Shown here: piece by piece, positions 1-64,000 of the stretch
How positions within the stretch are numbered: the first letter of the stretch is position 1
Layout of the letters: each line of letters opens with the position of its first letter
Assembly: GCA_963778115.1 (NCBI GenBank)
Contig: CAVZSV010000007.1
Coordinates: 151,175 to 215,174 of the forward strand
Source: an uncultured delta proteobacterium
GTDB taxonomy: Bacteria; Bdellovibrionota; FAC87; UBA2466
DNA length: 64,000 nucleotides
Reading direction: 5' to 3'
Made by a program: the position numbers and the translations under genes
Notes under the pieces: generated by a model
The model's input: only the letters and a program-made list of their open reading frames with translations
Told to the model about the DNA's origin: nothing
Database searches by the model: none

Positions 1-2342
1 TCCGCCCCGGGGAACGTTGTTTGGTAAGTGACGCGCAAGCCGTATTTGGCTCGGGCTTCATGATCCGCTCCCGACGCCTCTCCAAGCTAACACTGTCGTA
101 TGAGATGCCTTGGATAGAACAATTACGTCGAGAAGAAGGAATTTCAATTCCGGTAAGCGATCTCGATCCCTTCTTCGAAAAGCTGGTCCAAATACCCTAT
201 TTACCCAAAATTCATTGGCCGGAATCGCTTTCTTGGAAGTTTGTCGAAGAGAAGCCCATCAAAGGGCTGAGCCTTTTGTCTGCGAAAAGACACTCCCAAA
301 ATACGTCTCATTTACTGGGGACGGTCTGTTTTTTCTATGGAAACGTAGAAATTCCCTTTAACACCAGCGATTGCGGTGTCGTCAATCGCAAGGACCGGAC
401 CATACACATCCGAGATCGTAAATATGAGTGGGATGCTTTTGCGGAAGTTTTGGGACACAAAGTCTTAAGGCCTTCCCACCATCTTCGAAACGAATGCGAC
501 GTCCTATTGCCGACCCGAGTATTTGTGGAAACGGTAAGAAGCCTTCTCGCCAAAGGCTGGGATGTCGAGTCGGAGCGAGTTCAAATTCGCCCCCTGGACC
601 AGATCAAAATTGAAATTACTTCTGGCATCGATTGGTTCGATCTAAAAATGAAATCGAGAAACGAACCATTGCCTATCGATATTTCCCAGCTGAGAGAAGC
701 TATTAGAAACCCCGGATCTCTAGTCAAACTAGGCAACGGATCTCAAGGCATCATCCCCGAGCAATGGCTCGAAAAATATGCTTTCCTAGCTCAATTTGGG
801 GAAGTTCACGGCGACGGACTACGATTTAAGAAATCGCAGGGCGTTCTGCTAGATGCCCTTCTTCAAGATAAAGAAGAGTCGATAAAAGTGGACCGTTCTT
901 TCACTAAAGCGATCGACAAGGTGCGCGATTCGCTGGAGCCGCGTCTCAAAAAAGAGCCCAAGGCTTTTAAAGGCAAACTTCGAAAGTACCAACGAGAGGG
1001 TTTAGGTTGGCTAGAATACTTAAACAAAGTTGGGATCGGTGGATGCCTGGCCGATGACATGGGATTGGGAAAAACCATTCAGATCCTAGCTCTATTACAG
1101 ACGGTAAAGAGCAAGCTACCAACGCTAGTCGTAGTTCCCAAGAGCCTTGTATTCAGCTGGATTTCCGAAGCAAAGAAGTTTACTCCCGCACTATCCGTTC
1201 TAGATTATACGGGTCCCGGTCGCCGGGAGGTTCAGGCTCGCTTTTCCGAAGCCGATATTATTCTGACCACCTACGGAACGGTCCGGACCGACATTCTGGA
1301 ACTTTCCAAACTCAAATTTTTCTACATCATCTTGGATGAGTCTCAGATGATTAAGAACTACTCTTCCCAGATTGCAAAGGCCGTTCGTTTACTGCACTCT
1401 GAGCATCGACTGGTCCTCACTGGAACCCCCATCGAAAATCACATCGGAGAACTCTGGTCGCAGCTCGACTTCTTAAATCCGGGAATGTTGGGCGGAGCCA
1501 CCGCTTTCAAGCAGACGACCATGGACCTAGACGAGCAAAAGGACTGGCTCTCTTCTCTCTCGGTAGCACTAAAACCTTTTATCCTCCGAAGAACGAAAGA
1601 ACAGGTCCTGAAAGAGCTCCCTCCCAAGTCCGAGCAGATTCTATATTGTGATTTCGAAGAAGAAGAGCAGCTGCTTTACGATAAGTTACGGGATCACTAT
1701 CGAAGCGATCTGATAGGAACTATCGAGGAAAAGGGACTCAATAAGTCCAAGATGCTTATTCTGGAAGCTTTGTTAAGAATGCGGCAGGCCTCTTGCCATT
1801 ATGGACTCATCGACAAGAAAAGAACTATCGAGGATAGTGCAAAAACACGGGCGCTAATGTCTCGGCTTACTGAGATTTTAGAATCGGGTCATAAGGCTCT
1901 CATCTTTTCTCAATTTACGAGTTTTCTTAGTATTGTCAGAGAAAAGCTTAATGCGCGTGGGATCACCTATGAATATTTAGATGGTTCAACCTCCGATCGC
2001 AAAGAAAGAGTCACCAGGTTCCAGTCCGATCCGAAATGCCCGTTATTTTTATTAAGTCTAAAAGCGGGAGGGGTCGGCCTCAATCTCACCGCCGCCGATT
2101 ACGTTTTTCTTCTGGATCCGTGGTGGAATCCCGCAGTGGAAGCTCAAGCCGTCGACCGAACCCACCGGATAGGGCAGAAAAAACCGGTCATGGTTTATCG
2201 TATTATCACTAGAAACACCGTCGAAGAAAAGGTGCTAGAACTTCAGACAAAGAAAAAGGCACTCTTTAATAAGGTGCTCTCCTCCGATCAATCGCTCCTA
2301 AGAAAGATCACCGTAGACGATTTGAAGACATTACTTTCGTAG
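1..2342 (+). CDS. SNF2-family helicase, 5'-partial (frame open to window edge; first in-window start TTG at 21)
   Basis: ORF track 21..2342; no in-frame stop between positions 3 and 21; translation has LADDMGLGKT (Walker A), DESQ box, and helicase C-terminal blocks LLSLKAGGVGLNLT and QAVDRTHRIGQKK. Confidence 0.85.
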   Translation, partial: RPGERCLVSDAQAVFGSGFMIRSRRLSKLTLSYEMPWIEQLRREEGISIPVSDLDPFFEKLVQIPYLPKIHWPESLSWKFVEEKPIKGLSLLSAKRHSQNTSHLLGTVCFFYGNVEIPFNTSDCGVVNRKDRTIHIRDRKYEWDAFAEVLGHKVLRPSHHLRNECDVLLPTRVFVETVRSLLAKGWDVESERVQIRPLDQIKIEITSGIDWFDLKMKSRNEPLPIDISQLREAIRNPGSLVKLGNGSQGIIPEQWLEKYAFLAQFGEVHGDGLRFKKSQGVLLDALLQDKEESIKVDRSFTKAIDKVRDSLEPRLKKEPKAFKGKLRKYQREGLGWLEYLNKVGIGGCLADDMGLGKTIQILALLQTVKSKLPTLVVVPKSLVFSWISEAKKFTPALSVLDYTGPGRREVQARFSEADIILTTYGTVRTDILELSKLKFFYIILDESQMIKNYSSQIAKAVRLLHSEHRLVLTGTPIENHIGELWSQLDFLNPGMLGGATAFKQTTMDLDEQKDWLSSLSVALKPFILRRTKEQVLKELPPKSEQILYCDFEEEEQLLYDKLRDHYRSDLIGTIEEKGLNKSKMLILEALLRMRQASCHYGLIDKKRTIEDSAKTRALMSRLTEILESGHKALIFSQFTSFLSIVREKLNARGITYEYLDGSTSDRKERVTRFQSDPKCPLFLLSLKAGGVGLNLTAADYVFLLDPWWNPAVEAQAVDRTHRIGQKKPVMVYRIITRNTVEEKVLELQTKKKALFNKVLSSDQSLLRKITVDDLKTLLS

Positions 2343-2441
2343 AATCGACTTTTTTTTTAATCTTTTTCATTGATCCTCGGGCCTTCGGAAAGCTACTATG
2401 GCGCGGCACAAACGGGGGTAAAACTAAGTGTTGGAGTTTCC

Positions 2442-4055
2442 ATGCGAAATTATACCCTGGTGTTCTTTGCCCTCATCTGTCTAGTCTCTTCCAGGGTATT
2501 TGCCGATGAGATGATCCAAAGGCGGGTCGCCGAAGCCCTTAAGTTTACCGTCCGAATAGTCGTCAAGAATGGGGACCCGTTCACTTCCTCGGTGCGACAA
2601 TCGCATGCGACCGGCTTCATTGTTCAAATCAAAGGGGGCAAAGCCCTTGTCTTTACCAACAAACACGTTATTCAAAAAAACCCTTGGGAGGCCCAATCCC
2701 TGGAAATCGATGTCAATGCTTTGGGTTTTGAGTCGGGGGAGAGGGTTCCCGCTAAGTTGCTGTTAAAGAGTGCTCTCATCGACTTCGCCGTAGTTGAATT
2801 TGATCTGGCGGCACTTTCACGCGAGTGTGCAAAAGAGTTAAAACCGGCCGAACTCCCTTCAAAGACCCAATACGAGAGACTTTCCCAGCCAGGGTCCTCA
2901 GTCATTGCCGTGGGAAACCCGCTAGAGTCCCAATCGGTGGTGACTCACGGACTGATCACCAATTTTCACAAAATCGAGTGGAGGGGAAATTATCTACAAA
3001 TCTCCGCCGCTATTAATCCAGGCAATTCCGGGGGGCCTCTTATTGAAGTCGATTCAGGAAAAGTGGTGGGGATCAATACCATGATGATTCGGCAGGCCGC
3101 GGCCATGGGCTTTGCCATTCCCATCAGTGAGATTCAGGAAGAGTATGACCTTCTCAGAAAAAGCGAGGGATATGCCACGCAGGCTTTCCTCCCATTCGTA
3201 TTGGCTCCCATCGATAAGTCTCAGCTCGAAGCGCAAGGATTTAGAGGTCTATTGGAAGCAAGATTTCCAAAGGCTCGAATCTTTCAGTCTTGCGATAATC
3301 TCCATATCGTCATAAATGCTTCGGAAAACTCTCCATTTATGGCACAAGATATTCTGTTAACCGCTGAAGGGCAATTTGTTGGGGGAGACCCCTTCTCACT
3401 GCGCAAGATCGTCCAGCGCTCCCGTAAGAAAAACATCTCGATGCAGGTGCTAAGGCAAGGAGAAGTCGTGACTCTGGATTGCCCCATTAACGTCGAACGG
3501 TTTAACAATGGTCCTTCCACGTTTGATTTCGTTACCTTCTCAGGTGCGTTTTTTACTTCAGGCGGTGGATTTGATTCTCTAAAGGTGGGCGGACGAGAAG
3601 GTTCTGTGAATTTATCGGGTATCTTTCCCGGTACGTTAGCTTCGCAGCATCTGGGCCAACTTGCCACCGCAACCTTAATTTCAGTCGAATACGGAGGAAA
3701 GGCATATCCCGTCGAGACTATGTCCGATTTTAAAGCATGTCTTCGCGAAATCCCTCAAGAAGAGAATAACGCAAACATCAAACTCATTTTCATGGCACCG
3801 TTGCGGGCCGCTTTTCCAGGAGGGATGGTCTCCATGCAAGGAACCGATCGGAGACGAGTGATTCCGGTTGTCATCCCCGTAGCATATTTGATGACGGACG
3901 AGACTATTTCGCTACCGGAGATTTTAGCGGATTTCGATTTTTTGGGATTCGAGCGTCCTTGGACGCGAATGGGACTATTGGGACTTTGGGCTCAGTGCGG
4001 CTCCAAGGTTATAGCTGAAACCAGTCCTAAAAAGAAAAAACGTCGGACGAATTAA
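2442..4055 (+). CDS. secreted trypsin-like (S1, HtrA/DegP-type) serine protease
   Basis: ORF track 2370..4055; in-frame ATG at 2442 preceded by GGAG starts a signal-peptide-like segment (LVFFALICLVSSRVFA); catalytic Ser block AINPGNSGGPL. Confidence 0.8.
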   Translation: MRNYTLVFFALICLVSSRVFADEMIQRRVAEALKFTVRIVVKNGDPFTSSVRQSHATGFIVQIKGGKALVFTNKHVIQKNPWEAQSLEIDVNALGFESGERVPAKLLLKSALIDFAVVEFDLAALSRECAKELKPAELPSKTQYERLSQPGSSVIAVGNPLESQSVVTHGLITNFHKIEWRGNYLQISAAINPGNSGGPLIEVDSGKVVGINTMMIRQAAAMGFAIPISEIQEEYDLLRKSEGYATQAFLPFVLAPIDKSQLEAQGFRGLLEARFPKARIFQSCDNLHIVINASENSPFMAQDILLTAEGQFVGGDPFSLRKIVQRSRKKNISMQVLRQGEVVTLDCPINVERFNNGPSTFDFVTFSGAFFTSGGGFDSLKVGGREGSVNLSGIFPGTLASQHLGQLATATLISVEYGGKAYPVETMSDFKACLREIPQEENNANIKLIFMAPLRAAFPGGMVSMQGTDRRRVIPVVIPVAYLMTDETISLPEILADFDFLGFERPWTRMGLLGLWAQCGSKVIAETSPKKKKRRTN

Positions 4056-4090
4056 AAAAACCCGGGGGCCTTAAGCCCCCGGGGCCATTT
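4054..4090. terminator. bidirectional rho-independent terminator between convergent genes
   Basis: A7 run (4054-4060), 9-bp all-GC stem cccgggggc / gcccccggg (4061-4069 with 4075-4083), loop cttaa; read on the minus strand the hairpin is followed by T7. Confidence 0.75.
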
Positions 4091-4092
4091 CT

Positions 4093-5451
4093 TTAGTTAA
4101 CTCGTGAAGCATCCTGTAATACTTGAAGGCGTCGGGAGAGTTGGGCCGGCGTAATTCCCGGGGTACTGCGCTCAATCTGCTCGACTAGCTCCTTAGACGG
4201 CACTTTCGCCATCTGGAGATTGGTATCGTAGACACCAGTCGTTTGCGGGTGCTGACCGTAATTATTAGCACAGTCGTCGCTGGTGTATTTTTGGATTTCC
4301 CCTAACGAGATAAAGCCATCTTTAACGCCGTCCACGTACCCGTCAGCATAACCGATCAAAGCTTTCCAAAGGGCGTGGCCGAAGGCACTCCCTGCACTGC
4401 CATCGGGTCCATTGGGTTGATCGGGATCGGTGCCGGGTCCCGTGCTCGACTCTTCGTCCTGTTCGCTCGAGGACATGACCATGAGTGTTCGCCCACTGGT
4501 TCCCCAGTTCTGCCAAACGCTCTTGCTATCGTTAAAGGCATTCACCAAACCGCCCGAGTCGCATGCCATAGTGAAGATAATGATCTCTTTGGCGGGATAG
4601 GCGAGTGCATTGTCTCGAATCTGGTCGTAGGTCACGCCAACAAGTAACTCGTCATCATCGCCGTGGCCACTTGAGTATTGGAGGTACATGTCATTCGCCG
4701 TCATCTGGCCACCAATGGTCTGCCACGCACTTTGGATCTGATCGGGCGTAACGCTGTCGCCGATCAGCTCGGTCCCAAGGTAATTCCCTCCGGCGTCCTT
4801 GGTGAAAACATCGTTGGTATGTTGAACATCATATTTGACTTCGTTTTCCATTTCATCGTTGCTGCTAGAACCGTTAGTGGTTCCCCATCCCAAGTAATAT
4901 TTCTTTCCGGTGAAACCGGCGCCGGTAAGAGACCTTTCAGAAATCGTTCCCGAAGCCTTTGCGGAAAGATGCTTTAAGAACTTTCTACCGTTTCTTTCAG
5001 CCGTAATTTGATCGTGAGACTTAGAGTAACCGTAGTAGCTGACTCCCCCGACCTGGGTCATAAACGCAAAAACATAGTTCGTCTGTCCGGGAGCAAATCG
5101 ACTGAAAGGAACGTGTCTCACTGTGGAGAGGCTCGTCCAGGTAAGCCCGTTAGCGGTTACCGGGTTTTCCGATTTCAAGACGGTAGACCCATTCACGAAA
5201 ATCGATCTCATATTCAAATGACTGTCTTTTTTTACATAAAAATTAACGGCGTCTTCCCCTTTGGTGAACTCAAAGAGAAGGGTGGAAGCCTCATTGGCCT
5301 CCTGTAATAAAGTCCAGTCCGCAAGCTTAGCCAATGAAAGGCCTTCGATATTCACGGAACCTTTGGCCTCCATCAAATTCGCCAGGGGAGTGCCAAACAC
5401 CGGGACGCAAGAGAGCAACGCCCCCAACACTATTGCAATGCCGCCACGCAT
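4093..5451 (-). CDS. secreted clan-CD (legumain/caspase-like) cysteine peptidase, putative
   Basis: ORF track; signal peptide MRGGIAIVLGALLSCVPVFG; His block YSSGHGDDDE and Cys block IIIFTMACDSGG about 35 aa apart, as in C13/C11/C14 peptidases. Confidence 0.55.
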   Translation of the reverse strand: MRGGIAIVLGALLSCVPVFGTPLANLMEAKGSVNIEGLSLAKLADWTLLQEANEASTLLFEFTKGEDAVNFYVKKDSHLNMRSIFVNGSTVLKSENPVTANGLTWTSLSTVRHVPFSRFAPGQTNYVFAFMTQVGGVSYYGYSKSHDQITAERNGRKFLKHLSAKASGTISERSLTGAGFTGKKYYLGWGTTNGSSSNDEMENEVKYDVQHTNDVFTKDAGGNYLGTELIGDSVTPDQIQSAWQTIGGQMTANDMYLQYSSGHGDDDELLVGVTYDQIRDNALAYPAKEIIIFTMACDSGGLVNAFNDSKSVWQNWGTSGRTLMVMSSSEQDEESSTGPGTDPDQPNGPDGSAGSAFGHALWKALIGYADGYVDGVKDGFISLGEIQKYTSDDCANNYGQHPQTTGVYDTNLQMAKVPSKELVEQIERSTPGITPAQLSRRLQVLQDASRVN

Positions 5452-5612
5452 GGGTCACCTCATAGGGTTAAATTCGGACTACATTATTTGATATGCCGGT
5501 AGCATCTCATAACCCCTTCAGAGTCATGGCTATGCCAGGCTAAAAAGAAGAAACAGTTGTTAATGGTGGCAAAGAGCACCGGCGGATGTAACGCAGCCCA
5601 TCATGGATGGGT

Positions 5613-6431
5613 CTACTTAACAGAGCAGGCATTCAACAGCTTTCGAAGCCCTAAAGCACGCCCGGCTGCCGACTGTTGCTTTCTTTTTTCATTTACCTGC
5701 GCGAAGTAATACCCTTTTGCAGCACGTTCCACTGCCGTTAGGCGTTCGGCCATACTGAGCTCTTTGTCTTCGGGAAGTAGGATTTCAAAAGCCTTCTCGA
5801 ACCGCGGTAAATTGCGCTCAACTGTCCCAAGATTTCCCGCAACCTCGGGAAACATCTCTTGGAGAATTTTCATTCGAGTTTCTGGCGTATCTAAGTTTTG
5901 ATGCTTAAATCGAGAGTCGAGGAACACGTCATCCATGTAGCGTTCGGTTTTCTCAAGCCTCTGGCCCATCGCCATTTTCGACGGAATGCCGTATTGCTCC
6001 TCGAAAAGGTCAGCCACTTTATCGTCTATCTGATCGGATATTTTTTTAGAATACTTTGCTTCTAGTCTTACCAATCGGTCCACGAGCCCAAGAGGCTTAC
6101 CCGGATCTTCTTCAATTCCAAGCTCCTTTTCCAGCCTTTCGGCAGCCGCAAGCAAGGATAGGTCTTCGTTAATCTTCAATTCATTTTTAAGCTCCTGGAA
6201 CCGAGTCACTAGTCCGTCGGACCGCCTTTCGGATAACAACAGAAGATATCTTTCCTTGTCCCGATACTTATGCGTTAAATCTTCTACGATCTTTCTCTCT
6301 ACCTGTTGAAGAATCGTTTCCACCTGCTCATCGCTGAGAGTGGTTGAAGCAGGCTCCACTGCTTTACCTACCAAGCAAAAAGATCCCAACAGAAGAAATA
6401 AACAGATAATTCTTTGGAAAGAGTGATTCAT
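5613..6431 (-). CDS. hypothetical secreted coiled-coil protein
   Basis: ORF track; signal peptide then charged helical sequence; no catalytic motif recognised. Confidence 0.65.
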   Translation of the reverse strand: MNHSFQRIICLFLLLGSFCLVGKAVEPASTTLSDEQVETILQQVERKIVEDLTHKYRDKERYLLLLSERRSDGLVTRFQELKNELKINEDLSLLAAAERLEKELGIEEDPGKPLGLVDRLVRLEAKYSKKISDQIDDKVADLFEEQYGIPSKMAMGQRLEKTERYMDDVFLDSRFKHQNLDTPETRMKILQEMFPEVAGNLGTVERNLPRFEKAFEILLPEDKELSMAERLTAVERAAKGYYFAQVNEKRKQQSAAGRALGLRKLLNACSVK

Positions 6432-6495
6432 GAGAGTTTCCTTAACGTGTTTGGAAAGACTCTCGCAAAAAGACTATGGAATTAGGCTGCAAAGA

Positions 6496-6521
6496 GTGGT
6501 TACTACGGTTCTAGTAACCAC
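6496..6521. promoter_or_regulatory. 10-bp perfect inverted repeat (gtggttacta-N6-tagtaaccac), candidate operator or leader hairpin
   Basis: read directly in the 285-bp divergent intergenic region between 5613..6431(-) and 6717..7538(+). Confidence 0.3.
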
Positions 6522-6716
6522 GGAGCGGACCACGGTTGCCGACACTCTGCCTGCGGTAAACAAGGGTTTGGGGGGCCTTACGATCCTTTGGCGTTGGAGT
6601 ACGCACGAGGGGATTAGTACGTCCCGGTGACAAACCAGCGCCCTTAATTGAAAGTTTTCTAGACGATCACTAAAGGTCTACACGGAGCTTTAGGCTCCGT
6701 TCCATCAGCATGATCA

Positions 6717-7538
6717 TTGCAGAGTCTGAACGCCGTGAGATTTGGGGTGACATTACTTTTTCTTGTATCTGTAATGGCCCTTACGATAGGCCGCCTTACT
6801 TATGCCGATCTGAGTACGATAACCAGGCGTCACGAGCTAGTGGTCGCCGTTCTCTCCGATGATATCCCCCCTTTTAATTTTAGATCCGCTGACGGCTCCC
6901 TTGAGGGCATCGATATCGCCTTAGTCAAAGACATGGCTCGAGAACTTAATGTTTCACTGCGGTTCGTAAGATCTGCCCGAACTTATGCAGATCTATTGAC
7001 CCAACTAGAAAAGGGAGAGGCCGACATCGGCGCTTCGGCGCTTTATCCGACGCTATCACGAGCGATCGAGATGCGATTTTCAGACAGTTACTTCGCGCTT
7101 ACTCCAGTGTTTGTTACCAATCGAATCCAAAGTGCCAGGTTTGGCACGGGGGATACCTCCGTCTTACTAAAGAAGCCCGGAGTCAAAGTCGGGGTCTATC
7201 AAGACAGCGGCTATGCCTCTCAACTGCACTCCCGCTTCATTGGGCTCACCACACTTACGTACAAGGACTGGGAGGAGCTGATTCGGGATCTTCAAAAGGG
7301 CGTCATTACCGCTGCCTATATAGATCCTATCGAAATGGCTCGCTGGCGGAAACAGATCCATAATCTAGATCTTTACTTTAGAGTTTCACAATCATCGGAA
7401 GGAAAGGCACCGGTTGCTTTTGCCATAAAAGAATCCGATACCCAGCTACTTTATTGGGTAAACCTTTACCTAAAGCTTCGCCAAGAAAATGGATTCATCG
7501 ATAAGACCATTCAGCAATATTCGGGAGGCCTCCGATGA
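6717..7538 (+). CDS. periplasmic solute-binding protein (family 3, amino-acid-binding type)
   Basis: ORF track (TTG start; in-frame GTG alternatives just downstream); signal peptide; PBPb-like blocks VVAVLSDDIPPFNF and GIDIALVKDMAREL. Confidence 0.75.
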   Translation: MQSLNAVRFGVTLLFLVSVMALTIGRLTYADLSTITRRHELVVAVLSDDIPPFNFRSADGSLEGIDIALVKDMARELNVSLRFVRSARTYADLLTQLEKGEADIGASALYPTLSRAIEMRFSDSYFALTPVFVTNRIQSARFGTGDTSVLLKKPGVKVGVYQDSGYASQLHSRFIGLTTLTYKDWEELIRDLQKGVITAAYIDPIEMARWRKQIHNLDLYFRVSQSSEGKAPVAFAIKESDTQLLYWVNLYLKLRQENGFIDKTIQQYSGGLR

Positions 7539-8845
7539 TACGTAGGAGAGTCTCAAAGGCCTTTTGGCCGATGGTATATCTGTTTGTTCTGGCTTCAAGT
7601 TTGTTTTGCGCGACCCTTCTCCCCTGGGTTGCAAAATATGTACTGCCTTTGGGAAATATCTTTTTTGCCCTAGTTCGGATGGTAGCCCTGCCCATTGTCA
7701 TTACGTCCGTAACTTTAAGTTTCGCCCACCTTTTTAGGACGAGCCATAGCCTTCATTGTCTAAAGAGACTGACGGCAATCTTTGTCGTGAGTGCCCTCAT
7801 GTCTGGTTTCCTTGGGGTAGTAAGCGGAGCGGTCCTTAGTCGACAGCTTCTAAAAGATGAAGGGGTTTCCACGTGGATATCCAATCTGCTCCATGCAACG
7901 GTCCCCACAGATACCGGAACCACAAATAAAGTCACTTCACAACCGGGACTTATGCACTTTATTGAGAATTTAGTCCCCGCTAATATTTTCCTGGCCCTCT
8001 CTCAAGGAGAAGTGATTGGGATTCTGGTTTCTGTTATGTTGCTCGGACTCGCCGTGGGAAGCACTAAGACTAACGGGTCTCATGCGGTTTTGCTAACGCT
8101 TGAAGGAGTGAATGGCGCTCTTTTCAAAATAATGAACTGGGTAATGAAGCTTTTGCCGCTTGGACTCGCTTCTCTTGTCTTCGAACTAGCGGATAAGTTT
8201 AGAGGGGATTCGGTTGCCTCTTTCTCAAAATGCCTGACGGGTTTTGGGCTATCGCTTCTTTTTCTGTTGCTTCTGCAATTACTCTGGGCGCGGGCTCTTT
8301 TTCGCGAGGGAATATTTTCTATTCTCAATAAATTAAGCCGTCCTTTGTTGACCGCACTTTGCACGAGTAGCAGCATCGCCACTCTTCCCATCTTGAGTTT
8401 TTCCCTGCAAAAGCAGTTTCGAGTCAATCGATGGACCTCAGATTTAGTCCTCTCTTTGGGTCTTACTTTTGGAAAGCAAGGAGTGGTCTTTTTCTTCGCA
8501 GTCCTTGGCACTCTACTAGTCAGGGTCTACGGATTACCCATCGGGCCTTCTCAAGTACTTTTGATTATCGTAGCCTCTCAACTGCAGTCGCTTGGAACCG
8601 CGGGGCTTCCCATCATGGCTTCCCTCTCGATGCTGGCCTCCCTCTATGGTCCCTTGGGACTACCGGTCGAAACGCTAACGGTATTGATGGCCACGCTACT
8701 CCCAGTATTTGACCCGCTACTCACTTTCCTCAACACGCTGGGGTACGCGGTTCTAACGGCCTTGGTAGAAAGATTCGCGCAGGTGCGGGTACCGGTTCCT
8801 ATGGCGCTGCCAGCCGCTGAACGTGCTGAAATCGTCGTAAAATAG
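7535..8845 (+). CDS. dicarboxylate/amino acid:cation symporter (DAACS, GltP-like)
   Basis: ORF track; ATGA overlap with upstream gene; multi-TM; conserved TALCTSSSIATLP and GTAGLPIMAS hairpin motifs of the glutamate transporter family. Confidence 0.85.
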   Translation: MIRRRVSKAFWPMVYLFVLASSLFCATLLPWVAKYVLPLGNIFFALVRMVALPIVITSVTLSFAHLFRTSHSLHCLKRLTAIFVVSALMSGFLGVVSGAVLSRQLLKDEGVSTWISNLLHATVPTDTGTTNKVTSQPGLMHFIENLVPANIFLALSQGEVIGILVSVMLLGLAVGSTKTNGSHAVLLTLEGVNGALFKIMNWVMKLLPLGLASLVFELADKFRGDSVASFSKCLTGFGLSLLFLLLLQLLWARALFREGIFSILNKLSRPLLTALCTSSSIATLPILSFSLQKQFRVNRWTSDLVLSLGLTFGKQGVVFFFAVLGTLLVRVYGLPIGPSQVLLIIVASQLQSLGTAGLPIMASLSMLASLYGPLGLPVETLTVLMATLLPVFDPLLTFLNTLGYAVLTALVERFAQVRVPVPMALPAAERAEIVVK

Positions 8846-8851
8846 CTTCTA

Positions 8852-9157
8852 CTATTTCGAAGGCACTATCTTCAAATGAGTTCTGGCCGTTTCCGTCGGA
8901 TTTAAAATATTAGCGGAGCTAGAGTCGATTCCAACAGAGGTAATGGAATAGGAATGGTCTCTTGCGATTCTTTCGGTAATGAGCAGTCCATCGCGCTCAA
9001 AAGTTTGTATTGCGATCCCTTTGGCCCGTTCGACGATTTCCGACTGATTGAGACCTGACACCTCTTCGAAATTGACTCGCAACTTGCTGTAGCACTCAAA
9101 CTCCACCACATACTCACTCTTGTTATCAACTCTAAGCGAGAACATCTTGTTCGACAT
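8852..9157 (-). CDS. hypothetical small protein
   Basis: ORF track 8852..9184; internal ATG at 9157 lies 5 nt downstream of a GAGGAGG Shine-Dalgarno, so the shorter start is preferred. Confidence 0.45.
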   Translation of the reverse strand: MSNKMFSLRVDNKSEYVVEFECYSKLRVNFEEVSGLNQSEIVERAKGIAIQTFERDGLLITERIARDHSYSITSVGIDSSSANILNPTETARTHLKIVPSK

Positions 9158-9457
9158 TGGCCCCTCCTCATTTTCAATAATCAAACAACTCAGTATGCCT
9201 ACTTCTCGCTCTGCACTTCAACTGTAAGTTTTTAGCCGTAGGATGAATGGACGAACTAGCTGGAATACAGCGGCAGCCCGACGTATCGCATACCCAGGTG
9301 AGAATATGGTGATTATGATTCTTTTTTCACAATCATTAAGGCAACCAAACAATCGATTACAATGGCTGGAGTGGTACGTTGATGGTCCCTAATTGCTTTT
9401 TCTTTGTCCTATCGCCGTCACTATCCACCTTAGACATTGAAATTCTTTTAAAATAAT

Positions 9458-11590
9458 ATGCGAACTTTCTCCCATAGAAACCTCCGAAGGTTTATGCGTT
9501 ATCTGCGCACGCTCATACTCCTACCCGCTGTAACTTTAAACAGCGTGAGTTTGGGTGATGAAGTCAATAGCGGGTGGAGCCTGGGCGTCAGCTGTCAGCC
9601 CTCGGGAACCACAAGCTCGGGATCTTTTACCTTCAGTAATGCTTCGATTACCGGATCCGCCGGCACTTGTTCAAGGACTTCGAACCTTTTCACAGAGTTT
9701 ACTCTGGGTTCCTATTCCGGCTCCGGAACTCCCGTAACCACCACGCTCTTTGGTATTCAAACGGGTGACGTTCTTATCGTGCCGCCTATTTTGACCACTG
9801 ATGTTCAACCCATTTTCACCGTGGCAAATGCCACCCCTCAAACCGGAACCTACACCGCGAATTGGATCAAAGTGCAATGGGAAAGCAGTACTGCCACTCT
9901 CACAGATACTTACTTAATAGGCCAGGCCACAGTAAATCCTTCAACTTCGGCCGGGGGCAACGGCGTCGTTCTAACCGGACAATGGGATATCGATGGAACC
10001 AGCTACTGGTCGGGCTCGGTCAACATGCCCGGCACTTGGGGGACGGGTGGGTCTGCGGGAACTTATACCGCAAGTGGGGGAGGATGGGAGCTAGAGGGGA
10101 CGGCCTTTTTTACCGCTATGGGAGCAGGCGTTTTTAAAACGACCCCCGGTAGCGCCACGTTCTTCTTTCCCCAGCAAACTATCACTTTGGCCACACTGGG
10201 CGGAATTACCTATTCAGGTATTATGTTCGATGCTAACCAATCCGGAGACGGCGATGTCAGTGAAGTTCGAGTCGTTAGTAACACTGCCGGGACAAGTTTC
10301 ACCGTCACCCCTTACAGCAACGTCGCTACCAATACGCTTGCTTCGACCTATACCGACACGATCGCTATTACCAACACCAACAGCCCAGCCCAAGGATTTC
10401 TGATTGGGACGGTGACCCGCAGCGGATCGGAAACCGGTACGGGAAACCTCGCCTGTATCGCGAGCACGTTCAATGATAACAGGCTTATCTGCTCGGGGCA
10501 GTCTCCTAACAATAACTCCATTCCGTACAACATTAGCTTTGCCTATACGTCCGGAGTATCCAATTTATATGTCGCCGATACGATGGACAATGTGATCCGG
10601 AAAGTGAACATGAGTTCGGGTATTATCACTACCGTCGTGGGAAATCATACGGGAGGTTCGTCTGGAGACGGAGGGGCCGCAACGTCAGCCGAACTCTACA
10701 AGCCTTATATGATTGCCCTAGACAGCGTCGGAAATCTCTATATCGCTGACACCGGTAACGATACCATTAGAGAAGTCAGTGCCAGCTCCGGCATCATCAC
10801 TAGAATCGCGGGCACCGTGGGCTCCGCCGCCTATAGCGGCGATGGATCACAAGCGACACTAGCGAAATTAAGTTCTCCTTACGGCGTCGCGGTGGACACT
10901 TCGGGAAATGTTTTCATCGCTGACACTGGAAATAATGTTATTCGAAAAGTAACATCGAGTTCGGGAGTCATCTCGACCGTCGCCGGTACGGGAACCGCTT
11001 CCTACACGGGAGACGGTGGGCAAGCTACCGTGGCCACTCTTTCCAATCCCTATGGAGTTACCGTAGATGGATCGGGAAACATTTATATAGCAGACACCGG
11101 AAATCAAGCGGTTCGTAAAGTAAGCGCAAGCACGGGAGTCATTTCGACAATCGCGGGTGGCTACTCAGGATACGGCTATTCAGGGGACGGAGGTCAAGCG
11201 ACACTGGCACAAATTAGTAACGTGTACGGAGTTACCCTGGACGGCTCCGGAAACTTGTACCTCTCCGATGCGGGAGATTATGCCGTTCGAAAAGTTGCCA
11301 CTAACGGCATCATTACCACGGTAGCTGGCGGCCATGGCTACGGCTACACCGGCGACGGCGGACAAGCCACTGCAGCCGAAGTAGGTGGAGTATGGAACGT
11401 AGCGGTGGATAGTAGCGGAAATCTCTATTGCCCGACGGGTTCTACAGATACTGTCCGACTGGTAACCGCTTCCACAGGCATCATAACCACCATGATCGGG
11501 GTTAATGGAACCGCCACCTATTCAGGAGACGGAGGGCAAGCCACTTTGGCAAGACTGAACTGGACCTTCGGTGTCGCCCTGGGACCGTAA
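9458..11590 (+). CDS. secreted NHL-repeat beta-propeller protein with Thr/Ser/Gly-rich N-terminal region
   Basis: ORF track; signal peptide; six about 56-aa repeats of the form YGVAVDTSGNVFIADTGNNVIRKV...SGDGGQAT. Confidence 0.75.
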   Translation: MRTFSHRNLRRFMRYLRTLILLPAVTLNSVSLGDEVNSGWSLGVSCQPSGTTSSGSFTFSNASITGSAGTCSRTSNLFTEFTLGSYSGSGTPVTTTLFGIQTGDVLIVPPILTTDVQPIFTVANATPQTGTYTANWIKVQWESSTATLTDTYLIGQATVNPSTSAGGNGVVLTGQWDIDGTSYWSGSVNMPGTWGTGGSAGTYTASGGGWELEGTAFFTAMGAGVFKTTPGSATFFFPQQTITLATLGGITYSGIMFDANQSGDGDVSEVRVVSNTAGTSFTVTPYSNVATNTLASTYTDTIAITNTNSPAQGFLIGTVTRSGSETGTGNLACIASTFNDNRLICSGQSPNNNSIPYNISFAYTSGVSNLYVADTMDNVIRKVNMSSGIITTVVGNHTGGSSGDGGAATSAELYKPYMIALDSVGNLYIADTGNDTIREVSASSGIITRIAGTVGSAAYSGDGSQATLAKLSSPYGVAVDTSGNVFIADTGNNVIRKVTSSSGVISTVAGTGTASYTGDGGQATVATLSNPYGVTVDGSGNIYIADTGNQAVRKVSASTGVISTIAGGYSGYGYSGDGGQATLAQISNVYGVTLDGSGNLYLSDAGDYAVRKVATNGIITTVAGGHGYGYTGDGGQATAAEVGGVWNVAVDSSGNLYCPTGSTDTVRLVTASTGIITTMIGVNGTATYSGDGGQATLARLNWTFGVALGP
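10560..11570 (+). repeat. six tandem about 168-bp coding repeats (NHL blades)
   Basis: periodicity seen in the translation of 9458..11590; boundaries approximate. Confidence 0.6.
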
Positions 11591-11692
11591 ACGCCGGTTG
11601 CTAGCGAAAACCCTGACTTTCCTTTAGAATGGAATCAGGAGTCGATCGACTCTCTCCTTCTTTATTCTTTTACCCATTCCAAAGGACCCCTT

Positions 11693-12793
11693 ATGCAGCC
11701 GACGCGGAAAATCGTGCTTTCCCAGTTAGGATGTGGTTATTGGGGGCCAAATCTTCTACGAAATTTTTCAGGTCAATCCAATTGCTGGGTGAAATGGGTA
11801 GCGGATCCTTTGGCGCAACGCCGTGCTTATGTGGAAGAGAACTTTCCCAAGACAAAAACCACCACCGACTGGAAGATGGTACTCGCTGATATCGAAGTCG
11901 ACGGAGTTATCATCGCAACGGCCGCAAGCAGCCATTATGAACTTGCCAAGGCGGCTCTCCTCGCTGGAAAGCACGTTTTTGTCGAAAAGCCTTTGGCCAC
12001 CAAGACCACGGAAGCCGACGAGTTAGTGTCCCTCGCCGCCAAACACAATAAAACGCTCATGGTGGGACATACCTTTCTTTACAATCCTGCGGTCCGTTTT
12101 CTCAAAGGGCTTTTGCAACGAGGCGATTTAGGGCAACTCTATTACATCTATAGCCAGCGGCTGAATTTGGGCCAAGTGCGATCCGACGTCAACGTATGGT
12201 GGAACCTAGCCCCTCACGATGTCAGCATTCTGCTCTATTTGATGGATGGTGTGCTCCCCACCTCGGTAAGCGCTCAAGGGATGGACTATATTCAAGAAGG
12301 AATTGAAGACACGGCGTTCGTCGTCTTGAAATGGGCCAACCGTATAGCAGCGCACATTCACGTCAGTTGGCTCGACCCGGGAAAAGTGCGAAAGATGACT
12401 TTGGTGGGAAGTCGAAAGATGGTCGTCTACGACGATGTTCATGATGACAAAATAGCGATTTTCAATAAAGGCATCGATCGGGTTCCGGTTGCCGGAGAAA
12501 CGATGGATTACGATCACTTTAATAAGTACCAGCTCCTTCACCGGGCGGGCGACGTATGGCTTCCTCGCATCGACTTCAAAGAACCGCTTAAGATCGAAGC
12601 GATGCACTTTTTGGAATGCGTCCAGACGGGGCAGTCCCCGGTTACGGGACCTTCACATGCTAGAGACGTCGTCGCAATTCTGGAGGCAGGGCAGCATGCC
12701 CTTAAGAGTGGCAATACCATATCGTTATCCTCTTCGGCCGCTTCATCTATCCCGGGGGAATTGCCGCAGCGCCCTTTGAGCGGAACCGCTTAG
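11693..12793 (+). CDS. Gfo/Idh/MocA-family NAD(P)-dependent oxidoreductase
   Basis: ORF track; N-terminal Rossmann block LGCGYWGPN and the family's EKPLA motif. Confidence 0.85.
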   Translation: MQPTRKIVLSQLGCGYWGPNLLRNFSGQSNCWVKWVADPLAQRRAYVEENFPKTKTTTDWKMVLADIEVDGVIIATAASSHYELAKAALLAGKHVFVEKPLATKTTEADELVSLAAKHNKTLMVGHTFLYNPAVRFLKGLLQRGDLGQLYYIYSQRLNLGQVRSDVNVWWNLAPHDVSILLYLMDGVLPTSVSAQGMDYIQEGIEDTAFVVLKWANRIAAHIHVSWLDPGKVRKMTLVGSRKMVVYDDVHDDKIAIFNKGIDRVPVAGETMDYDHFNKYQLLHRAGDVWLPRIDFKEPLKIEAMHFLECVQTGQSPVTGPSHARDVVAILEAGQHALKSGNTISLSSSAASSIPGELPQRPLSGTA

Positions 12794-12872
12794 GCAGTAT
12801 CCTGAAATAGGAAGTATTTCTCTATTCCCTCTTTCCCAGTCATTCCCTTCAAACCCCATTCTGGTGATCTAA

Positions 12873-13934
12873 ATGTACCGCAACGCCAAGATTGCGCTTG
12901 TTATCCCCGCTTATCGTGAACAGAAACTGATCTCTCGAACGCTTGCACAGGTACCGGCACTTATCGATAAGATCTACGTCGTGGATGACTTTAGTCCTGA
13001 CAATCAGAATCTCGTCGTAACGGAAATCGCGAAACGGGATCCCCGCGTGACATTGCTCAAACACGAAGTCAATCAGGGGCCTGGCGGAGCCATCATCACC
13101 GGATACCGTCAGAGTAGTCGTGACGGCTACGATATTAGTGTGGTTATCGGTGGAGATCACCAAATGGATCTCTCCGAAGTAACCCATTTTCTAGATCCCA
13201 TCATTGACGGTGAAGCCGATTACACCAAAGGCAATCGCTTCGTGATTGAGAAGTTTGAAGAGACAGTAAGCCGCATGCCCAAGATACGGTTCGTAGGAAA
13301 TTGGATTATCACTGCGCTTACCAAGCTAGCATCGGGTTATTTTAATGTCATGGACGTCGTCGACGGTTACACGGCGGTTAGCAAAAGAGTTATAGATATC
13401 GTCGATTGGTCGCGTGCTTGGAAAAGATACGGGTATCCGATGGATTTTCTTATCCGGCTCAACGCCTACGGTTTTCGGGTCACCGATGTTCCTCGCACGT
13501 CAATCTATTTGCCGGGGGAGCGTCAGTCACAAATTAAAGGCGCGAGTTACGCCATGAAGGTAACCCCCATGCTGTTCCGAGCGTTCTTTTGGCGGTTACG
13601 CTTTAAATATATGTATCTCGATTTTCACCCTTTGGTATTTTTCTACTTCTTGGCATTCACTCTCTTGCCCGCTGGATTTGCGTTGGGTGGTTATTTGGTG
13701 GAAAACAAACTTTTCTCCGATGGTACCCAGGTCACAGCGCCGAAAGCCATTCTCGTGGCACTGATACTTCTGTCTGGATTTCAATCGATGTTATTTGCGA
13801 TGCTATTTGACCGAGAGACTTCCAAAGAGGCCGCCGCTCGCACGGTCCGCTATCGACCGGGCATGGTACCTTCCATGGATAGTCTTCCGAATAGAAATAT
13901 CGTATCCCCACCCTCGACTCAGGGGCTTGCCTGA
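12873..13934 (+). CDS. family 2 glycosyltransferase (polyprenyl-phosphate sugar transferase-like) with C-terminal TM helices
   Basis: ORF track; IALVIPAYRE start, VVDDFSPDN motif, hydrophobic C-terminal segments. Confidence 0.8.
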   Translation: MYRNAKIALVIPAYREQKLISRTLAQVPALIDKIYVVDDFSPDNQNLVVTEIAKRDPRVTLLKHEVNQGPGGAIITGYRQSSRDGYDISVVIGGDHQMDLSEVTHFLDPIIDGEADYTKGNRFVIEKFEETVSRMPKIRFVGNWIITALTKLASGYFNVMDVVDGYTAVSKRVIDIVDWSRAWKRYGYPMDFLIRLNAYGFRVTDVPRTSIYLPGERQSQIKGASYAMKVTPMLFRAFFWRLRFKYMYLDFHPLVFFYFLAFTLLPAGFALGGYLVENKLFSDGTQVTAPKAILVALILLSGFQSMLFAMLFDRETSKEAAARTVRYRPGMVPSMDSLPNRNIVSPPSTQGLA

Positions 13935-15199
13935 GCCAGTTTACGGTTTCTGTCGTCAACTAAGCCTGACAAAATCGAAGTGGTCTGTATCATCCTTCCA
14001 AGCGCCAGTCTTGAAACACAAAGATACCCTTTTGAATTGGCATCCGAGCCCCAGCTGTTTTGAATCACAACGCATTCGTTTACGTCGTTAATCTGCATCA
14101 AGTGATCAAATTGAGAACACATTTGAGATCTCGGAATTTTTCCATCGCAGTATCCTACGGCTACCATCGCATGGGACTCATCGGTCCCCTCTCCTTCCGG
14201 CAGCAATTGTTCGGTACCTATTAAACGATAGTTACGAAATGCCCCTCTTACTAAACCCGGATTGAGCGCAAGTTGTACGGGCCGACTCTGATCCAATTGG
14301 TCTAGAATGAGCTCGTATATCAAATGAGGTTCGGTTTTGGCAAACGTCGTCGAAAACCCCGCATCCTTCAATCGGCTCTCCATGGCCTTTTCCAGATCAG
14401 CACCGGAATCCATACGTAGCTTTGCCGGAGCCTCCTGCGAAGGAACGACTTTAGTCTTCTCTGAATAAGTATTTCGGAGAGGTTCGAAATCATGAAAATT
14501 AATTCGAATCACATTATCGAGGTAGGAGACTCCCGTGAAACTCGAACGGGAACTCTTATGGAGGAAGTCTTCATCCAAAATGGAATCGGCCACATCCACG
14601 TCAAAGAGGCCCATGTGCTTATCACGCCAGGCGGGTACGGGCCAAAGGACACGATTCTCGTGGAAGGAGCGTGACCCCTGAGGTATCGCGCCATATTTCG
14701 ACACCACGTAGTTTAGCCATAAAGCCCGCGATCCATGACTACCGCTACCAACCTCTCTATTGTAGGCCACCGCCAAATAAGCCGGATCGATAGGAGGAAC
14801 GGAAGACATCCGGGGCTCGTCATTACTTTGCTTTCCCCAAAGCTCCAGAAATGAACTCATCGCAAACAACCCGCAGAACGGGTAATGCGTCTGATCGTGA
14901 ACGCCCCTGGTTTCCCGGAGCACTCGGTCCTCAGCAAACTGAGAAACCTCGTGACTCCCCTCTTGCCCGGATACGGCAGCCAGCTCCACGTCCCCCATCG
15001 CCGGCCGCGAAAACCCCCACCCAATTATCGTTACCCAGATTAGGGTCCAACCCCGGCCCCTATGACTCCCGAACGCGCGTTTCCCCAAAAACGCCCCCAG
15101 AGAAATCCCCCCAGAATCCCCCACGAAGTACCCCCGTCCCTTTTCTGCCCCGAAATCATCCCCCAAAAATCCATGAAGCACACCTCGGACGGTCCGCAA
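13919..15199 (-). CDS. papain-fold (clan CA) cysteine peptidase-like protein; start uncertain (alternative ATG at 14998)
   Basis: ORF track; blocks HAMVAVGY and NSWG resemble papain-family His and Asn regions, candidate Cys in YPFCGLFAMSS; 16-nt convergent overlap with the GT2 gene. Confidence 0.5.
   Translation of the reverse strand: MRTVRGVLHGFLGDDFGAEKGRGYFVGDSGGISLGAFLGKRAFGSHRGRGWTLIWVTIIGWGFSRPAMGDVELAAVSGQEGSHEVSQFAEDRVLRETRGVHDQTHYPFCGLFAMSSFLELWGKQSNDEPRMSSVPPIDPAYLAVAYNREVGSGSHGSRALWLNYVVSKYGAIPQGSRSFHENRVLWPVPAWRDKHMGLFDVDVADSILDEDFLHKSSRSSFTGVSYLDNVIRINFHDFEPLRNTYSEKTKVVPSQEAPAKLRMDSGADLEKAMESRLKDAGFSTTFAKTEPHLIYELILDQLDQSRPVQLALNPGLVRGAFRNYRLIGTEQLLPEGEGTDESHAMVAVGYCDGKIPRSQMCSQFDHLMQINDVNECVVIQNSWGSDANSKGYLCVSRLALGRMIQTTSILSGLVDDRNRKLAQASP
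14990..15170. other. C-rich (plus strand) / G-tract (minus strand) low-complexity segment
   Basis: at least seven runs of four to six C within about 175 bp; encodes a Gly-rich stretch in the minus frame and a Pro-rich stretch in the plus frame. Confidence 0.5.
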
Positions 15200-15416
15200 G
15201 TTCCAACCATTCCCAGACTTGCGGAAGATACGATCAGGACACCAGCCGATGGTGCTTGAAGCCCCTTGCGGGTCTTCTTTCCCCAGATTTTCTTAGTTGC
15301 TGCCTTGATTTCTGGATAACGAAATGGCTGACGCGCGTCAATGCTGATTTTACAGGAAGGTAAGTTTTAGTTTTTAGGGTGAGGAATCAAACACTTGCAG
15401 ATCGCAATGCTCTGCA

Positions 15417-16463
15417 TTAGTATTCCGTCGCGGTCACGGCAGAAGGGTTTGCTAAAGCCGACAAAACATCGATTCCGGCCTGCTGACACGCCTTACTTAA
15501 AGCCGCTTTATGAGAAGCTTCCACCAGGGCAATGATACTGCCGCCCTGAGCCGCTCCGCAAACTTTCGCTCCATACACTTTTTTACTGTGGAGAAATTCT
15601 AAGATCTCTTCTAATCGCTTCGTTTCAACATGAAGGGTGTCTCGTCGAATATTCCACTCTTCGGTTAAATATTGTCCGATATGTTTCCAGCTGAGGTGTC
15701 CTCTCAACTCCTGATCAAGTTGATCGGCTAGTAATCGAATTTTCTCCAATCCGTTTAAAATGCCTTTGTCTCCTCCAATAGCTTGTTTGGTGAGCTCCCA
15801 ATTGGAAAGTCCACTACTGTGCATCTCGCCGGAAAAAAGAACGACCATCCGCTCGGAAAGCGCTTCGAGCACCCCGTCGGGATATTTGACCGCTTCAATT
15901 CCACCGATACGAGAGACGTAACACTTAAGCCCGCCAAAAAGTGACGCCAAATAATCTTGGGTGCCCGTGGGAATTCTTAGAAAACCAGCTTCACAGTCTT
16001 TAACCCAATTCAACATTTGCCATTGCCAACCCTGCTCCGTGAAATCATCGAAAACTCTGGCCATGCCTCGTACGATGGCTACACAAAGAGCCGAAGATCC
16101 TCCCAATCCACTACGAACAGGGGCTTCCGATCGGAGCGACATATGAATTTCTATCGGAGGAAGTTCGGATTTCGACGAGAGATAGGTGCTCACGACGTAA
16201 ACGGGAAATTGAAGGGAGGCGGGTAACTTTTGAATCTCTTTGCGATCGAGAGGAGCTTCAAACCGATGGGTTTCGATTCCTGTCGACTGGATTTCGATTT
16301 TAAAAGCCGTTGAAGGCGTTACCTCAAACTGGGCTATCGCCGAAAGGTTAAGGGCGACATTAATCGTTTTTGCCTCACCGGAAAGACAATAGAGCGGCCA
16401 AATATCCAAAGTACCGCCGGCCAGATCTACGCGTGTCGGAGAATAGACTTTAAATCTTTGCAT
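15417..16463 (-). CDS. GHMP-family sugar kinase (heptose-7-phosphate kinase / fucokinase-like)
   Basis: ORF track; N-terminal RVDLAGGTLD and GHMP motif SGLGGSSALCVAI. Confidence 0.8.
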   Translation of the reverse strand: MQRFKVYSPTRVDLAGGTLDIWPLYCLSGEAKTINVALNLSAIAQFEVTPSTAFKIEIQSTGIETHRFEAPLDRKEIQKLPASLQFPVYVVSTYLSSKSELPPIEIHMSLRSEAPVRSGLGGSSALCVAIVRGMARVFDDFTEQGWQWQMLNWVKDCEAGFLRIPTGTQDYLASLFGGLKCYVSRIGGIEAVKYPDGVLEALSERMVVLFSGEMHSSGLSNWELTKQAIGGDKGILNGLEKIRLLADQLDQELRGHLSWKHIGQYLTEEWNIRRDTLHVETKRLEEILEFLHSKKVYGAKVCGAAQGGSIIALVEASHKAALSKACQQAGIDVLSALANPSAVTATEY

Positions 16464-16472
16464 GAAGATCCT

Positions 16473-16763
16473 CTAATCGAACTCAACAACGGTTTCGTTT
16501 TTTCGAACGTATCCTAGAGACTGGCGAACCATTCGTTCCTGTTCCATGGGATTAGATCTAAAGACTTCCAACTGCCGCTGAAGTAGCTGGCGGCTTCCCA
16601 TGGCTTGGTCCAAACGGCTTTGCACTTCTTGGTTCTGGCGGCGCATGCGACGAAGATCGAGTAAACCGCGCCTAGAAAAAATTCCCATTAGACAAAGGCT
16701 CACCAACCCAATGAGGAGAGGCAGCCGAACAAAGTATACATAAGAATTTTGAGCGTTATTCAT
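16473..16763 (-). CDS. ftsB: septum formation initiator (FtsB/DivIC family)
   Basis: ORF track; single TM, coiled-coil, conserved LGYVRKNE block. Confidence 0.7.
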   Translation of the reverse strand: MNNAQNSYVYFVRLPLLIGLVSLCLMGIFSRRGLLDLRRMRRQNQEVQSRLDQAMGSRQLLQRQLEVFRSNPMEQERMVRQSLGYVRKNETVVEFD

Positions 16764-16861
16764 GTGAAGTCAAACCGACAGAAGAGGGATTACTTTGGAA
16801 TAAGGTTTTACTGAAGGGTCTGGCAAAAATAACGGCACGACTTCGGGCGATGGTTCGCCGA

Positions 16862-18307
16862 TTAAATCTGATGAACTTTGATTGTGTTGGTTGAGCCGTG
16901 GGCCAAACGCGGAAGTCCTGCAGTTATTACTATTCTATCGCCTGTTCCACAAAGATTCAAACCCAGAAGTCGCTGGCCTATGGCTTCGAAGACGGCGGTC
17001 TGCGCAATTAACGCTTCCATGTCTTCCATGAATAGGGGCTCTACCCCCCAATTCAAGGAAAGCTGGCGATAGGTTTCAAGACTTCCCGTGATAGCGATCA
17101 CCCGATTCTTAGGCCTGCACTTGGCCACTAGCGTTGCCGAACTTCCCGATTGGGTAATTACGACCATGGAGCGGGCCGCCAAGATAGAAGCTAGACGCAC
17201 TGCGCTTTGCAAGAGCGCGATCGCAAGAGCCCCACTCGTCGATAACTGCCATTCGTTGAAAAGGATGGGCTGTACCAACGCTTCAGACTCCATCTCGGAA
17301 ATGATGCGACTCATCATCTGAACGGTTTCCAAAGGATACTTTCCGATCGTCGTTTCGTTGGAAAGCATAAGCGCGTCGGCACCGTCGACAACGGCATTAG
17401 CGACATCCGAAGCTTCGGCACGAGAAGGTCTGGGGTTTTCGATCATGGACATAAGCATCTGGGTGGCGATAATGACGACCTTCCCTCGCAGATTACTCTT
17501 ACGCACAATTTTCTTCTGCATCACGGGCACGCGCTCATTACCCACTTCGACGGCAAGATCGCCACGCGCTACCAAAATACCATCGGAAGCGTCGATGATC
17601 TCTTCTAGATGAGTCAGCGCGTCTCGTTTTTCGATCTTAGCCAAGACCATCGTGCGCTTATTTCTCGATTCGATAAAATGTTTGAGATGTCGGACCTCTT
17701 GAGCGGTTCTTACAAAAGACATCGCTATAAAATCGACACCTTGGTCCAGACAAAAAAGAATATCGTCGTAATCTTGCTCGGTAATACTAGGAGTGGAAAA
17801 CGAAGCTTCGGGAACGTTGACCCCCTTATTATTATAGAGAGTTCCGCCGTCGATGACTCGACACTTTAGATAGTTTCCCTGCCGCTCCAGGACTCGAAAG
17901 GCCAGTAAGCCGTCATCCAAGAGTACCGTGTACCCCGGCCCCACATCCTTGACGAAATCACGATAACCGATGGGAATGGTGATCCGACCGTCGACGACGC
18001 CCCCTTCGATAGGGTCAGAGGTGACATAGACCTCATCGTCCGTCTTAAGTTCGATCTGCCCGCCCTTTAGTTTCGCAACACGCATCTTAGGGCCTTGGAT
18101 GTCTCCCATGATGCCGATGGGCCTTCCAATGGAAAGCTCGATAGCTCTCAGTTCTTGTATGATTCTTGAGAAGTTAGCGTGATTTCCATGCGAGAAGTTT
18201 AGCCGGGCGACATCCATACCCTCATCCGCTAACCTTCGTAACATCTCCTTGGATTCGACCGCCGGGCCAATCGTACAGACTATCTTTGCTCGTCGCTTAA
18301 CTGCCAT
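16862..18307 (-). CDS. pyk: pyruvate kinase
   Basis: ORF track; AKIVCTIGPA...NFSHG N-terminal signature and full-length fit. Confidence 0.92.
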   Translation of the reverse strand: MAVKRRAKIVCTIGPAVESKEMLRRLADEGMDVARLNFSHGNHANFSRIIQELRAIELSIGRPIGIMGDIQGPKMRVAKLKGGQIELKTDDEVYVTSDPIEGGVVDGRITIPIGYRDFVKDVGPGYTVLLDDGLLAFRVLERQGNYLKCRVIDGGTLYNNKGVNVPEASFSTPSITEQDYDDILFCLDQGVDFIAMSFVRTAQEVRHLKHFIESRNKRTMVLAKIEKRDALTHLEEIIDASDGILVARGDLAVEVGNERVPVMQKKIVRKSNLRGKVVIIATQMLMSMIENPRPSRAEASDVANAVVDGADALMLSNETTIGKYPLETVQMMSRIISEMESEALVQPILFNEWQLSTSGALAIALLQSAVRLASILAARSMVVITQSGSSATLVAKCRPKNRVIAITGSLETYRQLSLNWGVEPLFMEDMEALIAQTAVFEAIGQRLLGLNLCGTGDRIVITAGLPRLAHGSTNTIKVHQI

Positions 18308-18350
18308 AGCCCGCTACCCTACTGCGAGGATTGGAAGCTGTAAACAATGG

Positions 18351-18830
18351 TTATTGAAGGAAGAAAGAGGCGAAGTGGATGTCCCTAACAATGGGACTGT
18401 GAAGGAAGGTATTCATTCGCGAGATTAATCGCTCTTTGAAATAAAGCTTACCGGAAAGGGTGTTCAGCCGATCTAGCGATTCTGCTCGAATCGTTCCGAT
18501 GACTACGTCCTTAAGACCCGCTTCACTACGCTCAATGGTGGATCTGCCGTCTTCGTCAAAGAGTTCCAACTCCATTTTTAAGTTTAAAGAATGGATCCGC
18601 GACGTGTCGTTCGAACGGACGTCGGTCAGAATGCCTTCCAGACTTACTAACGTCGGAGTCAATGAATCCGTGGGCTTCCCCTGAGCGATCGCCGTAATAG
18701 CTCGCCCTTCTTTAAGTGCCATCGGGTTCCTATCCATGGAGAGGTTGCGCAATCCCCAAAGAAAGAAGGCGGACATAAGTGTCCCCACGAGTGCCAGCGA
18801 AACCGCAGCGATTCTGGGAAGAGTGAAAGT
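18351..18830 (-). CDS. fliL: FliL-family flagellar basal-body-associated protein (start at internal ATG)
   Basis: ORF track 18351..18854; single N-terminal TM; C-terminus IVRDIHFASFFLQ matches the FliL-type ending. Confidence 0.6.
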   Translation of the reverse strand, partial: TFTLPRIAAVSLALVGTLMSAFFLWGLRNLSMDRNPMALKEGRAITAIAQGKPTDSLTPTLVSLEGILTDVRSNDTSRIHSLNLKMELELFDEDGRSTIERSEAGLKDVVIGTIRAESLDRLNTLSGKLYFKERLISRMNTFLHSPIVRDIHFASFFLQ

Positions 18831-18981
18831 CATGGCCTCCTCATACCCTCCCATTATAACTATTTTTTACGCGTCGAGTTAGATTGGGGCGAAATCATCA
18901 AATTTGGTTTAGGTGCGTGCTTACTAGTCTGTTAAAATAGTTAAGTAATCCCAAACGCTAGAAAACTTCCCTCCACCATCC

Positions 18982-20457
18982 TTGAAAAAACACTTTGTCA
19001 TAAGCTTCATAATTCTCTTCGCTTCGTGGGCAAGCCTGGCTCTATTCGCCGCAGATTCCTCGAAGCTTCCCGACATCGATTCTCCCGCTAAATCGAGCAC
19101 CACTCACTCGGCCTCCAAACCATCAGTGGCCCCGCCGCCGGATACCACTCCTCGCAACAAAGCTATCGAAGAGACGCAAACCACTCCGGGCGAGGAGGAA
19201 AGTTATGCGGTTGAGTCCTCCTTTCGTTCCGAGAGGATCTATCCGTCTAATTACGGTCTTGCTGGAATTTTTAGACTGAGATCGGCCGAAAGCCTTCCCG
19301 AAGGAGCCTTGACCTTCGGAATCGGAGGAAACTTTTATTCCGTTTCCGATGCTCCTTACTTTGCGGGGCTGGGAACCGGCGGCCAGGCTCAGACAATCGC
19401 GGAAAGCCTTTTTGTGGCCTACGCTCCGATAAAAGATCTCACTATCGGTGTCATGAGGCACAACTCCTCGACGACATTTGGCCAGCCCCAGCAACTCATC
19501 TCCTCTTTGGGAGACATGACCTTTTCGGGAATGTATTCTTTCCCGCTGAGTCCCAGTGTGGCCATCGCCCCCATTGTCGACGTCCTCATATCATCGAATT
19601 TTAATAATTTAGCGCCGGCGGGCAATACGGTAAGTGCAGGATTCGGAGGCGCGTTTACCTACTCGTTCTACCCCTCACTAGCCATCCCGCTCTACCTGCA
19701 TGCTAACTTGATGTACCACTTCGCACAAATTAGAGGCACGGCCCCTATTTCGATTGCTCCGGAAACCTTTTTCGATTTTAGCCGGTTCGACACTATCACT
19801 TTCGGAATCGCAGCCGAATATCGGGTGGGTGACTTTATTCCCTTCATGGAACTTTCTGACAACGTTGAGGCGGGGAGCGGACTGAGCTTCGGAAGTAACC
19901 CTTCTAAAGTAAGCCTTGGAACCAGAATCACTCCGCTCACTAATAAAGGCTTGGCCGTACTCATCGGGGGTGACATCGGCATCGGACGCGGAGTAGCGAT
20001 TGGAGTTCCCTTCTCGCCGGGATACGAAATTATCGGACAACTCAGTTACACGTTCGGTCTCTCCCAAACGGAGCGAAAACACTATCTGACTACTCAGGAT
20101 GTGAACGTTGTCGATCGCAAATTCATCATCAAAAAGAACATCAATTTTAAGATCGGAAGCTCGGAACTCGCCGCGGACAGCACCCATCTGCTGGATCAGA
20201 TCGCCCAAGTGATTAAGGACAACAAGATCCGAAAGCTTCTGATTATCGGCCATACTGACTCAAGCGCCACCGAAGACTACAACATCAAACTCTCGCTCGA
20301 TCGCGCCAATACGGTTAAGAGGTATCTGGTCAACAAAGGGGTTCCCGAAGACACGCTGATGACCCAAGGTTACGGTAAGCGTAAGCCTCGTGCCAGTAAT
20401 GCCACGGAAACCGGACGCGCTTTGAATCGAAGAGTCGAGTTTTTCATCCTCGAATAA
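18982..20457 (+). CDS. OmpA-family outer-membrane protein
   Basis: ORF track; signal peptide; C-terminal OmpA-like peptidoglycan-binding block IIGHTDSSATEDYNIKLSLDRA...RRVEF. Confidence 0.8.
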   Translation: MKKHFVISFIILFASWASLALFAADSSKLPDIDSPAKSSTTHSASKPSVAPPPDTTPRNKAIEETQTTPGEEESYAVESSFRSERIYPSNYGLAGIFRLRSAESLPEGALTFGIGGNFYSVSDAPYFAGLGTGGQAQTIAESLFVAYAPIKDLTIGVMRHNSSTTFGQPQQLISSLGDMTFSGMYSFPLSPSVAIAPIVDVLISSNFNNLAPAGNTVSAGFGGAFTYSFYPSLAIPLYLHANLMYHFAQIRGTAPISIAPETFFDFSRFDTITFGIAAEYRVGDFIPFMELSDNVEAGSGLSFGSNPSKVSLGTRITPLTNKGLAVLIGGDIGIGRGVAIGVPFSPGYEIIGQLSYTFGLSQTERKHYLTTQDVNVVDRKFIIKKNINFKIGSSELAADSTHLLDQIAQVIKDNKIRKLLIIGHTDSSATEDYNIKLSLDRANTVKRYLVNKGVPEDTLMTQGYGKRKPRASNATETGRALNRRVEFFILE

Positions 20458-20534
20458 TCTCATCCTATCCAAAAGGGTAATACTCGCTTTCCGCCTTGAT
20501 CTTTCGGCGGTTCTCCATTACGTCTAGCGTCCCT

Positions 20535-22031
20535 ATGCGCACGCTACTGCTGGTTTTTCTCTCGATTTCACTGCCGCTCTCTCCTTCAGAGTCCTTCTCG
20601 GCAACACGATCCCGCTGTGGAATCAAAGTCGAAAGCCTAGCGGATTTCTCCGCCTGGATCGCTCAAGAGACTTCCCCCGAACCACTAATCCTTCCCCGCT
20701 TAGATAAATCGAAGAAAGTCTTGGTTATCGGCGCTGGCCCGTTTGGTTTGGCGGCGGCTGCCGCTCTAAAAAGTCGCGCAATCCCCTTTATGATCGCCGA
20801 AGCCCATAGCCGAATTGGGGGTGTCTGGGATGACTCTAATCCGCAAAGTCCGGCCTATGATTCTCTACAGACCAACTCCTCGACCACAACCACGTCACTG
20901 GGAATTCCCTGGGAAGGACCACCTCGGTATATTTTGCGCGCCGATGCGTTGACCTACCTTAGGCACTTTTGTCTCGCCAAAGATCTCTCCAAATATATTT
21001 CCTTTAGAACCGAAGTGGTACGCGCCGCCCCGACTCCTCGGGGAACTTGGTCGGTAACACTGTTCGAGCACCACGGTTCCAATCAAAAGATGCAGACCAC
21101 TGAATATCGGGGATTAGTCGTAGCTTCAGGTAAAAATCTAAAGAAGAATCGTCTTATTCCCAAAGCGCTGTGGGAGCAAGCCGCGAGAGCCGGATTAAAC
21201 CCCATCCACTCCTCCGATTATCGAAATCCCACTGGTCTTGAAGGACAGAATGTTCTGATTGTTGGATTCGGTAACTCGGGAGCTGAGATCGCTACCGAGG
21301 TAAGTAAGGTAGCGGCAAACACGTATGTCGCCGTAAGATCCTCTCCCTGGATCGTTCCCCTCAGGATTGGAAAGACTCCCGCTGACGCGTTTGTTCAAAG
21401 TGGTCCTCAGCTTCCCCCCTGGTTACATGGGTTAGAGATGTGGGTATTCCATCGTCTGCAACGTTACTACGTGGGAAGCCCTACTCGCTTAGGATTTCCT
21501 TGGCCAGATCATGACTTGCTCGAAAAGCTGCCTGTCTCCGATCGCGGAATCGTCAAAGCCATCCTTAGTGGCGCCGTCCAGCTCCGTCCGGAACTGGTAG
21601 GACTGGAAGACGGGGTCGCTCGCTACAGTGCTGGCAACGAAAGTGACAAAATAACTCGGGTTATTTTCGCCACGGGCTATACGAGAAGCTTCTCTTTTCT
21701 TGCGCCCGAGATAGCAAATCTAGAAGACCCCGATACCAGACTACCCTTGCATCTTTTTCATCCTACCGAACCTGGGCTCACCTTCATGTCCGAAACGCCG
21801 GTGGCCCAAGGCTCTTGGCCTATCGCCGCCAAGCAAGCACAGGCCATCGCCGCCTATTTCGCGGCCGAGGAAAGCGGGGCCCCTCACATTGCCCGGTTCA
21901 ATGCGCTTCGCACGGCCCTTCCTCCCGAATATCAGGGGCCTACCTTTACCGCGGCCGATCACTGGCATGTGGATGTTTCGAAGTACATTCCTCTTCTCGA
22001 TAATTTCGCCGATTGGATAGTAGCGCCTTAA
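20535..22031 (+). CDS. flavin-containing monooxygenase-like FAD/NAD(P)-binding oxidoreductase
   Basis: ORF track 20496..22031 (internal ATG at 20535 preferred); two dinucleotide-binding motifs VLVIGAGPFG and VLIVGFGNSGAE. Confidence 0.75.
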   Translation: MRTLLLVFLSISLPLSPSESFSATRSRCGIKVESLADFSAWIAQETSPEPLILPRLDKSKKVLVIGAGPFGLAAAAALKSRAIPFMIAEAHSRIGGVWDDSNPQSPAYDSLQTNSSTTTTSLGIPWEGPPRYILRADALTYLRHFCLAKDLSKYISFRTEVVRAAPTPRGTWSVTLFEHHGSNQKMQTTEYRGLVVASGKNLKKNRLIPKALWEQAARAGLNPIHSSDYRNPTGLEGQNVLIVGFGNSGAEIATEVSKVAANTYVAVRSSPWIVPLRIGKTPADAFVQSGPQLPPWLHGLEMWVFHRLQRYYVGSPTRLGFPWPDHDLLEKLPVSDRGIVKAILSGAVQLRPELVGLEDGVARYSAGNESDKITRVIFATGYTRSFSFLAPEIANLEDPDTRLPLHLFHPTEPGLTFMSETPVAQGSWPIAAKQAQAIAAYFAAEESGAPHIARFNALRTALPPEYQGPTFTAADHWHVDVSKYIPLLDNFADWIVAP

Positions 22032-22033
22032 CC

Positions 22034-22390
22034 CTAAGAGAAGAGCCATTGGGGAGGATCTTTGGTTACGATGCCTTTGATCCAATTCATGGGTTTAAAA
22101 GAAGAGGCGGGATATCCCGTCGCTAAATAGAGTTCGGTAAAGCCAAGCTGCGAAAGTTCTTTTGCAAAGACTTCGCCCTTTACGCCGCCTCCTAAATTTG
22201 AGTCGATAAAAATGGGAAGGGAAAAGGGAAAGCGGGAAATAACTTCCTTAAAAGATTCTACCGTCTCGAACACTTCGATCGATACCTGGCTACGACGAGC
22301 CCGCATCAACCACGCTTCACGAACTAAAATATCGTCGTCAATGAGAACGGCGAGAACGCCTTTTATCTTAATTTCGGTTTGATTCCCCAT
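22034..22390 (-). CDS. single-domain response regulator (receiver domain)
   Basis: ORF track; CheY-like layout with LAVLIDDD acidic pocket. Confidence 0.7.
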   Translation of the reverse strand: MGNQTEIKIKGVLAVLIDDDILVREAWLMRARRSQVSIEVFETVESFKEVISRFPFSLPIFIDSNLGGGVKGEVFAKELSQLGFTELYLATGYPASSFKPMNWIKGIVTKDPPQWLFS

Positions 22391-22671
22391 GGTTCAGCTC
22401 TTGGAGCGACTTTATCGCACCTGGCCAACGGATGCCTAACAATAATTAAATAATTAAGTCGTCTTGAAGAGCACCGCGTTTTCGCTTCGTGTTAACACTC
22501 GGTGCCACTCCCAATTGCCCGAACTGCCTAAAAAAATCAGATGACACGGCATGCGTGCGCTTCGCGTTATTATCGACGATAAAATCGTGATTAACATACT
22601 CTGCCCTATATGTAGTTTGTTGAACACGGGCCCTCACTTAGTACAATGTGCACCTGGGGGGCCACTTTAAA

Positions 22672-23916
22672 ATGAACTCAATTAAATTGAACTGTATTCG
22701 TGTATTCACCGTCGTCGGTCTGACCTTCGCTTCTTTTACAACAGCAGTACCGGTAAAAGTGGCTGAGGCTCCTGGCGATAATCTCGAAATGACGTTGGCG
22801 GCGATCAAAGCTGCCGGCAAAAGCATCTACCTCAATGCCTACGAGTTAGATTCAGATGAAATCACTTCGGCTCTTCTGGATCGCATCAATGCGGGTGTTG
22901 AAGTTCAGATTTTAGAAGAGGGACAACCGGTGGGAGGACTTACCAAAGAAGAAAAATCCACCCAAACCAAATTGGTTGACGCCATCAATACTTCCGGCAA
23001 TGGGCACTTTTATTTGATGACCTCCAAAGCATCCAAAACGGCAAAGAGCACGAAACGCCGCTACCGTTACGATCATGCAAAATATGCCATTATCGATGAG
23101 AAGCAGCTTTTGGTCGGATCCGAAAATTATTCCCCCACGGGAAATCCCGCAGCAGGGAAATTGGGAAATCGTGGTTGGGAAGTCTTCATCAATGATGATT
23201 CGTTAGTGAAGCAATACCAATCTATTTTCATGACCGACTCCGATACAAGTTACGGAGATGTCGAGGAGCTTACCGACAACAAAGCGAGAATAGAGCAAAT
23301 CGGAGTGGCTGCTCTCGGTAATTTCATGAACCACATGCTTCCTCCTTCCACGGGCGGAGACAGTTCCTTGATGGACGCTCTCCCTGGATTTGATGCCACG
23401 GGAGTTGCCCGAGTGACCTCTCCAGACTCGAGCATGCAAGGCCTTACCGATCTACTTAACAATGCCAAGACGACCATCGACATTGAGCTTATGACCTTCG
23501 CCCCTGGTTGGGCGAAAGAGGAGAAGGTGTCTCCCCTTTACACCGCTGTTCTTGCAGCAGCCAAACGAGGAGTCCAGATTCGCGTATTACTTAATGACGA
23601 CACGGTATTTGGAACGAGCGCCGCCAAGAGCAAGAATCTTCAGGTCGTCAACCAGCTAAATGACGAAGCCAAATCCGATAGCCTTCAAGTGGAAGCGCGC
23701 ACCGCCGATGTCAAAGCCATGGGTGTCGACTACATCCACAATAAAGGTGTCTTGGTCGACGGGAACCAAACTCTGATTAGCTCGATCAACTGGGACGAAA
23801 ACTCAGTAGAACACAATCGGGAAGCCGCCGTCGTCATCGACTGCGCCGACGTCAACCAACACTACATGGCTCTGTTCAACAGTGACTGGAACAATAGCTC
23901 GGACAGCAAGAACTAA
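22672..23916 (+). CDS. secreted phospholipase D-family protein with two HKD motifs
   Basis: ORF track 22648..23916 (ATG at 22672 preferred); signal peptide; HAKYAIIDEKQLLVGSEN and HNKGVLVDGNQTLISSIN. Confidence 0.8.
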   Translation: MNSIKLNCIRVFTVVGLTFASFTTAVPVKVAEAPGDNLEMTLAAIKAAGKSIYLNAYELDSDEITSALLDRINAGVEVQILEEGQPVGGLTKEEKSTQTKLVDAINTSGNGHFYLMTSKASKTAKSTKRRYRYDHAKYAIIDEKQLLVGSENYSPTGNPAAGKLGNRGWEVFINDDSLVKQYQSIFMTDSDTSYGDVEELTDNKARIEQIGVAALGNFMNHMLPPSTGGDSSLMDALPGFDATGVARVTSPDSSMQGLTDLLNNAKTTIDIELMTFAPGWAKEEKVSPLYTAVLAAAKRGVQIRVLLNDDTVFGTSAAKSKNLQVVNQLNDEAKSDSLQVEARTADVKAMGVDYIHNKGVLVDGNQTLISSINWDENSVEHNREAAVVIDCADVNQHYMALFNSDWNNSSDSKN

Positions 23917-23986
23917 AGTTACCTGTCACTATTTAGCGGCTAAGAAAATTACGGTTGGCAAGCGCGCCTAGTTAATGCTGAGTAAT

Positions 23987-24832
23987 TTACAGTTCGACGT
24001 CGTTACCGCGGCTGAACTTTCCGTCGAACAGACGGACGGTGCAAGCCGCGGTGACGGGGTCATGCGCGAAGCATAGGATCCAGTCCTCTTCCACGGCCTT
24101 CTGCAAAAGTTTCTTCTTCTCTTGGATAGTAGTCATCGGATAGAGATCAAATCCCATCACGTAGGGAACCGGAATGTGGCTCGCCGTCGGGATGGTATCT
24201 CCGCAGAAGAGAACTGTTTTATTGTCGCCCGTCACGGTGACAAGGTTTTGTCCCGGAGTGTGGCCGTGATTCACTAGTATTTTCACCCCCGGCACGATTT
24301 CGGAATCTCCTTTTAAGCTCTTAATTCTCCCGCTCTGTTGTAGAGGGGCAATCGTGCTATCAATGAAACTTGCGCGATCTTTTTCGCTAGGCGCATGGGC
24401 GTGGCTTAAATTTTCCTCTTGAACGTAATAAGTTGCATTGGGAAAACTTAAAACCACCTCCCGTTGTTCATTATAACGGGTCGCTCCTCCGACATGATCG
24501 AAATGCAGATGCGTTAACACTACATCGGTCACTTGATCACGATGAATTCCTAAGGCTGCCAGGGAAGTGTCGATATCATATTGAGAATGATCGATGGCAT
24601 AGATGTCGATGAGCTTGTCGCTCCATTTGGTCCCCGCCCCACAGTCCACCAAGATGGTCCGCCCCTCCCCGCGAATCAAAAGCGAACGCAAGGCCATCGT
24701 AATACGATTTTTTTCGTCGGCTGGATTCGTTTTCTCCCAAAGGACCTTGGGAACCACCCCAAACATAGCGCCTCCATCGAGGCGAAATCTGCCAGTTTCG
24801 ACCGCATTTACTTGAAATGTCCCTAGCCTCAC
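23987..24832 (-). CDS. MBL-fold metallo-hydrolase
   Basis: ORF track; HLHFDHVGG motif. Confidence 0.85.
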   Translation of the reverse strand: MRLGTFQVNAVETGRFRLDGGAMFGVVPKVLWEKTNPADEKNRITMALRSLLIRGEGRTILVDCGAGTKWSDKLIDIYAIDHSQYDIDTSLAALGIHRDQVTDVVLTHLHFDHVGGATRYNEQREVVLSFPNATYYVQEENLSHAHAPSEKDRASFIDSTIAPLQQSGRIKSLKGDSEIVPGVKILVNHGHTPGQNLVTVTGDNKTVLFCGDTIPTASHIPVPYVMGFDLYPMTTIQEKKKLLQKAVEEDWILCFAHDPVTAACTVRLFDGKFSRGNDVEL

Positions 24833-26241
24833 TCCCCGCCCCCGCCGGCCCCGGGAATCACCATTTTTTTGGGATCTAGGAGTTCATCCAGTTGGGCCTT
24901 GCTTAGATCGGCCACGGAAGAAGCGACTTCTCGGATCGTCTTATTTTCCGCAAATGCCTTTTTCGAGATCTCAGCCGCCTTGTCGTAACCCACGGCGGGT
25001 GCAAGAGCGGTAGCCAGCATGAGGCCTCTTTCGATCGTCTCATCAATCTTTTGGCGATTGGCCTGAATGCCGCGAACGCACTTTTCTTCAAATATGGTGA
25101 CGGCACCCGATAAAATTGAAATCGATTGCAAAAGATTATGAGCAATCATCGGCATCATGACATTGAGCTCAAAACTTCCCGACATGCCGCCGACGGAAAT
25201 GGCAACGTCATTGCCGATGACCTGAGCACAGACTTGCAGCAAAGATTCAGGAATTACCGGATTTACTTTGCCCGGCATAATGCTGCTACCTGGTTGGACC
25301 GGAGGCAAAATAATTTCCGATAGCCCGCAACGGGGTCCGCTAGAAAGCCAACGAACGTCGTTAGCGACTTTGGTAAGGGCCACCGCTGCGGCTTTCAATG
25401 CCCCGCTCAACTCAACGCAAGCGTCTTTAGAGCTTTGTGCCTCGAAATGGTTGTCGGCCTCTTTGAAAGCTAGTTTGAGTTTCTTCGATAAATTTTCCGA
25501 TACCAACTTGCCGAACTGGGCGTCGGTATTGATTCCGGTACCGACCGCCGTTCCTCCCACGGCTAACTCATATAAGGAAGGTAAAGTGCGCTCGATGCGT
25601 TCGCGCGAATATTTAACTTGAGCTTGGTAACCGGAAAACTCCTGCCCTAGCAAAATCGGGGTGGCGTCTTGAAGGTGCGTTCGGCCGGTCTTTACGATGT
25701 CCTTAAATTCATCGACCTTTTTCTGAAAGGTGGCCTCTAATTTTTTCAAAGCCGGTAATAACTTCTCCGTCACGGCTACGGCGGCCGCCACATGAATAGC
25801 GGTGGGAATAATATCGTTGCTCGACTGTCCCATATTCACATGATCGTTAGGATGGATGGGCTTTTTGCTACCTACCGAACCACCCAGGGCCAAGTTAGCG
25901 ACGTTGGCCGCCACTTCGTTGAAGTTCATGTTGGTGCTGGTGCCCGATCCCGTTTGAAAAATATCGAGCACAAAATGGTCGTCGTATTTTCCCTCGGCAA
26001 TGGCGGTGGAGGATTGAATCACACCGGCCGCAAGCTTCGGGTCAAGCTTTCCTAATTTTTGGTTCACTTCGGCGCAAGCGACCTTGATAAGCCCCAGCAC
26101 TCGAATGAAGTCTCGACCAAATCTCAAGCCGCTGACTGGAAAATTATCCACGGCCCTTTGGGTAGTAGCCCCATAGAGATATTTCGCCGGGATTTTCATC
26201 TCCCCCATGGAATCTTTTTCTACGCGATATTCGTCGGCCAT
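24829..26241 (-). CDS. fumC: class II fumarate hydratase
   Basis: ORF track 24829..26289 (ATG at 26241 preceded by GAGGTG preferred); FQTGSGTSTNMNFNEV and GSSIMPGKVNP signatures; 4-nt overlap with the MBL gene. Confidence 0.9.
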   Translation of the reverse strand: MADEYRVEKDSMGEMKIPAKYLYGATTQRAVDNFPVSGLRFGRDFIRVLGLIKVACAEVNQKLGKLDPKLAAGVIQSSTAIAEGKYDDHFVLDIFQTGSGTSTNMNFNEVAANVANLALGGSVGSKKPIHPNDHVNMGQSSNDIIPTAIHVAAAVAVTEKLLPALKKLEATFQKKVDEFKDIVKTGRTHLQDATPILLGQEFSGYQAQVKYSRERIERTLPSLYELAVGGTAVGTGINTDAQFGKLVSENLSKKLKLAFKEADNHFEAQSSKDACVELSGALKAAAVALTKVANDVRWLSSGPRCGLSEIILPPVQPGSSIMPGKVNPVIPESLLQVCAQVIGNDVAISVGGMSGSFELNVMMPMIAHNLLQSISILSGAVTIFEEKCVRGIQANRQKIDETIERGLMLATALAPAVGYDKAAEISKKAFAENKTIREVASSVADLSKAQLDELLDPKKMVIPGAGGGGE

Positions 26242-26311
26242 GCGCACCTCGTAAGGATAAAAATACGGCGCTAACCATACCGCCGCCACCCTACGTTTTC
26301 AAGGCGGGCAT

Positions 26312-26379
26312 CCCTACAAAAAGGTACGGCCTACCTTCTTGTAGGACCACAGAAAGGTAGGCCGTACCTTTTTGTAGGG
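26312..26379. repeat. perfect 26-bp inverted repeat with 16-bp spacer
   Basis: left arm ccctacaaaaaggtacggcctacctt (26312-26337) is the exact reverse complement of the right arm (26354-26379). Confidence 0.9.
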
Positions 26380-26422
26380 GGCCGGTTGAATTTGGAAGGG
26401 GGGCAGCGTATCATCGCGGCCA

Positions 26423-27454
26423 ATGTTCAAAGGCATCGATTTTTATAGCGATACGCTCACTAAGCCATCGGCCGGAATGAGAAAAGCCATGTGCGAAGCT
26501 GAAGTGGGAGACGAACAAAAAGGAGAAGATCCCACCACACGAAAGCTGGAAGAACTCTTAGCGGAAACTCTGGGAATGTCTTCGGCCCTTTTTTTTCCCT
26601 CGGCCACCATGGCCAATCAGATAGCGATTCGTCTATTAACTAATCCAGGCGATGAAATCATTGCTTCTGAGATAGCCCATATTTTTACTTCCGAAGGAGG
26701 AGGCCCGGCGGTTCATTCGGGGGTAATGACACGCTCCATCAGAGGGCAAACCGGCCTATTCTCCGGTGAGGACGTCAAAAAGGCGTTTCGCTCCGACTCA
26801 AGTCCGCACGACTCACGTTCCCGACTGCTCTCGATAGAGAACACGAGCAACATGGGTGGAGGTTTAGCGTGGCCCCTTGCTCTTCTCGATGAAGTCGTAG
26901 CTACCGCCAAATCACTTAAGATCTCCCTTCACTTAGATGGATCCAGACTTTTCAACGCCGCGATCGCTTTAGCCATCCCTCCCAAACGGATCTCGTCACC
27001 TTTTGATACGGCAACCGTCTGTCTTTCCAAGGGGCTCGGCTGTCCGGTGGGGGCGGTATTAGGTTTTGATAAATCGCGCTGGACCCAAGTGCGAAGGCTG
27101 AAACAGCTAATGGGAGGAGCCATGCGTCAGAGCGGAATGCTAGCCGCGGCAGGTCTGTACGCCCTTCAAAATAATGTGGACAGGCTTGTCGAAGATCATG
27201 CCAAAGCCAAACGGCTAGCGGAGGTCTTGAGTGGCATCAAGTCCCTTGAAGTGGAAAAGCATGAAGGTGCCACCAATATGGTTTTTTTCCGCTGGAACTC
27301 GCCCCAGGTACCTGTCGAAAGTTTTTTAGCTAAGTGCGAAGCGTCTGGTGTTCGCTTTTCTCACATAGAGGAAAATCGGGTGCGAGCGGTAACGCATTTA
27401 GATATTCGTCCCGAAGACATCGAAACCACCTATCGGATAATTAAGGAAATTTAA
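26423..27454 (+). CDS. ltaE: low-specificity L-threonine aldolase (PLP-dependent)
   Basis: ORF track; N-terminal DFYSDTLTKPS...MCEAEVGDE and family-typical length. Confidence 0.8.
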   Translation: MFKGIDFYSDTLTKPSAGMRKAMCEAEVGDEQKGEDPTTRKLEELLAETLGMSSALFFPSATMANQIAIRLLTNPGDEIIASEIAHIFTSEGGGPAVHSGVMTRSIRGQTGLFSGEDVKKAFRSDSSPHDSRSRLLSIENTSNMGGGLAWPLALLDEVVATAKSLKISLHLDGSRLFNAAIALAIPPKRISSPFDTATVCLSKGLGCPVGAVLGFDKSRWTQVRRLKQLMGGAMRQSGMLAAAGLYALQNNVDRLVEDHAKAKRLAEVLSGIKSLEVEKHEGATNMVFFRWNSPQVPVESFLAKCEASGVRFSHIEENRVRAVTHLDIRPEDIETTYRIIKEI

Positions 27455-27461
27455 ACTAACC

Positions 27462-28175
27462 ATGAGCCAACCAACCTCGGACGCAAAAAAAGAAAATTAT
27501 TTGAAGCAGAGTCTCCCTCTTATCTATCTCGTCGTTTTACTCTTTGCTCTGAGATGGACCGTAGTGGAGCCCTATGTGGTTCCCACAGGCTCCATGGAGC
27601 CGACTTTGAAACCCGGCGACAGACTCTACGCGCTAAAGTGCGCTTACGATGTTCGGTTTCCCTTTACGGATTGGGTTCTTTTAAAAACCGGAAAGATCCG
27701 ACGCGGAGACGTCATCCTTTTCAAGAATCCCAAGGATACCAGTATTACCTTTGTGAAACGCGTCGTTGCTCTTCCCGGAGATAAACTGGACTATCACGAT
27801 GGACAGCTCTTCGTGAACGGCAAGGCCATCCAGGAGACCGAGCAGAAAGATCGCGCCCTCATGCAAGACTTAGAACAAAAGGATGAGAGAACACTTTTTA
27901 TTGAAAACCTGGATAACGTAAAGCATTACATGATATTGGAGAATCAGGCCCCAAAGCAGCGAAGTTTTCGCGAAGAGGAGTACATGCCCTTTCGCGATGT
28001 GACCGTTCCTGAAGACGAGTTTTTCGCCATGGGAGACAACCGGGATAATAGCTACGACAGCAGGTTCTGGGGCTTTGTTCCAATGAGTTATCTTAAGGGC
28101 CGCGCGATGTTCATTTGGTTTTCGAGCTGGAATTGGCGAATTCGCCCGGAACGCATCGGCACCCTCATTCAATAA
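27462..28175 (+). CDS. lepB: signal peptidase I
   Basis: ORF track; S26 motifs GSMEPTL and GDNRDNSYDSRFWGFVP. Confidence 0.9.
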   Translation: MSQPTSDAKKENYLKQSLPLIYLVVLLFALRWTVVEPYVVPTGSMEPTLKPGDRLYALKCAYDVRFPFTDWVLLKTGKIRRGDVILFKNPKDTSITFVKRVVALPGDKLDYHDGQLFVNGKAIQETEQKDRALMQDLEQKDERTLFIENLDNVKHYMILENQAPKQRSFREEEYMPFRDVTVPEDEFFAMGDNRDNSYDSRFWGFVPMSYLKGRAMFIWFSSWNWRIRPERIGTLIQ

Positions 28176-28209
28176 TTAGGGGGAGTAGGGTGTCCCCGAG
28201 GCAATTGCT

Positions 28210-31200
28210 TTGAATGCCGATTTTACACATCTTCATCTTCACACACAGTACAGCTTATTAGACGGAGCGATCCGCCTAGACGATCTTTTTGAAGCCGCCG
28301 TCGCCGATAAGATGGATGCTGTGGCCATTACCGATCACGGCAACATGTTTGGCGCTCTTGATTTTTACACCAAAGCCAAAGAGCACGGGATAAAACCCAT
28401 CCTGGGCTGTGAAGTCTATATGGCCCCGGGAAGTCGGCTCATCAAACAGGCCGGTTTCGCGAATGATGATGAAGTGGCTCCTTACGCCACCTGCCGGTCC
28501 GGCATGCATCACCTCAATCTGCTGTGCATGAACGAAATCGGCTACCGCAACCTCTGCAAATTGGTCAGCATAGGATATCTCGAAGGCTTTTATTACCGCC
28601 CTCGCATCGACAAAGAGGTGTTGGCCAAATACTCCGAGGGGCTTATTGCGACCTCCGCCTGCATGAAAGGAGAGGTGGCCCATTTAAGTCTGTTGGGTGA
28701 CATGGATCGCGCTCAGGCAGCCCTGGAAAGCTATCTTAAGATCTTTCCCGGGCGCTTTTATTTGGAGATAGAACAGAACGGTCTGCCTCAGCAGATGGTT
28801 ATCAACCAGCGATTTCAAGAGTTGGCTTCCAAGTGGAAGGTGCCTTTGATCGCAACGGCCGATTGCCATTACATCAAGAAAGAGGACGCTTTCAGCCAAG
28901 AGGTCTTGCTTTGTATCCAAACCGGAAAACAGATGGAGTCGATGGACCGATCCAACCTCAAGACTGACGAATTTTATTTCAAACCTCAGTCCACGATGAA
29001 AGAGGAGTTCTCCTTCTGCCCCGAGGCCATTTCCAACACCATGGAGATCGCCAAGCAATGCAATTTTGAATTCCAGTTTAACGACGAGCGCGGAAAGAAG
29101 ATTTACCACTACCCTAAGTTTGATCCTCCTCAGGGAAAGACTCCGGTCGACTACCTCAACGAACTTTCTCGAGAAGGATTAGAAAGGCGACTTCAAGAAA
29201 CGTCTGAAATGCTTCAAAAGGTATTTTCAGACGAGGATAAGGCGAAATATAACGCCCGGCTGGAGCGGGAACTCGGTGTTATCAACGAGATGGGATTCAC
29301 CGGATACTTTCTCATCGTGTCGGATTTCATTAAGTACGCCAAAGATCACGATATCCCTGTAGGCCCCGGTCGCGGATCCGGAGCAGGGAGTCTTGTGGCA
29401 TATGTGCTTCGCATTACCGAACTCGACCCCTTGGAACATCAACTTCTTTTTGAGCGGTTCCTTAATCCCGAACGCGTAAGTCTTCCCGACTTTGACATCG
29501 ATTTCTGCATGGATAAGCGGGACAAGGTGATCGAGTACGTTTCTCAAAAGTACGGCAAGGATTGTGTCGCGCAAATTATCACCTTTGGAAAGCTCCAAGC
29601 TCGGGGTGTCATTCGTGACGTCGGTCGCGTCTTTGGAATGCCAGTCCCCGACGTAGCTCGAATTGCCATGCTCGTTCCGGAGACCTTAAACATCACGATC
29701 GAAGAGGCTTTAGCCCAAGAGCCAAGACTGAAACAACTGGTCGATAAAGACCCCCACATCGCGGAACTGATAAAGATTTGCCAATCGCTAGAAGGCCTTT
29801 CAAGACATGCTTCCATTCATGCGGCAGGACTAGTTATCTCCAACCGTCCGATGGTGGAACACGTCGCCCTTTATCGCGGTAAGAATGACGAAATGGTCAT
29901 TCAATTCGACATGAACAATGCCGATAAGATTGGCCTCATTAAATTCGACTTTCTGGGACTAAAGACGCTGACCTTCTTGGAGCACGCCGAAAAGCTCGTG
30001 AACCTGCGCCATCCCGAAGCCAATTTTCGGTTGTCTCATATCCCACTGACCGACAAACCCATGTACGAACTGCTCGCCAAAGGGGATACCTTCGGCATAT
30101 TCCAAATGGAAAGTTCGGGCATGCAAGATTTAATGCGTAGACTTAGGCCCTCCGTTTTCGGAGATATTGTCGCTATCAACGCTTTATACCGCCCAGGGCC
30201 CATGGGTAGCGGCATGCTAGATGACTTCATCGCTCGTAAGAATGGAGAGGTCTCCATTACGTACGAATTCGACGATTTGATACCCATTCTGCAGGAGACA
30301 TACGGTGTTATCGTCTATCAGGAGCAGGTACAGCAGATCTCGATGAAGCTTGCTAGTTACACCGCGGGTGGTGCCGACCTTTTACGTCGAGCCATGGGTA
30401 AGAAAAAGGCCGAGGAGATGGCAAAGCAAAAAGCCGTTTTCTTGGAAGGCGCGCTTAAGAACAACTACGATAAAGTTAAGGCCGAAAAAATTTTCGATCT
30501 GATGGAAAAGTTTGCGGGCTATGGATTTAACAAATCTCATGCGGCTGCCTATTCTTTGGTAACCGTTCATACGGCCTATCTCAAAACTCACTATACGGTT
30601 GAATTTTTTGCCACTCTGCTTTCGATAGAACGTGAAAACACGGAAAAGATAACAAAGTACATTGCCGACGCCGTAAGACACGGGATAGAAATTATTGCTC
30701 CCGATATTAATGAGTCCGAAACCGATTTCACGGTAGTTTCAGAGAAGCAGATTCGTTTTGGACTAGGTGCCGTTAAAGGAGTGGGCCAGATCGCTATCGA
30801 CTCGGTTCTGGAGGCTCGCAAAAAGGGAGGACCCTTTTCTGACTTGTGGGATCTTTGTGCACGCTCCAGTACCAGAACCACCAATAAGCGAGTGCTGGAG
30901 GCCTTCGTCAAAGCGGGAGCTCTCGATAGCTTTGGCGCTAACCGCGCTAGCCTCTTTAAGGCGATAGACGAAGCTTTGGAATTAGGAACCGCTCAACAGA
31001 AGATCCGCGATGATAAGCAAAACAGCTTCGCTGATATATTCGGCCTCGACGACTCCAGCTTTTCCGTTCGTAAGGTGGCTTATCCTACCGAAAAGCCGTG
31101 GCCCAGGCTTACGGAACTCAAATATGAGAAAGACACCGTAGGATTTTTCGTAACGGGCCATCCCTTGGACGATTTCGACAAGGAACTTTCTCGCTATACC

Positions 31201-31770
31201 ACAGGAACCATAGGCGACTGCTTTCGCACGGGCTCCAGCAAAGAGGTTTTTATCGGGGCCGACGTCATAGCCCTTCGAGAGATCATCACCAAAAAGGGCG
31301 ACCGGATGGCCTTTGTGACTTTGGGAGACAAGACAGACCAGATCGAAGCAGTGGTCTTCTCCGATATGTTCCTCGAGAATGAAGCAACTTGGAAAAGCGG
31401 AGAACCCCTTTGGGTGAGAGCGACGGTTGAAGTCAGCGGTAATGGCAATAAGCTGATGATGTCCAAAAAGAGCCACTCGAAGGTTTTGCCCCTTCGCTAT
31501 GCTTACGAAGCGCTGGCCAGAGAGATCCACTTACATTTGCCGACAGGTCCGGATAAAGCCCTTATTCCCGCAGAAAAGCTTTCGCGCTTTAATAGTTATC
31601 TCCAATCGGTTGCCGACAAAAGCGGAGTGCCTGTCTACGTTCATGTTAATGTGGAGGGAAAGGCGACCACAGTGATGCGAATGAAACAAGTAGTCCCTTT
31701 GAAACGAGAAACGGTAAACTATATTCAATCCCTTTGGGCAGAGGAGAATGTCCGTGTCGATTTCCGCTAA
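28210..31770 (+). CDS. dnaE: DNA polymerase III alpha subunit
   Basis: ORF track; PHP-domain start HLHLHTQYSLLDG; 1186 aa. Confidence 0.95.
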   Translation: MNADFTHLHLHTQYSLLDGAIRLDDLFEAAVADKMDAVAITDHGNMFGALDFYTKAKEHGIKPILGCEVYMAPGSRLIKQAGFANDDEVAPYATCRSGMHHLNLLCMNEIGYRNLCKLVSIGYLEGFYYRPRIDKEVLAKYSEGLIATSACMKGEVAHLSLLGDMDRAQAALESYLKIFPGRFYLEIEQNGLPQQMVINQRFQELASKWKVPLIATADCHYIKKEDAFSQEVLLCIQTGKQMESMDRSNLKTDEFYFKPQSTMKEEFSFCPEAISNTMEIAKQCNFEFQFNDERGKKIYHYPKFDPPQGKTPVDYLNELSREGLERRLQETSEMLQKVFSDEDKAKYNARLERELGVINEMGFTGYFLIVSDFIKYAKDHDIPVGPGRGSGAGSLVAYVLRITELDPLEHQLLFERFLNPERVSLPDFDIDFCMDKRDKVIEYVSQKYGKDCVAQIITFGKLQARGVIRDVGRVFGMPVPDVARIAMLVPETLNITIEEALAQEPRLKQLVDKDPHIAELIKICQSLEGLSRHASIHAAGLVISNRPMVEHVALYRGKNDEMVIQFDMNNADKIGLIKFDFLGLKTLTFLEHAEKLVNLRHPEANFRLSHIPLTDKPMYELLAKGDTFGIFQMESSGMQDLMRRLRPSVFGDIVAINALYRPGPMGSGMLDDFIARKNGEVSITYEFDDLIPILQETYGVIVYQEQVQQISMKLASYTAGGADLLRRAMGKKKAEEMAKQKAVFLEGALKNNYDKVKAEKIFDLMEKFAGYGFNKSHAAAYSLVTVHTAYLKTHYTVEFFATLLSIERENTEKITKYIADAVRHGIEIIAPDINESETDFTVVSEKQIRFGLGAVKGVGQIAIDSVLEARKKGGPFSDLWDLCARSSTRTTNKRVLEAFVKAGALDSFGANRASLFKAIDEALELGTAQQKIRDDKQNSFADIFGLDDSSFSVRKVAYPTEKPWPRLTELKYEKDTVGFFVTGHPLDDFDKELSRYTTGTIGDCFRTGSSKEVFIGADVIALREIITKKGDRMAFVTLGDKTDQIEAVVFSDMFLENEATWKSGEPLWVRATVEVSGNGNKLMMSKKSHSKVLPLRYAYEALAREIHLHLPTGPDKALIPAEKLSRFNSYLQSVADKSGVPVYVHVNVEGKATTVMRMKQVVPLKRETVNYIQSLWAEENVRVDFR

Positions 31771-32860
31771 AATCAAAATAAGAGCGATTTCGTTGATATC
31801 GTTGATAGTCTTCCTATCTCAGGCTTCCACCTTCGCCGATGGGGTGACTTTCAACCAGACCGCGCCTGACCCAGGCGGAAATCCCGACGCCCAAACGGGG
31901 CTCATCGCGGGACTCAAGCTCAAAGCGATTAGCGAGTACTTACAAAACTACTTGGGTAGCCGCTATAGCTCGGTCGAAAAGTTTATCAATCATGACTTCG
32001 CTGAAAGATACATCTTGGATTACAAAGTCGGCAGGACCGCCGATCGCACGCAATTGCAAGTCGTCGGTAATTTGGACAGTGATGGACTGAAACGTTGGCT
32101 AAGGACGCTCGATGTTAAAACTCGAGGTAGCTCCCTCACCCCGTTTTTAGTCCTAAGTTCCTCGGTTCCCAACCTTCCTTACGCTATCACCGATACTTCG
32201 CAGCGGATTAAGGATAGTAGTCTGGCCCAAACTCTTCTCGCCGAGGTAAACACGAAGCTTCAGAAGGTCAACATCCGGCTCGGGACCGCCGACCTGTCTC
32301 ACCTTGGACTGAAGCAGCCCCCCATGAGTGATACCGATATCAAAACCCTTCGCGACCAGACCGGAGGCAATAGCTGTATTTGGGTCCAGTTCCAACCTTG
32401 CAAGACTTGCGGTGGGATGCGGATGGACTTGTATTTTTACAACTTAACGCAAGGCAGAAGGCTCTTGTCACGAAGCGACGACCTCATTTTAACGGCGGCC
32501 GATCTGGCGGACAAAACAAAAATTCGCGCAGTTCTTAGGACGCCTATTGAACAATTTCAAAGCGACGTTGAAGAACTAGTCTCCTCGGGCATGCTCACCA
32601 GTAGCTCCTACGACCTTACCGTCGAACAAGTAGACTCCTACCGAACCTACAAACAGATAGAGGCTTCCCTGGGCCGGTTAGATTTCATTGTGCAGGCCGT
32701 CCTTAACCGTAGCGAGCCCAAAGTGGCGGGATTTCAGGTGCTCTCTCCTTTATCCGCGCAGGAATTATCGCAACGGTTAGCTCAAGAAAACTTTGCCGGT
32801 TTTCATCTAAAGCCGGTGCGCGTTGATTCAAAGTCCCTCGTTGTGAGATACTCTGAATAG
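31748..32860 (+). CDS. hypothetical secreted protein
   Basis: ORF track; start overlaps dnaE 3' end by 23 nt; signal-peptide-like N-terminus. Confidence 0.6.
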   Translation: MSVSISAKIKIRAISLISLIVFLSQASTFADGVTFNQTAPDPGGNPDAQTGLIAGLKLKAISEYLQNYLGSRYSSVEKFINHDFAERYILDYKVGRTADRTQLQVVGNLDSDGLKRWLRTLDVKTRGSSLTPFLVLSSSVPNLPYAITDTSQRIKDSSLAQTLLAEVNTKLQKVNIRLGTADLSHLGLKQPPMSDTDIKTLRDQTGGNSCIWVQFQPCKTCGGMRMDLYFYNLTQGRRLLSRSDDLILTAADLADKTKIRAVLRTPIEQFQSDVEELVSSGMLTSSSYDLTVEQVDSYRTYKQIEASLGRLDFIVQAVLNRSEPKVAGFQVLSPLSAQELSQRLAQENFAGFHLKPVRVDSKSLVVRYSE

Positions 32861-32902
32861 ACGGTTTCTCTTCCCTTACTCTACCCCCCAAAGGAGGCTC
32901 AC

Positions 32903-33844
32903 GTGAAAACGTCAGCCGGTATTTGCGCTCTATTCTGCACTGTATTATTTTTATCCTCCTGCAGCAACCTCATCACTCCCGTTGATGATGAGGCGATAAG
33001 CAAAGTAGCCACCGCTCCGTCCGACGCGATTCCCGTACCTAAGAAAAAATTATTGGTCCTTCGCTTTATCAACAAAAGCCACACAGGAGGAGATGCATTG
33101 GCCTATTACGCCACAGATAAAATCTCCTCAGCTTTTCACGATGACGATGGCTTGGTTCTGGTTCCTTCCAAAGATGTGGAGGGTAACGAAACGTTTCTTA
33201 ACGAAGTCGGCGATTACGATCTCGCTCAAATCCTGTCGTCAGCGCGCAGCCACAATATCTCAGGCATCCTTTTAGGCACGATTCAAAACGTCGCCGTTCG
33301 TCAGGCAGGCGAAGAGGCGGGTCTTTTTCGCATGCGAGAGTATACCGTCGATGCCACGGTTCACGTTCAATTGATAGACGCCGCCACGGGGCGCGAAATC
33401 TTCTCGAAACTAGGAACGGCCCAGGTGTCCGAAGAGCACACGGAATTTCTCAATGACCGCTCACTCTCCAGTTTCGATAGCGAGCACGGGCAAAGTGCAG
33501 TGTCGCGGGCCATCGATAAAGTGACGCCCGATCTTCCTCTTTTTGCGCATAAGCTTTCTTGGAGTGGCAGAATTGCGAAAGTAGACTTACGTCGATATTA
33601 TATTAATGCAGGAGAACAGACCGGGTTAACTCGGGGACAGATTCTAAAAGTCTTCGATGATAGCCAGCCCGTTTACGATCCTGACAGTCACGCTCTTTTA
33701 GGACTAGCACCAGGGCGCTTTAAGGGCCTTCTTAAAGTGGTCGACTATTTTGGGTCAGATGGTGCGGTTGCCATTTTGTATTCCGGCGGCGGCTTTAAAG
33801 AGCGCGACCGAGTCGAATACTTTTCTTCTACTCAGGACAAATAA
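32903..33844 (+). CDS. hypothetical lipoprotein
   Basis: ORF track; AAGGAGG Shine-Dalgarno; signal peptide with lipobox LSSC. Confidence 0.7.
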   Translation: MKTSAGICALFCTVLFLSSCSNLITPVDDEAISKVATAPSDAIPVPKKKLLVLRFINKSHTGGDALAYYATDKISSAFHDDDGLVLVPSKDVEGNETFLNEVGDYDLAQILSSARSHNISGILLGTIQNVAVRQAGEEAGLFRMREYTVDATVHVQLIDAATGREIFSKLGTAQVSEEHTEFLNDRSLSSFDSEHGQSAVSRAIDKVTPDLPLFAHKLSWSGRIAKVDLRRYYINAGEQTGLTRGQILKVFDDSQPVYDPDSHALLGLAPGRFKGLLKVVDYFGSDGAVAILYSGGGFKERDRVEYFSSTQDK

Positions 33845-33846
33845 CT

Positions 33847-34446
33847 TTGCGACGAACTATCCCGACGCTTCTAACCATCCTAAGACTATTGCTTTGCCCG
33901 CTGGTCATTTATGAATTTCTTGAGGGGCATCGCGGGGTAGCGATAATACTTTTTATTTTTTCCGCAGCTACCGATCTTTTCGACGGCCATTTGGCCCGTA
34001 AATGGAATGTCGTTTCCGATATCGGCGCTTTCCTCGATCCTTTAGTGGATAAACTCTTTGCGTTAAGTCTCTTCTCTTTACTGATGTATTACGGAATCTG
34101 CCCGATGTGGTTTTTAGGCCTTTCGATTTCGATTACTCTACTTCAGTGCTTCGGATATTCGATGCTACGTTTTAGTCGAGGATCCTGTCTAAAAGCATCA
34201 ACCTCGTCGCTGGGTAAATGGAGTTCTGCCATCCAAGCGAGTTGGATAGGCTTATTGCTCTTGGCACTAACCCTCTCCGGCCAATTCGAATCTTCTTTCC
34301 TGCTCGCAGGAACTTTGAACCTCTTTTACGCCAGTATCGCGCTGTTACAGATTCTCGTCTTAGCCTCCTACTTTTTACAGTTTCGAAGTTTCCTACTACC
34401 CGATGTGCTGCGGTTTCCTCTCCGCGGTATCGCTACCGAAGATTGA
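33847..34446 (+). CDS. pgsA: CDP-alcohol phosphatidyltransferase (PgsA-like)
   Basis: ORF track; motif DLFDGHLARKWNVVSDIGAFLDPLVDK. Confidence 0.8.
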   Translation: MRRTIPTLLTILRLLLCPLVIYEFLEGHRGVAIILFIFSAATDLFDGHLARKWNVVSDIGAFLDPLVDKLFALSLFSLLMYYGICPMWFLGLSISITLLQCFGYSMLRFSRGSCLKASTSSLGKWSSAIQASWIGLLLLALTLSGQFESSFLLAGTLNLFYASIALLQILVLASYFLQFRSFLLPDVLRFPLRGIATED

Positions 34447-34477
34447 CCCCCTCTTCGCAAAAGATTAACTTCATTCC

Positions 34478-35128
34478 ATGGCTGTCGTGACATGGAAAAC
34501 TAGCATCCATAGGGGAGTCCCTTTCACCAGTCTCGAAGCCATCCAAAAGGAATGTATCGAGCGGGTAAGGAAAGAGCCCGGGGAAGCCCATTTACTCCTG
34601 TCGGAACCTCAGTCGACCTTCACCCACGGATTGTTCGCGAACCAAGATGATCTCCTCTGGCGCCATTCGCAACTGCAACACCATCAGGTGGCTGTCCATT
34701 CCGCAAGCCGTGGAGGAAAGTGGACCTACCATGGACCGGGTCAGATTGTAATCTATCCCATCGTATCGGTTCGGCGCTTAGGCTACGACCGACGCGCCGT
34801 ATATCAATTAATGAACGATCTCAGGCACGGGGTTGCCTCTGGACTTACTTCCTTAGGCCTTTCTCCCCAAACGAAGGATCGCCCTTTTGGGGTGTATGTG
34901 GGTGAAGGCAAGATCGCTTCCTTTGGAATGGCGCTGCACGACGGGATCTCATCTAATGGAGTCGCTATCTACCTAGAGAATCAGTCCCGCTACTTTCAAG
35001 GCATCCATCCTTGCGGGGTGGCCCAAGAAAAGGTGACCTCTCTGACGCAGGAAGGAATTGCGCAAGATTGGGAAACTATTGCACTCGTCCTGGCCGAGCA
35101 CGTTAAAAAAGGTTTCAAATCTGCCTAA
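34478..35128 (+). CDS. lipB: octanoyltransferase (lipoate-protein ligase B)
   Basis: ORF track; RGGKWTYHGPGQ signature. Confidence 0.85.
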   Translation: MAVVTWKTSIHRGVPFTSLEAIQKECIERVRKEPGEAHLLLSEPQSTFTHGLFANQDDLLWRHSQLQHHQVAVHSASRGGKWTYHGPGQIVIYPIVSVRRLGYDRRAVYQLMNDLRHGVASGLTSLGLSPQTKDRPFGVYVGEGKIASFGMALHDGISSNGVAIYLENQSRYFQGIHPCGVAQEKVTSLTQEGIAQDWETIALVLAEHVKKGFKSA

Positions 35129-35173
35129 AACTGGCTACGCTGTCCTCTCGTTTTTGACTATAAGGAGATCCAC

Positions 35174-36244
35174 ATGACAGAAACTTCAACTCCCTCGGGA
35201 CCGACTGGCAGCCCCGGCAACTCAAATCTTGCCATCTATGCCATCTGCGTCGTCGCGGGACTTGCGATCGGAATTCTAGGCACGATGCTGATTAATGGCA
35301 GCAGATCGGGCGGTGACGATCCTGTGGTTGCAGAGTACAACGGAAAATCGATCCGAGCTTCGGAAGCCTTCCGACAAGTAAAAAGCCGTATATTTGAATT
35401 AGAAGACGAACTCTTTCGGACCAAAGAGCAGGCGATCAATGAAGTGATCGAACAGCGGTTGCTAGAGACCGAAGCGAAGAAACAAAATCTACCCATCGAA
35501 CAGCTGGTTCAAAAAGAGGTCGGTGGACCTGACACGGTGGAGGACAAAGACATCGAAGAGTTCCTCACCTCCAAGGGTTTAAGCCTCAATGATCCTCGCA
35601 TTCGTAAAGACGACGTCCGCGAGTATTTGAAGTATCGAAAACAATTTGACCGGCGCCAAGCTTACTTGAATAAGCTTAAGGCCACCGCCAACGTAAAGCT
35701 TAAGATCGAAGAGCCTACGGCTCCGAAGGTAACGGTTAACACCGATGGCTACCCCACCTGGGGAAATGCAAAAGCGCCGGTTACGATCGTCGAATTTTCG
35801 GATTTCCAGTGTCCTTTCTGTTCACGAGCGATTCCCACGGTAGATCGGATTAAAAAAGAATATGGTCCGGACAAAGTCCGCATCGTATTCATGGATATGC
35901 CGTTGCCAGCCCATCCGCGTGCCAATCCAGCGGCTTTGGCGGGACACTGTGCTAACGAACAAGGAAAGTTCTGGGAACTTCACGATGTTCTCTTTAAGAA
36001 CCAAACGAAGCTTGAAGATAGTGATTTGAAAGATCACGCCAAAGCGATTGGTCTCGATATGGCGAAGTTTGATGATTGCTTCAGCAAGAAGAAGTATCAA
36101 GACGCCATCGAAAAGAGCAAGAAAGAGGCCGAGAAGGCAGGCATCCAAGCCACCCCCTCTTTCCTCATCAACGGAACGCTCATGCAAGGGGCGCAACCGT
36201 TTGAGAAGTTCAAAGAAAAGATCGATAGCGCCATTAAGGGTTGA
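35174..36244 (+). CDS. DsbA-family thiol:disulfide oxidoreductase, membrane-anchored
   Basis: ORF track; N-terminal TM; CPFC active site in thioredoxin-fold context. Confidence 0.85.
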   Translation: MTETSTPSGPTGSPGNSNLAIYAICVVAGLAIGILGTMLINGSRSGGDDPVVAEYNGKSIRASEAFRQVKSRIFELEDELFRTKEQAINEVIEQRLLETEAKKQNLPIEQLVQKEVGGPDTVEDKDIEEFLTSKGLSLNDPRIRKDDVREYLKYRKQFDRRQAYLNKLKATANVKLKIEEPTAPKVTVNTDGYPTWGNAKAPVTIVEFSDFQCPFCSRAIPTVDRIKKEYGPDKVRIVFMDMPLPAHPRANPAALAGHCANEQGKFWELHDVLFKNQTKLEDSDLKDHAKAIGLDMAKFDDCFSKKKYQDAIEKSKKEAEKAGIQATPSFLINGTLMQGAQPFEKFKEKIDSAIKG

Positions 36245-36269
36245 TAACCCTTTATGGTAAAAAATTAGA

Positions 36270-36301
36270 AAGCCCGGGCCGAAAGGCCTGGGCTTTTTTT
36301 T
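36270..36301 (+). terminator. rho-independent terminator closing the ltaE-to-dsbA co-directional block
   Basis: 11-bp stem aagcccgggcc / ggcctgggctt with one G-U pair and gaaa tetraloop, followed by T8. Confidence 0.85.
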
Positions 36302-36443
36302 CCGGTAAGTAAAACTCCCTCACCGTCGGAACAAAAAGTGCTCCCCCTCTTACCAACCTGGTTGGGAGGGGGTGGATGGACCAATAACGCCGAAGGCGCT
36401 CCTTTAATTCGATATAAATGCAAAGACAAGATTGAGGATGAGA

Positions 36444-38132
36444 TTAAATTCTCGCTTCGCGAGAGTTCCTAGACTTTAATTTCAATGCTGCCCGAGCCGA
36501 ACGGACCGCCGTCTTTGGATTTTTCTTCCCTCTTTGCAGCGAAAAAGAAAGCGAAGCTTTTACAAAGCCAACAAACAGAGGATGAGGCAAGAACGGTTTC
36601 GATTTGAATTCAGGATGAAACTGGCAGCCCAAAAACCACGGATGGTTTTCAAGCTCAATCATCTCCACCAAATTCAGCTCAGGATTGATTCCCGAAATGC
36701 TAAGTCCGTTCTGCGATAAAATTTGGCGGTAGTGGTTGTTCACTTCATAGCGATGGCGATGGCGCTCCGTGATTTCGCCTTTCCGATAGGTCTCGGCCAC
36801 TAGCGAGTTGGGCGTGAGCTTACACACATACGACCCTAACCTCATGCTGCCGCCGATCTTGTCCACCCGGCGCTGCTCTTCCATCAGATCGATGACAAAT
36901 TCACCCGTATTAGAAAACTCTCGACTCGTTGCCTTGGTGAGCCCGCACACATGCCTGGCGAACTCAATGATGGCAAGTTGCAAACCGATACAAATTCCAA
37001 AATAGGGGATCTTATTTTTCCGCGCGTATTCAATGGCTCGGATCTTTCCTTCGACTCCCCGATTTCCAAAACCTCCAGGAACCAGAATGCCAGAAACTGA
37101 AGACAGGACTTCGTCTACATTTCCCTTTTCTAGTTTTTCCGAGTCGATAAAGCGTACCGACACTTTGCACTGATTCGCTATTCCGCCATGAACGAGCGCT
37201 TCCGTAACACTCTTATAGGATTCAGTAAGATCTACGTACTTACCCACGACACCTATCTCAATCGGACCAAATTTGGGAGAAGCGATCGTATCTACAATCT
37301 TTGCCCATTTATCCAAACCGCGGGCGCGGGTTCTCATCCCTAGTCGCTTACAAATTTTTTCGTCCAGCCCTTGTTCGTAAAACACGAGCGGTACCTCATA
37401 GATGTCCTTGACGTCTTTGGCCGTAATCACGTTGTCGGCTTTGATATTGCAAAACAGAGCGATTTTGGAGCGAATCTCAGGAGGCAAAATCCGGTCGGTA
37501 CGGCAAAGCAAGAAATCGGGTTGAATTCCAATCTCTCGAAGCTTTTGAACACTATGCTGGGTTGGCTTTGTTTTAAGCTCGCCGCTGAGACCCAAATAAG
37601 GAACTAAGGTCAGGTGGATAAAAACCACATTCTCTTCGCCCACATCGGAGCGAAACTGACGAATCGCTTCTAAAAACGGCAAAGATTCGATATCACCCAC
37701 GGTCCCACCGATCTCAATAATGGTGAGGTCCTTACCTTTAGAGACACGATGGATGCGCTCTTTAATTTCGTCGGTAATGTGGGGGATGACCTGAACGGTG
37801 CCTCCCAAGTACTCACCGCGCCGCTCTTTGGCTATTACCGTCTCGTATACCTGTCCCGCGGTGATACTATTTTCTCGCTTCAAATTGACGTTGGTAAATC
37901 TCTCATAGTGGCCCAAGTCGAGATCGGTCTCAGCTCCGTCTTCTGTTACAAAAACCTCACCATGCTGGAAAGGATTCATGGTTCCGGGATCGATATTCAG
38001 ATAGGGATCCATCTTCATAAGGGTAATTTTAAGTCCCCTATTCTCCATCAGCGCACCGATGGAAGCAGAGGATAACCCTTTACCTAATGAGGAGAGAACT
38101 CCTCCGGTCACGAAAATGTACCTATTCTTCAT
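36444..38132 (-). CDS. pyrG: CTP synthase
   Basis: ORF track; N-terminal [15 protein letters not shown] signature and glutamine amidotransferase C-domain. Confidence 0.95.
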
Positions 38133-38195
38133 TATCTGATGTCCTTAGCCATTGCCTGGGCTTTATAAAGTTCTTCTGTCTAAATTTCGATCATT

Positions 38196-38963
38196 CTACC
38201 TCTTGGTCCCGTCCTGAGAAAAGCTCGATGACGGATTTTTTGATTTCAAATAATTTTCGACGCGCGCAATGTCAGCCGGAACATCTACGGCAATCGTATC
38301 GCCACTGACCGGAATGACTTTAATCGCAACCCCGTGTTCCAGGGCGCGCAACTGTTCCAGCCTCTCGCTCCGTTCCAACGCCGAAGGCTCCCATTCACAC
38401 AGTTGGAGAAGGGTTTCTCGCCGGTACGCGTAAATTCCGATGTGCTTGTAAAAGCGGTTCTCCCTATCCCAGGCCAAAGGACAGCGAGAAAAGTAAAGGG
38501 CCCTACCCTTTTCGTCAAAAACAGCTTTCACTACATTAGAATCGTTTAACTCCTGCTCACTTTGTTTGCGAACGACCAGTGTCGCCATTCCCCATTGGGG
38601 CTCCGACCGAAGCGTGTTCACAAGTTCATCAACCGCTTCAGCCGAAAGCAAAGGTTCATCCCCCTGCAAATTAACGATGATCGAAGCCGACGCCGTTTTC
38701 GCAACGATCGCAACTCTGTCGCTTCCGCTGGGACACTCGCTGGGGGTCATGACCGCATTTCCGCCAAAGGAGTTCACCACCTCAATAATTTTATCGCTAT
38801 CGGTGGCAACCACAACGTCACTCAATAAACGACAGCGTTTAGCCGCTTCCCAGACGTGCTGGACAAGAGTTTTACCCGCGATGGGCGCTAGAATTTTGAG
38901 GGGAAATCGGGTCGAGTCGGCTCTCGCCGGAATGACTCCCAAAGCCAACAACTCGCCGTTCAT
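38196..38963 (-). CDS. kdsB: 3-deoxy-manno-octulosonate cytidylyltransferase (CMP-Kdo synthetase)
   Basis: ORF track; VIPARADSTRFPLK N-terminal signature. Confidence 0.9.
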   Translation of the reverse strand: MNGELLALGVIPARADSTRFPLKILAPIAGKTLVQHVWEAAKRCRLLSDVVVATDSDKIIEVVNSFGGNAVMTPSECPSGSDRVAIVAKTASASIIVNLQGDEPLLSAEAVDELVNTLRSEPQWGMATLVVRKQSEQELNDSNVVKAVFDEKGRALYFSRCPLAWDRENRFYKHIGIYAYRRETLLQLCEWEPSALERSERLEQLRALEHGVAIKVIPVSGDTIAVDVPADIARVENYLKSKNPSSSFSQDGTKR

Positions 38964-39040
38964 AATGTTTCAAGGATATAGCTTAGTTAGGTCACGCCGG
39001 TCAAGCGGCGCCAATAAGCAAGAGATTAACGAAGGGATAA

Positions 39041-39430
39041 TCAATACATCGAGCGAAGGCCTTCTTCCATGCACATGTCCCGAATCTGACGAATCTCGGT
39101 CACCGTTCCGTCGTTGAGGGTGAGACTCTGTCCTACGAGGGCGCGCCCATGGATCGACTGGTAGATGTCCAGAGCTTCCATGAGAGCGTGTAAGTACCTC
39201 TTCCCGTCTTCAGGAATCTGCTCCACGATCGATTGAAATTCAGAAGAGAGCGAGAGGCGCTGACTGCGGTGGTTGGCCGGGACCAACGCCCCGAGACTGA
39301 GATCCATCATGGTGGCCTGCGCCAAAGATTGAGCGCATTCCACTACGAGTCGAAGCAAGGAAAGCTCCTCTTGGTCCCGGGCGGCCAAAGATTTAAGAAC
39401 CTCGGAAATTTTAACTCTGGGTATCAACAT
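39041..39430 (-). CDS. hypothetical protein
   Basis: ORF track only; co-directional with and upstream of kdsB and pyrG. Confidence 0.5.
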   Translation of the reverse strand: MLIPRVKISEVLKSLAARDQEELSLLRLVVECAQSLAQATMMDLSLGALVPANHRSQRLSLSSEFQSIVEQIPEDGKRYLHALMEALDIYQSIHGRALVGQSLTLNDGTVTEIRQIRDMCMEEGLRSMY

Positions 39431-39693
39431 ACATCTTTCCCACTATTCATCGACGATTTTGTCGGCAAATTCTATATTTTTTTGTAGGAGATTCAACGGC
39501 GGGAGAGGCCTAAATGAAAGGCGTTTCACCATGACGCGATGTCTCATTGTGACAAAAAGAGAGCTCTCTCGCAATCCGTTATTTTTCTGACACAAGTGTC
39601 TAGGGAATAGTCAGTCCCAATCTCTTTTTTGATTGCTCATTGGGCGAAAATTGGGAACAGTAACTCCCGAGGGGAACTCTTGGGGGGGATTTT

Positions 39694-49599: not shown

Positions 49600-51036
49600 C
49601 TACGCTCTTTTTCTCTCGACAAGCCCGCGAACGTAATCGATGTGTCCTCGAAGGCCGTAAAACTGATCCGCAAAAGCAGGCGGGATCTTCATCTTGTTCA
49701 CCGCCTCTTCGATTTTATCGAAATGATCGCGAAGCATCTCCTGCTTAGCGGTATCGTGGGCCACAAGAAAATTGTTTTCTAGCAATAGAAGCTCGCGGTA
49801 CCGGCGATAGATCTTGCTTTGGGTTCGCCATCGAAAGAAAGAGGGAATGCTTCTCATCGCGGGGATTAAGATGACTAACATCGGAACAAAGACCACGACA
49901 AATCGACTGGTAAGACTAGCCAACCAGAAAGGCAAATACCGATAGAAAAGGCTTTTGCCCGATTTATAGAATCGAGTCGCATCATCGCTAATTCGAATGC
50001 CATGTTCGATGGGTGCTGGAAACTCCCCCCTATGCTGAAACACTCCCGGGCGACTATGCACGGAAGTGGCAGCTTCCAGTAACAGATCGGAAATAGCCGG
50101 GTGCAAATCCTTCGTCGCTACGAGCTCTACCATGGGGCCGACCAAAGCAATGTCGTGCGGCGGGATGTTCTGACCGAAATCGATGGCCCCTTGGGGAAGA
50201 TCTAAAACATTCAAGTAATCGATCTTGCGGCTATAAGCATTGGCTTGCTTAAAATCAAATAGATGGATGTCCTTCGATCGCAACAACCTATGCATGATGT
50301 CGGAAGAAGCACTCTCACTCATGATAAAAGCGGCATCAAGCTCTCCTTCAGCGAGTTTTTTCGCGGCATCAACCGCCTCCAGATCGAAAAATTTCGTGGT
50401 AGATCCCGGCTTGATTCCGTTGGCTTGGAGAAGCGCCGTCGCAAAATTATGAGTCCCGCTCTGAAGCGGTCCGGTTGAGACTCTTTTTCCCGCAAGCTCC
50501 GAAAGGAGATCCAGGTGCGTCCCTCGATAAAAAATTAAAACAGGCTGATAAGAGATGCTTCCTAAAGAGATGAGTTTGTCAGTCGCAGCGGTCGTGTTGG
50601 TGATACCCGCCTGAACTATCCCAATATCTACATGTTGGGACGGATCGTTAAGGCGCTTGAAATTTTCGAGCGATCCTTCCGAGGTTAAGACCCTAAGCTT
50701 CACGCCGTTACTTTCCAGAACCTTGGCGTACTTCAAGGCATTTTTTTGAAAGGCGCTTCCCTCGGGACCGCTACTAATCGTAATGGTTGTCGGCGGTGCG
50801 GAGTGAATAAAATAGATCACGGCAACTACAACAATGATTGCCGCGCTGGACAAGGCGGTAATCGCTATCGCAGGACCGATGTCGAAAAGTTCCATAATCG
50901 TCTTTAGACCGAACGGATAATTTTTCGTGGGGGTGGCGTTTATACTTGAAGGTGGCGGAGTCGTTTTTTTAGTCACGGGTATAACTATCCCCGATTCTGG
51001 GGGGAAATTCAATTTTTGCTCAGCGGAGGGGGGCAA
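49600..51036 (-). CDS. TAXI-family solute-binding-like protein with N- and C-terminal TM anchors
   Basis: ORF track (TTG start); block ITISSGPEGSAFQKNALKYAKVL...TSEGSLENFKRL resembles the TAXI N-terminal signature. Confidence 0.65.
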   Translation of the reverse strand: MPPSAEQKLNFPPESGIVIPVTKKTTPPPSSINATPTKNYPFGLKTIMELFDIGPAIAITALSSAAIIVVVAVIYFIHSAPPTTITISSGPEGSAFQKNALKYAKVLESNGVKLRVLTSEGSLENFKRLNDPSQHVDIGIVQAGITNTTAATDKLISLGSISYQPVLIFYRGTHLDLLSELAGKRVSTGPLQSGTHNFATALLQANGIKPGSTTKFFDLEAVDAAKKLAEGELDAAFIMSESASSDIMHRLLRSKDIHLFDFKQANAYSRKIDYLNVLDLPQGAIDFGQNIPPHDIALVGPMVELVATKDLHPAISDLLLEAATSVHSRPGVFQHRGEFPAPIEHGIRISDDATRFYKSGKSLFYRYLPFWLASLTSRFVVVFVPMLVILIPAMRSIPSFFRWRTQSKIYRRYRELLLLENNFLVAHDTAKQEMLRDHFDKIEEAVNKMKIPPAFADQFYGLRGHIDYVRGLVERKRA

Positions 51037-51140
51037 TTTACGATGACAAAAAATGTCACTCCTATAAGACTAAATCGAATCATTGAAAGTTATGGCTCTT
51101 TGCGTTAAAATCCGCCCCTATTAATTTATTTCGGGGGTAT

Positions 51141-52907
51141 TTGCTGATGTGGTTCGTGCGGGGCGGCAGCGCTCGTTTCTCCTATCACTTTTTTCTAACT
51201 CTCAGCTTTATTGCGCTCGTGGCGGGATGCGGAAAAGACGCCTCCATTCAGCTAACCAAACCGGACCCCGTAACGGTCAAAACCAAACGAGTCCATTTTA
51301 GCCTTGAATCGGCCGAACCTGGAAATATCGGAGCGGAACTTATCCATCCCAGTGGAACTCTAGAGATGGATGATGTCGGCCAAAGGGCTTTCGATTTACC
51401 CATCGGCCATAGCCTCGAAGTAAAGCTGAAGTTAGAAGACGGATGGGAAGTTAAGAAGTGGAATATTCTTCCCGGCGGAAACGTCGATCCCAATATTAAG
51501 CAGAACTACTTCAAGATTAGTAACGTCCAAGACGATACCCAAATTTCGGTATCGGTCGGCAAAAAAGAGATTCCTAAAATAGAGACTAAGACGGTCTACT
51601 TGAAAATCGAATCTCCCGAGAAAGAAACGGTCATCGCGGACGTCGTTTCACTTGATGATCCCTTCGTCTTTAGAGGACCCGGCGAAAGAGTCATCGATCT
51701 TCCCACGACCGATGACTTAAACGTGACACTTACGCTGCCCGATCAATGGGAAGTGGAAAAATGGACCCTCTCTGCCGCCGCTGATTACGATGATCCCGGC
51801 AAAGGAACTAATCTTATCGTTAAGCGGATCAAAAGTGATCTGCATGTCACGGCCAAAGTCCGTAGGATTCCTCACGTGGCTCCCCCCGAGACTAAAACGG
51901 TTTATTTTAAATTGGAGTCGCCCGAAAAAGAGACCTTCGTGGCAAACGTAGGCTCACTCGAAAAAGCGCTTACCTTTTCGGGTACCGGTGAAAGAGCTCT
52001 CGACTTGCCCACGGCTGACGATCTCAGTATTTCGCTCAACCTTCCTGAGCAATGGGAAATTGAGAAATGGTCACTTTCAGCTCCGGCGGAATACGACGAT
52101 CCAGGAGCAGGAACCCATCTTCTCGTGAAGCGGGTGAAAAAAGATCTTCACGTGACCGCCAAGGTTCGTCGAGTTCCTCACGTGCCGCCGCCACAAACCA
52201 AGACGGTCTACCTCAAGATCGAAGCTCCGGAAAAGGGAAAAGTCTTTGCTGATATCGCATCCATCGAGAAGAGTCTGGTCTTTCTAGGCGACGGTGAACG
52301 GATTATTGATCTGCTCGCTAGCGAAGATCTCAAAATAGCCCTGACACTTCCCCAACATTGGGAAGTGCAAAAGTGGACGCTGTCTTCCGATGCCGAATAT
52401 GATGAGCCCGGAACCGGCCGTAAGTTAGTAGTCCGCCGCGTTCCCGGTGATCTTCACGTAACGGTGAAATTGCGCAAGGTCCCCTTCTTTACCTTTAAGG
52501 TTCGAGTCGCGGGAACTAGCTTTCTGAACGGAGACATTGGAAGCGGTCTGGTTAAGTGGAAAGCCTATCGCCCCACTCAACAGCCTGCCGACAATTTCGA
52601 GTTCGGCGATGACGAAGTAGATTCGTCTTTGGGAATTGAAAATATCGATAAAGCGTCGCCCAAGGTACTCACTTTCCCCAATGGAACGAAACTGCGAGTC
52701 AAGTACACCTTCACTGATTCTACCGACAGGCTGAGAACGCTTGTGGACACCATCGTCTTGGATGAAAACAAGACGTTGGACGTGGATTACCATAAAATCA
52801 TCGGAGTCGATTTCAGTGGCAAAAGCCCAGGCTTTTACCAGGCGCTAGAGATCGATCCCAAAGCAAAGCAGGAAATCGATCCCCAATCCAGTGAGAACAG
52901 GGAGTAG
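51141..52907 (+). CDS. lipoprotein with four tandem about 100-aa repeats
   Basis: ORF track; lipobox LVAGC; repeat unit KTVYLKIESPEKE...DLHVTAKVRR. Confidence 0.75.
   Translation: MLMWFVRGGSARFSYHFFLTLSFIALVAGCGKDASIQLTKPDPVTVKTKRVHFSLESAEPGNIGAELIHPSGTLEMDDVGQRAFDLPIGHSLEVKLKLEDGWEVKKWNILPGGNVDPNIKQNYFKISNVQDDTQISVSVGKKEIPKIETKTVYLKIESPEKETVIADVVSLDDPFVFRGPGERVIDLPTTDDLNVTLTLPDQWEVEKWTLSAAADYDDPGKGTNLIVKRIKSDLHVTAKVRRIPHVAPPETKTVYFKLESPEKETFVANVGSLEKALTFSGTGERALDLPTADDLSISLNLPEQWEIEKWSLSAPAEYDDPGAGTHLLVKRVKKDLHVTAKVRRVPHVPPPQTKTVYLKIEAPEKGKVFADIASIEKSLVFLGDGERIIDLLASEDLKIALTLPQHWEVQKWTLSSDAEYDEPGTGRKLVVRRVPGDLHVTVKLRKVPFFTFKVRVAGTSFLNGDIGSGLVKWKAYRPTQQPADNFEFGDDEVDSSLGIENIDKASPKVLTFPNGTKLRVKYTFTDSTDRLRTLVDTIVLDENKTLDVDYHKIIGVDFSGKSPGFYQALEIDPKAKQEIDPQSSENRE
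51276..52490 (+). repeat. four tandem about 300-bp coding repeats (first diverged)
   Basis: periodicity read from the translation; boundaries approximate. Confidence 0.6.
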
Positions 52908-52909
52908 TT

Positions 52910-53533
52910 GTGAAGTCACTTTTACGTGTCATGGCTCTGCTATGCATTCTGGTGACTCGGTTGGGCTTTGCCGATACCGATCAGGCCGATGCAGGACTGT
53001 ACTACGCGGCTGAAGAGGCCTTAACCACCAATCATAAGTGGGAATTGCGAGTCAATGCGGGTTACGATTTTTCCAATTCGTTTCTCGCTATCTATCCTAT
53101 AGAACTTGGAGCGCTCTATATGATCGACCCCTCCATGTCGGTAGGGTTAGAAGGAGCTATCTTCGCTTCCGGAAAAAAAGGATCTGCAGAGACCCTTGCG
53201 ACTGAACTTAAGAAATTTGATTACGACATGTATGCGATCTCCCCTCTGGCAAAAGCGGTAGGCCTATTTCGCCTGACCCCCATCTCGGGGCTAGTGAATG
53301 TCTTTTCCAGGCACATCGTAAAGATCGACATCAGCCTTGTCGCGAAAGCCGGGGTTATTCGATATCAAACCGCAGGCTGGGGCCCCACGGCTGGAGTGGG
53401 ACTTGAGACTCTCATCGGTATGGGACCCAATTGGGGTCTAACGATCGCTTTCAATTACGAGTATGACAAACCCACCAGTGATGACTGGTTGTGGAGAGCG
53501 GGAATCTTAGTTGGGCCGAGCTACCGATTTTAA
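52910..53533 (+). CDS. small outer-membrane beta-barrel-like protein
   Basis: ORF track (GTG start 3 nt after upstream stop); signal peptide; alternating hydrophobic pattern; C-terminal SYRF. Confidence 0.6.
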   Translation: MKSLLRVMALLCILVTRLGFADTDQADAGLYYAAEEALTTNHKWELRVNAGYDFSNSFLAIYPIELGALYMIDPSMSVGLEGAIFASGKKGSAETLATELKKFDYDMYAISPLAKAVGLFRLTPISGLVNVFSRHIVKIDISLVAKAGVIRYQTAGWGPTAGVGLETLIGMGPNWGLTIAFNYEYDKPTSDDWLWRAGILVGPSYRF

Positions 53534-53535
53534 TT

Positions 53536-54141
53536 ATGTCGAAACGCAGCACACATTTTCGGCTTGTACTCATCGCGGCTTGGATCGGAGCCTTGAGCAC
53601 GTGTGCTCTGGCGGACGACAGCTCTGCTAAAGCGCTCTTTCACGAGCTTAAGGCGGGCGACTACAGTGACGCGATCCCAAAGCTCCAAAGCATTCACAAA
53701 GACTCTCCCAACTTTGTTTGGTCCGTTCAGGAGATCGCAAAGTCATTTTATAAATTGGAGCGTTGGTCGGAATTTTTTGGAGTTGCCTACTTTTCGAGAA
53801 AAGCGCTACCCGTGTCCCGCGAAACAGAAAAGATTAGACTGCTGGAGATTCTAGCTTTGCTCAGGCACTGTCAACCCGAGCAAGCCAAAGAAGTTTTCAC
53901 CCTGCGTCCCTATTCGCAAGACCAGGATCTAAAAAAGCACTTTGAAGTCATTGGAGAACTATTACAGATTCCTGCATCCATGAGTCTAAACATCAGGCCC
54001 GAAGACCAGACAAAAAAAGGTAAAGGAGCTTTCCCAGCGGCTAATTTATGGCCGGTCTCGCAGATTCCGCTTCAGAAACTGGAACCGTACAAGCTTCGCA
54101 GAAAAGTAAAAGCCCTTTGCGAAAAGAAGGGGACTCCGTGA
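53536..54141 (+). CDS. hypothetical periplasmic protein
   Basis: ORF track 53491..54141; ATG at 53536 lies 3 nt after upstream stop and starts a signal peptide. Confidence 0.6.
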   Translation: MSKRSTHFRLVLIAAWIGALSTCALADDSSAKALFHELKAGDYSDAIPKLQSIHKDSPNFVWSVQEIAKSFYKLERWSEFFGVAYFSRKALPVSRETEKIRLLEILALLRHCQPEQAKEVFTLRPYSQDQDLKKHFEVIGELLQIPASMSLNIRPEDQTKKGKGAFPAANLWPVSQIPLQKLEPYKLRRKVKALCEKKGTP

Positions 54142-56432
54142 GAATCCTTTTCTTTTTGTTTCTAGCGCTAGCGGCGATTCTGACCCCTTCTCTGGCCGAG
54201 GCTAGCGGGGTAGCGGCGGCCTCTGACGGTGATCTAACCAAGGCGTTTCGCTTGGCATATGAAGGAGATCTTACGGATGGAGCTTTGGTCAGAGGCTTGG
54301 AAGTTCGATTCGGCCAAAAACGAAGCCCACGGGATAGGGTGCTCTGCGCGTATCTGCTCACCTTTTCGCCTCGACGGCTTCTCAGCAATCCACGAAGCGA
54401 ATATATTGAGTTTGTTATCAACGATCCCAAAGCCAAAGAGATTCTGGGAGAAGACTCTCTTTTCAGGCTCTATCGAATCCGTGGTGACGAAGCTTACGAC
54501 GATGGTAAGTTCGAACTCTCCGTTCACGATCACAAAGCATTACTCCGATCGCAAGACCGCATGCTACGTGATTATGCCATTCTTAAAGTGGGTTGGGGTT
54601 ATCTCAACTTAAAGCGATCTTCGGACGCTTACCATTTTTGGTTAGAGAATACCGAAAAAGCACTCCAAACCGGAGTTCAGAACGTCTCGCCCAACCTTCT
54701 CCATGGTTTGGCCCTGGCTCTAGTAGAAGATACGGAACGTACCGCACAGGATATTGATAGATTAGGAAAGCTGAACCTCGATAATACCCTGAAGCAGGAA
54801 TTCATCGGTGGAATCGAAGAAGGACTTGATTCGCTCACTAAAGAATCTGACCAGCAAACGCTGGCCCATCAAATCCAGACGTTGTCATGGCGGCCAGAAT
54901 TATTAGCGGGCCTCTTTGAACGATCTAAACTTGTAGGAAAACGGGCGTGCCGCCTCATCTACTGGCTTGAGGCTCCAGGGCAAACTCTCGACTGGGCCAC
55001 GCAGGGACGTATCATGGAATCTTGCGCGCAATGGGCCGGCCGAGCGGAGAAAGACCAAAGGGACTCGGGATTGCAGGCTCGTTTAGAAACGCTTCTCCCA
55101 AGATACGATCTTCATGGGAGTGACCGGCGGGTTCGTTTTGAATGGTACCGATCCTTAAAGCGAAATCCGCTAGCCTGCACCGAAGGAATTAGCTGGCTCT
55201 CGGATAAGATCGACGGGTCCACTCGAAAACTAGCACCGGTAAAAGAGATCAATCAGGTTTGCACGGACGCGGCTCCTCAACTGACATCCACACAGGTAGC
55301 ATGGTTAATGGATCGCTTCCAGGCTGGGACCACCGAATCGGGTTACCTTAGCGCTCAAGATGAACCGCTGCTTTTTATCTTAACCTCGCTACTTTCGGAT
55401 CGCGCGATTCGCGATGCTCTGGTCACGAGGCTCCAAACCAACCCCGCCGTATTTAAGAAGACTCTGGTTCCGAGCCTACTTGCTGAAAATCTGCGCAAAC
55501 ATAAAGAGAGTACTAAAGCTGCTCAACTCTTAGCTCTCTATGGAGAGCAAGCCGATGGTCAGATACGAACCGAGTCTATCTGGCAGGGGCTTCTCACGGA
55601 GAAGCTAATGGCCTCAGTGTCGGCGAAGAACTATGCGGATGCTCTGACTACCGTCGAAAAAACGCTTCCCATCAAAGCCGAGCGGAAACTGACCGAACCT
55701 CAGGTGGAGATGTGGTTAAGCGTTATCGTCAAAGCCAAAGATGATGCTGGATCGAAAGATCGTGCTTCAAAAGGACTGCAAGCTTTAGTCGCTAGCGGCT
55801 ATGGGCTTGAGTACCGGAAATTGACCGGAGCCATCTTAGAACTGTGCGGCCAATACCATCTTTGGGGAGATTTTTGGACGGTTCTTAAGAATAATAAATG
55901 CCCTCCTTTTTCCGAGGTTGCCTCTGAAAAATTGAAACTTGAACTCTTTGAAGCCATTGCTTCGAACCAGTGGCGGGTTCCAGAGACCGAGAAGAACTCA
56001 GACCCTGAATTTAATTTTTTGGTTCAACTCGCAAGTTCTCTCAAAGAACCGGCTAACAAGATCGCGCAGATTGAACCTGTTGGAAAATCGGTCCTTGCTC
56101 AGGACTTAAAGATGGTCAAAGCCATCGATAAGAAACGACAAGAGGTTCTAGGTCCAAAGTTAAGTAGCCGGGATAGGATCACCCAAGTGACGACTTGGGT
56201 TCAGTTCTTGGATCGGCATATTAAACAGGTTGAGCGTCGTCTTTGGAGCAGTACCCTATTCTATCGTACGGCGAATTCCAGTTTGGCCGATTTCTGTGGT
56301 GAAGCTAAGACTCGGCTATCTACCATGACCCAAGTTTCCAAACACAAAGCCGATTCTGTGGAGCAATGGGAGCAATTTGCACCGGTTCTCGTACAGCGAC
56401 TAGACGATTGTGAGAAGCGGAGAAACTTATGA
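54138..56432 (+). CDS. large secreted all-alpha (TPR-like?) protein
   Basis: ORF track 54048..56432; GTG at 54138 overlaps upstream stop (GTGA) and is followed by a signal peptide. Confidence 0.7.
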   Translation: MRILFFLFLALAAILTPSLAEASGVAAASDGDLTKAFRLAYEGDLTDGALVRGLEVRFGQKRSPRDRVLCAYLLTFSPRRLLSNPRSEYIEFVINDPKAKEILGEDSLFRLYRIRGDEAYDDGKFELSVHDHKALLRSQDRMLRDYAILKVGWGYLNLKRSSDAYHFWLENTEKALQTGVQNVSPNLLHGLALALVEDTERTAQDIDRLGKLNLDNTLKQEFIGGIEEGLDSLTKESDQQTLAHQIQTLSWRPELLAGLFERSKLVGKRACRLIYWLEAPGQTLDWATQGRIMESCAQWAGRAEKDQRDSGLQARLETLLPRYDLHGSDRRVRFEWYRSLKRNPLACTEGISWLSDKIDGSTRKLAPVKEINQVCTDAAPQLTSTQVAWLMDRFQAGTTESGYLSAQDEPLLFILTSLLSDRAIRDALVTRLQTNPAVFKKTLVPSLLAENLRKHKESTKAAQLLALYGEQADGQIRTESIWQGLLTEKLMASVSAKNYADALTTVEKTLPIKAERKLTEPQVEMWLSVIVKAKDDAGSKDRASKGLQALVASGYGLEYRKLTGAILELCGQYHLWGDFWTVLKNNKCPPFSEVASEKLKLELFEAIASNQWRVPETEKNSDPEFNFLVQLASSLKEPANKIAQIEPVGKSVLAQDLKMVKAIDKKRQEVLGPKLSSRDRITQVTTWVQFLDRHIKQVERRLWSSTLFYRTANSSLADFCGEAKTRLSTMTQVSKHKADSVEQWEQFAPVLVQRLDDCEKRRNL

Positions 56433-56665
56433 AGCTAACTCTTCTCTTTGGGCTTTTGCTGTGTGTCCAGATTTCTCAGGCGGGAGAAGTAGTGGACGTA
56501 GGTAAGTACCAGACTCAAGGAACCATGCGTGGGCCCGAAGTTCAATTTATTGATTCGGACAGAATTGGTTCCGATGCGGCGGGCAGACTTGGACAAGCGC
56601 AGCTTAAAGAAATGGAAACCGAATTGTTACAACCGGAAGAACCTATTGCGAAGGGGGCGAAGTGA
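56429..56665 (+). CDS. small secreted protein (78 aa)
   Basis: ORF track; ATGA overlap upstream and GTGA overlap downstream; signal peptide. Confidence 0.5.
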   Translation: MKLTLLFGLLLCVQISQAGEVVDVGKYQTQGTMRGPEVQFIDSDRIGSDAAGRLGQAQLKEMETELLQPEEPIAKGAK

Positions 56666-57774
56666 AAACCTCTACGAAAATAGAAAATTCACTCCACACT
56701 CCTCAATTGGAAATTAAACAGCTAGGGAGTCAAAAGACCAGCACCGAAAATCTTCCCTTTGCCTGTGAACTAAATTCCAAAATGATACAAATCATCGTGC
56801 CAACCTACGCACGCGTATCCGTCCAGAACCAATGGCGGTGGGTGGATATTCATAACGGACAACATTGGGGTGCTATTGGAGTCCAGTCCCCTCAAAACAA
56901 ATTAGACTTCTCTTTTCCGACCGAGACTTCCCTTAGGATTTCAGCTAACGGGAAAACCTGGCTAGTCCGGCTGCATCCAGTAGCACAAACGGGGCGACGG
57001 TTTTCGATCGGTTCGACGATTAAGTCCACGAGCTATTTTGGATTATCGCTTATCGGCCATATCAGCCTCTTGCTATTACTTTGGTACGGAGTGACTCAAA
57101 AATTTGATTTGGGCGGCTTTAATTCGGAGACCGAGAAGGCCCAGAAAGAAAAACCAAAGCCACAAGCTTCGGCGGCAGCGGAAGGTGGCGGTGAACCGGT
57201 CAGTCGTCCATTTGAAGGAATTACCTTCACCGAATACAGCAAAAAGCTTGAGGCCGCTAAACGTGAAGCCAATCCGTTAGGATTTCTTGCTCAGAGTCTA
57301 AATAAGATGAAAGTAAAGAGTGGGGCGGGAAAAGGAAAAGGTTCCGGCGTCCAAAGTGCCACTGGCGTCATTGGCTCCGGTTTAGGAACCGGGACAGGTA
57401 CGTCGCTCACCGATGCTATCTCGAATCAGAAATTTAACGTCCAAGCTACCGGTTCCACCGCCGGAGGTAAACAGGTTACCGAAAAACAGAAATTGGCATT
57501 ACGCGAGAAATTTCGAGAACTCCAGGACGACTTTAAACGTATCTACTCTAAGCTTTTAAGCCAAGATCCGAGCCTTTCAGTCACCGTGGCGTTCCAAACT
57601 CGGGTTCAGGGAAATGGATATCTCGAGCTTTCCGACTTCAAAGCTCGTGGGACTTATCAACCCAGTACCATTCCTCAGTTAAAGGGGGCCATGGCCGATG
57701 TCCTTCGTAGCGTTTATGTAGGGCCGGAACTAAGTGGACTAACGTTAAGAGCGGAAAACGTTTTTGTAAGATAA
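56662..57774 (+). CDS. TonB/TolA-like bitopic protein with about 120-aa cytoplasmic N-domain
   Basis: ORF track; single TM YFGLSLIGHISLLLLLWYGV; Gly/Lys-rich linker; C-terminal about 90 aa with TonB-C-like pattern; sits directly upstream of exbB-exbD. Confidence 0.55.
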   Translation: MKTSTKIENSLHTPQLEIKQLGSQKTSTENLPFACELNSKMIQIIVPTYARVSVQNQWRWVDIHNGQHWGAIGVQSPQNKLDFSFPTETSLRISANGKTWLVRLHPVAQTGRRFSIGSTIKSTSYFGLSLIGHISLLLLLWYGVTQKFDLGGFNSETEKAQKEKPKPQASAAAEGGGEPVSRPFEGITFTEYSKKLEAAKREANPLGFLAQSLNKMKVKSGAGKGKGSGVQSATGVIGSGLGTGTGTSLTDAISNQKFNVQATGSTAGGKQVTEKQKLALREKFRELQDDFKRIYSKLLSQDPSLSVTVAFQTRVQGNGYLELSDFKARGTYQPSTIPQLKGAMADVLRSVYVGPELSGLTLRAENVFVR

Positions 57775-57786
57775 AGGAGAAGAAAG

Positions 57787-58425
57787 ATGATTCATCAACT
57801 ATTTACCATGTTCAACTGGTTAGGATCCGAGTGGATACTCGGGGTTCTTTTCTTGTTGAGTGTCACTACCTTTGGGGTAGTCCTCGCGCGCTGGTTCGAA
57901 CTTCGCAAACTAAAGAATGCTAGCGGCCGATTTTGGGACGAGCATGGCGAAGCGTGGTTTAAAAGTGATGATCTTGATGACTGGAAAGCTCAGATAGAAA
58001 AATTAAAAGCCAGTTACCGCTGCCTGGAAACCGACACTCTTGAGATCATAGAGCGTAACCATAAGGGGACCGACGAAGAGATCGAGCGCGCCGTTGCCGC
58101 CTATCTGGAACATCGCAAACTCAAGCTCGAACGGTATGTGGGAATCCTAGGAACTATCGGATCAAACGCTCCGTTTATCGGACTTTTGGGAACCGTACTT
58201 GGTATCATTCGCGCCTTCCATGACATGGCTACCCAAGGGCTCAGCCAAGGAATGGAGAACATCAGCGGCGGTATCGCCGAAGCTCTCGTCGCAACAGCCG
58301 TAGGTTTGATGGTAGCTATTCCCGCAGTCGTATTCTTCAATATCTTGAATAAGCGTATCTCCAACCTGGTTCGTCGAGCCCAAAGCGTAAGTGCATTGGC
58401 TTTAAGTCAACCCGACAAGAAGTAA
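57787..58425 (+). CDS. exbB: MotA/TolQ/ExbB-family proton channel
   Basis: ORF track; AAGGAG Shine-Dalgarno; conserved GLLGTVLGII and GIAEALVATAVGLMVAIPAVV. Confidence 0.85.
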   Translation: MIHQLFTMFNWLGSEWILGVLFLLSVTTFGVVLARWFELRKLKNASGRFWDEHGEAWFKSDDLDDWKAQIEKLKASYRCLETDTLEIIERNHKGTDEEIERAVAAYLEHRKLKLERYVGILGTIGSNAPFIGLLGTVLGIIRAFHDMATQGLSQGMENISGGIAEALVATAVGLMVAIPAVVFFNILNKRISNLVRRAQSVSALALSQPDKK

Positions 58426-58437
58426 GAGGAGTTAGTC

Positions 58438-58866
58438 ATGGCCATCAATATGGGTAATCAGGACGATACAGGGATTAATGAGATTAATATCACGCCATTC
58501 GTGGATATTGTTTTGGTACTTCTCATTATCTTTATGATCTCTACACCTGCGATGGTTTATCGCGGAATGAGGGTAAACCTCCCCAAAGCAATGAACTCAG
58601 AGGATTTGAGTCATGTCACCCTCACTTTGATGCTCTCTGCTGACGGAAAACTCTGGATCGACAAGCGTGAGATTACCCTGCAAGATCTAAAAGGAATTTG
58701 CGACAAGCTGAAAGAGAATAAGACCGAAGGAGATGCTCTCATTTCAGCCGATTCCGCGGTCACTCACGGAAAGGTGATGGAAGTCGCCGATTTTCTCAAA
58801 ACCCAAGGAATTCAGCAGATAGGCTTTGCCACGTCCTCGGCGGGAGCCGACACCCGGAAAAAATAA
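58438..58866 (+). CDS. exbD: ExbD/TolR-family biopolymer transport protein
   Basis: ORF track; INITPFVDIVLVLLIIFMISTP signature. Confidence 0.85.
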   Translation: MAINMGNQDDTGINEINITPFVDIVLVLLIIFMISTPAMVYRGMRVNLPKAMNSEDLSHVTLTLMLSADGKLWIDKREITLQDLKGICDKLKENKTEGDALISADSAVTHGKVMEVADFLKTQGIQQIGFATSSAGADTRKK

Positions 58867-58889
58867 TGAGGTGGTAAGCGAGGTCGATC

Positions 58890-64000: not shown

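Follow-up and report, generated by a model that had tools for sequence, protein, structure and literature searches.

A 68-bp palindrome between divergent fumC and ltaE genes that resembles an inverted doublet of a small extragenic hairpin repeat

Small palindromic extragenic repeats that occur both as singlets and as inverted doublets are a well-known kind of element. Most descriptions of REP-type repeats and their RAYT partners come from Gammaproteobacteria. The SMAG or GTAG-type REPs of Stenotrophomonas, like other small palindromic repeats, are found in intergenic DNA as monomers and head-to-head dimers with a GTAG terminus, the SMAG-type families at hundreds to more than 1,000 copies per genome. 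By definition, a REPIN or BIME pairs two inverted REPs into a hairpin (PMC3337134). Here we describe a 68-bp palindrome in the window (the whole 64-kb stretch of DNA analysed) that resembles the REP doublets known as enterobacterial BIMEs and Pseudomonas REPINs (Bertels & Rainey 2011; PMC3337134, PMC3116915): it is made of two short, inverted imperfect palindromes that together form a near-perfect long hairpin, it is extragenic, single units occur elsewhere at gene 3′ ends, complementarity is greater across the doublet than within a unit, the stem core is bordered by A/T runs, and the sequence includes a GTAG motif. It departs from REP doublets in that one doublet was seen and apparently very few copies exist, where REP doublets number tens to hundreds; in its 6-nt inter-unit spacer and total length of 68 bp, against about 89–110 bp; in having its GTAG paired inside the stem; in that no RAYT was identified in the window or among the neighbours of other copies; and in a unit core kept across family-level taxa, where REPs are usually species-specific. 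With the SMAG/GTAG-type repeats it shares stem-loops with a GTAG terminus, single or as inverted dimers in intergenic DNA, but it was seen once in 64 kb, unlike those high-copy families.

A sequence-only reading of the window had reported a perfect 26-bp inverted repeat with a 16-nt spacer between divergently transcribed fumC and ltaE genes, and had judged a chance palindrome unlikely. Direct reading of the sequence and a repeat finder agree on the repeat, whose arms (CCCTACAAAAAGGTACGGCCTACCTT and its exact reverse complement, 26/26, 16 nt apart; Table 1) lie between the genes as claimed. Pairing runs further inward, giving 31-nt arms at 94% around a 6-nt centre, and the palindrome is by a wide margin the longest inverted repeat of the window. 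A search for the arm with up to three mismatches returned its two sites alone in the window, and none of 100 shuffles gave a match; the palindrome is far beyond chance, and the clear related units found in other genomes likewise mark it as something other than a chance palindrome. The 136-nt region 26290–26425 folds as RNA at −77.5 kcal/mol (z = −9.3), and the 68-nt element folds as single-stranded DNA at −30.8 and −31.8 kcal/mol for the two strands (z about −12.4).

An assembly artefact was ruled out by two independent Logan contigs of run ERR11523675 that give the identical sequence and from which the whole element can be rebuilt, the fumC contig ending at 26342 and the ltaE contig starting at 26315. 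Both contigs (L001, position 1 = window 26315; L042, position 1 = window 26342) end inside the palindrome, their overlap is 28 nt, and there is no exact repeat of at least 31 bases at that place. These ends suggest a drop of coverage at the hairpin or heterogeneity in the population, for example an inverted centre or an alternative left neighbour.

The earlier reading missed an inner symmetry: each arm forms a palindrome by itself, AAGGTA-N5-TACCTT, and the 68 bp comprise two inverted copies of a ~34-nt unit with the core ACARRAAGGTA-N5-TACCTTYYTGT. Because the 5-nt loop is kept as a reverse complement between the units, we take the element for an inverted duplication rather than a pair of independent sites. 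The two units have outer halves that are perfect complements of each other; each unit alone contains one imperfect pair, and complementarity between the arms (26/26) exceeds that within a unit. As DNA, the single-unit hairpins reach −8.7 kcal/mol (unit 1) and −7.3 kcal/mol (unit 2) and the joint 31-bp-arm hairpin about −31 kcal/mol, which gives the long hairpin an advantage of ~15 kcal/mol over the two unit hairpins combined. The units differ at two inner positions, which argues against a very recent exact fold-back copy. Reading outward, each unit presents its hairpin and then TTTTTGT. No further unit was found in the window by the arm search with up to three mismatches, by blastn-short, or by covariance model R1 run with filters off at E<1.

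Table 1 Features of the fumC/ltaE junction and of related sites; positions without a locus name are those of the window.
Feature	Position	Strand	Description
Left arm	26312..26337		26 nt, perfect; covers hairpin unit 1 from its outer half through the loop into the inner half
Central 16 nt	26338..26353		Five extra pairing positions per side, with one wobble and one mismatch; unpaired AGGACC at 26343–26348
Right arm	26354..26379		Exact reverse complement of the left arm
Hairpin unit 1	26312..26345	−	CCCTACAAAAAGGTA-CGGCC-TACCTTCTTGTAGG; minus-strand loop GGCCG; model score 51.3 bits
Hairpin unit 2	26346..26379	+	(A)CCACAGAAAGGTA-GGCCG-TACCTTTTTGTAGGG; inverted copy of unit 1; model score 48.5 bits
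fumC	24829..26241	−	Class II fumarate hydratase family, 470 aa; GAGGTG Shine-Dalgarno before ATG 26241
Probable fumC promoter	26274..26302	−	−35 TTGAAA (26302–26297), 17-nt spacer, −10 TATGGT (26279–26274)
Probable ltaE-lepB-dnaE promoter	26386..26414	+	TTGAAT, 17-nt spacer, TATCAT; ATG 8 nt past the −10
ltaE	26423..27454	+	GntG/LtaE-family PLP-dependent threonine aldolase, 343 aa
Sites compared for the ltaE promoter	26386–26425; L029 3960–4003; L032 3963–4003; L034 about 5120–5165; L043 about 4119–4160		L043 site on minus strand
omp-like gene in relatives	L029 3190–3924; L032 3259–3963; L034 4366–5085; L043 4203–4925		
Palindrome in fumC/lepB spacer	L044 about 4955–4970		12 bp, perfect, AAAGGTACCTTT
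JACCDH01 two-hairpin module	L015 690–860; L016 960–1035; L018 1–40; L022 3270–3335; L023 1290–1346		
Tandem mini-palindromes	L021 about 2786–2840	−	TAGGTAGGCCTTACCTA, then directly AAGGTAGGCCGTACCTT
PLD-family and MBL-fold genes	22648–24832		Adjoining pair
Stretch without long ORF, and following ORFs	47053–48595		Possibly a small mobile or defence module

The 181-bp spacer between the starts of fumC and ltaE holds the whole palindrome, which is thus extragenic; lepB and then dnaE follow ltaE. The true fumC start is probably ATG 26241, and the deposited start of the 486-aa database protein (P0241) at GTG 26289 probably lies 16 codons too early: it is doubted because ATG 26241 has a GAGGTG sequence before it, most close homologues are 470 aa long, and the longer model would overlap the conserved promoter. 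The FumC protein scores 607.8 bits, below the NCBIfam fumC_II cut-off of 664.75 bits and above an aspartate ammonia-lyase subfamily cut-off, so that by the NCBIfam models it could be a fumarase or an aspartase. Next to fumC on its other side, a PLD-family protein with weak DISARM DrmC-like and NucT-like matches adjoins an MBL-fold hydrolase that is YtnP-lactonase-like, with Pfam Anti-Pycsar_Apyc1 matches in relatives, and the pair is kept beside fumC in L029, L035 and L042. Elsewhere in the window, a 670-bp stretch without an ORF of at least 90 aa and without an Rfam or tRNA match is followed by a 138-aa ORF without a Pfam family and a 151-aa HNH-endonuclease ORF (48140–48595).

A consensus scan put one outward-facing, sigma-70-like promoter on each side of the palindrome (Table 1). 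Over 20 kb, such scanning for promoters and terminators gave counts equal to those in shuffles, and we used it solely alongside conservation across genomes. The fumC −35 block TTTTCAAGG is kept in L029, L035 and L044, and the ltaE promoter block, TTGAAT/TTGAAA-N17-TATCAT/TACTAT-N8-ATG, is kept in L029, L032 and L043 and also in L034, which has lost ltaE itself by deletion but retains the promoter and the first codons, ATGTTT. In five genomes the ATG stands exactly 8 nt past the −10 with no Shine-Dalgarno sequence, from which we infer a leaderless ltaE mRNA whose conserved start would head an operon that includes dnaE; fumC has its GAGGTG Shine-Dalgarno sequence and a short leader. Between its edges and the −35 boxes the palindrome leaves 9 bp on the fumC side and 6 bp on the ltaE side, in a gap of 83 bp between the promoters. 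Since it is upstream of both −35 boxes of promoters that are conserved in relatives, the palindrome very probably sits in an untranscribed gap between two outward-facing promoters and belongs to neither mRNA.

Protein comparisons place the window at a distance from sequenced genomes: its nearest LtaE is 62% identical, the named DnaE matches (Bdellovibrionaceae or 'Deltaproteobacteria') are 63–67% identical, and it probably represents a deep Bdellovibrionota-like lineage with no close sequenced relative. We compared the junction across seven related loci (L029, L032, L033/L035, L034, L043 and L044). L029 and L032 share 72–78% identity in DnaE and 74–79% in FumC with the window, L043 shares 79% in FumC, and the closest MAG, GCA_038325205.1 (L035), shares 85% in DnaE and 83% in FumC. 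In L029, L032 and L043, fumC is followed by a ~240-aa omp-like gene with its own promoter and terminator and then by ltaE; in L034 the omp-like gene is followed by lepB and ltaE is missing; in L044 fumC faces lepB directly; in L035 an MFS transporter gene occupies the junction, and the alignment of this locus with the window ends directly past the fumC −35; and in the window the palindrome is followed by ltaE. Neither the palindrome nor a single unit stands at the orthologous site in any of the seven loci, the closest relative included; the covariance model found no unit in about 46 kb plus a further ~36 kb of related loci, and tblastn found no remnant of the omp-like gene in the window. Junction content differs in every arrangement sampled, and by this sequence comparison the site of the palindrome is a synteny breakpoint at which the element is not conserved in orthologous position.

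The omp-like protein of these relatives is secreted and beta-barrel-like, with no solid Pfam family (one weak OMP_b-brl match) and copies 43–51% identical to one another; four relatives carry the gene between fumC and ltaE or lepB, and the window, L044 and the L035 junction lack it. The small palindrome in the fumC/lepB spacer of L044 resembles the family core minus its centre and overlaps the fumC −10 position (TACCTT on the fumC strand), possibly by coincidence; model R1 left it unscored.

Scanning a genome collection with the consensus ACARRAAGGTA-N5-TACCTTYYTGT, for which our own arithmetic predicts ~0.5 matches at uniform base composition, gave 13 loci, most of them isolated perfect hairpins in unrelated phyla and often followed by a T-run. 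Palindromic terminators inflate match counts in very large databases, and most of the 13, those outside Bdellovibrionota, are probably ordinary palindromic terminators that converged on the pattern. The genome from which the window comes gave no match in this collection, of which it may or may not be part. Two single units, L014 and L002, both from one Pseudobdellovibrionaceae MAG of 60% GC, are 32/34 and 30/32 identical to window unit 1 and have in common with the window units the loop GGCCG and a CCCTAC/GTAG(G) foot, none of which the search pattern demanded; we calculate the chance of such sharing at about 4e-4 for 13 matches. These two units lie 10–17 nt past the stop codons of unrelated housekeeping genes; one setting is 10 nt beyond the stop codon of a nuoN-like gene, the other is the gap between a convergent gene pair. 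In this GC-rich MAG the units have no T-tail.

A metagenome scan with the pattern AAGGTASGCCGTACCTTNTTGT returned 14 loci in about 12 contexts, mostly on contigs of 34–45% GC, among them one with an identical counterpart in a Bacteriovorax MAG. Their core is the perfect palindrome AAAAAGGTACG-N-CGTACCTTTTT, in many copies of the form 11+1+11 (the AAAAAGGTACGSCGTACCTTTTT version). In the AT-rich JACCDH01 metagenome, at least six copies belong to a two-hairpin module in which GTCCGG-N11-13-CCGGAC is followed directly by AAAAAGGTACGSCGTACCTTTTT. One of these copies comes about 60 nt after a tRNA, and two form a tandem pair at a distance of 106 nt; no Rfam family matched this module. Two further copies are on large contigs of one JGI dataset (Ga0065704), and L021 holds two similar mini-palindromes in tandem (Table 1).

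Across these collections most related units are 3–20 nt past stop codons or between convergent genes, their neighbours are unrelated housekeeping genes, and no transposase was found among about 20 neighbours scanned. In 18 non-redundant units, covariation of the outer stem positions that the patterns left unconstrained is 0.145, against 0.095 when shuffled (0/500 as high), and the four closest units have G-T wobbles as their imperfect pairs when the strand with the loop GGCCG is read. Strict-pattern copies number 1–2 per genome, and no inverted doublet other than the window palindrome was found in the matched genomes and contigs. A literature search found no description of the motif or of REPs in Bdellovibrio, and neither this hairpin family nor its occurrence in Bdellovibrionota appears to have been described before. 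The sequence-only reading had held that a palindrome with neither further copies nor conservation would be consistent with chance: none was found in the window or at the orthologous site, but clear relatives exist elsewhere.

With moderate confidence, we read the element as an inverted doublet of a ~34-nt extragenic hairpin repeat of the REP/BIME/REPIN kind that is dispersed in Bdellovibrionota. It looks and probably behaves like a REP doublet, with membership among REPINs unproven, and is most likely structural or selfish DNA and not a gene switch. Two inverted REP-like units that form one long hairpin are present in the window, and dispersed related singlets are present in other genomes only (L002 and L014; JACCDH01 and Ga0065704 contigs). 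The nested symmetry of the element argues for this reading, as do the near-identical L014 and L002 units at unrelated loci, the perfect-palindrome variant in about 12 further contexts with its outer-stem covariation, a complementarity at the level of the doublet such as the REPIN paper describes (PMC3337134), DnaE homologues that put the window near Bdellovibrionota, and flanking promoters conserved in relatives that lack the palindrome, around a junction of variable content.

Set against the REP-type reading are the single element in 64 kb and the lack of any in about 80 kb of related loci; the 1–2 strict copies per genome, far below classical REP and REPIN populations, with no second inverted doublet; a GTAG that is base-paired in the stem, unlike the free 5′ head of classical REPs; and a wider 'family' outside Bdellovibrionota that is probably in part convergent. 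Nor was a RAYT or Y1 transposase found, Y1_Tnp having no match in 20 small window ORFs or in about 20 neighbours of other copies. If the REP-type reading is right, the unit, with the core ACARRAAGGTA-loop-TACCTTYYTGT and a CCCTAC/GTAGGG foot, would spread or regenerate as a single-stranded DNA hairpin, through a RAYT/IS200-like HUH transposase or by template switching, and the doublet may have arrived or arisen when the fumC/ltaE junction rearranged. It would have no dedicated regulatory role, and incidental effects might include cruciform extrusion in the negatively supercoiled zone between the divergent promoters and a block to stray read-through.

Of the two kinds of repeat named together in the earlier proposal of a REP- or MITE-like element, the REP-like kind is favoured, given that the unit recurs at unrelated extragenic sites, and the MITE is not. 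The palindrome is like MITEs such as Correia and NEMIS in being short, non-coding and intergenic, with ~26-nt terminal inverted repeats, a class that is sometimes found beside promoters; it differs from them in being nearly all inverted repeat, in that no cognate IS was found, and in its borders (GGGCAT|...|GGCCGG), which have no common direct repeat and thus no target-site duplication. It is like bidirectional intrinsic terminators in its A-run, GC-containing stem and T-run, and in that most related units closely follow stop codons, but it lies between divergent promoters with nothing to terminate and fails a canonical terminator scan (0 terminator-like sites in 26100–26600, with no upstream gene on either strand); and one stem sequence recurs at many loci, unlike in independently evolved terminators. 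Other identities were rejected as follows: attC, as there are no RYYYAAC/GTTRRRY cores; a protelomerase site, as the centre is non-palindromic and has mismatches; phage or plasmid origin, as blastn gave no match in phage and plasmid collections; and a known RNA family, as Rfam 15, at gathering and E-value thresholds, gave nothing in the window and 16 related loci but tRNAs and sub-threshold miRNA-hairpin matches. In viral contigs the 17-mer core had six matches, at chance level and without shared flanks.

A local origin is possible but doubtful. On this account template switching in replication, or fold-back repair, made an inverted copy of a single pre-existing hairpin, for example the terminator of a lost omp-like gene, as that gene was deleted, leaving a scar that is neither mobile nor functional. 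The element does fill the slot that the omp-like gene has in L029, L032 and L043; L029 has in this place, directly before the ltaE −35, a small terminator hairpin that shares CCTTTTTG with it; it is a single copy in the window and is absent from relatives; and the TGT/ACA micro-inverted repeat at its centre could prime a fold-back. A scar of this kind would leave unexplained the 94%-identical hairpins at unrelated loci in a genome of a different family. The genes beside the L002 and L014 hairpins are unrelated to the omp-like gene, which counts against a local origin and by which a dedicated terminator of that gene was rejected.

Going beyond the REP-type reading, the doublet could be the active, REPIN-like form, recently inserted between the promoters, of an undescribed hairpin-repeat system in Bdellovibrionota with its own protein partner; we consider this unlikely. 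It starts from the core AAAGGTA-loop-TACCTTT, whose retention across families of 34% to 62% genomic GC would imply a conserved protein partner, perhaps a HUH enzyme of the RAYT type, a nucleoid factor or an RNA-binding one, and the doublet could be extruded as a cruciform.

Quite unlikely, in our view, is a regulatory DNA site, in which four 11-bp half-sites of alternating orientation, their unit centres 33 bp apart, would bind a dimeric or tetrameric transcription factor that co-regulates both promoters from about −60 and −93 of each. The symmetric placement close to both −35 boxes, the regular spacing of the half-sites and the perfect 11+1+11 DNA palindrome of the family core in many copies would fit such a site. 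But an operator should be conserved with its promoter, and the promoters are kept in four to five relatives without the palindrome, which is absent in L029, L032, L034, L035, L043 and L044. Related units are mostly after stop codons or between convergent genes and not in promoter regions, no regulator gene is nearby, and the retention of the loop as a reverse complement is expected of an inverted duplication and needless for a binding site.

In the twin-domain model, negative supercoiling is expected to be maximal between divergently transcribing polymerases, and the palindrome lies where this maximum is predicted. A functional cruciform or insulator, whose extrusion under negative supercoiling would buffer or uncouple the promoters or which would block stray transcription in both directions, could draw on this location, on the very stable hairpins of both strands and on the TTTTTGT that follows each hairpin outward; we nevertheless hold it very unlikely. 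No palindrome stands at this position in relatives, there is no canonical terminator and no upstream gene that feeds transcripts in, and any such effects would be incidental and not a selected function. The cruciform or hairpin regulatory element proposed from the sequence is physically possible but lacks comparative support, being absent in every relative sampled.

An RNA element, in which a stem in a 5′ leader or a small RNA would control the stability or translation of fumC or ltaE mRNA, is highly improbable: the RNA hairpin is extremely stable and the promoter scan alone was no better than shuffles, so that transcription start sites are predicted ones, but the conserved −35/−10 blocks put both starts downstream of the palindrome, the promoters are kept without it, ltaE is apparently leaderless and Rfam gave sub-threshold noise only. 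The earlier suggestion of a stable stem in a 5′ leader is not supported.

By itself, the fumC/ltaE palindrome is a single repeat with no demonstrated function. It breaks short-read assemblies, and as a marker of a synteny breakpoint it is useful for comparing poorly sampled genomes such as these. Should the family prove real and have a protein partner, REP/RAYT biology would reach into a phylum of predatory bacteria, and the element would offer a compact, natural example of a long palindrome at the point of strongest negative supercoiling between two divergent promoters.

Follow-up and report, generated by a model that had tools for sequence, protein, structure and literature searches.

A compact predicted operon for a proton-powered envelope machine that looks like a stripped-down relative of the Myxococcus and Bdellovibrio gliding machinery

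What kind of machine is built around the TolQ/ExbB- and TolR/ExbD-type genes that close a dense run of eight genes in an uncultured delta proteobacterium assigned to the Bdellovibrionota? The run lies in a 64,000-nucleotide stretch of contig CAVZSV010000007.1 (assembly GCA_963778115.1), here called the window, to which all positions refer. The initial annotation, made from sequence alone, proposed a proton-motive-force-driven machine spanning the envelope and resembling either Agl/Glt gliding complexes or a specialised Ton/Tol system, a view that the ExbB/ExbD pair and the architecture of the putative transducer support. An ORF check of the window confirmed eight co-directional genes, g1 to g8, which together with the nearest promoter-like site are as follows:

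51083..51111, + strand: promoter-like site TTGAAA-17-TAAAAT, 30 nt upstream of g1 (consensus match only)
51141..52907, + strand: g1, predicted outer-membrane lipoprotein, 588 aa (lipobox LVAGC followed by Gly)
52910..53533, + strand: g2, predicted small outer-membrane beta-barrel, 207 aa, in the GltA/GltB position (signal peptide; C-terminal aromatic-x-Phe)
53536..54141, + strand: g3, secreted helical TPR-like protein, 201 aa, in the GltC position (signal peptide; weak TPR matches)
54138..56432, + strand: g4, secreted all-alpha solenoid, 764 aa, in the GltD position (predicted structure)
56429..56665, + strand: g5, secreted protein, 78 aa (~58 aa mature), in the GltF/CglF position (signal peptide; conserved motif)
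56662..57774, + strand: g6, GltG/TonB/TolA-type transducer, 370 aa (domain layout; membrane-helix motif)
57787..58425, + strand: g7, TolQ/ExbB/AglR-type proton-channel subunit, 212 aa (PF01618, 5.2e-33)
58438..58866, + strand: g8, single TolR/ExbD/AglQ-type subunit, 142 aa (PF02472, 1.1e-25)

The junctions from g1 to g8 measure, in order, +2, +2, -4, -4, -4, +12, and +12 nt, so that the gaps span 2-12 nt and not the 2-13 nt first described, whereas the three 4-nt start/stop overlaps (GTGA at 54138, ATGA at 56429, and GTGA at 56662) are all real and are retained, between g3/g4, g4/g5, and g5/g6, in 6/6 collinear lineages compared. Two starts were ambiguous in the raw ORF list: for g3 (53491 GTG or 53536 ATG), 53536 is supported because the signal peptide then falls at the N-terminus, and for g4 (54048 ATG or 54138 GTG), 54138 is supported by homologues and by the database entry P0093 (764 aa, 100% identical). 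The promoter-like site matches 10/12 consensus positions and is the best in the region; the number of such sites does not exceed the shuffled expectation. No convincing + strand terminator was found between g1 and g8. The genes g1-g8 are a real, tightly packed predicted operon for a proton-powered machine spanning both membranes. The labels given to the products at the outset mostly hold, namely the lipobox and repeats of g1, the signal peptide and C-terminal Phe of g2, the secretion of g3, the all-alpha character of g4, the 78-aa secreted g5, and, by profile matches, the MotA_ExbB and ExbD assignments of g7 and g8.

Only these last two proteins reach curated family thresholds in the Pfam and NCBIfam searches, and none of g1-g6 does. 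The g7 protein scores 113.9 bits against PF01618 (MotA_ExbB; cut-off 22.9) and 127 bits against TIGR02796 (tolQ), which is under the 221-bit equivalog cut-off; its best PDB matches are TolQ (8odt, 1e-18) and ExbB (5sv0, 7e-17), and its helices GLLGTVLGII and GI(A/S)EALVATA-GL-VAIPA are conserved in 7/7 homologues. Similarly, g8 scores 90.6 bits against PF02472 (ExbD; cut-off 25.4) and 94.7 bits against TIGR02801 (tolR), under the 127-bit cut-off, and all 7 homologues keep the Asp of its membrane helix (NITPFVD). The roles of channel residues are known for ExbD D25, TolR D23, and TolQ T145 and T178. Judged by profiles and conserved channel residues, g7 and g8 are shown to encode a predicted TolQ/TolR-type proton-channel pair, and exactly one ExbD/TolR gene is present in the window and in every related locus.

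The transducer g6 comprises a cytoplasmic beta domain (residues 16-104), a membrane helix (124-147), a conserved but disordered linker, and a C-terminal domain (274-368) with an alpha-beta-beta-alpha-beta order that may resemble that of TonB C-terminal domains (CTDs), a layout that agrees with the published GltG model. Tested against the SHLS reference motif (S-x3-H-x6-L-x3-S), the membrane helix contains S129-x3-H133-x6-L140, and the fourth position is not Ser; among 40 family members, His is conserved in all 40, Ser in 35, and Leu in 24. These features, including the S-x3-H membrane-helix signature, show g6 to have the architecture of a TonB/TolA/GltG transducer. Window g6 matches neither NF033760 (GltG) nor NF033768 (AgmX/PglI C-terminal) even at E<=10, while 18/40 family members match NF033768 at 20-33 bits (cut-off 40) and 4/40 match NF033760 at ~16-17 bits (cut-off 650). 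The profile searches suggested in the initial annotation recovered MotA_ExbB and ExbD, GltG only below threshold and in relatives, and no TonB_C, the Pfam model of which matches 0/40 members of the g6 family.

The ExbB and ExbD family matches, the S-x3-H helix motif, and the TonB-CTD-size C-terminal alpha/beta domain are all shared with TonB-ExbB-ExbD, as expected of a specialised uptake system energising import across the outer membrane. We nevertheless consider such a system very improbable, since neither the cluster nor any related locus encodes a TonB-dependent 22-strand receptor, g2 (only ~185 aa when mature) is too small for a gated transporter, no conserved linkage to substrate-binding or ABC import genes exists, and four extra conserved periplasmic or outer-membrane proteins have no counterpart in Ton systems. 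Unlike TonB, g6 lacks a Pro-rich rigid spacer and carries a cytoplasmic beta domain. With receptor, TonB_C, and linked import genes all absent, a TonB uptake system was rejected.

The products of g2-g5 are all exported. The g2 protein, present in all loci, ends in aromatic-x-Phe in 7/7 homologues and matches TIGR04565 (OMP_myx_plus) at 1e-4 in the window, 1.7e-5 in locus L003, and 2.3e-8 in L012 (22-34 bits, cut-off 60 bits); we count this as a Glt-type signal, presuming that GltA/B belong to TIGR04565. Also present in all loci, g3 has two conserved Cys residues and, in several homologues, weak TPR_19, TPR_16, and ARM-type matches over the same N-terminal segment; in L008 and L014, g3 is divergently transcribed along with g2. 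The g4 protein, modelled as all-alpha (pLDDT 85), has no family match in profile searches and shows similarity only of a generic helical-repeat/TPR-like kind; we propose that it may serve as a periplasmic scaffold. Kept in every locus, g5 carries in 7 lineages the motif (V/I)IDLG-x5-G-x2-RGPE-x-Q-x-IDS followed by a helix L-x2-LE-x-ELL. Its homologues in L008 and L011 match the same segment of NF033764 (gliding_CglF) at E 0.022 and 0.075 (~13-15 bits, cut-off 90), and window g5 itself does not match this model. CglF is the same protein as GltF (PMC4488436).

The lipoprotein g1, with four ~102-aa repeats (residues 49-455) and a 135-aa C-terminal domain, has no Pfam, NCBIfam, or PDB sequence match. 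Homologues occur in L001/L004 (39% identity) and, as a 263-aa one-repeat form, in L006, while in L003/L005, L007, L008, and L014 the gene is missing or swapped for unrelated secreted proteins or lipoproteins. We read g1 as a lineage-variable accessory or cargo protein outside the conserved core. In contrast, g2-g8 occur together in every locus fetched, from about ten metagenomic lineages at 70% down to 22% identity, with flanks unrelated between lineages. The co-inheritance anticipated for an eight-gene module consequently stands for g2-g8 and fails for its eighth member, so that the conserved unit comprises seven genes. The family is very rare, forming 84 clusters (50% identity) in a set of 1.84 billion representatives; the 20 of these 84 representatives looked up are all from metagenomic contigs or MAGs with no name or the label 'hypothetical protein', and a relative at 65% identity comes from a MAG labelled as Bdellovibrionota. 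So far, the system has been found only in rare uncultured bacteria.

Co-conservation of g2-g8, combined with the conserved overlaps, excludes chance juxtaposition of unrelated genes. A Zorya-type anti-phage system is suggested by a weak generic ZorA match of g7 (8.4e-6, 23 bits), which spans only the shared MotA/ExbB channel helices, whereas the other seven proteins match neither ZorB/C/D nor anything else in PADLOC; a defence system was rejected on these grounds. We assign a next to negligible probability to chance juxtaposition and Zorya taken together.

The order of parts in the cluster, namely lipoprotein, barrel, TPR protein, scaffold, small protein, transducer, and motor, is common to Myxococcus, where the counterparts are cglC-gltB/A-gltC (ordered cglC-gltB-gltA-gltC; PMC4488436), then gltD-gltF-gltG from the run gltD-E-F-G, and then aglR-aglQ from aglRQS. 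Both systems have a TolQ/TolR-type motor, and the predicted products of the cluster would also supply counterparts of the large helical scaffold in the periplasm, of the small, mostly unstructured GltF/CglF (g5), of the TPR protein GltC beneath the outer membrane, of the small OmpA-like barrels GltA/B, and of the outer-membrane lipoprotein CglC/GltK. Like GltG, g6 is predicted to cross the membrane once, with a cytoplasmic beta (FHA-like) domain beside its membrane helix, a disordered periplasmic linker of some length, and a head that may resemble the TonB CTD. This collinearity, together with the sub-threshold AgmX/PglI-tail, GltG, CglF, and OMP_myx_plus matches of distant g6, g5, and g2 relatives, favours Glt over Ton/Tol, although all Glt-type matches are sub-threshold and, for g5 and g6, come from distant homologues and not from the window proteins.

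What sets the cluster apart from every described Glt set is its lone TolR-like protein and its far smaller helical scaffold. Where Agl-Glt has AglQ plus AglS and two barrels, the cluster has a single TolR-like gene and a single barrel; its g3 is 201 aa long compared to 673 aa for GltC, and its g6 370 aa compared to ~650 for GltG, whose first FHA domain it lacks. The scaffold g4 has 764 aa, GltD ~1200 aa, and no sequence match to GltD emerged from the profile searches. Unlike Myxococcus Agl-Glt, the cluster has no GltE, GltH, GltI, GltJ, AglZ, or MglA, among which GltI, GltJ, AglZ, and MglA (with its MreB coupling) make up the cytoplasmic and regulatory side; genes for these proteins and for GltK are absent from the cluster and its flanks alike. 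Its parts lie in one predicted operon, whereas those of Myxococcus occupy three loci.

Four 'expanded core complexes' have been described in Bdellovibrio bacteriovorus HD100 (Bd0413-0420, Bd0828-0838, Bd1474-1481, and Bd2369-2377; Luciano et al. 2011, PMC3169522), which probably belongs to the same phylum. Compared by listed genes and sizes, these sets resemble the cluster in occupying a single locus and in having GltB-, GltC-, GltD-, and GltG-like genes and a TolQR-type motor. Short GltG homologues (376-488 aa) and, in one case, a GltF homologue of 82 aa are further points of likeness. The closest order is that of Bd0828-0838, the layout of which parallels the cluster (PMC3169522). In contrast, all four sets combine AglR with a pair of TolR-like genes, and their GltD proteins are 987-1237 aa long; in every cluster lineage, ExbD is encoded once and the scaffold measures 738-821 aa. 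AglR plus AglQ and AglS is found in all Glt/Nfs sets of Luciano et al. (PMC3169522), and this double TolR-like motor is absent from the window and all related loci.

A single TolR in a TolQ5:TolR2-type motor is what the cluster shares with Tol-Pal, also a trans-envelope system, and TolA resembles g6 in its membrane-helix motif and perhaps in its C-terminal fold. A divergent Tol-like system, in which g7, g8, and g6 would energise outer-membrane tethering, lipid homeostasis, or constriction through novel partners replacing TolB, Pal, and CpoB and have no role in motility or surface transport, seems unlikely to us. Neither g1-g6 nor the related loci encode a TolB beta-propeller or a peptidoglycan-binding lipoprotein of the Pal/OmpA-like type, which led us to reject canonical Tol-Pal. 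The scores of g7 and g8 fall well under the TolQ/TolR equivalog cut-offs, and the sub-threshold matches lean to Glt and not to Tol models. Gene order is reversed relative to tolQRA-tolB-pal, with the motor genes last instead of first, and the four conserved periplasmic or outer-membrane partners are unrelated to those of Tol-Pal. The rarity of the family also fits poorly with a housekeeping envelope system. As the initial annotation had proposed to check, the flanking genes match no described Tol-Pal, TonB, or Agl/Glt operon.

On balance, and with modest confidence, we favour the view that g1-g8 encode a reduced version of an Agl-Glt/Nfs-type machine, complete in itself, that transmits force across the envelope and most likely performs mechanical work at the cell surface. 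In the mechanism we envisage, protons passing through a g7(5):g8(2) stator would drive the g6 membrane helix, and the disordered periplasmic linker and TonB-CTD-like head of g6 would engage the helical scaffold g4. The bridging role proposed for GltF may fall to g5, which would connect with the TPR-like g3 beneath the barrel g2. What the machine acts on or displays may be the partner that varies between lineages, a lipoprotein or a large secreted protein (in the window, the four-repeat g1). The output would most likely be motility of the gliding type, adhesion, or, as in Nfs, the moving of a surface component; import of nutrients and outer-membrane constriction linked to cell division are less likely.

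The same architecture may instead move a surface polymer or coat component, for example at a developmental or predatory stage, which we regard as rather improbable as a specific assignment. In published accounts (PMC3858216; PMC3169522), the Myxococcus Nfs system, a paralogue of Glt, has the order A-B-C-D-E-F-G-H, draws its power from AglRQS, and serves in assembly of the spore coat. Glt-like core complexes also occur, with unknown function, in non-gliding bacteria (Luciano et al., PMC3169522), and the adjoining partner gene of the cluster is variable, all in keeping with polymer or coat transport; against it, no polysaccharide synthesis or export genes adjoin the module in the window or related loci. 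Its mechanism is common to the force-transmission machine favoured above, its output alone differs, and the present data do not separate the two.

We see in the cluster a probable reduced relative, not described before, of the Myxococcus and Bdellovibrio gliding machinery. More tentatively, g2-g8 could represent an unrecognised class of minimal, self-sufficient, TolQR-powered trans-envelope systems. Such systems would stand to Agl-Glt as a sister group or an ancestral-like form, would work with a homodimeric TolR, a single barrel, and a short scaffold, and would couple to exchangeable partners, either surface lipoproteins or large secreted proteins. Were this the case, no simpler system of the Agl-Glt kind would be known, force transmission from a 5:2 motor to the outer membrane could be studied in a tractable model, and some Bdellovibrionota would have a candidate for their as yet unassigned gliding or surface apparatus.

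Eight ORFs, all on the + strand, occupy positions 51141-58866 in the ORF list and are referred to here as g1-g8:

g1 (from 51141, +): 588-aa lipoprotein (lipobox LVAGC), in which four copies of a repeat of about 102 aa precede a distinct tail
g2 (+): 207-aa outer-membrane barrel candidate with a signal peptide and, in every homologue, an aromatic-x-Phe C-terminus
g3 (from 53536, +): 201-aa secreted, helical, weakly TPR-like protein
g4 (from 54138, +): 764-aa helical protein
g5 (from 56429, +): 78-aa secreted protein in which a conserved strand-like motif precedes a helix
g6 (from 56662, +): TonB/TolA-like transducer
g7 (+): MotA/TolQ/ExbB protein
g8 (to 58866, +): ExbD/TolR protein

With the starts proposed in the initial annotation, the successive junctions are +2, +2, -4, -4, -4, +12, and +12 nt, and the start/stop overlaps described there, GTGA (54138), ATGA (56429), and GTGA (56662), are present in the sequence. 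The raw ORF list offers alternative starts for g3 (53491 or 53536) and g4 (54048 or 54138). From 53536, the g3 signal peptide is N-terminal, and the g4 start was set at 54138 by comparison with homologues, the database copy P0093 (100% identical) being 764 aa long. All six collinear lineages that were compared keep the -4 overlaps at g3/g4, g4/g5, and g5/g6. A single transcript is consistent with the promoter-like site 30 nt before g1 and with the lack of any appreciable terminator-like site on the + strand within the cluster. In a search for a regulatory RNA upstream of g1, neither the window nor the leader matched any Rfam family.

The G+C content of the cluster (0.47-0.50) is the same as in the remaining window, and the neighborhood consists of chromosomal housekeeping genes (dnaE, lepB, pgsA, lipB, trpF). 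A second Glt-like cluster in the window was considered and rejected: the 1186-aa ORF at 28210 is DnaE, with housekeeping neighbors. Other genes recorded in the window are:

31748-33844 (+): two ORFs of 370 and 313 aa, directly 3' of dnaE, without NCBIfam match
49600-51036 (-): 478-aa protein, divergent from g1, with a TAXI-family TRAP solute-binding domain (TIGR02122, 8.9e-19, below cut-off) and hydrophobic segments at both ends, an unusual membrane-anchored layout
58890-59567 (+): solitary trpF (phosphoribosylanthranilate isomerase, PF00697, 4.7e-23), 23 nt 3' of g8
59617-61077: secreted 486-aa protein, preceding the next gene, without family match
61151-62413 (+): secreted 420-aa protein with a weak match to an EACC1-associated caspase-type domain (NF047832, 1.9e-4, below cut-off)

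No terminator-like site was found between g8 and trpF, and trpF may receive read-through from the envelope operon. It shares the strand of the cluster, yet it is unlinked to the module in every other locus and is considered a neighbor only.

The ExbB/ExbD channel pair recognized in the initial annotation was borne out by clear family matches of g7 (5e-33) and g8 (1e-25). The best equivalog models for both are TolQ and TolR, with scores well under their cut-offs, and solved TolQ and ExbB chains are matched about equally in the PDB comparison. All homologues retain the membrane Asp of g8 and both conserved channel helices of g7. The g6 protein comprises a beta domain beside a membrane helix, a disordered linker, and a TonB-CTD-like head. 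Its helix carries S129-x3-H133-x6-L140, in which His is invariant (40/40 family members) and Ser is present in 35/40. TonB and TolA use a helix signature of the S-x3-H type for coupling to ExbB and TolQ. The linker, predicted to be disordered, holds the strongly conserved motifs SRPFEG-x-(T/S)-x-T-x-Y and AAKREANPLG-x-L, with F184 and G186 kept across the whole family; such conservation despite predicted disorder suggests folding upon a partner. About a dozen clusters comprise short g6 forms (248-273 aa; L007 12471-13244, representatives P0014 and P0020-P0029), which start immediately ahead of the membrane helix and have no cytoplasmic beta domain, so this domain is dispensable in some lineages. 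Both the motor and the architecture of the transducer are established.

Assignment to a classical system was considered. The TonB_C profile proposed as a check on the transducer was not matched, nor was any other Pfam family, by the 40 g6-family members scanned, and a sequence profile search of the g6 family against the PDB gave nothing meaningful. A TonB uptake system, compatible with the ExbB/ExbD-type pair, was rejected for the missing receptor and TonB_C match. Tol-Pal was rejected given the absence of TolB and Pal, the reversed gene order, and the sub-equivalog scores of the motor proteins. A defense system was also rejected.

Relatives of the cluster are rare. The word search, covering 5.8 billion proteins, returned 5 close g6 homologues, and the exhaustive profile search, covering 1.84 billion representatives, delimited a family of 84 clusters at 50% identity. 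The window's own g6 and g4 are themselves on record as P0001 and P0093, each 100% identical. Word-indexed protein search found 4 g4 homologues, and a profile built from seven g4 sequences added none. An 11-sequence g6 alignment used as a locus scan recovered only 2 loci from genome representatives and another 2 from metagenomes. All 20 g6-family representatives looked up come from metagenomic contigs or MAGs, each on 1-7 contigs, and are annotated as unnamed or 'hypothetical protein'; the sole taxonomic label among relatives is 'Bdellovibrionota bacterium' (L002, 65% identical).

Loci in other genomes and metagenomes carrying g6 relatives
L001/L004: 70% identity; context read
L002: 65% identity; 5.7-kb contig starting inside g4, only g4-g8 readable
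L006: about 48% identity; context read
L007: about 33% identity, short g6; context read
L003/L005: about 32% identity; context read
L008-L010: 22% identity; context read
L011, L012/L013, L014, L015: contexts read

In every locus read, a 738-821 aa protein, a 76-122 aa protein, the g6 homologue, one ExbB, and exactly one ExbD are consecutive. By BLAST, each of the seven proteins g2-g8 has a homologue in L001, L003-L007, and, at 22% identity, L008; apart from these loci and L002, g2- and g3-like genes were assigned by gene size and position. The g2/g3 homologues lie directly upstream, except in L008 and L014, where they form a divergent operon. Flanking genes differ at every locus. Of the eight-gene module initially proposed, seven genes (g2-g8) are conserved together, and g1 falls outside the conserved set: a 39% identical homologue is present in L001/L004 and a single-repeat form in L006, and it is absent in L007. 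Searches of Pfam, NCBIfam, and PDB sequences gave no match for g1. Elsewhere, its place is taken by unrelated secreted proteins or lipoproteins, among them the lipoproteins encoded downstream in L006, L008, L011, and L013. The divergent g2/g3 operons of the most distant lineages, L008 3953-6920 (-) and L014 2218-6968 (-), contain a variable third gene, also counted among the replacements for g1: its product is 552 aa long in L008, and in L014 it is 1106 aa long and has faint beta-propeller matches. L008 also carries two tandem paralogous lipoproteins (72% identical) 3' of ExbD.

Several comparisons point toward the gliding (Glt) machinery of Myxococcus. In the NCBIfam scan, 18 of 40 g6-family members match NF033768 (AgmX/PglI C-terminal domain) full-length over the 92-position model at their C-terminus, with 20-33 bits against a cut-off of 40 bits (best E 4.7e-8), and 4 of 40 match NF033760 (GltG). 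Two g5 homologues match the same segment of NF033764 (CglF; E 0.02-0.08), CglF and GltF being one protein (PMC4488436). The g2 protein has sub-threshold matches to TIGR04565 (OMP_myx_plus), one homologue reaching 2e-8. The matches to the three NF models and the 2e-8 match are below curated thresholds and come from homologues, none from window proteins. These sub-threshold matches nevertheless share one direction and agree with gene order. The lipoprotein, barrel, and TPR-like protein run parallel to cglC-gltB-gltA-gltC (PMC4488436), the large helical protein, small protein, and transducer to gltD-(gltE)-gltF-gltG, the TolQ and TolR proteins to aglR-aglQ/S, and the whole layout to Bd0828-0838 of Bdellovibrio (PMC3169522). 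The g6 layout agrees with that of the C-terminal two thirds of GltG as modeled in PMC11761067. In contrast, a two-TolR motor is a defining feature of Glt/Nfs sets, whereas this cluster has one TolR; the locus contains no GltE, H, I, J, or K, and the 764-aa scaffold is much shorter than in described sets. The cluster is probably distantly homologous to Agl-Glt/Nfs and, by analogy, may work like that machine; strictly speaking, it lies outside the Glt/Nfs sets described so far, as a new, reduced variant. The observation itself is real, and the reading in the initial annotation, of an envelope-spanning machine resembling Agl/Glt, is supported and sharpened.

We propose that proton flow through a g7(5):g8(2) stator would act on the membrane helix of g6, whose linker and head would bind the g4 scaffold, and that g5 would form the bridge to g3, located beneath the g2 barrel. 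The surface part that is moved or displayed would be the variable lipoprotein or large secreted protein. We infer these contacts and the output of the machine by analogy with the published Agl-Glt model.

The cluster bears on how TolQR/ExbBD/AglRQS-type motors transmit force through the periplasm to their partners in the outer membrane. In Myxococcus, the machine comprises at least 17 parts, distributed among several loci. A 2026 review (PMC13104615) describes the gliding machinery of Bdellovibrio as still unidentified. Genetics is out of reach at present because known carriers are uncultured and the family is rare. A version made of seven genes in a single operon, with a lone TolR, a single barrel, and a scaffold of 764 aa, conserved across lineages from 70% down to 22% identity, would be a much simpler object for complex prediction, reconstitution, and cryo-EM. 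That the neighboring lipoprotein or large secreted protein varies points to a modular design of a 'motor plus exchangeable surface part', and the cluster as a whole is a rare and compact form of such a machine, strongly conserved as a unit.

Follow-up and report, generated by a model that had tools for sequence, protein, structure and literature searches.

The closest described counterparts of the system analysed here are the transducers TonB and TolA and, above all, the Agl-Glt machine of M. xanthus, which has at least 17 parts. A 'core complex' consisting of AglRQS together with GltC, D, E and G has been defined for this machine, and B. bacteriovorus carries four 'expanded core complexes' (Luciano et al., PMC3169522); GltG homologues of 707, 488 and 376 amino acids are listed, with a GltD-GltF (82 aa)-GltG order in Bd1478-Bd1476 (PMC3169522, supplementary table). 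The gliding machinery of Bdellovibrio, in the words of a 2026 review, 'remains unidentified' (PMC13104615). Two-hybrid assays show that M. xanthus GltG interacts with AglR, and a 2025 structural model places a central FHA domain (residues 190–329) directly before the transmembrane (TM) helix, where it docks on the AglR pentamer from the cytoplasmic side, with a disordered linker of ~124 residues leading to a TonB-like C-terminal domain, the part that binds GltD and takes up a beta-strand of GltF (PMC11761067). GltJ has ZnR and GYF domains in the cytoplasm that serve as a switch in assembling the machine (PMC11135422). For TonB and TolA, the motor-binding surface is a face of the TM helix with the pattern S-x3-H-x6-L-x3-S, known as 'SHLS' (PMC12204202), and a D-box or motor box is captured by ExbD/TolR dimers via strand addition (PMC10907165; PMC12204202).

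We analysed a window (the whole stretch of DNA considered, 64,000 nucleotides, to which all coordinates refer) from an uncultured member of the Bdellovibrionota. It contains a module in which the genes follow the order small outer-membrane beta-barrel, ~200-aa protein, large TPR-like protein, ~80-aa secreted protein, transducer, ExbB and ExbD. The transducer belongs to a branch of TonB/TolA-fold transducers that is compact and had not been annotated before, and that is found in this Glt-like module of Bdellovibrionota. In all the related loci retrieved, even those of members at ~20% identity, a large protein (662–835 aa), a small protein (76–153 aa), the transducer, ExbB and ExbD were present, and two genes of ~190–235 aa were usually found upstream of the large-protein gene.

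The first module gene encodes a small outer-membrane beta-barrel of 207 aa in a GltA/B-like position (52910..53533, + strand), with a match to TIGR04565 OMP_myx_plus (E 1e-4) that recurs in the syntenic genes of the related loci L004 (2e-5), L007 (9e-4) and L006 (0.02), all four matches being below the curated cutoff. The next, in a GltC/E-like position, encodes a signal-peptide protein of ~200 aa (53491..54141, +) with a weak TPR_19 match (E 4.9e-4, below the curated cutoff), and L004, L006 and L007 have a gene of 188–205 aa at the same place. The GltD-like position is taken by a large periplasmic protein (54048..56432, +; 794 aa in the ORF list, 764 aa by gene calling). Its homology extends to the large upstream protein of L005 with E 9e-21 and to that of L004 with E 1e-7, and its homologues show weak N-terminal matches to TPR_16 (1.7e-4) and ARM_TT21_N (1e-3). 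The length of 764 aa is that of a gene call on an identical contig. The mechanical ORF starts at 53491 and 54048 reach 43 and 94 nt into the upstream genes and probably lie too far 5'; signal-peptide-like stretches begin further inside (MSKRSTHFRLVLIAAW... and VRILFFLFLALAAIL...). The fourth gene encodes a small secreted protein of 78 aa, GltF-like in size and position (56429..56665, +). The small proteins of seven loci have a signal peptide in common and share the motifs EV(I/V)D(L/V)G and RGPExQFIDS, and tblastn across loci connected the large proteins with E 9e-21 and the small ones with E 2.6e-4 (78-aa protein against the small protein of L004).

Downstream of the transducer are the two motor genes that the original prediction had placed next to it, an ExbB/TolQ/AglR-type subunit of 212 aa (57787..58425, +; PF01618, E 5e-33) and an ExbD/TolR/AglS-type subunit of 142 aa (58438..58866, +; PF02472, E 1e-25). 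By sequence both are intact, including Asp23 within the TM segment of ExbD. This ExbD is the only copy in the module; a single PF02472 gene is also present in L004, L006 and L009, and L005 may have a second ExbD/TolR, from a 127-aa gene located after its ExbD. ExbB/TolQ and ExbD/TolR genes likewise adjoin the transducer in six related loci. In the window, ExbD is followed by trpF.

The best NCBIfam matches of the two motor subunits are tolQ and tolR, and TolA shares its fold with the C-terminal domain described below. It is nevertheless very unlikely that the transducer acts as TolA in a divergent Tol-Pal system, serving outer-membrane integrity during division. Both matches miss the equivalog cutoffs (126.9 bits against 221 for tolQ, 94.7 against 127.3 for tolR), no tolB, pal or cpoB adjoins the genes here or in any of the six related loci examined, and the transducer is located 5' of the Q and R genes and not 3' of them. 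Moreover, the family is rare (84 representatives among 1.84 billion proteins) while Tol-Pal is widespread. TolA itself has its TM helix at the extreme N-terminus (residues ~10–33 by hhalign) with no cytoplasmic domain before it, and it shows no sequence similarity to the window protein beyond that helix; gene order also differs, and the tolB-pal context is absent here.

ExbB additionally gave weak matches to ZorA2, with E 8e-6 in PADLOC and 6.5e-4 in NCBIfam, as would be expected if motor and transducer belonged to an anti-phage (Zorya-like) or other non-envelope machine and the resemblance to TolA and TonB were incidental. The chance of this is close to negligible, given that the matches are confined to the generic MotA/ExbB channel region, that ExbB has 212 aa against ~500 or more in ZorA, that no further module gene matches any PADLOC model, and that the remaining members of the module bear signal peptides or outer-membrane barrel features.

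Just upstream of the module and co-directional with it is a gene for a lipoprotein of 588 aa (51141..52907, +) with the lipobox LVAGC and four repeats of ~102 aa, beginning at residues 47, 150, 252 and 354. The second to fourth repeats are 55–68% identical to each other, and the first is ~28% identical to them. The protein has no Pfam match, and Tandem Repeats Finder detected no repeats at the DNA level. As the other loci showed no counterpart, the lipoprotein is outside the conserved module; it could serve the machine as a surface cargo or adhesin specific to this lineage. The best promoter-like site (51083–51111, 10 of 12) is just 5' of this gene, and the promoter and terminator scans gave nothing better than chance level.

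Several other genes of the window deserve mention. A 151-aa HNH endonuclease ORF (PF14279, PF01844), abutted on its 5' side by a 138-aa ORF without any match (47723–48595, +), forms a pair flanked by unrelated chromosomal genes; the two may constitute a small element of mobile or toxin-like nature. ORFs lacking Pfam matches are found at 44479–47052 (−, 857 aa), 42111–43430 (+, 439 aa), 59617–61077 (+, 486 aa) and 61151–62413 (+, 420 aa); the last two have signal-peptide-like starts and are located 3' of the module, past trpF, a position that is not conserved beside the module elsewhere. A candidate second module at 28–33 kb, with ORFs of 1186 and 370 aa, was discarded, as it consists of dnaE and a Pfam-less ORF among housekeeping genes.

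The transducer gene (56662..57774, +) encodes 370 aa in the frame originally proposed, starts with GTG and has full-length homologues at 44–70% identity. The GTG start shares the tetranucleotide GTGA with the stop codon of the upstream 78-aa ORF and is preceded on its 5' side by the Shine-Dalgarno-like stretch GAAGGGGG. In five other loci the called start likewise overlaps the stop of the small gene, by 4 or 14 nt, and the arrangement points to translational coupling of the 78-aa gene to the transducer. Against a 65%-identical homologue, pN/pS was ~0.28 for the N-terminal domain, ~0.26 for the linker and ~0.12 for the C-terminal domain, a rough count in which multi-hit codons were approximately apportioned and synonymous sites are near saturation (pS 0.74–0.92). 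The gene is real and under constraint.

Standard domain models overlook this family. Scanning the transducer and 77 relatives with Pfam yielded no match at all, be it to TonB_C (PF03544), TonB_2, TolA or FHA (PF00498), and the one NCBIfam match, to ShyA (E 0.0037, 16 bits against a cutoff of 700), was dismissed as noise. The original prediction had suggested HMM searches of the N- and C-terminal parts; profile searches of the PDB sequences, once with the alignment of the whole family and once with that of the C-terminal domain, came back empty. A profile search run exhaustively over 1.84 billion cluster representatives retrieved the 84 relatives mentioned above (25 with E < 1e-30), no protein returned being longer than 464 aa. 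A word-indexed search of 5.8 billion proteins found five relatives, and further searches of this kind, limited by the word index, gave seven matches with the family profile and none with the C-terminal-domain profile. With a narrow-alignment profile, a search of genome contigs found one Bdellovibrionota MAG only. The family is thus very rare; all relatives come from metagenomes or MAGs, and the sole annotation in their clusters is 'hypothetical protein'.

The N-terminal part of the transducer is an all-beta domain. In an AlphaFold2 (AF2) model built with five homologues its strands fall within residues 16–104, and a second model of residues 1–122 alone, with 35 homologous N-terminal regions, recovered the same eight strands (pLDDT 86, pTM 0.74). 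We describe it as a cytoplasmic beta-sandwich (residues ~15–105; 56704..56976, +) that is FHA/SMAD-like at best. Among the structure matches of the transducer were 3gqs, an FHA domain, and 7zc8, the TonB C-terminal domain of FusB. With the sandwich extending to residue ~104 and the TM helix beginning at ~124, the folded domain directly precedes the anchor. This anchor (residues ~124–147; 57031..57102, +) is the sole hydrophobic segment, Kyte-Doolittle windows above 1.0 occurring only at residues 120–148 with a maximum of 1.81 at 126–144, and it coincides with an AF2 helix at 124–147. The prediction of about 120 residues before a single TM helix was therefore accurate, the hydropathy profile giving ~123.

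The anchor carries an SHLS-type signature of putative motor-binding residues, S129, H133 and L140, with V144 at the fourth position (57046..57093, +). Across the 77-member alignment the histidine is present in 75 members, and the serine in 64, with alanine in another 11; the +7 position is Leu or another aliphatic residue, and +11 is most often Ser (18/77). The corresponding segment of E. coli TonB, taken from its gene, reads S16-VCI-H20-GAVVAG-L27-LYT-S31. When the family profile was compared with E. coli TonB and TolA by hhalign, the TM anchor alone aligned, in exact register (Ser with Ser, His with His). The statistics were weak (pairwise E 0.0046 for TonB and 0.0025 for TolA, probability 8–12%), as expected for an alignment of only ~25 residues.

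Three independent indications agree on a cytoplasmic N-terminal domain, as had been predicted for this region, and on a periplasmic C-terminal domain. Firstly, hydropathy reveals no N-terminal signal sequence in the transducer. Secondly, charge is biased around the TM helix: over 75 members, the mean net charge is +1.9 in the 20 residues before it and −0.65 in those after it, and Lys plus Arg are more numerous on the N-terminal side in 47 members and fewer in 18. Thirdly, at the positions of I294 (first helix of the C-terminal domain; 57541–57543) and A343 (second helix; 57688–57690), cysteines occur as a pair in 32 of the 77 members, are both missing in 45 and never occur singly (0/77). Disulfides form in the periplasm, and this all-or-none pattern argues for a structural disulfide, hence for a periplasmic C-terminal domain. 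In one branch of the family the pair probably forms a disulfide staple; the window protein has Ile and Ala at these positions. The N-in orientation is also the one needed by an SHLS anchor and a TolA-like domain III. Elsewhere in the window, a 356-aa SurA-N-like and DsbA/thioredoxin protein (35174–36244, +; PF13462, E 4e-36) shows that the organism has the capacity to form periplasmic disulfides.

Beyond the helix, a periplasmic linker (residues 148–272; 57103..57477, +) is mostly disordered in the model, with pLDDT below 50 at residues 147–185 and 201–270. Counted over residues 147–272 it has 16.7% Gly, 11.9% Lys, 11.1% Ala and 9.5% Ser, in agreement with the Gly/Lys-rich linker noted originally, and Pro is outside the eight commonest residues. 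Within the linker is the post-TM motif P183-F-E-G186-I-T-F-T-E-Y (57208..57237, +), with the family consensus [P]-[F/Y]-x-G-hydrophobic-[S/T/G]-hydrophobic, located at a median of 51 residues beyond the TM histidine. The aromatic residue at 184 and G186 are invariant in 77/77 members. No strand is formed here in the AF2 model; by its class of position we regard the F-x-G motif as a candidate equivalent of the D-box or motor box.

The C-terminal domain (residues 273–370; 57478..57771, +) has an alpha-beta-beta-alpha-beta arrangement and a TolA/TonB fold in the AF2 model, where a helix (274–301), two strands (306–315 and 320–331), a second helix (336–349) and a last strand (361–368) are predicted with pLDDT 80–90. 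The two strings that had been singled out as a TonB-C-like pattern are present at residues 304–319 (SLSVTVAFQTRVQGNG) and 338–352 (IPQLKGAMADVLRSV), and the fold of the model bears out what they were taken to mean.

The transducer shares several features with TonB. The S-x3-H-x6-L spacing equals that of S16/H20/L27 in E. coli TonB, the gene order is tonB-exbB-exbD-like, the C-terminal domain is alpha-beta-beta-alpha-beta and a short conserved motif is found in the position class of the D-box (PMC10907165). Even so, a genuine TonB paralogue that energises one or more TonB-dependent outer-membrane transporters, its N-terminal extension being an idiosyncratic add-on, seems to us quite unlikely. 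The window protein differs from TonB in its 123-residue cytoplasmic extension, in a linker that is Gly/Ser/Lys-rich instead of Pro-rich and in the lack of a TonB_C Pfam match; in addition, no TonB-dependent transporter is a neighbour, Plug and TonB_dep_Rec being absent from the Pfam-scanned ORFs of the window and from the related-locus genes with recorded Pfam matches, and the linkage to scaffold-like partners is fixed.

Natural variants of the family differ in the N-terminal region. Eleven members (248–273 aa) do without it and have their TM helix at residues ~4–36; they begin with Met, or in one case Val. Such short forms of 258–259 aa, with an N-terminal TM helix, are found in L006 (gene 7050–7826) and L007 (gene 8001–8780), where each is a complete gene of the same operon: the small gene upstream abuts the start codon, which leaves no space for a missing exon. 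The occurrence of members lacking the domain in the same operon makes the cytoplasmic domain an optional accessory on an otherwise constant machine. From the sequences and models, this domain is optional and selectively constrained, and the partners in the conserved module are secreted or outer-membrane proteins. The short forms seem to be a single subgroup, whose C-terminal domains carry the signature M(T/S)D(K/A)ER...FRKVY. At the other extreme, a distant branch of 400–460 aa (e.g. P0034, P0037 and P0044) has an extra N-terminal segment of ~25 residues before the beta-sandwich, ending in a conserved G-P-[YF]-[RQ]-K-R that is absent in the window transducer.

A compact GltG-like force transducer is the best explanation of the window protein and is probably the right one. 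On this model, a proton-driven motor in the inner membrane would drive the transducer, which would carry force to the outer envelope. The SHLS anchor would bind the ExbB pentamer, the F-x-G motif might serve as motor box for ExbD, and the C-terminal domain could bind the large and small partners by strand addition. The N-terminal domain may dock beneath the motor or recruit a cytoplasmic factor, and so control engagement. A bolder version, which we consider rather unlikely, is that the seven genes form a minimal, self-contained envelope machine of Bdellovibrionota, driven by the proton motive force and distinct from Ton, Tol-Pal and classical Agl-Glt, in which the FHA-like domain is a true clutch gating engagement of the transducer with the ExbB pentamer. 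If there were such a clutch, gating could operate e.g. via phosphothreonine or a partner protein, and the short forms would be constitutively engaged; if there were such a seven-gene machine, it could underlie the gliding or prey-surface machinery of these predators.

Taking the transducer as GltG-like, the module would be a much smaller relative of Agl-Glt, with one transducer, ExbB, ExbD, a scaffold, a small partner and a barrel. A cytoplasmic input domain on a transducer driven by the proton motive force has already been published for GltG and GltJ, and in this respect the gain is incremental. What makes the module valuable is that its gene set is minimal and that the N-terminal domain varies in nature, since forms with and without it are convenient for studying how such a domain influences the 5:2 motor. 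In addition, the Pfam and NCBIfam models in their present form overlook a whole branch of TonB/TolA-fold transducers.

Among described proteins, GltJ resembles the window protein in being TonB-like and bitopic with a cytoplasmic N-terminal part, and provides a precedent for 'inside-out' control (PMC11135422). Its cytoplasmic zinc-ribbon and GYF domains, however, bind MglA-GTP and AglZ, and nothing comparable was found in the window protein. The likeness to GltG (MXAN_4867; homologues Bd0834, Bd1476 and Bd2372) is closer, the comparison being one of published architecture, gene order and sizes. Both proteins are bitopic, with a cytoplasmic beta-sandwich just before the single TM helix, and they have in common a long disordered periplasmic linker, a TonB/TolA-like C-terminal domain and a TolQ/ExbB-type motor. 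The best Foldseek PDB codes given for GltG in the modelling paper, 3gqs and 7zc8, recur among the matches of the window protein. That paper (PMC11761067) assigns 7zc8 to the FHA domain of GltG and 3gqs to its TonB-like domain; the codes appear to be swapped, as the PDB descriptions are FusB TonB C-terminal domain for 7zc8 and CT664 FHA domain for 3gqs.

There are also differences between the two. The Pfam FHA and TonB_C models annotate GltG but miss the window protein and its relatives, and M. xanthus GltG has two FHA domains in the cytoplasm where the window protein has a single domain. The Agl-Glt motor is made of AglR, AglQ and AglS, whereas the window module has one TolR/ExbD gene and its motor genes are 3' of the transducer. 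The large protein of the window (794 or 764 aa) is smaller than those in the GltD position of Bdellovibrio (996–1237 aa), and the transducer, with 370 aa, is much shorter than M. xanthus GltG (640 aa) and very near in size to one of the B. bacteriovorus homologues (376 aa). Both genes are found 3' of those for a large TPR-type or TPR-like protein and a secreted protein of ~80 aa, i.e. in the GltD-GltF-GltG order, and the module as a whole mirrors the published 'expanded core complexes' of GltB/C/D/F/G with AglR/S. The GltG/GltJ-type reading that the original prediction had put forward is supported.
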